This document shows positions 1 through 64,000 of a DNA stretch of 64,000 nucleotides, in pieces. The notes beneath the pieces were generated by a model that saw only the letters and a list, made by a program, of their open reading frames with translations, made no database searches and was not told the origin of the DNA. The translations under genes and the position numbers were made by a program. The stretch's first letter is position 1, and every line of letters begins with the position of its first letter. The DNA comes from Octopus vulgaris (taxonomy: Eukaryota), in assembly GCA_951406725.2 (NCBI GenBank), contig OX597814.1, positions 96,038,001-96,102,000 of the forward strand, read 5' to 3'.

Positions 1-660
1 ATGCTCAGGAGCAATAAACAATAAAAATGTGCAGAGAACAACTTCCTCCACATTCCAAGGAGAAAAGCTAGAAGTAGTTGATAACTTCTATTACCTAGGT
101 AACCAAGTCAGTAGTGGGGGCGGGTGCACTGAAAGTGTAACTGTTAGAATAAGAATAGCCAGGGCAAAGTTCAGAGAGCTCTTACCTCTGCTGGTGACAA
201 AGGGCCTCTCACTCAGAGTAAAAGGTAGACTGTATAACGCATGTGTATGAACAGTCATGCTACATGGCAGTGAAACATGGGCTGTGACTGCTGAGGACAT
301 ATGTAAGCTCGCAAGAAATGAAGCCAGTGTGTTCTGATGGATGTGTAATGTCAGTGTGCATACTCAACAGAGTGTAAGTACCTTGAGAGAAAAATTGGAC
401 CTAAGAAGCATCAGTTGTGGTGTGCAAGAGAGACGTTTGCGCTGGTATGGGCATGTGGCGAGAATGGAAGTGGATAGCTGTGTGAAAAATTGCCACACCT
501 TAGCGGTTGAGGGAACCTGTGGAAGAGGTAGACCCAGGAAGACCTGGTATGAGGTGGTGAAGCACGACCTTTGAACATTAGGCCTCACTGAGGCAATGAC
601 TAGTGACTGAGACCTTTGGAAATTTGCAGTGTGTGAAAAGACCCGGCAAGCCAAGTTACA
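1..660 (+). mobile_element. RTE-clade LINE, decayed 3' end of ORF (truncated by window start)
   Basis: Translates as ...VDNFYYLG..VRIRIARAKFRELLPLL..KGRLYNACV*TVMLHGSETW...ERRLRWYGHVARM..GRGRPRKTW, the typical RTE post-RT C-terminus; interrupted by stops. Confidence 0.85.
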
Positions 661-1030
661 CCCCCTATGCCAGGGGTATAATGAGTCCTTCATTGGACAC
701 TAAACTCTGCTTGTGAAGACCTGTTGAGGCAAGTGAAATAAAAATCAAATCAAATTCACAAATTCGATGACTGGAACCTGTGCCTGTGGAACGCTAAGAG
801 CACCATCCGAGCGTGATCGCTGCCAGAGAAGCAGACTGGCTTCCATGCTGGTGGCACGTAAAAAGGCACCATTCAAATGTGATTGTTATCATCATCGCCT
901 TACTGACACTTGTGCTGGTGGCATGTGAAAAACATTCGAGTGAGGTCGTTGCCAGTGCCGCTGGACTGGCTCCTGTGCAGGTTGCATATAAAAAACACTA
1001 CTTGAGCATGGCTGTTGCCAGTACCACCTT
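661..1030 (+). repeat. 3' UTR-like repeat attached to the RTE element
   Basis: Repeated unit TGCTGGTGGCA(C/T)GTAAAAAGCACC, also seen at 11260-11706. Confidence 0.55.
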
Positions 1031-1912
1031 AATACATTCACTGTGTAAATGAAATGAATTGTTTGCAATGGTGAATTTTTTAAGCCAATTCATGACTCAT
1101 CTTGCTGAAAGTTCTATGATATTCTCACGAGAACCAGTAGAAATTTTAAAACCACAAGGCCTTAAATTTATGCAGATGAATTATGAACTTGTAGGATATT
1201 TTTTTGTCTTTCCACATGCGTTAATCAAAATAAAATGGTTTCCTATGGGAACCAAGATCAAGACTCGGTTTGACTTACTATATGAATCTATCACAGTTCT
1301 TTTCAGATAAAATATTGGAGATTAAAATTTTTTTTTTAACTTTAGGAAAAGAATCTACCAGAAGTAGGTACTATGAGTATTTTGAAAATGAACAAACCAG
1401 AATGGCATTACATTCTCATAGGAGTTATTGCTTCTTCCATACTTGGTGCCATCCTACCAGCCTACGGATTATTACTTGGTGAAGTTATACATGTAAGTAT
1501 AATTAGATCTGTTATAGATTACATTAATTGCTGATGTGATGGATTTAAGTTTTGGCTAGAAACTTAATATAAAGCAGTGACTAGAATTATATTTAAATAC
1601 ATTTTCACTGTATACCAAAGTTACTTTGATAATTTACTGTGATGTTTGATGATGCTCATATTATAACAATGACTATTAGTTGCACATTTGAAATGATTCA
1701 TTCTAAATAAAGAAAATCTATGTACATACTCTTTCCTTGGAATGCAACTGCTGAGGTAGCAGCTCTCGTCAATAATCTGATTGAGGTTCATTGTTAAAAG
1801 TATTAGATCTCTGCAAATTATGGTTAGAAAAATTTGAACCATGTTTAAAGAAGTGTAAATATTCCACTGTCTTATATAGTTATCTGTTCTCAGTTAATTT
1901 ATTTGAAAAATA

Positions 1913-2292
1913 AGTGGCTGTGTGGTAAGTAGCTTGCTATCCAACCACATGGTTCCGGGTTCAGTCCCACCGCGTGGCACCTAAGGCAAGTGTCTTCTGC
2001 TATAGCCCCGGGCCGACCAATGCCTTGTGAGTGGATTTGGTAGACGGAAACTGAAAGAAGCCTGTCGTATATATGTATATATATATGTATGTGTGTGTAT
2101 GTGTTTGTGTGTCTGTGTTTGTCTCCCTAGCATTGCTTGACAACCGATGCTGGTGTGTTTACGTCCCCGTCACTTAGCGGTTCGGCAAAAAGACCGATAG
2201 AATAAGTACTGGGCTTACAAAGAATAAGTCCCGGGGTCGATTTGCTCGACTAAAGGCAGTGCTCCAGCATGGCTGAAGAGAGAGTAAAGAGT
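1913..2292 (+). mobile_element. tRNA-derived SINE, family A
   Basis: Head GTGGCTGTGTGGTAAG (A box) ... GGTTCAGTCCC (B box-like), CCTTGGGCAAGTGTCTT-type core, internal (TA)/(TG) tract, tail GTGCTCCAGCATGGC; many other copies in window. Confidence 0.9.
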
Positions 2293-2882
2293 GTATTTGT
2301 CAATGAAGGCAGTCAGTATGCTACAATGTACATTTTACGATAAGCTATTTATCCCTGATGCCAACATAAGATAGAGATATAGGTGTGTACAAGCATATTT
2401 AATATGTTAGTGTACATTGAAACATGGGAAGACCACTGCTATGAAAACTGTCTCTGGAAAGAAATTTTCCCTATAAACAATGTATAAGAAGAACACACTG
2501 CTGGGTTATGAAGGACATTGTTAAACCGTGAGATACCTGTTTCTGCATCGTTATGCTTCATCAGTATGAACACCAAATCCATCGACCATAGCCTGCTAAG
2601 AACTGTCGTTCTAATATTTAAGCAGCAAATAAAACATTTTCTGATGTGTGCAAAGCTTTGTCAAGCAGGAATTAATTAAAGTAGAGATATACTAAGCAGT
2701 GATAATTAAAATATAGTAGTGCACACTTATATTTAACATGTTCATGTACACCTGGCCTTGGAAAGACCTCTACTTATTCCTTTCATTTTAATTAAAGGAC
2801 CATTATCTATCTGTATACCTATCTGTCTGGCTGTCTGTTTGCCTATCTATCAATCTAACTATCTGCCTGTCTTCCTGTTTGC

Positions 2883-2913
<31 letters not shown>

Positions 2914-2936
2914 TCTTATCTATCTATTTATGTCAG

Positions 2937-3026
2937 CATATAGGAGGTGATAAAGATGAAATTCACAAGTTCTGCTTGCTGTTTGCTTTAGCTGGTGTAA
3001 CGTCCTTCATTCTTTATTTAATACAG
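2937..3026 (+). CDS. ABCB1: ABCB1-like exon 1 in window (HIGGDKDEIHKFCLLFALAGVTSFILYLIQ, TM8 region)
   Basis: tgtcag acceptor / gtaagt donor, 90 nt; aligns by eye to human P-gp LFSLLFLALGIISFITFFLQ; the acceptor position is less certain than the donor. Confidence 0.8.
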
Positions 3027-3304
3027 GTAAGTGAATTTATGAATATCTATTTAATTTCATTGATATTAGTTTATGTAGATCTGAGGATTATCTTGTCTTG
3101 AAACTGCTTCTAATTTTCCATAGATACATGCCATGAAGATAGAGTCTTTGGAGTTTTCTTAACTGAAGAATTGGTGAAAGCCCTTGTCACATCTTATTAA
3201 TTTTTGAATGTGATGTTGTTAGTTCCTCACCTGAATGCAACCCCATATCAGGTTCTTTAAAGCAGTGTTGTGATTTGCACTAGTATTTTCATTCTTAACA
3301 GTCC

Positions 3305-3607
3305 TTAGACTCCCTTCGGTCATGAATGACCATGGGATTGCACCTAGAAAGTTTCCATCTGAGACACAAGTTTGGGCGGGGCTGTTTATGGAAAACCAGC
3401 AGTCACCCATGCATACCAATCTCCCCTCTCCATGCCACTGATATTATTCAAGGGAAAGGCAACTCATTTCTACAGATGAGTGAACTGGAGCAACGTGAAA
3501 TAAAGTGTCTTGTTCAAGAATTTAACATACAGCCCGGTCTGGGAATCAAACTTACAAACTCACAATTGTAAGCCTGACTCTCTAACCACTGAGCCATGCA
3601 CCTTCAC
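3305..3607 (-). mobile_element. tRNA-derived SINE, family C
   Basis: Minus strand begins GTGAAGGTGCATGGCTCAGTGGTTAGAG...GAGTTTGATTCCC-like B box, then CTTGAACAAGACACTTTATTTCACGTTGCTCCAG core shared with 17444-17768 and 58720-58900. Confidence 0.8.
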
Positions 3608-3639
3608 AGTAGTAATATGTATCAAGAATTAGATTTTAC

Positions 3640-4290
3640 TCTCAACTGCTTTATTTTTATGTTGATTTCATATCATCTGCAAGAAGAGCAAGATCATCTG
3701 CATAGTCGGCATCCAATATTTTTACTGCAGGATGTCTTCTTCTTTTAGCTCTCTCGAGTGTAAACCCATAATCTTTGTTGATGTCGATGGATATATGTCA
3801 AACATAATCCAGGCATATTACAAACAGGTATGGAGACAAAGTGTCTTCTTGAAGAACACCAGCATGAATATCAAAAGAATTCAGGGTTCCCATCAGATGG
3901 GTGCACTTTTGCTTGAGTGTTCTGATAAAGCATCTTCACAGAGACAACTGTCTCTCTAGGAACTTAATCTTTCTTGGCAACATAATCCTATAAAGCAGTG
4001 ACTGTATGGCAGTCTTCTTACCATCATTTGGTAATCAGAGAAGGTGCATGTTATGCAGGACACTACTGGAGAAGCAAGGAGGAAATATCCAGCGATCTCA
4101 TTCTCTGGAAACCCATACATGGACATATGTAAGTATCTGCAGACCAAGAAGAGCATATATTGATCAAATCATGGAAGACACTGGACACAATATTGAGGAT
4201 ATGAAGACTACAAATGGAGACAGAGACATCTGGTGTGGAAAAATTGTACTAGTATGGGCAAGTTGCCTGACTGGATTGATAGATTCCATG
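3640..4290. mobile_element. RTE-clade LINE fragment with inverted 5' part
   Basis: Minus strand ~3930 to 3640 reads DIHAGVLQEDTLSPYLFVICLDYV...HPAVKILDADYADDLALL (RT motifs); plus strand ~3980-4270 reads AGHYWRSKEEISSDLILWKP...RPRRAYIDQIMEDTG (RTE C-terminus). Confidence 0.75.
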
Positions 4291-4360
4291 TTGTACAAGC
4301 ACTGTCAGTATAAGGGACCCAATTTTGTTCTAAATATGCAAGGGGGAAAAATAAGTAATT

Positions 4361-4561
4361 TCCCCCTAGCATTGCTTGACAACCGATGCTGGTGTGTTTA
4401 TGTCCCCGTTACTTAGCAGTTCGGCAAAAAAGACTGATAGAATAAGTACTGGGCTTACAAAAGAATAAGTCCCGGGGTCGAGTTGCTCGATTAAAGGCAG
4501 TGCTCCAGCATGGCTGCAGTGAAATGACTGAAACAAGTAAAAGAGTAAAAGAATAAAAGAA
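4361..4561 (+). mobile_element. SINE family A, 3' half
   Basis: Matches the CTAGCATTGCTTGACAACCGATGCTGG...ACTGAAACAAGTAAAAGAG part of family A. Confidence 0.85.
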
Positions 4562-4662
4562 TATGTTCTTCAAATTAGCTTAACCTAGAAGAGATTCTCG
4601 CATCACCAGAAGCAAACCACGTCTTAATAAGCGCTTTTATCTGCTAACTTAGTTGTATACAG

Positions 4663-4888
4663 TTACCCCTTTAGCATTCAGATTACTCTGTCAAATGTAA
4701 TGCTTTTTATTCACGTTGTTTTGAATTAATCATGCATTACCTTGTAGCTTGAGATTTCAATGGTGCGTTTGTATATTTTTAGAATGACATTGTAGGGTAG
4801 GTGTAAGAGATTGAATCTGGTCAGTTTTAACATAAAACAAGTAGAATATTTGGGCCGGATATGACCAGATTAAATGCTAAAGGGTTAA
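4663..4888. mobile_element. piggyBac-like MITE (~220 bp)
   Basis: Terminal inverted repeats CCCTTTAGCATT...AATGCTAAAGGG followed by TTAA; a second copy in opposite orientation at 9932-10158. Confidence 0.75.
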
Positions 4889-5363
4889 CTATCTTAGTCT
4901 TATTTGTTTTTTTTTCCCTTTCTCCCCAAAGAAGACAGCCTCTTTATAAAAAAGTCTATGTTTATTTTATTAATTACTGCATGGAATTATTTTGTTGTTT
5001 GGTCACATAATATCAAAATGAAAAAGATGTCAGATTTTTTTTGCTACATTTTTGCTAAAATGCAGTTGTCACTTAATCATTGAAAAAAACAACAACAACT
5101 GTAACTGCAATGATTATATATTTTAGTTGCAAATGTGAAACATAAATGCATTTTTCCTTATTACAAAAGGCTGAAATATTTCTTGGTAAAATCTTTATCG
5201 GCAAATGCCATTGACAACTAAATTTCATAAATTGAAAGACACAAAAATCACAGGAACCCGATTTTTTTCTCCCACTTAAATTTTTGGTCTTCAGATTGAA
5301 TGTTAATCAATATTTGTAAATGTTTATTGATGCCAGTCTGAAAATAATATTATTTAATTTTAG

Positions 5364-5441
5364 TATTCTATGTTTGGAATATCTGGTGAAATGCTAACTA
5401 TGAGGATACGGTCCAGATTATTCAAGTCCATTCTACATCAG
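5364..5441 (+). CDS. ABCB1: ABCB1-like exon 2 (YSMFGISGEMLTMRIRSRLFKSILHQ)
   Basis: ttttag / gtaagt, 78 nt phase 0; matches P-gp [26 protein letters not shown]. Confidence 0.93.
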
Positions 5442-5503
5442 GTAAGTGAATTCATTGAATAAAATGAAATATAATAAAATAATGTATATATATATATATA
5501 TAT

Positions 5504-5577
5504 CAGCAGTGGTGCCCCAGCATGCCGCGGCCTTCGGGCTAAAACATTTTTAAGGATATTTTAAGGATTTTAAGGAT
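5504..5577 (+). mobile_element. Isolated 3' tail of the CR1-type LINE
   Basis: CAGCAGTGGTGCCCCAGCATG...TTCGGGCTAAAACATTTTTAAGGAT, near-identical to 36581-36646. Confidence 0.75.
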
Positions 5578-5646
5578 ATAGGTATATATTTTCAGAAATG
5601 TACTTGCATAGCAAGTGACCTGATCTAAGATCCTGTGCTGGAACGA

Positions 5647-5947
5647 AAACAATTGCAGCGTGGAAAGTGTTTATAGTCCATTTAAGAAACACACAAAAAG
5701 CGTTAGATTAACTTCAACATTTAAATTCAATTTGCCAAAATATTTTCATCATTTTGAGACCGCAACCTGTTCACTGACAAAATTCCATGCTGTTCGGAGA
5801 TGCAGCACGGAATTTTGTCAGTGAACAGGTCATGGTCTCAAAGAGACGAAAATATTTGGCAAATTAAATTTAAATGTTGAAGTGAATCTAATGGTTTTTA
5901 TGTGTTTCTTAAATGGCTTATAAACACCTTCCACGCTGGAATTGTTT
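5647..5947. repeat. Foldback element (~146-bp arms, 10-nt spacer) with a hammerhead-like motif in each arm
   Basis: 5647-5792 is an imperfect reverse complement of 5803-5947; GTGAACA-stem-GAAA-ATATT motif at 5811-5865 (+) and 5729-5784 (-). Confidence 0.85.
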
Positions 5948-6654
5948 ATATATTTTCATGTTTAGCAAAATCAGTTGAAATAACTTTTGGATTGATATTA
6001 TGCAATGGCATAGAAAGAGTTCTCTCTCCCTGGGAGCGAATCCATTTTGGTACCCCACCTTAATTAACAGGTATTGTGGAGTCAGAGAGAATTTTGTGCT
6101 TCTCCACACTAGTGCTTGCAAGCAATTTCCATATGCTTTTGAAACAGAAAAGAAGTGAAAAAATTGAATGGCTTTGAATTTAGTAACATATTTTGTGTTA
6201 ATCAAACACAACACCTATTCCTTCTAAGCATATTAATTATAATTTGCCATTATGTATTTCCTAAAAGCCTCTTGTCAAGTGTCATGTTCTAGGTTCACAA
6301 AATTTCATAACCAACTAGCTGAAAATTAGCTAATTGGAATTAGTAAATTTAAATTATTTTTACTTGTATCCAAAAGCAAATCCTAAGCATTTCACAAGAC
6401 TTTCTCCTTACCCTTTCTCTTTATCATTACTTGTTTGGAGAATCTATAACATTTATAAATAAATGCCTTGAATAATGCATTATAAAGTATGCAAACCATT
6501 GACTATGTAGATCATAAATTATAGAAATACAGTGGTAGAGAGCGTAACTTTTGCAATAACCTTGAAGGTTCTAACTGTGTTTCACTCATGTTTTGTAGGT
6601 GGAAAGAGTGATAACATTCTCTTGAAATGTATGCATAAAATTTTACATTTACGA

Positions 6655-7079
6655 ATTTGTGTTGCCAGATTCCTGATATGAAGTTGTGTGTTGAAACAAA
6701 TATTGTATTTTGGTATGGTCATTTTTTTTTTGCCAAATAAGCACATGCGCTGTATATTTGTTCTTCACTTGTTTATTACTGTTTTTATTTTAACTCATGT
6801 CCATTGTCTGGAAATCTTTAATCACACATCTGTGACCTCCTTAGTGACACTTTCTATCTGCTTATTCCATATTCTGGAATGGAATAAGCAGAGCAAGAGC
6901 ACACAGGAAGACGGAAGGTGTCACTGAGAAGGTCACAGATGTATGACGAAAGATTTCTGGATAATGGATATAAGTTAGAATAAAAATAGTGATAAATGAG
7001 TGAAGAACAAATACATAGTGCATGTGTTTATTTGGCAAAAATAAATAAAAAAAAATGAATATCTCAAAATACAACAATA
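6655..7079. repeat. Foldback element, same family as 54050-56205; degenerate hammerhead cores
   Basis: Inverted arms centred near 6875; TGTCACTGAGAAGGTCACAGATGTATGACGAAAGATTTC matches the motif at 56041-56086. Confidence 0.8.
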
Positions 7080-7406
7080 TGCATAAAATATTGGCATCAA
7101 AGAAAACTGACCAAAAATTTAAGTTTTACTTATATATAACTTTTTACAAAGAATTTACTAATGCAAAAGATGTTGAAAGGCAACTTGAATATGGTAATGT
7201 ACATTTTAACTGGTTTGGTTTAGGGGAAGTAGCTTCGCTTATTGCCTTCCTAGGTCCTCCAAAACTGCTCAGATAGTTAACATTTCCTCTAAGCAGTTGT
7301 AAGTCAACAGCTACAGGAAAAACATATGTAGGGAGTGCATTCTAGTGGGATGTCATTTAGAGGAAAACCGATTAGGTATGGTGGTTAATTTGGTTTTGTG
7401 GGGTTA

Positions 7407-7607
7407 AGATGGTGAGCTGGCAGAATTGGGTAAAATCCAGGTGAAAAATTTAGTGGCATTTCATCCATCTTTACGTTCTGAGTTCAAATTCCACTGAGGT
7501 TGACTTTCAGGGTTGATAAAATAAGTACTAGTCGAGCATTGGATTTGATGTAATTGACTTACCCCCAACCCTTGAAATTGATGACCTTGTGCCAAAATTT
7601 GCAATCA
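7407..7607 (+). mobile_element. tRNA-derived SINE, family B (decayed)
   Basis: GGTGAGCTGGCAGAA...GAGTTCAAATTCC...GATAAAATAAGTAC. Confidence 0.75.
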
Positions 7608-8034
7608 GTACGGCGTTGTGAAGGTTGGATACATATGGGTGACGAATGAGTAGAGAGTGCCTGTAAGAGGGTGAATGAAACTGGTCAGTTCTGACATGCA
7701 GAAGCTACCATTGTTTGCAGTGTATTATAAAAAAAGAAGAGGTGGAGAAGACAGTACATCTGTGATCCAGAAACTGAAGTGTGTTGATGAACAATACATG
7801 TTACTCAATCAAAATATCTTTCTTCAAATACTTTCTCAAATGACAGAGTGTGTAGTAGTAACACTATCCTAAATATTGAAACAATACTCCATTGCTGTCT
7901 CGACCTGAGAGTTAGTAGTTATTCATTAATAGCTTTCAGAACGTTGTAAATTCTATCCTCTAGGTTCTTTTTCTTTCTCTTTCTTTCTTATATAGCATGT
8001 AATGATCTGTTATTGTCCATTCATATTCTTTTGT

Positions 8035-8072
<38 letters not shown>

Positions 8073-8387
8073 TCAGTTGTCCATAAGTCAGTAAAAAAGC
8101 ATGCTGTAAAAGAAATTTTTATTTTTAGCTGTTATATTTTATGTAGTTGAGTAGTATATCCTTAGTTGTATATAGTCGGTCAGAAAGTTACCAGTGACTT
8201 AATGAGTACTATTGCACTTGACAATATAGGTGACTAATCAGGTCTGATGAGTTGTCTATATATATATATATAAATACATATTGATTGATTGATTCATCGA
8301 GAATGTGTGTTTAACATGTTATCTGTTACGTATATATGAATGTAATTAAGAATTCTATGTTTGATACATCTAAATCTATTTTGTTAG

Positions 8388-8471
8388 GAAATGTCATGGT
8401 TTGATGATAAAAATAATAGTACTGGACATTTGTGTACACGATTAACAGTTGATTCTTCACGAGTAAAAGGA
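8388..8471 (+). CDS. ABCB1: ABCB1-like exon 3 (EMSWFDDKNNSTGHLCTRLTVDSSRVKG)
   Basis: ttgttag / gtaagt, 84 nt; matches P-gp [28 protein letters not shown]. Confidence 0.95.
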
Positions 8472-9057
8472 GTAAGTTCAAATACTAATTAAAATATGCT
8501 TTTTTTCATTTGTAAATCCAATTAATTTTCTCAGACTTGCCGACCTTTTCAGATATTTTAAATTATTAAAGTTTTTGAACCACAGTTTCCAAGGATTTAT
8601 GTGTAGTTATTATCAGCTAGTTTTAACCACCTAAAAAAATCAAACATAAATAGAACAACTAACAAAAATATTATTGTTTTGGTAAGGATAACAGAATAAT
8701 TGTCTGAAAAATCCTGATTTTGCATTACACTATGACTATGATATTGCAAATCTTCCTTTTAGAACTCAATGATATGAAGTATTTTATGAAGTGAATTTGT
8801 TGTTTAGTTGTCATCTTCCTCAAACAACAAATAACACCATTCCTCAGAATGTTGTTAGCCTGGCTAAAACTATCAGAATTTCGGAGTTGCAATTGACAGG
8901 CAAGCAATTTGATCAGAGACCGCATATTGAAACTGAAACTAAAGTGAGTTCAGCATCAAAAGCACAAAAACTATTAACTTCATTTAAACATGCATTTTAC
9001 TGTGTAACAAAATTTTAATGATATTTTGTCTTTGGTCAATATGTGTTATTTCCTGTT

Positions 9058-9275
9058 TGCTTCTATCTAAAAATCAAAGGAAATGACTACTATTCCATTA
9101 GAACTTTGCTTTTGTGACCTGTGGCCATCAATGTTTTGAAATTGGCCTATTTTCCATTACATTTCATGCTTCTATCTAAAAATCAAAGGAAATGACTACT
9201 ATTCCATTAGAACTTTGCTTTTGTGACCTGTGGCCATCAATGTTTTGAAATTGGCCTATTTTCCATTACATTTCA
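9058..9275. repeat. Perfect tandem duplication, 2 x 109 bp
   Basis: 9058-9166 appears identical to 9167-9275. Confidence 0.9.
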
Positions 9276-9693
9276 GACAGATTCAAGGCTGAGTTGCTGA
9301 TGCAGAAATATCATTATAGTAAATATTCTGCTCAGTACCACAGGTTTACTTGTTAGTTGCTTGACCATAACCACTTGAGTATGTTCCCTAGTGGCAGACA
9401 ATACATGCATCTGTGATCATGAGCAGGAGTAGTGGGGGAGCATCATAACAATTTGCTGAGAGGGATTCTTTGGGGTTTGAATAAATGTAACAAAACAAAG
9501 TTAGGAAATAGTGACTATTTTTCATACATTCTAGAGGTAAGCAAATAGGAAACAACAGTTGCTATCCAAGAACAAAAATCATATTACACAGTGTTATTTG
9601 GTGTCAAAATTTTTATTGTACAAACTGTGACATGGTCACTGACTAAATTACACTGCATCCTTTTAAAGATTGCTCTTTATTTCTATGAGGCAG

Positions 9694-9897
9694 GCTAGTG
9701 GAATAAAGCTTGGATTGTCGGTACAGATTCTTGGACATATGCTAACAGCAGTGATTTGTTGTTTTATATATGAATGGCGCTTAGCGTTACTTGTTTTCGC
9801 TTTCGTCCCGGTTATGGTATTTGCTTCTGCACTTGAACAGAAAATGTTTACCAACTCACTAAGTCAGAAATCTGAGTTGCTGGAGGAAGCAATAAAT
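9694..9897 (+). CDS. ABCB1: ABCB1-like exon 4 (ASGIKLGLSVQILG...FIYEWRLALLVFAFVP...LLEEAIN, TM9-TM10)
   Basis: gcag / gtgagt, 204 nt; matches P-gp AIGSRLA...SFIYGWQLTLLLLAIVP...ELEGSGK. Confidence 0.93.
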
Positions 9898-9931
9898 GTG
9901 AGTAATATTTTACAAATTCCTTTTTGTTGGT

Positions 9932-10158
9932 TTAACCCTTTAGTATTTAAACTGGCCATATCCGGCCAAAATAGCTAATCTGTTTTATGTTCAAACTGAC
10001 CAGATCCAGGCTCTCACACCTACCCTACAATGTTATTCTACATTAAGTAATTACACCATCAAGATCTTGAAGATATGAGATAATGCATGATTAATTCAAA
10101 TCAATGGGAATCAATAGGCATTATGTTTGATTGAATAATCTGAACACTAAAGGGTTAA
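9932..10158. mobile_element. piggyBac-like MITE
   Basis: TTAA-CCCTTTAGT...ACTAAAGGG-TTAA; internal sequence is the reverse-complement homologue of 4663-4888. Confidence 0.8.
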
Positions 10159-10429
10159 GAAACATTAACTGCATGTTAAAGGTTCTTCCAAGCTGATACC
10201 CTGTTCTATCTACCTACCTACCTATTACACACACACACACACATGCACATACACACACATATGCATGCACACACATATATATGTACATATACATGTATAA
10301 ATGTGTGTATTGTCATATAACCAGTCAACAAGGGTGCACCAGTTATGGTCTGGGGCACTAACCTCTACATGGAGAGGGCATTCAAACAGCATTTTGTTGC
10401 CCCTTACCCTCCAACCCCACCCTTCCCAT

Positions 10430-11255
10430 CAGTAGCACATATCCACAACCATCTCTTCTGTGATCTTCCTATCGCCACCCACTTCATTGTCCAAATTTCT
10501 CACACCTCTACCATCTATTTCCATTCTACAATTCATAAACACAACAACTCTGGCTGCCCCATCGTCTCAGCATGCAACTGCCCAACAGAACTTATTTCCA
10601 AGTATTTGGGTTTCATCCTTTTCCTCTTAGTTACTCTCTTCTCATCCCACATCTACAATACTTTTCGTACCTTCAATTCCTTTTCTTTTTCTCCTGGTCC
10701 TTCACAGTTTCTCTTTACCATGGATATGAAATTGCTCTATACTATTATTATTCTTCATAATGATAGTCTCCTACCACTCCAGTGCTTCCTCAACAGTTGC
10801 ATCATCCTTGAATCCTAATACACCTACACTTCTCTGCCTCATTAGACTTGTACTAAATCTCAGCTGCTTCACATTCATGGGTGAGGTCTACCAAGTTGCT
10901 GCGGGAGTTAGAATAGGCTCTAACCTTGCCAACTTATTTGTCAGCTATGTTGAGGATCAAATCTTCTTTGAGTTCACCAGACTGACCCCAGAGCTATAAG
11001 GCTGTTATCTGGACAATTGTATTGTCACAGCTTCACTCTCCCGTAAACATCTGAATAACTTCATTTCATTCGTTTTCTTTTTTTATCAGTCCCTTAAATT
11101 CACCCGTCTCTGACACCTCTGTTAACTTTTTAGATATCTCAGTCTCCATTAACCTATTTAATCACTCTATCACTTCTGCCTTCTTCAAACCTACCGATTT
11201 GTATTCCTACCTTGATTTTCCTTCCTCCCATCCTTATCGCATCAAACGTGCCAGT
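10430..11255 (+). mobile_element. Penelope-like element RT remnant
   Basis: IHKHNNSGCPIVSACNCPTELISKYL...FLFTMDMKLLYT...LVLNLSCFTFMGEVYQ...GSNLANLFVSYVE: PLE RT motifs with frameshifts. Confidence 0.8.
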
Positions 11256-11258
11256 GTC

Positions 11259-11708
11259 ACATAACCAGCCCACTCAAAAGTACCTTGGATTGTAGGACGA
11301 TATGCCATGCTTGAGGAGACCTATTGAGTCAAGTACATCAACATCAGCAATATCAAAATCAAAACAAATGGAAATTATAGTTGTGAGCCCTGTGCCAGTA
11401 GCACATAAAAAGTACCATCTGAATGTGGCAGATGCCAGCGTTGCCTTGACTGGCTTCTGTGCTGGTGGCATGTAAAAAGCACCATCCAATCATGGTCGAT
11501 TCCAGCTCCTCTGACCCCTTGTGCCAGTAGCACGTAAAAAGCACCCACTATACTCTTGAAGTGGTTGGCATTAGGAAGGGCATCCAGCTGTAGAAACACT
11601 GCCAGATCAGATTGGAGCTTGGTGCAGCCTCCTGGCTTCCCAGGCCCCAGTCGAACCGTCCAACCCATGCCAGCATCGAAAACGGACGTTAAATGATGAT
11701 GATGATGA
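11259..11708 (+). mobile_element. RTE-associated 3' repeat ending in (GAT)n
   Basis: Same GGCATGTAAAAAGCACC units as 661-1030, then TTAGGAAGGGCATCCAGC...GGACGTTAAATGATGATGATG tail. Confidence 0.65.
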
Positions 11709-23783: not shown

Positions 23784-24990
23784 TGAACAATTGGCTGGAA
23801 CAAGACCCTCTGCATAGCAAATATGTGTCCCGTAGTAAAATGCTGATGTTGACCAGAAGCACATTCATCAATAGCTATGGAGCTTAAGGCTAAAGGCAAA
23901 GAGTGAAGGCTTTATCTTAGCTGCTCAAGACCAAAACTTATTGACCCGTAACTACCAAGCCAATGTGATGGAAATGGAGTAGACCCTAAGTGCTGATACA
24001 ACAAAGATGAGATTGAAAGAGTGGACCCCCTAATTTCTGAGTGTAAAGTTTTAGCACCTTTCGAGTATAAATCAAGGCATGATAGAGTTGGCCAATATCT
24101 AGACTGGCTAAAAAGTTGGCATTATGAAATCAAAACTGCTGACAAATGGGTCAAACACCACTCTGTAACTGAAGGAGAAAATGTAACAATTCTTTGGGAT
24201 TTTCCAGTACATACAAAACGGATCATCAAAGCTAATAAACCAGAGATTGTTGTGAAAGACCCAAACAATAAAAACTGTTTATTGATTGACATGAGCATAC
24301 TTTGTGATCATAATATCTCGGATAAAGAAAAGCGGTGGGCTGGCAGAAACGTTAGCATACAGGGCGAAATACTTAGCAGTATTTCGTCTGTCTTTACGTT
24401 CTGAGTTCAAATTCTGCCGAGGTCAACTTTGCCTTTCATCCTTTCGGGGTTGATACATTGAGTACCAGTTGCATGCTGGGGTAAATCTAATCGACTGGTC
24501 CCCTCCCCCAAAATTTTTGGCCTTGTGCCTAGAGTAGAAAACAATATCTCGGGAAAAGAATTTAATAAGTTCAGAAAATATAAAGATTTGCTGACTGAAA
24601 AAAAAAATGTGGCATCTCAAGACGGTTGCAACACCAATGATTGTAGGAGCACTTGGAATGATAAAGAAAGGAACTGAAAATTATTTGAAGATGATCCCTG
24701 GCTTACCATCCATGCCAAAAGTGCAAAAGATCGTTTTAAGTGGTACGTCACATGTATTGAGAAGAGTATTGTCACTGTGAATTTTCTTTCCTTTCTGTTT
24801 TCTTTTTTTCATTTTTTCCAATTCTTTAAATTTTTTCTGTTTTCCTTCCTTTCTTTTTTTTCTTCCCCTTTTTTCTGCCACATTACTTTGTAAATGAACA
24901 ATTTGGTGCGTTTATTTTAATGGCTTACCAATGTATACAGTAAGTTTCTTTGCCCTAGGTGTCAGGAAGACACTTGGCAAAAAAAATGGA
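23783..24990 (+). mobile_element. R4/Dong-clade non-LTR element, 3' part (restriction-like endonuclease)
   Basis: SEGFILAAQDQNLLTRNY...EYKSRHDRVG...TILWDFPVHT...KPEIVV...CLLIDMSI...KYKDL...IVGALG; bounded by (AAT)n on both sides; interrupted by a SINE. Confidence 0.85.
24331..24542 (+). mobile_element. SINE family B inserted in the R4/Dong element, ~18-bp TSD
   Basis: AATATCTCGGATAAAGAA (24312-24329) and AATATCTCGGGAAAAGAA (24543-24560). Confidence 0.9.
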
Positions 24991-25009
24991 AACAAAAAGA
25001 GGATGATGA

Positions 25010-25053
<44 letters not shown>

Positions 25054-25054
25054 T

Positions 25055-25292
25055 TCAGTATCCTATGTTCCTTGCTCTTGGTGACTCCTGGTTCATGTTC
25101 GTACCATTTCCGTGCTCTGTTCAAGCCGTACTTTTCACATAACCTCCAGTGGACGAACTTAATTACGTTATCATGCCTCCTTTTGTGGTGATGCTGGGTC
25201 AGCTTGCTATACTCACTCACAATATGTGAGATTGTTTTGTTTCTGCTGCCACACATCCTACAAAGGGGTGATTCGCTACTTTTGTCTATTTG
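25055..25292 (-). mobile_element. R4/Dong-clade fragment (CCHC region)
   Basis: CRMCGSRNKTISHIVSEYSKLTQHHHKRRHDNVIKFVHWRLCEKYG...WYEHEP. Confidence 0.8.
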
Positions 25293-25419
25293 GAAAGAAA
25301 CCCTGTGAGACCTCTGACAGCAGACTGCTGTCCACTCTCACAAAATCTACCAGAACAAACAAGACCAAGCATTCTGAGAAGTATAACAACAACAATAATA
25401 ATAATAATCAACCACCTTC

Positions 25420-26982
25420 TCTTCAAGATGATTTAAAACTGCTTGCAAAGACAAAGCCTGAAATGATGAGATTCGTTGAAACTGTACAGATGTGCACCAA
25501 GGATATAGGACATAAGGTATCTTGAAGTGTGCGGTGCTTGCTTTGAAACGGGGGAGAAGAACAGATTGTAAGAGACACAGAATTGCCAAACGGAGAGAGA
25601 ATGGGAGACCCGGATGATGATGGGTAAAAGTACCTTGGGATCCTGGAGCTTGCACAGAGAAATGAAAGACAAGGTCATCACTACATATTTGAAGCACCTC
25701 AAAATTCTCTTGAAATCAAAATTAAACGCAAGGAACCTTGTGACTGCCACCAGCATATGGGGCTGTTGCTGTAGTTCGCTATTGTGCACCCATCTTGAAA
25801 TGGACACGAGCGGAGATTAACCAACTTGATCCCACTACCTGGAAGACGATAACAATGCATGGTACCCTCCACCCTAAGGCGAACGCACACAGGCTCTAAA
25901 TGAAGAGGAATAAAGGTGGACGTGGGCTGATTAGCGTACTGGAGTGCATCACCTGTGAAAGAAGAACCATGGTAGAAAATTTGGTAAACAGCAAACAAGA
26001 CCTGCTATAGTATGCTGTTAATGCAGAAGGATATACCAAAAATGGACTTGAAAGTGCTAATCAATTCCGATCACGAATAACCAGCGAGAGAGAAGAAACT
26101 CTACTCCACTTGGAATTACATGGTTAGTTCCATTGAGAAAATAGCAAGTTAAAAGACCAGGAAGCATCATGGAGGTGGCTCAGCAAGTGTGACCTAAAAA
26201 AAGAAGACTGAAAGCTTAATCATCGCTGCTCAGAATCAGGCATTGACTACCAACTCAGTGGAAAGGGATATATACCACACAAGTGCTACGAACCTCTTCA
26301 GAATATGTTGGAAGATGGTCGAAAGCATGACTCACATTGTTAGTGCTTGTGAAAGTTTTGCGCAAAAAGAGTACAAGCGCAGACATGACAAGGTAGCACA
26401 AAATCTTCACTGGTTACTATGCAGGAAGTATGGACACGAGGTAACGAGTGCTTGGTACGAACATACACAAGAAAAGGTAATGGAAAAAAAGGGGAAGGCA
26501 AAAATCCTGTGGGACTTTGATTTCCAGACAAGGTTTTAAAGCACCGAAAGCCGGACATAGTAACCTTTAGGAGGGATAAACAAAAGTGCCGAATAATCGA
26601 CGTGGCAATCCCAGGAGATCAAGATATTATCATGAAAAAAAAATTGATAGATATGGAGACCTGAAAATTGAGATTGCCACGATGTTGCAGCAACGCGAGT
26701 CAAACATAAAGATTGTCCCTATTGTCATCGGAGCATTGCGTTCATTACCACCCAACCTAAAGAAACATCTGGAAATTCTAGAAATACCCTACAGTCTAGG
26801 TATATTGCAAAAATCGGCAATACTTGGAACTGCACTTGTATTGTGAAAAGTACTGTCTGTCTGAGGTCCTTGTTGTGACTTGACAGACAGTACAGACCCC
26901 CAGTAGACACAATATCATCAATCAACAACATCACGCTATTAGATAATGTGCGATATCTTAAACAACAACAACAACAACAACA
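25420..26982 (+). mobile_element. R4/Dong-clade non-LTR element (RT end to endonuclease), decayed
   Basis: DDLKL...ILLKSKLNARNL...GGRGL...ESLIIAAQNQ...HIVSAC...EYKRRHDKVAQ...ILWDFDFQT...KPDI...IDVAIP...YGDLKIEI...VPIVIGAL; ends in (AAC)n. Confidence 0.88.
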
Positions 26983-27039
26983 CAATAAGGGATTAAGTAA
27001 AATTATTAAGCTAATCAAGCGGTTTGTTTCAAACCAAAC

Positions 27040-27390
27040 TAAGTAACACTGATGTCAAATTTGAGCGAAATCCGTTGAAATTGGTAAACGTTTGGTTGAA
27101 AATGGGTTGCAGGCAATTTGATTGGGAAATCCCATAAGGAACCTGTTTATTGATTTTCCCACTCATCGAGTGTAATTTTTTGAGAACTTAAAGCATTCAA
27201 AGATCCCATGAGTCCTAAGTAACGCCGGCATCAAGTTTGAACAAAATACATCAAAATTGGTAAAAGTTATGGTTAAAAATGGGGTGTAGCCAATTTTAGT
27301 GAGAAATTTTATTAGGAATCGGTTTATTGATTTTTCATCCTGTTTGAATGGAAAACACCATAAGGAATCAATTTATTGATTTTTCACCCC
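27040..27390. repeat. Degenerate tandem repeat (~177-bp period), probably transposon-internal
   Basis: AAATTGGTAAA..TGGTT.AAAATGGG...AGGAA.C.GTTTATTGATTTT repeated 2-3 times. Confidence 0.55.
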
Positions 27391-27732
27391 AAACAGGACT
27401 TAACCGAACACAACATTACTGATTCAAAAAATCTATATTTATACTTTAAAGTTGGTTTTCACACCCAACCCAGTTCTGCAGAATCAGTGTCGCGACGGGA
27501 ACGCATGTGTTGGGAGGTTGACCGGCAGAGGTAATCAGGTTCACATGTTGGCCTTTTCGAAACCACCATCCCTACCATCTAACTCTATTTGGCCCCTGGG
27601 TTGGGAGCCCTTCCAGCAAGGAAAATAGAACACCCAAAAGGGCTCCCGATCCTCTGTGTCAGAAGAGGTTATGTTCGGATTACAACTAAACCTTAACCTA
27701 AGCCTAAGTTAACCTAGCGAAAGGAGGCTCGG

Positions 27733-27789
<57 letters not shown>

Positions 27790-27807
27790 TAATAATAATG
27801 ATAATAG

Positions 27808-28038
27808 TGGTTTCATATTTTGGCACAAGGCCAGCAATTTTAAGGAACGGGCTAAGTCAGACTGCTTTCAAGTCTCTTGCTTGCATTTTATGGAGGTTGT
27901 TTTTTTCCTTTATTTTCTTCTTGTCTTTGCTGAAAAGCAAAGTTAGCCTCAGTGGTATTTGAACTCAGAACATAAAGACGGACAAACTGCTGCTAAGCAT
28001 TTTGTCTGGCATTCTAACGGTTCTGCCAGCTCTCCACC
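27808..28038 (-). mobile_element. SINE family B with its middle replaced by local sequence
   Basis: Tail at 27808-27857, head at ~27950-28038, between (AAT)n tracts. Confidence 0.7.
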
Positions 28039-28040
28039 TA

Positions 28041-28100
<60 letters not shown>

Positions 28101-28951
28101 CCCTTTCTTCCTTGGCCACAAAAGCAAACATGTGCAATACAAAACATGTCATTCACAAAGGGCTACAATCTCACACACACACTTATCACAAGTGTGTGAT
28201 AAAAGTGGAATTGAGAAAAACACAATATAATTTATTTAAATGGTTTTAAAATCGGGACTTCACGACTTAATCTTTCATCTCAATTCCTGAGACTGAGTTC
28301 TCTAAATTTGTCTACAGTTATCTTGAAGTGTAGTTGTACCACAAAGACTTCCTTATCTCAGGTGCGTATCGACTTGAATTCTTGCTTTTATAAACAATCT
28401 TTCATTTTGTTGTCCTATATACTCTTTCCCCATTCCCTCCTTAATCAGTAAAATATTCTTTTTATTAACATTCTGCTCTTTCAACTTTTGTTTATGGTAC
28501 TCGCTGTTGGTTCAGACAACTGTGAGGCTTAGGCCCTCTAAAGCGTGGGTACCTTTTTCAGACTGCTTTCAAGTGTCTTGCTTGCATTTTATGGAGGTTG
28601 TCTTTTTCCCCTTTCTTTATTTTCTTCTTGTCTTCGACAACCTTCCACTCTTCTCCGTCACTGCAAGGCAATCGGATTATGAGGTATGTTGCTTGGAGAA
28701 AAACCTGCATATAATCGAAAACAGATGCAGGTTAAGTAATAAATACACATGAGCAAGTATATAATGAAATGGATCCATGAAGAGTCCTTAGGTGTTACAA
28801 CAGTTTTAGCTCTAAGTGTAACAAAATTTAGATATGTTTTAAAGCACTACGTAACTGATAATGCAAAAGTCAATGTTGATAAAATAAGCTTTTACACATT
28901 GTTATTGTTATATTTTAATTTACAATTACAAATTTCTACTTTCATCTTTAG

Positions 28952-29098
28952 GGTTATGCAACTAAAGCTGGAGGGAAAGGGTCGCAGCTAAGCGGTGGAC
29001 AGAAACAGCGAATTGCTATTGCTCGAGCATTAGTAAGAAATCCTAAAATACTGCTTCTGGATGAGGCAACATCAGCTCTTGATACTGAAAGCGAAAAG
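28952..29098 (+). CDS. ABCB1: ABCB1-like exon 10 (signature, Walker B, D-loop)
   Basis: ctttag / gtatta, 147 nt; [49 protein letters not shown]. Confidence 0.98.
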
Positions 29099-29224
29099 GT
29101 ATTAATATATGTTATTCTCTCTCTTTACTTCCTCTTCTCTCCCGCTTATTTATTCGTACATATCTAGTCATGTCATATGTACTAGGTGTAGTACATATAT
29201 TTACCCAAAAATGTAATGTATTTA

Positions 29225-30665
29225 TTAGAAAGTGGCTAGGCCTACTTCAGATATTGAACAGTTCGGCTCTTTATCGTAAAAGAGGCTCGTTGCAGTGACC
29301 ACTGGTGTCAATAGTCGAAATTTATAAACTAGGGAAGGTACGAACGGTGATGATGCTGCGAAAGTTGAAGGACATGGTGTAATCCACCAGATGTAATCAG
29401 GTGTAATCCAACAGATGTAAAAACAGCCAGAAAGTGGAAAACAGAAGCAGAGACTGATGACATTCTGTCTTCCCTAACACACCGTGATATGGTGGGTGTA
29501 ATGCAAATTCATCGGAAGGGACTTGGTTTTGGCACAGATTGGTCCAGACCGTTTGCAAGTATGTTGCGGCGCGAACGCAGATATGTTGTAAACACCAGCG
29601 TCAAAACAAAGGAAGCAGAGAGAAGAGAGCTTTGCTTGATCCAACGCTCTCAACAAGGACAGATGATGAGATGGAAAGAACATGTTGTTGAGAGAAAAAT
29701 AAGTTGGAATGAGATATGGAGGTTGACTACATCTCGGCTAAGTTTTCTGACTCGTTCATCCTATGTCTTGCCATCTCCTGTACATCTAGTAAGATGGAAT
29801 GTCTCAGAGAATAATATATGAAAATGCGGAAAGGTCAGAACACTGAAACATATTCTTTCTGTTCACTAGCATTGAATAAATATACATGGAGACACAACCT
29901 GGTCCTTAAGGTTATCTTCGATGCTATAAAGAACCAAATTGATTCCAACAACAGTGGAGAAGAAAAAACCGGTGAAAGTACCAACTAGAGATTTCATTAC
30001 CTTTGTATGCTCAGGACAGCAGATCCGTTTCAAGAAGAAACATCCTGTGAGCGATGAAAAGTGGAACGAATATTGGGAGGTGACTGCAGATTTACCAATG
30101 TGTCAGCAACTCTTTCTCATCTAAGTTACGAAAACACCGGAAATTTTAATGCGGTGTGAAAGAAAGCGATGAATCTAGTCGAGTTAACGGTTCCCCATGA
30201 AGATAACATGGATACCACTCGGGCTCGAGAGATTGACTGTTATGTAAACCTCCTCGAGGAATGTGAAGACGCAAGCTGGAAAGCGGAGCATTTTCTGACT
30301 GAAGTTGGATATAGAGGATTTGTTGGACACATTCTCAGGCGACTATTGTTATCGTTATGCCTAACTCAACGTAAAGTAAATACCACCATGGCCGATATCC
30401 AAACTACAGTGTAAAAAGCTAGCCACTGGATTTGGTTAAAAAGAGATGATGAGCGATGGCTAGAAGAATATTGAGCTTTATTTGATAACCAGTTGATCTC
30501 GCAAGCGGGACCTCATATCAGTGATGGGCGGTGCGCAATGATACTGTCGAGAGGTAGGCCCTGAAACGGCGTGCATTTTCTCCTGATGACCCCATACACT
30601 TGCTGGCTTCCGGTATGCGGAGCTTTCGACTGGTAGCACTTGCATGTGCAAGTTGTTTGCAAAAC
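29225..30665 (+). mobile_element. HERO-like (restriction-endonuclease) non-LTR retrotransposon, decayed 3' part
   Basis: QGQMMRW...RKISWNEIW...SFL...VLPSP...YTWRHNLVL...LVELTVPHED...EVGYRGF...ASHWIWLKR. Confidence 0.8.
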
Positions 30666-30914
30666 ATCAATTCAAAAACTTTCTCATTACTTTTACCATA
30701 GCCTTTAATATTTTCTCAACTGTTTAAATAATGGGTAAATGCACTTGATAGTGCCTGGAATCTGGTGTCTGTACGTTGGATAGCTTTATTTGTTATTTTA
30801 AAATATGCGAATGGTCGCAACACATATTTTCATGACCTTGTATGGTTGTCAAGTAAGAATTGATATTATTACAGTACGAATCAGCTAATTCACTTACTGC
30901 TTTGTCCATCATTG

Positions 30915-31075
30915 AAATGGATGGAGTATTTAGCATAATGTTTTATGAGTTCAGAACAGGTAGTAATGCGATAAAAGCAACACAAAATGGTCATATTATG
31001 TATGGGAAGGGTTGTTTAAACGAATGAGTTAGTCGATGATTTGAAAGGTTAAGGAAGAGTGATGTGAGCTTAAAT
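30915..31075 (+). mobile_element. mariner transposase N-terminal remnant
   Basis: IMFYEFRTGSNAIKATQN..YGKGCLNE, resembling the first mariner HTH. Confidence 0.5.
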
Positions 31076-31395
31076 GAAATTATGATTGCACTATATCAAT
31101 GTTAAGTGCTTTGGAATCAATATTTTCCATATATACTACAAATGAATTATATCATTGGTTAATACAGCCCATCATTGCTTTTTCATTCGATATTTACATT
31201 GTTTAAGCGTCGAACAAAATATCTTTCGGCATTGTTCTGGCAATAATATTCTGAATATAAATCTACTGAGACCGACTTTGCTTTTCATGCTTGTGGGATC
31301 AATTAAAAAATATCAAGTCAAATACTTGGTTTTATATAATCGACTGATTTTATTCAAAGAGACCAGTTGGTCTTATCCTTTGTTCCTGGGTTAGA

Positions 31396-31730
31396 GGTAG
31401 GTGCCCCATTTGGGACGTCAGTCTGCGACTCTTGTGCTCCCTCTCACATCCTGGAAGCTGCAGTAAATGGGAGGGTCACTACTTCTGTAGCCGAACAGAA
31501 CAAAACTCTGAAGTATCGGGACCTGACAGTGAACTATCTCTTCCAGCCTGTGGTGTTTAAGACATTTGGAGGAACTGGGTCACTAACCGCGAAATTTCTG
31601 TCATCTTTGACAGCTCGCCTCACCGAGGTGCAAGGTGATGCCTGAGGGCGCTTAGTTTTTCCAACGCCTTAGTCTCACCATCACCCGTGATAATGCTGCC
31701 AGCGTGCTGGCTTGCTTCAGTAGGTTCCGT
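31396..31730 (+). mobile_element. CRE-clade non-LTR element C-terminal fragment
   Basis: VCDSCAPSH...AEQNKTLKYRDL..NYLFQPVVFKTFGG.G...FQRLSLTITRDNAASVL. Confidence 0.7.
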
Positions 31731-32006
31731 TGAACCTTGTTGTGTGCGACCAATAGAAGCACTTGGTGCTGTATTGTTGCTTTTTTCTCTCTTTCTTCCC
31801 CACAAATGGTTTCAATACAGTTTTAGTAGAAAGATTTGGAAGAATTAGAAGAAAGTTCTCTGGTAATTTTCTTTCATGTAAATAGATGTTTATGTTAATT
31901 TTATACCTACATATGTATTTGTTTCTACAATCAATTATTTGTAAATTAAATTTATTTCGTCTATTGTTTTAAAATATTTATTTATTTTATTTATAATTCT
32001 TTGCAG

Positions 32007-32201
32007 GTTGTTCAAGAAGCTCTCAATAAAGCAAGAAAAGGTCGCACGTGCCTAGTTGTTGCACACAGGCTCTCAACGATTAAGGATTCTGACAAAATTG
32101 CTGTAATAGTTGAAGGTAAAGTGCATGAAATTGGAACACATATTGAATTAGAGCAAAACAAAGGTGTTTACTATAATCTACTCACCAATCAAAATCTTTA
32201 A
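32007..32201 (+). CDS. ABCB1: ABCB1-like last coding exon (H-loop, stop)
   Basis: ttgcag acceptor; VVQEALNKARKGRTCLVVAHRLSTIKDSDKIAVIVEGKVHEIGTHIELEQNKGVYYNLLTNQNL*. Confidence 0.97.
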   Translation, partial: VVQEALNKARKGRTCLVVAHRLSTIKDSDKIAVIVEGKVHEIGTHIELEQNKGVYYNLLTNQNL

Positions 32202-32324
32202 TCAATATCTAATTTCACTAAATGTTGTGTCTTGAAAAACCTGAAACCTCACATTGTAAATATTACGTACAAGGGAGGCAGTTTTAGTGTTCAAAAAGAT
32301 TGTTTAATCGATGTTTGAATAACA

Positions 32325-32330
32325 AATAAA
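32325..32330 (+). promoter_or_regulatory. Candidate polyadenylation signal of the ABCB1-like gene
   Basis: First AATAAA after the stop, 124 nt downstream; the AT-rich context makes it weak evidence. Confidence 0.4.
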
Positions 32331-32496
32331 GATTCACTCGTGCATAGATGCATATCGTTGCTATTATGCAAAAGTGTCGTAAGTCGAAAATGTTTTTTTC
32401 TTCAGAAAACGACAAAATAGTTTCACCATTCCACAGCAAAACCGTTGTACTTTGACAATATTTGATATCTTGGCATCTGAAGCAGCTGGAAATACG

Positions 32497-32570
32497 ATAG
32501 TTTGACAAAAAGAATAGGCTATGGCAAGCAAAAATAGTTTGACAAAAAGAATAGGCTATGGCAAGCAAAA
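32497..32570. repeat. Tandem duplication 2 x 37 bp
   Basis: ATAGTTTGACAAAAAGAATAGGCTATGGCAAGCAAAA twice. Confidence 0.9.
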
Positions 32571-32870
32571 ACGCATTTGGCCAAATTTTAGACGTACGAC
32601 AGATTAACATGATAGCATGGCTCTCTCACACACTCTCTCTGTTTCTATCTCTCCTCCTCTCTCTCTACATATATATATATGTAAATTTTATAATTTCTAA
32701 ATCTCTGTAATGGAGATACACAGCAGCAGTATTGACTATTAATATTTATTGCCAAACTAAGGTGGCAGTCCAGAGAAATAAGACGAATGCTGCTGTTAAA
32801 ATTCACACACACACACACACACACACACATGTACATGTGTACATTTATGCATATGCATACATATATATAA

Positions 32871-32940
<70 letters not shown>

Positions 32941-32965
32941 CTATCTATCTATCTATCTATCTATC

Positions 32966-33010
<45 letters not shown>

Positions 33011-33011
<1 letters not shown>

Positions 33012-33208
33012 CATTATTTACATTTGACGGATATTTGTCCATATTTTGTTTGTTGTTTACACAACGTTTCGGCTGATATAACCTCCGGCCTTCATCAGAT
33101 GTATTGGGGAAATTTCGAACCTAGGTTCTCATTCCTAAGGTATTTTTCGATCTTCTTCTTCTTCTTCTTCTTCTTCTTCTTCTTCTTCTTCTTCTTCTTC
33201 TTCTTCTT

Positions 33209-33239
<31 letters not shown>

Positions 33240-33568
33240 ATATTATTATTATTGTTATTATTATTATTATTATTCAGGTCACTGCCTGGAATCGAACTCG
33301 GAATCTTGGGGTTAGTAGACCGCGCTCTTAACCCCAATATTCCGAGTTCGATTCCAGGCAGTGACCTGAATAATAATGATGATGATGATAATAATAATAA
33401 TATCAAAAAATATCTTAGGAATGAGAACCCAGGTTCGAAATTTTCCCAAGACACCTGATGCAGGCTGGAGGATGTATCAGCCAAACGCATTAACAACAAA
33501 GATGAAAACAAATACCCGTCAAATGTAAATAATGCACATAATTCCTCATCTTTTAAATATACAACAGT
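33011..33568. mobile_element. Head-to-head foldback of a tRNA-headed element with a hammerhead-bearing tail
   Basis: 33011-33314 is an imperfect reverse complement of 33329-33534; B box GAGTTCGATTCC near the centre; internal (AAT)n/(AAG)n tracts. Confidence 0.85.
33058..33103 (-). ncRNA. Candidate minimal type I hammerhead ribozyme
   Basis: Minus strand TACAT-CTGATGA-A-GGC..GCC-GAA-ACGT-T-GTGTA: conserved core, stem I TACAT/GTGTA, short stem II, palindromic ACGT in place of stem III. Confidence 0.6.
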
Positions 33569-33889
33569 ACTATATATATATATATCAAAATAATGTTAGA
33601 GATAGAAACACCCACAACTTCATCAACTCCGAACAGTATTAACTCAACTAAGCCATAAAATATTAAATATTATACTTACTATTTCTATTCATAATCCCAA
33701 AATTTTCCATATTACGGACTACACATGCTTCATGATGGTACGTATGGTATTGTTAAGGCATAAAGTCTTATTCAAAAACTCATCATGTTTACGCACTCCA
33801 ATCGTCACATCTACTTTCCCCACATTTATAAATATAACTACTTCTTATATATCACTATGTTTGTCAAAGTATAAATAAATAAATTCATG

Positions 33890-35075
33890 AACCTTATAAA
33901 TTTAAGGAAAAAACGGATATGATGTACGACTAAAAAATACGAATAAAAAATGTGAATAAATCCGGATAAAAACTACGAATAAAAATACGAAAAAATGGTT
34001 TAAAAGTATTAAAAATAAAAAGGAATATAAGTTTATACAAATAGATATTGACAATTATTATGCATCGATAAACGAGGTAGTACTTAGTAAGGCTTTAGTG
34101 TATGCTAAGAACAAAATAGGAATGACTATGGAGGAAATTAAGGTAGTCCAAGAGGCACGAAAATCTCTAATAAAATACAATAAATTATGGGCTAGAAAAG
34201 ATACCAGGGAGTACTTCGATGTACCCATGGGAACGCCGGACTCATTACAGGTGACTGATCTAGTAGGGATCTATTTACTTTCAGAATTAAATCTAGAAAA
34301 ATCAAAAGAAGAAAGCGGTTTATATAGAGACGATTTGTTATTAATAACTAAAAACTGTATAAAAAAGACTCTTGAAAATTATAAAAAGAAATTATATAGT
34401 TTTTTTTTCAAGCGATAAGGATTAGGAACTACGATTTATAAAGATCATTATAATGTTAACTTTTTAGATGCCAATTTGAATATTTCAACAGGGATAACAC
34501 AACCTTTCCACAAAATGAAAGGAAATTTGAAATATATAAACGCATACAGTAACCCCACCTCCATTAAGAAAACACTGATAGCTAATATAGGAACTACGAG
34601 AACTTCCTAAAGCATTCAACCTACTATAATGAAGCTTTAAAAAAGGCAGGATACAAGGACGAAATTATATTCTACAATAATAATACAAATAGTAACAATT
34701 ACACAAAAGATAATGCTAAATATTAAAGTAAACACAGACATGACATATATAGGATCTATATCGAATAAAATTAAACAAAGGATAGCGCAACACTTGTACT
34801 CATTTAAAAATAAGACATTAATGAACTCGACAGGCTTAAGTAAATATATTTGGAGCCTAAATTCTAAAAAGATTAAATATAAACTAAAGTGGGAGATAAT
34901 AAAGAAAACTAATTCATATAGAATAGGGAATAAGTTCTGTCTGCTGTGTACTCACGAATTCATGGAGATTTCATGGTCTAAAACAACATTGCTTAATGCT
35001 CAGGATGAAAGAAAAATTAAATGCAAACATCAGCTGAAGTGCTTAATTAATAAGTTTGGATTCTTAAGTAAATAA
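33890..35075 (+). mobile_element. Penelope-like element remnant (RT + GIY-YIG endonuclease)
   Basis: FIQIDIDNYYASI...FDVPMG...DLVGIYLL...GLYRDD...VNFLD, then YIGS...KQRIAQH...LSKYIWSL...KWEII...CLLCTHE; stops and deletions present. Confidence 0.88.
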
Positions 35076-35142
35076 ACAACAATTAATTTTAATAAATTAA
35101 AACTGAGTTATATCCTTTGAATCAAAGTTACTATTATATATC

Positions 35143-36646
35143 ATTGAAAGAAGGAATAATATGCCCTATCCATAAGGGAGGAAGCAGAGCAGATTCTAAA
35201 AATTATAGGCCTATCTCTCTGACCTCACACATTAGCAAAATCATGGATCGAATAGTCCGCAAAAAACTAATCATGCTCCTTGAAGAAAATGAATTCCTGA
35301 CTGACACTCAGCATGGATTTCGACCATGTAGAAGCTGTCTAACACAGCTCCTGCAACACTATGACTGGATGTTAAAACTAAATGGCTCAAGTGTGGATGT
35401 GATATATCTCGACTTTGCAAAAGCTTTTGATAAAGTCGACCATGATATGATCTGTCACAAACTGCGTGATCTCGGCATAGGCGGAAAACGTGGAGAGTGG
35501 CTGCACAACTTGAAAGATAGAAGGCAGGCAGTAGTGGCCAATGGAACCACCTCCAAGGAAACACAAGTAACAAGTGGTGTTCCACAGGGCACTGTCTTGG
35601 GGCCACTGTTGTTCATAGTGGCCCTTTCAGACATGCCCTCAGTTGCTATGATGGCCACCCTTGCTAGCTATGCAGATGATGCAAAAGTCTCAGACAATAC
35701 AAAACCCTGGAAATATTGTACATCTGCAACGGGAGTTGGATACAATATACAGGTAGGCTGAGGACAACAACATGCAGTTTAATGCAGGGAACTTCGAACC
35801 CCTGCGTTACCGGCAAACAAAGCTGAACGACATGCAGACTGGATATACTGGCCCGGGAAGAATTGCAATTCCTGAGTCAAAATCAATGCGTGACCTGGGC
35901 AATGACATGAGCAATGATGCATCTTTCCAAGTGCATATTGCCAATTTGGTAATAAAATGCATACCGCTAACTGAATGTATCCTCCGAACTTTCAGAACAA
36001 GAGAGAAGGAGACACTGATGGTCCTTTGGAAGACATTCGTCCTCAGCCGCTTGGACTGCTACTCCTAACTATGGTCACCACACAATATAAAGTTAACAGA
36101 AGAACTCGAAGCAATCCAACGAAGCTACACTAAGAAGATCGTCTCAATGCAACATATCAGCTACTGGGAAAGACTGAAAGTATTAAACTCTTCTCCCTGG
36201 AGCGATTTGCACTGATATACATCTGGAAAATCCTGGAGGGCCTTGTCCTGAATTTTGGCATTGAAAGTTACCCCAACAGTAGAACGGGGCGCCACTGCAT
36301 GGTGCCAAAGATCCCAACATCACCATCAAAATACAAGACCAGATACTGCAACAGCTTGGGTTTCAGAGGACCACAGCTCTTCAATATCCTTCCTAAATGC
36401 CTGAGAGACCTGCATGGTGTGGATGTGGGTTTTTTAAAACTAATCTGGATGTCTTCTTGTCAGGGGTTCCAGATGAACCTACCTCTCGGCAGGAAACACA
36501 GATGCGGGTAGCGGCGTCGAACTCCCTTGTTGACCAAGTGCACCTTTCAGAGATGGTTTCACATACTAGTGTAGCACATTCAGCGGTGGTGCCCCAGCAT
36601 GGCCGCAGCTTTCGGGCTGAAACATTTTTAAGGATTTAAGGATTTA
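35143..36646 (+). mobile_element. CR1-group LINE, 5'-truncated RT and 3' tail
   Basis: PIHKGG...NYRPISLTS...QHGFR...VIYLDFAKAFDKV...SGVPQGTVLGPLLF...YADD; frameshifted; ends in (TAAGGATT)-type repeats. Confidence 0.92.
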
Positions 36647-37101
36647 TACATATACAGATGTTTATACATATCAATATCTACACATACAACTCTTACCCGT
36701 ATGTATATGCGCCTATGCGCACCCACATATACGTGCATCTGCATGTATTATCGCCCCTGTATACACAGGTATATGTACCTTGCATACATACGTACATTCA
36801 CATATACACACATACACACACATATGCATACACTCACTCACACATATCTGCATGCACTTAGTCGTACATATACACGCACAGATGGATGAATGCACATACA
36901 GCCGAATATAATTAGATGGTTGTGATATTCATGTATGAGTGAGGAATTAGATAGGCATTTTAAGTTAGAATGTAGATTTATACCCACACAAGCCCGCATT
37001 CATACATACATGCACACACAGAGAATACATACATACACATAACCTAAGAGTATAATAAGAATTACTTAGAAAAAGGAAAGGTGGTAATCAGTAAAACTAT
37101 T

Positions 37102-38160
37102 TAACGTTAATGAAAAAAAATTTGGATATATGCTTACAAGAGAAAACTCTTTCATCTCTCGAATTTAAGACAGAACCGTTCATCTTTCATAATTTTATAA
37201 GACTCTTCAAGGCATAAAAGACACGTTCTATTTCTAATCCTATAAGAGGGGGCAGAAGAAACAATATTCCAAGAAATTGAGAAATTTATGTTGTCTATTT
37301 TAAGTTGTCATACCTTTTTGGATACAACTACATAACCAACTCATTAGAGTTGTTTATGTAGTTATGTGGGTTATATAGTTGTGTGAAGAAATAAGAGATT
37401 TTTTGTGAAAAGACTTTGTTTCGTGTTATTATTGCTAATGTTTTTCTCGTAATGACTGCGAGTGACATTACAATTGTTTATCTTATTAGAAATATAGGTA
37501 TTGGTAGAAATCTGGTTAATAAAAGTCTTGTTATTTGGTCCTTAGTTGTTAAATTTTTTTCCCTTTTTTATGGTGGAGTTATCTTTACAAATAACTTCAT
37601 AGAGTTAAGTTGTGTGCCAGGGCGTTCCAATTCATGATGGTGTTTAGAAATTGTGGTGTGTTTATTGGAGAAATATTTGTTAAATTTGTTGTATTTAATT
37701 TGATATTTATAACCAGCATTTCTAAGAGCAAGACTGTAATAATCTTTATGCTTATTAAAAATTTCTTCATTCGAAGATAATGTTTTAATTCTATTTTATT
37801 TTATTAAACCTTGTTTGATATCCTTAAAAAAATTCCTCACACTGATGAAAATGCAATGCATAAATTTAATTATAATTACAATGGTTATAATATTTTCTTA
37901 CATATTTGCATTGTTCTTTGAAACGCGCGTATGCATTGAATTTTATTTTGTATTAAATCTAATTTTGATTCAACATCTTTATAACGTTAATGAAAAAAAA
38001 ATTGGATATATGCTTACAAGAGAAAACTCTTTCATCTTTCGAATTTAAGACAGAACCGTTCATCTTTCATAATTTTATAAGACTCTTCAAGGCATAAAAG
38101 ACACGTTCTATTTCTAATCCTATAAGAGGGGGCAGAAGAAACAATATTCCAAATTCCTAT
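37102..38160 (-). mobile_element. Penelope-like remnant with ~171-bp direct repeats
   Basis: 37102-37272 is nearly identical to 37982-38152; minus strand WNIVSSAPSY...CLLCLEESYKI (GIY-YIG end) and LSSNEEIFNKHKDYYSLALRNAGY (RT thumb). Confidence 0.75.
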
Positions 38161-38181
38161 ATGCACATATATATATATAAT

Positions 38182-38412
38182 TGGATCTAGTTTCAGCTCA
38201 TGACCTGTGGCCATGCTGGGGCTCTGCTATATGGTGTTGCTACATAATTTTATTTCGCGAATGTTTTTTAAGAATTGATATTTGGTGCATGAGGGAGTTT
38301 GATGTCGCTGCCCTCATCAGCACTTCCTGCCGCAAAATTGGCTCATCTGGGACTCTTGACAGTAAGAGATCCAGCTTTATTTTGAGGTCATCTACGTTCA
38401 CCTATGTCCACG
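38182..38412 (-). mobile_element. CR1-group LINE 3' fragment
   Basis: Minus strand LSRVPDEPILRQEVLMRAATSNSL, homologous to ~36455-36535, plus GCCCCAGCATGGCCACAG...CTGAAAC tail. Confidence 0.8.
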
Positions 38413-39162
38413 AAATATATATATATATTTCGTTTTTCGATTTGCTTTGCAAGATTCTTTATGTGAGTTCGTGTGTTGAAGCATATTCTGTTGTGTCTGA
38501 GGAGAGTCATTCTCTTTTGGTACCTTATAATTTAACACACTCACCAGTGATATATATGAATATGAGTATACTTATATATGTATATATATGAATATGACTA
38601 TACGTTTACATGTATATATATGTATGTATATATATATATATGAATATGACCATACATATATATGTATATGTATATACATGAATATGACTATACATATATA
38701 TTTATTTCTTGAAATCATTAATTGAAAGCTATTATTAGACGAAAAGTGAAACCTAAATTTACATATTGTGTTTTCCGTATGTTTTGCTTTTGACTTAGGA
38801 TATTATTGATTATTGTAGAGAGGTTCAACTTTCATTACTCCTAATTTAACAGCGTTTCCGTAGTTGTAGGCAAGCATATACTTTTTCCTTTTTTTATATT
38901 TCCCTATCCAATTCGATTTCCTTTCAGGAATTTGCATAACTTCTCTTCTCGCTCTTTCTCTTATTCTCAGTTCTCTACACGGCACTGTCCTTTCCTCGTT
39001 TCTTTATTTCTCTCTCTATTGGTTCATTTTAAATATTTAGACACTCTCTCTTCCTTTTCTCTTTCTCTCTTTCTCCATCTCTTTACTTCGCTCCATCACA
39101 CCATCTTTCTTCATCACACCGTCTTTTCTTCGTTTCTCTCTTTCTCTCAGCATTCCTTCTTT

Positions 39163-39411
39163 TTAAAGATGTAGACACTCTTTCTCTCTTTCGCTATCTC
39201 TTTACTTCACTCTATCACACAATCTTTCTCCTCTCAAACCCTTAGTCTCTCTTAAAGATATAGACACAATTTCTCTCTTTCTCTATCTCTTTACTTCACT
39301 CTATCACACCATCTTTCTTCTCTCAAACCCTTAGTCTCTCTTAAAGATATAGACACAATTTCTCTCTTTCTCTATCTCTTTACTTCACTCTATCACACCA
39401 TCTTTCTTCTC
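39163..39411. repeat. Pyrimidine-rich minisatellite, 89-bp period, ~2.8 copies
   Basis: TTAAAGAT.TAGACAC starts at 39163, 39252 and 39341. Confidence 0.85.
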
Positions 39412-39970
39412 CCAAAGAGTTAAAGTTATCGACATTAACAAACAAGGGAAAAGAAGCGGGAGAACTAACACAAAGAACACAGTTTGCAAAAAAAGTGTCG
39501 GATTGAAAGGTGTACGCAAATTGAAATGTGTATTTACTCTTATCCATCGCCTTGGCTTATAAGTTACCAACGATGTGGTTTTCAGAGTATTCCATGTTGC
39601 ATTAAATTTTTACTCCCGTGAAATTGTACCCCTATATTTCACAAATAAAATAATTTTTTTTACTGTAAAATTTTTGCTTTCTAGATATGAAATTGTGGCC
39701 ATGTAAATTTTAAAATGTAATTTTCTCTGTCTATGGGGAAAATGGAAAAATAAGAGTGAATATTTATTTCATGAGTGCTGTGTATAAAGTCTATAAAATT
39801 GTGCATAAAGTATATAAAATGTATTAAGTAATCATCGTATTCCAATTTCTTTCACTTTTCAATGAATAGTAAATGAGTAACTATCTTTTGATACAGACAA
39901 AACACAGGCTGTGCTTTCAGGTTTTGTGGATAAAGTTTTCAGGAGTTACCCAGTAAGTTTACTATTAATT

Positions 39971-39998
39971 CCGTGAAATATTTACGGGTCCCGCTAGT
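39971..39998 (+). mobile_element. Helitron-like 3' terminus
   Basis: Hairpin CCGTGAA-ATA-TTTACGG, then 6 nt, then CTAG followed by T. Confidence 0.5.
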
Positions 39999-40263
39999 AT
40001 ATATATATAGTGTATAAAAGGAGTATTAATCCAGGCTATGTCCCACGAAGCACATCTGCATATTCCAATAATCAAAATTGTATATGTAGATGTATTATTT
40101 TAAATGTGGTATACACACTAGTTGACAATTCTGGTTAATCTCATTTGTAGGGCGTGTATATATCAAAACAAAGACTGGAAAGTTTGGTATATTTTTAATT
40201 CCGTGTTACACGTGTTTCATTACAGCATGGGAAAAACGTTATGAATTTAATATTAATAATATT

Positions 40264-40407
40264 GGTTTCAGATTTTAGCACAAAACCAACATAGTCGGGA
40301 AAGGGGTTAAGTCGATTATATCAACCACAGTACTCAACCGGTATTTATTTTATCGACCTCGAAAGGATGAAAGACAAAGTCAGCTTTGGTGGAATTAGAA
40401 CTCAGAA
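40264..40407 (-). mobile_element. SINE family B fragment
   Basis: TTATTTTATCGACCTCGAAAGGATGAAAGACAAAGTC on the plus strand. Confidence 0.75.
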
Positions 40408-42257
40408 CAACAAAGGTGTAGCCGAGAGCTGGCCAGGATGGCATGTTGCCTCGTGCAGGTCTTGGGGTCCAGCCAGTGTGCCGTCATCTCCAGGTAGGAC
40501 CTGATCCAGAGAGTAATGTTTTTATTTTTTTCCTATTAGAAATTTTGAATTTCTAAATATGTCGACTTTGTCATAATTTTATCTAATATTAAATTGACGG
40601 CTTTTGTTGTATGAAAAATTAATTTGTTGGTGATATAAAGAGAGTCTAAAAAAGAAAATCCATGAAGTCATGCTTTTAGTATCCAAGAATAGTAATTTCT
40701 AACTTTCAGTTTTGAGATTTTTCTGAAGTAAAACGTATAACACGAATGATAATTGTCAAAACTGGAAACATTTTGAATTGAATCACGCAGTTTCGAATAT
40801 ATGTGGTCCAAGGTTGACATTTAAAGAGGTAAAATAGACTCGACCGAATCACCTCTCAGTATTTTATTGATATTTTGTAATAATGGAAAGTAAAAATAGG
40901 TTCCGGTAACGGAGTGTATCAAAATACTAAAAAGCATTTTGTTAAGCGGACTACCGACTCTGCCATCCATTTCGATTTAACCCACCCATTACTCGGTTAC
41001 CATATGATATCACTCTTGGATGTGCGTAAAAATAGTAAACAAAAGGCAGTGCTCCATCATAGCCACAACCAAATGGCTGCAACAAGTAAAAGAATAAAAT
41101 GAGCTCAAATATAAAGAATGCTGTTCAAATAGAATGCTATCTATTTCAAATAAATAGCATTCATAAATAAAGAAAAAAATAGAAAATGCCAAACAGTTGC
41201 ATCGAAGATGAATCACAAAACAAGTAATAAACCACTAAATAGAGTTAAATAGATCAGTAATTACTCCAAAAATTGCAACGAAGAATCTCATGCCACAATA
41301 AATATTCCAAGCAACACCCTTACTCCAAAAGTAAGAATACTTATTAAATACTTTTCCAATGCTATCCTAAAGACGAATATGTAAAGATGGCAGAAATACA
41401 AAACTCAAGATTTGCGCTTTGTTCATAATTGCGAGGCCTGTCTCAGATCAAACACTTTCACACACTCCTAGAGGCTTGAAGGAATTACTTTTCACATAAA
41501 CGTCTTCAACTACTCAGACAAATATTGTAATATCCTTAGATACTGAAAACCAGAAGAAATAATTCCAATTCTAAAACGTCACAAAATAAATAACTGAATT
41601 AACATCACCTAAAGCACAAGAACGACTCTGAAGCCAACGAATAAACCTTTATGTGTTATATAAAACTGCTTTCCGCGGTTATGGGTAATACAATTTTAAA
41701 TGTTTATATCTGCTTTCCACAATAAAAAGGTTAATATTCTACTTATACTTTGGTAGCGGGTAAAAGAATACAAGGATTTCCTGGTTTCAGTGGCAGCTTG
41801 AATTTTGTCGGTGGCGGTGGAGTTATTGTTGAAGCCATCAAGTATTTTCGGTGTAAAGCTTTGTCAGAAGTGTGATGATCGAGTGTAATGACCTGAAACT
41901 GTACAATAAGCCTCAATATACTTTAGATATCCCATCAGAAAATATTTTCAAACATGATATTCCCCAACAAAAATGTTATCTATTAAGATATGTAAAGTTT
42001 ACTGAGGTAATGTGACTTGCAGAAAATACCAGTTCTAGTTTTTGTTAGATGTTTAACATCATTACTGAAATAGCCAAATTTAATTTAATTTCGCAGTTAA
42101 AGGGTTAAACATCCCCTAAAGAAATAGAGCAAAAGCAGTTACTTTTTAGAGAGCTGCTTAATATTTTATGTATATTAGATGACTTAACATCTTTAAGGCT
42201 TGCACGCCTATACAACAACAATGGATCAAAAATGTGCAAAAATGTGCACTCACACAA

Positions 42258-42391
<134 letters not shown>

Positions 42392-44444
42392 ACATAAATT
42401 AAATTTCTTAGCTCACTATAAGTATTTTAGCACCGACTATGCTACAATGGCACTACATATTAATTTACTCTGAAGCACACAGAATTTCATACTTCTCATT
42501 CAGTCGAAACAATCACAAACAATGTATAGACATCAAAATATCCACAGACTCAGTACGGGTTCACTGACCTTCAAAACTGCATATGGATGCGCACCAGTTA
42601 CAACACATAGCGAAAAAGAGACAATTGCATCCTTTTCACTGAATCCAGTCCTATCAAAACCTCTCAACAAAATCGGATTTAAAAAATGGAAAAAAGCACA
42701 ACCCGTATTCAATAATACGAGTATTAGAAAACTCGTATACCATAAAACATTTCATGTTCGAACACTCGGAGTGGTTCTCAACCAGAAGGAAGTACGGAAT
42801 ATAAAATTTATTTAATGACAGTTTTGCTCTTGTGCGATGAAGAAATTTGGCACATGAAGAAATAAATGAAAAGTGCATTTAACAGTTTTTATGTTTTTAA
42901 ATGACTAGAATGACTCTTCCACAGTATAATTGCATCAGTGTCAAAATAGGGTTAGAGATCAAATTACTTGCTGGACAAATACAACTCTAAAAATAAACTA
43001 ATCCTGAACTAAACTGTGTAAATTTCGAATTTGCCTTCCTATTTATTGGCTGATCACTTACTCCTTATAACTAGTTTTCTAACATGAACTAAAATACTCT
43101 TTATATACGTATAATATCGTGTATAGCATACATCAATTTTGAGTTGTATTACAAAGAAAAAGTGTATCTTAACGATATTTGCAAGTGATAAGTATTTGAT
43201 ATTGATAAATAGTTTGGCAATCTAACATGCATGTATTCGCAGATGAGATTTTCTTCAGGTCCTTTTTGGAGGAGGGGATTATAGCCTATGACTTTCACAG
43301 GCCTTTCAAAACTGATGACACCGATGTCTTTTAGCTTGTAGAGATGGGTGATTTCTCCAATCGTCATAAACCGTGTTCTTTGCCTGAAAAACTGTAGCGC
43401 GGTTAAGAGGAACCACTTGGGCAGGCTTGTAGCAGATTGTTTTGGTTGTGTGTAGAATGTGGAAGGGCATGTCTAAGAAGATAACTGTTTGGGGGAGGGA
43501 GGGTGTCAATGATGTCAACATGCATTGCTGTTTATCGTTTACATAGAACTAGCTGAGCTCTAGTAAGTGAGATGATTTGAAGTGCCACAGTGTTTAGGAA
43601 AATGGGGTTTGTTGCGTGGTACATTTTTGTGTGGTCGGACAACCACCGTTTTATTGTAACTATTCATCGTGCATCTAACACGCAAGGAACCCCACTGTGG
43701 AGACGGTAACTGTTTGGTCAAGGTTGAGCTTGGCCGTAGATAACGGATCGTAGATGTTTGAAGTTTCTGTGCTGTAAGTTAAGGTTGTATCTACGGAATG
43801 AAACTAAAACTGATGTTGAGAATTTTTGAATAGAAAATGTTTCGATTTCTGCATTAGCAATATCAGTACAGGATGTACGTGAAAACCGTGAAAAACTGAG
43901 CATCGAAATCTCCGAAAACGATGATTTTAGTGAGAATTGAAGTAAAATAGATGTTGTCGATGCAAGAAGAGATATGATCAAAGAGTTATTGGTGGTTGGA
44001 GAAGTTTGGTGAGCGATAGAAGAATCAGATCAATTTAGAAATGTAGGGGAAGAGACGTTGATACATCATTGAGAGAAGTGAGTGAAATTTACATGTGCTT
44101 AAATTCCTTCTTTTTGGAGTATAGCCTGGGCAGCAAAGACGGAGTTTAGTTAAGCAGAAACTTGTTTCGGAAAAGTATAGGTTGTGTGATTCGCGTGGAA
44201 TTAACGGATATTCAAGAATAGGAGCGAAAATTGGGTCAGCTGGAATAGTAATATATTTTAGAATTTAGCGAATCGGTGAGAGTGTTGGTGCACCGCGAGG
44301 TCACAATAACTCTCAGCCTGGAGTTTTGTTCGTATACTTGCAACATCAAATCTTAGTAATGACACCCACGGTCCAAAATATGATCTTGGGATGAATTCAG
44401 AAGTTTGTGTATTCATTACCTGGTTAGAGCCAATCAGGGCCACA

Positions 44445-44521
<77 letters not shown>

Positions 44522-45244
44522 CAAAATCCAACAACAGATCCAACAAAAGAATTTCATCTTTCACATGGAAAACAGCATTTCTAACTGATTGCAAAAATCT
44601 TCGCGTGATTCTGTAACGTCACGACACTATATGAGGAAGACGCAATTAAATCTAAACCACTGAAGGAAATAGGATCGTGAAGGAACATATTCATTCATGA
44701 ATAACCAAGCACTATGAATACTTATCATTTGCAATAAAAGTAAGTTTTCTAAGAGACTTAAAGCCGAAAACGCTCACCTAAGTTTACCAGAGCACTTGTT
44801 TGCAAGCCATTAAATATAAATGACTTCGGGTGTAATTAATTACGTTTAACTGAGATGAGTTTTTTTTTTATCTAAAGCAATTAAAAAATTATTGGATTGC
44901 ATACACGACATTATATGGAGATAAAGAATATTTTAATTCATGCTAGGAAATTAGTTATACGGAGTAACTAATGTGATAATAAATATACTGGAGGTAATCT
45001 CCAAAATTGACAGAGTTTACTTAAAGTATTTGTCGATTTTTTTTTATATGCGGTTCAATAATTTTCTTTTCTATTTATTTATATTTGATTTAAATAAAAC
45101 ATAAAAAATACCCTTTCATTTTGTGTTTGTTTCAGTTGTATAATCAATAATACGTTATATTATTTAGTAGTATTGTATTAATGTTCTTAAAGATTTAACA
45201 GGCGATAAACAAATATTTGTATGATTGATCAGACACTTTTTCAG

Positions 45245-46195
45245 TACAACGGTCAGCTGAAAAGTTCGTAGGCTGACCAAGATGCTCTCATGGAATTTAA
45301 CCAATTGTGGTTTATTTTTCAATACAGTCCACACACTCCCTCCATCTGTGTTGCAGTTCCTGGCTCTCATTGGTGAAGAAGCATTCATTCTCTTGGTCAA
45401 AAGAATCACCAACAGGAGATATGACGTTATCATTGCTATACTGGTTCCCAGTCAAGTGTCGTTTCTCGTTGGGGAATAGATGATAGTCAGATGAGACCAA
45501 ATCAGGAGAATAGGGAGCATGATTAACCAGTTCAAAGCCACAGTGACGCACAACAGCTATTGAAACCAAGGACTTGTGAACTGGGACCCCTTTCGTCAGT
45601 TTTCCTTGGTGTTTGATCTTGATAACCTTTCGTAACAGTCTCAGCAAATTGGCATAGTACTCTCCATTGATGGTGTCAATAAACACAATGCTTTTTGCAT
45701 CCCCAAAACTGTGGCCATCACCTTCCCTGCAGATGAAGCGACCTTGGCCTTCTTTGGTGAGAGTGAGGAGGGATGTTTCCACTGCACATATTGTCTCCTT
45801 GTCTCTGGCTTAAAGTGACGTAGCCAGTACTCATCCTGAATTAGAAAACGTTCAAGGAAATCAGCCTGATGTGCTTCAAACAATGTAAGATTTTCACATG
45901 ATGTATCAGCTTCGTACACTTTTGATCAGATCTCAGAAGATGTGGCACCCACCGAACAGAAACCTTCGTCATGCCAAGTTCATCGTGCAGAATATTTCCA
46001 GCTCTCTCACGGGATATGCTAATCGCCTGTCATCTATCACCATGTGGGGAACACGATCAATGTTTTCCTCGGTGGTGGAACTTTCAATACCTTGGGTCAG
46101 CTTAAGGGCTTTCCCTTTCCATCCTAAATTCAGCCACCCACTCTATGGGGTTCATGCTTCTCATCGAATAGCTTCTCAATTTCCTCATCGCTGTC
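45245..46195 (-). mobile_element. mariner transposon remnant
   Basis: TINGEYYANLL...HAPYSPDLVSSDYHLF...LQHRWRECV; TIR-like end TACAACGGTCAGCTGAAAAGTTC at 45245; frameshifted. Confidence 0.9.
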
Positions 46196-47900
46196 ATCGA
46201 ACTAGTCTTAGTGTCTACGTCTGTTCTGGCGCAGATGAGTGAGTTCAGTGTTGTACACCACGTCTCTGAACGCCATTGAATCGTTTTCCTCTCCCTTTGA
46301 ACCAACGTCGAGTAGGCTCAACTTGCTGTCCAGGTCCTCACTGACGTTTAGTCGCTTATTGGCTGGCTTCCCTTGTGGTCACCGCCTGGGTTAGATGTAT
46401 ATGACGAGTTTTGCGAGGATGAGTCTGTAATCTAATCAGCATTCTGCATCACTCATGGCTTTGTCACCCTAACATCTCACCTGTCCCGTCTTCTGATTAC
46501 GACATAGTCAATTAGATGCCAATTTTTGCTGCGTGGATGCATCCAGGACGTCTTTTTGTGGCTGGGAAGGCGAAACACTGTGTAGGTGATCAGCAGATCA
46601 TACGCAACACAAGTTTTCAGTTGAAGATAATCGATGATGTCACTCTTGCCAATTCCGTTTCTCTCAATGACTTCCTCCCATGTCTCATAGTCTGGCCCAA
46701 CTTTGGTGTTTAAGTCGTCGAGAACAACGAGCTTGTCTACCTTAGGTACGATTGCTGTGAGGGCTTCAACTTAATCATGATTAGGACGTAAGCACTGATG
46801 ATGGTGGCATTGCACTTTCCTTTGAAGAGAAGCCACGAAGACACCAATCAGTCATTCAGTCCGTTGAAAAGGCTGGTTAGCTTCCTGCTCAAACTAGTTA
46901 TGATGGTCAATTCCTCTCCTGCTTCTCGAAGTTTGTTGCTGCTTTGGCCATTCCAGATGTAGCCGGTTTTGACTGCCGTCAGCTGACCTTTGTCAGCAAG
47001 ACTGGTCTCACTCAGAGCTGCAATGTAGATGTTGTACCTGCTAAGTTCTCTTGCGACAAGCGCTGTCCTTCTCTCAGGGCTGTTTGCTTTGGAGCTATCC
47101 ATGGACGTTTGTACATTCCATGGGCCAATAGTGAGCGATGTTATCGATGTTTTCGTTTCGGAGTTTCGACCGCATGGTTGGGATCCCAGCCTGCCGCGGC
47201 ATGCAGGCCAGGGTAAAGTGAAGCTGGCTATATTTAGGGTACCTTTTCTAGCCCCTTCTTCAAGCCATGGTGGTGAGCAGAGCGATCCTAAAGAGGGCTG
47301 TCAGACACTCAGGTGGATGCCGAGCTGTGCTGTTCCTTCGGTCCAGTGGGGGAAAGATCCTATGCCGTGGGCTGCCAGAGTGTAGGTTTGTGACTACAGT
47401 TTCTACTGCATCTATTCCTGCTATTTTGCTATTTGCCCATCGCTGCAAGAGTTGAAGACAATTCTTGGATGGTGTGATATGTTGACTTGAGCGTGACATG
47501 GATTAAAGTGTAGGAGAGATGCACAACGCCATCGGCTCCACTATTTCGTCCCTTCCTATCATATTCTTGTGGCAGGACGAAGTCAAGACCACTAGAGATA
47601 GGTCGGGATGCAGTGGATGGCCGCAGTATCCTAAGAGTCTCACTTTTCTCTGCTCACGCTCCACAATGCTTTGTGGCCCTCTATCTTGCCCGTCGAACCA
47701 ATCCGGTGGTTTCCTCTACACAGTCCGCCAGGTCCAGTCTTTATTAACCCAGCTCACCGAAGGTTTGAAAGCCGTCGGCTAACCTCACTATGGTTTAGCT
47801 GGCTTGTGGAAGCCATTATTGGTTGGGGTTGCAGCGCGCTGTTGCAATCAGGCAGTTTCGAAGAGCCACAGGTGAGAGCTAGGTGTCTGATTAGGACCAA
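46196..47900 (-). mobile_element. RTE (BovB-like) LINE 5' UTR and AP endonuclease remnant
   Basis: WNVQTSMD...PERRTALVARELSRYNIYIAALSET...ATIISAYV...WMHPRSKNWHLIDYVVIRRRD; GC-rich leader at 47150-47900. Confidence 0.88.
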
Positions 47901-48855
47901 ACCGAGAAAACTACTTCGAAGAGTGCCACATGTTCCCTCGGTAAAGGTATTACTCCACCTATATATTCCCATACACCCCTACATACACTACACATCTATA
48001 TACTTATATAACTTGATAGGATAGTAGGGTAGATCAAACGATAGAAGACAGGCGTCAAACATGAAAATGAAAGGAGATAGCCAAATAATTAGTTGTTAGT
48101 GTGTGAGATATTTAAAGAAAAATTGTTGCTGAGACTTTCGAACCTCATAGATTATTAATGTCTTATAATGTAATGGCAGTCTCTTTGTTGAACTGGAAAT
48201 ATTGAAGATGCTTTTACAACTAGCGATAGTGTTACACGTGGTGGTGTCACAGGTAAAAATGGAAACGAGGAGTTTGAAGATGGTTCCTTTGCATCTGCAG
48301 AATTAAGTTAGAAGTATTACCAACAACGAATGTGATTGCGATAAAAAAAAAAAAAAATTTGCAGATTTACTTCAAGACCGGATATGTTATAAAATACGGA
48401 AAGAAACATTATAAAGATATTCTAAATGTTACAAGATTAAAATACATATTTCAATTTTCGGACTCGTTTGATTAATAAATAGTTTCATTTTAAATATTCA
48501 GTGATTAATTACTGTTTAGTTATACTTTCCTCTTTACGAAGATCGAATTTGCCCATTTGTCACTATATCTTATTCATTTAAATTTATTGCTAAATGTAAA
48601 CTGATTGATAACCTACATTTTTCGTTTTATGTTTTAAATTTCATTCTGTGAGGCTTAGATCACGCAAAGTAATGTATCTAGAATAGTGCGCACAATCAAT
48701 TCGTATACATGTATATATTACGCGTAAAACAGCCATGACTAAGTAGAGAGTCTACTTATCAATGTCTTAGATCATACTTTGGGCCACGCCTACATCCATG
48801 TAAAATGGTATTTCGATTTAACTGACTGGCTTATTAATATTGTCTAAAAGTATAA

Positions 48856-49066
48856 GGAGCGAGCTGGCAGAAACGTTAGCAAGCCGGGCGAAATGTTTAG
48901 CGGTATTTCGTCAGTCTTTACGTTCTGAGTTCAAACTCCGCCGAGGTCGACTTTGCCTTTCATCCTTTTGAGGTCGATATATTAAGTACCAGTTGCGTAC
49001 TGCGGTCGATCTAAGCGACTGGCCCCCTTCCCCAAAATTTCGGGCCTTGTGCTTTGAGTATTAAAG
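48856..49066 (+). mobile_element. SINE family B, full length with perfect 18-bp TSD
   Basis: AATATTGTCTAAAAGTAT at 48836-48853 and 49067-49084. Confidence 0.93.
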
Positions 49067-49182
49067 AATATTGTCTAAAAGTATTGCTGTGATGATCAAG
49101 AACACTGAAAAATAAAAGAAAGGTTTTAACAAGAATCATTTCCTAGCGAAATTAATACAGGAGATTACATGATAATAATGAT

Positions 49183-49227
<45 letters not shown>

Positions 49228-49230
<3 letters not shown>

Positions 49231-64000: not shown

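What the first reader, a model, noticed from the sequence alone, without database searches (positions are those of the whole stretch)
5647..5947. Intronic foldback carrying a hammerhead-like motif with a G3:C8 compensatory core swap
Seen: both arms contain AATTTTGTCA-GTGAACA-G-GT(C/T)(G/A)(C/T)-GGTCTCAAA-..GA(C/T)-GAA-AATATT-T-(T)GGCAAATT. Stem I (TTTGTCA/TGGCAAA), GAAA and a palindromic AATATT at stem III are all correctly placed, but the core reads GUGAACA instead of CUGANGA. Established: positions 3 and 8 form a Watson-Crick pair in the active hammerhead, so G3/C8 preserves the pairing. Inference: a natural core variant that CUGANGA-based searches would miss. Stem II is decayed in both arms, consistent with CpG loss from an ancestral GTCGC/GCGAC.
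Basis: partly seen in the sequence, partly recalled or inferred. Interest (0 to 1): 0.8.

Follow-up and report, generated by a model that had tools for sequence, protein, structure and literature searches.

The report
Octopus retroelement hammerhead with flipped core
This 350-base hairpin in an octopus transporter-gene intron is a back-to-back pair of decayed front ends of a Penelope-type jumping gene, whose family carries a hammerhead-shaped RNA motif with its key C-G pair flipped to G-C; the family motif likely still cuts RNA (untested), while this copy is predicted to be dead.

Summary
The foldback and motif are real, and the G3:C8 swap is a family trait. The element (5595-5946, 12-bp target duplication, intron of an ABCB-type transporter gene) is two head-to-head 5' fragments of a Penelope-like retrotransposon (PLE) in an Octopus vulgaris-matching genome. 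Near-complete copies show pLTR, RT plus GIY-YIG ORF, pLTR. The exact G3/C8 20-mer occurs 6,323 times; no C3/G8 copy was among the rows listed. Copies restore stem II to GTCGC/GCGAC, with losses concentrated at CpGs. Two lineages 15% apart differ at 0 of 42 structural but 11 of 74 other positions. The sister family has C3:G8 and other relatives C:G or U:A, so G:C looks like a derived covariation. Limits: cleavage is untested; a G3·G8 mismatch sublineage also transposed; copy 5' ends mostly lie upstream of the cut site; this copy is CpG-damaged and 91% sequestered in the hairpin. Foldbacks are routine for PLEs: one 1 kb away belongs to a canonical-core family. Natural U3:A8 and engineered G3:C8 are published; my seven literature searches found no natural G3:C8, but three key papers were unavailable. 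The scan earlier noted an unsettled G3:C8-like motif in another genome.

The parts
5595..5946 (.). Whole insertion: two head-to-head 5' fragments (pLTR end plus ORF start) of a Penelope-like retroelement
   Evidence: full elements
5583..5594 (+). Target-site duplication, left copy (TATATATTTTCA)
5947..5958 (+). Target-site duplication, right copy (TATATATTTTCA)
5595..5792 (-). Long arm: element positions about +6 to +203, ending at the distal fixed 3' end
   Evidence: L001 minus 6-203
5595..5646 (-). 'Tail' present on one arm only; it is ORF sequence between the two fixed 3' ends
5798..5946 (+). Short arm: element positions +1 to about +150; extra G at 5797 just before +1 (inferred copy of the RNA cap)
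5814..5863 (+). Minimal type I hammerhead motif: stem I 5' 5814-5820, core GTGAACA (G3, C8) 5821-5827, extra G 5828, decayed stem II 5829-5847, GAA 5848-5850, palindrome AATATT 5851-5856, one T lost at the cut site, stem I 3' to 5863
5731..5781 (-). Second hammerhead motif (core 5774-5768), stem II decayed by CpG transitions
5913..5946 (+). First codons of the PLE ORF (ATG GCT TAT AAA CAC; MAYKHLPRC in full elements)
5364..5441 (+). Host exon upstream of the insertion (ABC transporter membrane domain); the intron runs from 5442 to about 8387
6703..7074 (.). Context: foldback of another PLE-type family in the same intron; decayed here, its relative at 56046 has a canonical CUGAAGA core

Best explanation
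The hairpin is a duplicated insertion of the 5' end of a Penelope-like retrotransposon, whose family carries a minimal hammerhead motif with a G3:C8 core that was likely kept by selection and would cut as a dimer, while this intronic copy is predicted to be inactive. Shown: the unit is the pLTR end and ORF start of an RT plus GIY-YIG element; copies end at two fixed points (about +150 and +208) and mostly reach back to near +1; foldbacks pair one long with one short arm; both arms share a family marker; G3:C8 is the family state and the sister family has C3:G8. Inferred: a capped, uncleaved RNA starting at +1 was reverse transcribed from two internal start sites, primed at staggered nicks in AT-rich DNA (12-bp duplication), and the two cDNAs were joined at their ends. 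In active elements the motif would fold stems I and II as a monomer, complete stem III through the AAUAUU palindrome of a second copy, and cut after U17, with G3:C8 positioning the 2'-OH of residue 8 as C3:G8 does, at a lower rate.
For: PLE identity: L203 has pLTR-ORF-pLTR with 98.4% identical 1.1-kb pLTRs, G3/C8 in both; L209 has a 1,025-residue open frame; Pfam GIY-YIG E 1.5e-5; 262 homologues at E<=1e-10. Family state: 6,323 exact G3/C8 20-mers against 227 N3/G8. With both sites free, 84 of the first 100 of 563 rows are G/C and none C/G. Selection: lineage A copy against lineage B majority differs at 0 of 42 structural and 11 of 74 other positions, Fisher p 0.005; the stem I A/G marker (57:47) keeps pairing; a real lineage A motif folds stems I and II as its minimum-energy structure. 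Covariation: sister family C3:G8, sister clade 100/99; metagenome relatives C:G, C:G, U:A; other octopus motifs 4 C:G, 3 U:A, 1 G:G, reversed control 0. Insertion: 21 of 27 independent foldbacks are long+short, 1 short+short, 0 long+long, 5 unclassed; arms agree at the A/G marker in 43 of 45; extra G in 22 of 34 non-templated copies reaching +1. Literature: two internal RT starts, both strands primed, C3G/G8C partial rescue in a PLE hammerhead (PMC11167929, parts 1-2 of 4 read).
Against: No cleavage data. A G3·G8 sublineage, predicted dead, made independent insertions (15 of 19 motifs in the C16 loci fetched, with different 3' junctions) and includes ORF-bearing copies L123 and L137, so the pair is not needed for mobility. 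5' ends show no peak at the cut site (+61): 48 of 64 arms start at or before +24, 16 scatter from +38 to +76, and three of these could be read as +61/62 but share stem I microhomology. The 11 non-structural differences include clusters that may be 7-8 events, which weakens p, and the structure was drawn from the same sequences. RNAcofold did not return the hammerhead dimer as its best fold. U17 is recalled as a poor cleavage base. The 'extra G' could arise otherwise than from a cap. Arm concordance could come from later gene conversion or from cDNA snap-back.
Confidence: 0.72

Rival explanations
1. Fossil ribozyme: same PLE origin, but the core decayed (C3G, then G8C by drift) and no longer cuts; the stems are kept for another reason, such as ORF-protein binding, or the promoter or splice signals that overlap them.
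For: G3·G8 copies transposed; templates were mostly uncleaved; hammerhead mutants did not affect insertion in vitro in the anole element (PMC11167929, part 2 read); Naiads thrive without canonical hammerheads (PMC8557442, passages read).
Against: All 42 structural positions, core included, are unchanged between lineages 85% identical in the ORF; the youngest copies (97-98% identical) keep G3:C8; 3:8 states across families are Watson-Crick pairs.
Confidence: 0.22
2. The foldback is a MITE (non-autonomous DNA transposon) and the hammerhead is a chance look-alike.
For: About 300-bp near-perfect palindrome, thousands of copies, AT-rich targets.
Against: 20 of 60 core-unbiased loci are single arms; the centre varies; one end carries a tail; duplications are mostly 10-14 bp; the unit runs into an RT plus GIY-YIG ORF; relatives carry hammerheads at the same place.
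Confidence: 0.02
3. This intronic copy is a working, host-recruited ribozyme that cuts the transporter pre-mRNA.
For: One motif lies sense to the host gene.
Against: Stem II is broken, one U is lost at the cut site, there is no sense partner for a dimer, and motif bases pair with the upstream antisense arm with mean probability 0.91.
Confidence: 0.02

Closest known systems
Minimal type I hammerheads in pLTRs of Penelope-like elements (Cervera and De la Pena 2014, PMC4209133; parts 1-3 of 4 and supplement passages read)
   Same: pLTR position, long stem II with G10.1-C11.1, extra base between 9 and 10.1, palindromic 15.2-16.2, no stable stem III, dispersed single and opposite-strand pairs; a U3-A8 core variant was reported in Schistosoma
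   Different: 3:8 pair is G:C; the extra base is G where their consensus gives H; stem I is 7 bp; position 17 is U
Poseidon PLE of Anolis carolinensis, PAc (Frangieh et al. 2024, PMC11167929; parts 1-2 of 4 read)
   Same: Two adjacent internal RT start sites in the ORF 5' region giving a tail, AT-rich targets, priming from both strands, uncleaved RNA as template; engineered C3G/G8C partly active
   Different: PAc has natural C3:G8 and its ORF starts at stem II; here the ATG is about 50 nt past the motif, the tail is about 55 bp, and the ORF has a CX3CX2C linker
Neptune/Nematis-type EN+ PLEs (Craig et al. 2021, PMC8557442; passages and supplement search)
   Same: RT then CX2-5CxxC linker then C-terminal GIY-YIG; tandem pLTRs, inverted 5'-truncated copies, one-sided tail, (TA)n bias
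   Different: Clade not tested against named references; the 17-mer GTGAACAGGTCGC-type motif searched (13 nt) is absent from that paper's supplement
Natural U3:A8 hammerheads (Perreault et al. 2011, PMC3088659; section 8 read)
   Same: Natural covariation of the 3:8 pair
   Different: That section reports U3:A8 only, not G3:C8

Membership tests
EN+ Penelope-like element | Single ORF with RT and C-terminal GIY-YIG endonuclease | tested here: met
   L209 1,025-residue frame with RT-type motifs read by eye; Pfam GIY-YIG E 1.5e-5, but no Pfam RVT hit; best homologue named RT-domain protein
EN+ Penelope-like element | Tandem arrangement giving pLTRs | tested here: met
   L203 pLTRs 1,118 bp, 98.4% identical; L123
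EN+ Penelope-like element | Inverted 5'-truncated copies and a one-sided tail | tested here: met
   40 of 60 loci are foldbacks (13 are one re-amplified copy); 21 of the other 27 are long+short
Neptune/Nematis clades | CX2-5CxxC motif between RT and EN | tested here: met
   CQSNCAVC before the YIGET motif
Neptune/Nematis clades | Phylogenetic placement with named reference elements | not tested
   Tree had no named Neptune or Nematis references
Minimal type I hammerhead | Stems I and II around the core, G10.1-C11.1 | tested here: met
   Family majority and lineage A fold; stem II is broken in both window arms
Minimal type I hammerhead | Literal CUGANGA core | tested here: not met
   GUGAACA; no C3/G8 among 100 listed rows in each
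Minimal type I hammerhead | Watson-Crick pair between 3 and 8, U4 G5 A6 A9 kept | tested here: met
   G3 106, C8 103 of 109; covariation across families; exception is the G3·G8 sublineage
Minimal type I hammerhead | GAAA, palindromic stem III, UH cleavage site | tested here: met
   GAA AATATT T; columns 93-100% kept
Minimal type I hammerhead | Self-cleavage after H17 | not testable with these tools
   No assay; copy 5' ends give no clear peak at +61
Rfam hammerhead families | Covariance-model match | tested here: not met
   0 hits at gathering score in the window, which also holds canonical-core minimal motifs; no hammerhead family at E<=10 on L203 1650-1950
MITE | Symmetric fixed termini, short fixed target duplication, no RT link | tested here: not met
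Non-LTR retrozyme | Head-to-tail tandem units each with a hammerhead | tested here: not met
   Head-to-head at this locus; a tandem array of 8 units exists at L188

The most novel reading that the evidence does not exclude
This octopus family is the first natural hammerhead with a G3:C8 core, active and selected in thousands of copies. It supplies the third Watson-Crick state of the 3:8 pair in one genome (C:G, U:A, G:C), and with its G3·G8 sublineage and uncleaved, twin-ended insertions it is a natural test of whether Penelope elements need their ribozyme at all.
Probability: 0.45. Interest if true: 0.65.

Novelty: new variant of a known kind. Interest (0 to 1): 0.5.

Why it matters
The 3:8 base swap was the mutational proof of the active hammerhead fold. 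Nature was reported to use C:G and U:A; a high-copy natural G:C would complete the set and shows that CUGANGA descriptors miss whole families (over 6,000 exact motifs here). The role of PLE hammerheads is an open question, and one family with paired (G3:C8) and unpaired (G3·G8) lineages plus a very young C3:G8 sister makes it directly testable. The long+short arm rule and the extra 5' G give genomic support, in another clade, for the in vitro model of internal double initiation on uncleaved RNA. The window copy itself is an ordinary dead repeat.

Tried and rejected
Rfam gave nothing. A 3.4-kb tandem on C2 looked like a full element but is a local duplication. The RT and GIY-YIG remnants at window 33960-35075 belong to another element: they did not match the family's ORF-bearing loci except one unrelated stretch. 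I first read the clustered 5' ends as a splice junction (CTAAC...TTTCTCAG precedes +1); no shared upstream exon was found, so a start site with an added G fits better, though an intron there is not excluded. Sequencing runs: no RNA holder listed; the four runs laid were contigs, so they say nothing on expression, splicing or cleavage. Their loose-end letters show the GTGAACA core in three other coded organisms, not counted as independent proof. No hammerhead was found in 7 of 10 metagenome loci scanned with the relaxed descriptor, one giving only a weak C3/U8 hit on the opposite strand; many contigs are short. RNAcofold did not give the dimer. Literature searches for natural G3:C8 and for PLE or octopus hammerheads found none. 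Hammann 2012, Przybilski and Hammann 2007 and Lunse 2017 were not held and may report it; one supplement file of PMC4209133 was not searchable, and its figures were unseen. The count of 563 is far below, partly from extra CpG sites; I use it for proportions only.

Full report
Observation. The foldback is real: arms 5647-5739 and 5855-5947 are 90% complementary and the segment folds at -189 kcal/mol, z -28. Both arms hold the described motif. It lies in the intron 5442 to about 8387 of a + strand ABC transporter gene (the likeness to ABCB1/P-glycoprotein is my recall). A protein named Octopus vulgaris matches this genome at 100%, which identifies the organism by inference.

It is a high-copy repeat. 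The first look found 4,124 candidates, of which 40 were scored. Aligning 24 distinct loci gave a unit of about 208 bp with a variable palindrome centre and a tail of about 55 bp on one side. The window insertion spans 5595-5946 with a 12-bp duplication. Among the first 60 loci taken from 4,934 matches to a 21-mer downstream of the motif, 20 are single arms and 40 are foldbacks, 13 of them one copy re-amplified inside another repeat. That is not a MITE pattern.

It is the 5' end of a Penelope-like element. Copies that extend upstream carry an (ACAT)n-rich stretch. Copies that extend downstream run into an ORF beginning MAYKHLPRC. L203 is pLTR-ORF-pLTR with 98.4% identical pLTRs; L203, L204, L205 and L209 are 97-98% identical; L209 has a 1,025-residue open frame with RT-type motifs, a CX3CX2C linker and a GIY-YIG domain. 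These are the features given for Neptune/Nematis-type PLEs (PMC8557442, passages), but I did not test the clade against named references. Inverted truncated copies and one-sided tails are described there as typical. The same intron holds a foldback of another family (6703-7074) whose relative at 56046 has a canonical core, so the foldback itself is ordinary.

The core swap is a family trait. The exact G3/C8 20-mer occurs 6,323 times. N3 with G8 occurs 227 times; the first 100 rows are G3 95, T3 4, A3 1, C3 0. With both sites free, the first 100 of 563 rows are G/C 84, G/T 7, G/A 3, T/C 3, G/G 2, C/C 1. Copies decay neutrally, so selection must be read between master lineages. Lineage A (L203) and the lineage B majority, 85% identical in the ORF, differ at 0 of 42 structural and 11 of 74 other positions, including a rewritten loop II (p 0.005; weaker if clustered changes are single events). 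A real lineage A motif folds stems I and II as its best structure; RNAcofold did not return the dimer.

Covariation across families. The closest relative, a very young octopus family (99% identical copies, ORFs to about 1,312 residues), has CUGAUGC at the same place before its ORF, with the same extra G and U17. It is sister to the G3 family at 100/99 support (26 rows, midpoint root, two long branches). Three of 14 metagenome relatives show motifs: C:G, U:A, C:G. In 961 kb of held octopus DNA, motifs outside the family were 4 C:G, 3 U:A and 1 G:G; 11 further 'other' rows were mis-binned family copies; the reversed control gave 0. G:C is therefore likely derived from C:G. Published: natural U3:A8 (PMC3088659 section 8; PMC4209133) and partial rescue by engineered C3G/G8C (PMC11167929; PMC8495972, one passage). 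PMC3884650 (passages) notes that G3-C8 is less active with C17 than with G17, so U17 may be permissive here; that is speculation.

Evidence against a needed ribozyme. A G3·G8 state occurs in 15 of 19 motifs in the C16 loci fetched, with distinct 3' junctions, in ORF-bearing L123 and L137, and in both arms of some dispersed foldbacks. Lineage A and most lineage B copies have C8, so G8 looks derived, yet it moved. Copy 5' ends lie mostly upstream of the predicted cut at +61: 48 of 64 arms start at or before +24, 16 scatter from +38 to +76, and three could be read as +61/62 but are ambiguous through stem I microhomology. This matches the anole PLE, where uncleaved RNA was the insertion template.

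How the insertion likely formed. 3' ends cluster near +150 and +208. Of 27 independent foldbacks, 21 are long+short, 1 short+short, 0 long+long, 5 unclassed; 23 of 24 best-scoring foldbacks are long+short. Both arms agree at a roughly 50:50 marker in 43 of 45 loci. Of 34 copies that reach +1 without upstream template, 22 have an extra G, as the window copy does. I infer one capped RNA primed twice, at staggered nicks, from the two internal start sites. Snap-back of one cDNA with endonuclease resolution at +150, or later gene conversion between arms, remain possible.

This copy. A host transcript meets the antisense arm first; motif bases pair with it at mean probability 0.91. Stem II is broken, one U is missing at the cut site, and no sense partner exists. 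It is predicted dead; at most it is a long double-stranded intron RNA.

Verdict. New variant of a known kind: a PLE minimal hammerhead with a natural G3:C8 pair. Seven searches found no natural G3:C8 report, but three key papers were not held. An earlier scan note describes an unsettled G3:C8-like motif behind a PLE gene in another genome; I did not test it. Activity is inferred, not shown. Interest 0.5.

Noticed in passing
window 6703-7074 and 56000-56200: Foldback and single copy of another PLE-type family with a canonical CUGAAGA core; its ORF start resembles that of the young sister family
   Followed up: partly
window 33020-33540: Another foldback with a canonical CUGAUGA minimal hammerhead (core at 33098, minus strand) and an ACGT palindrome
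   Followed up: partly
window 33960-35075: Decayed RT-like and GIY-YIG (Pfam E 0.023) remnants of a different PLE, followed by a LINE RT fragment at 35096-35761
   Followed up: partly
L211, L212 (G000 C19, C17): Very young sister PLE (99% identical copies, intact ORFs) whose hammerhead has A9C (CUGAUGC) and a non-palindromic AGAACU stem III; L215 also has C9 with U3:A8
   Followed up: partly
L237, L238, L250 and 10 more of L227-L286: One foldback copy with identical junctions and flanks makes up 13 of 60 loci: it rides inside another amplified repeat
   Followed up: partly
L188 1759-3023 (G000 C28): Head-to-tail array of 8 short units, each with the G3:C8 motif, separated by (TA)n: retrozyme-like and suited to dimer formation
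   Followed up: no
G000 C16, about 1.3-7.2 Mb (L123-L135, L138-L140): Dense cluster of intron-retaining and ORF-bearing copies, mostly G3·G8, with independent 3' junctions, suggesting local hopping
   Followed up: partly
L092, L115, L128, L149: U3:A8 minimal hammerhead-like motifs in other octopus repeats
   Followed up: no
L203 1700-1720 and equivalent: Branch-point-like CTAAC, pyrimidine tract and AG overlap the inferred start site just upstream of stem I; intron not confirmed
   Followed up: partly
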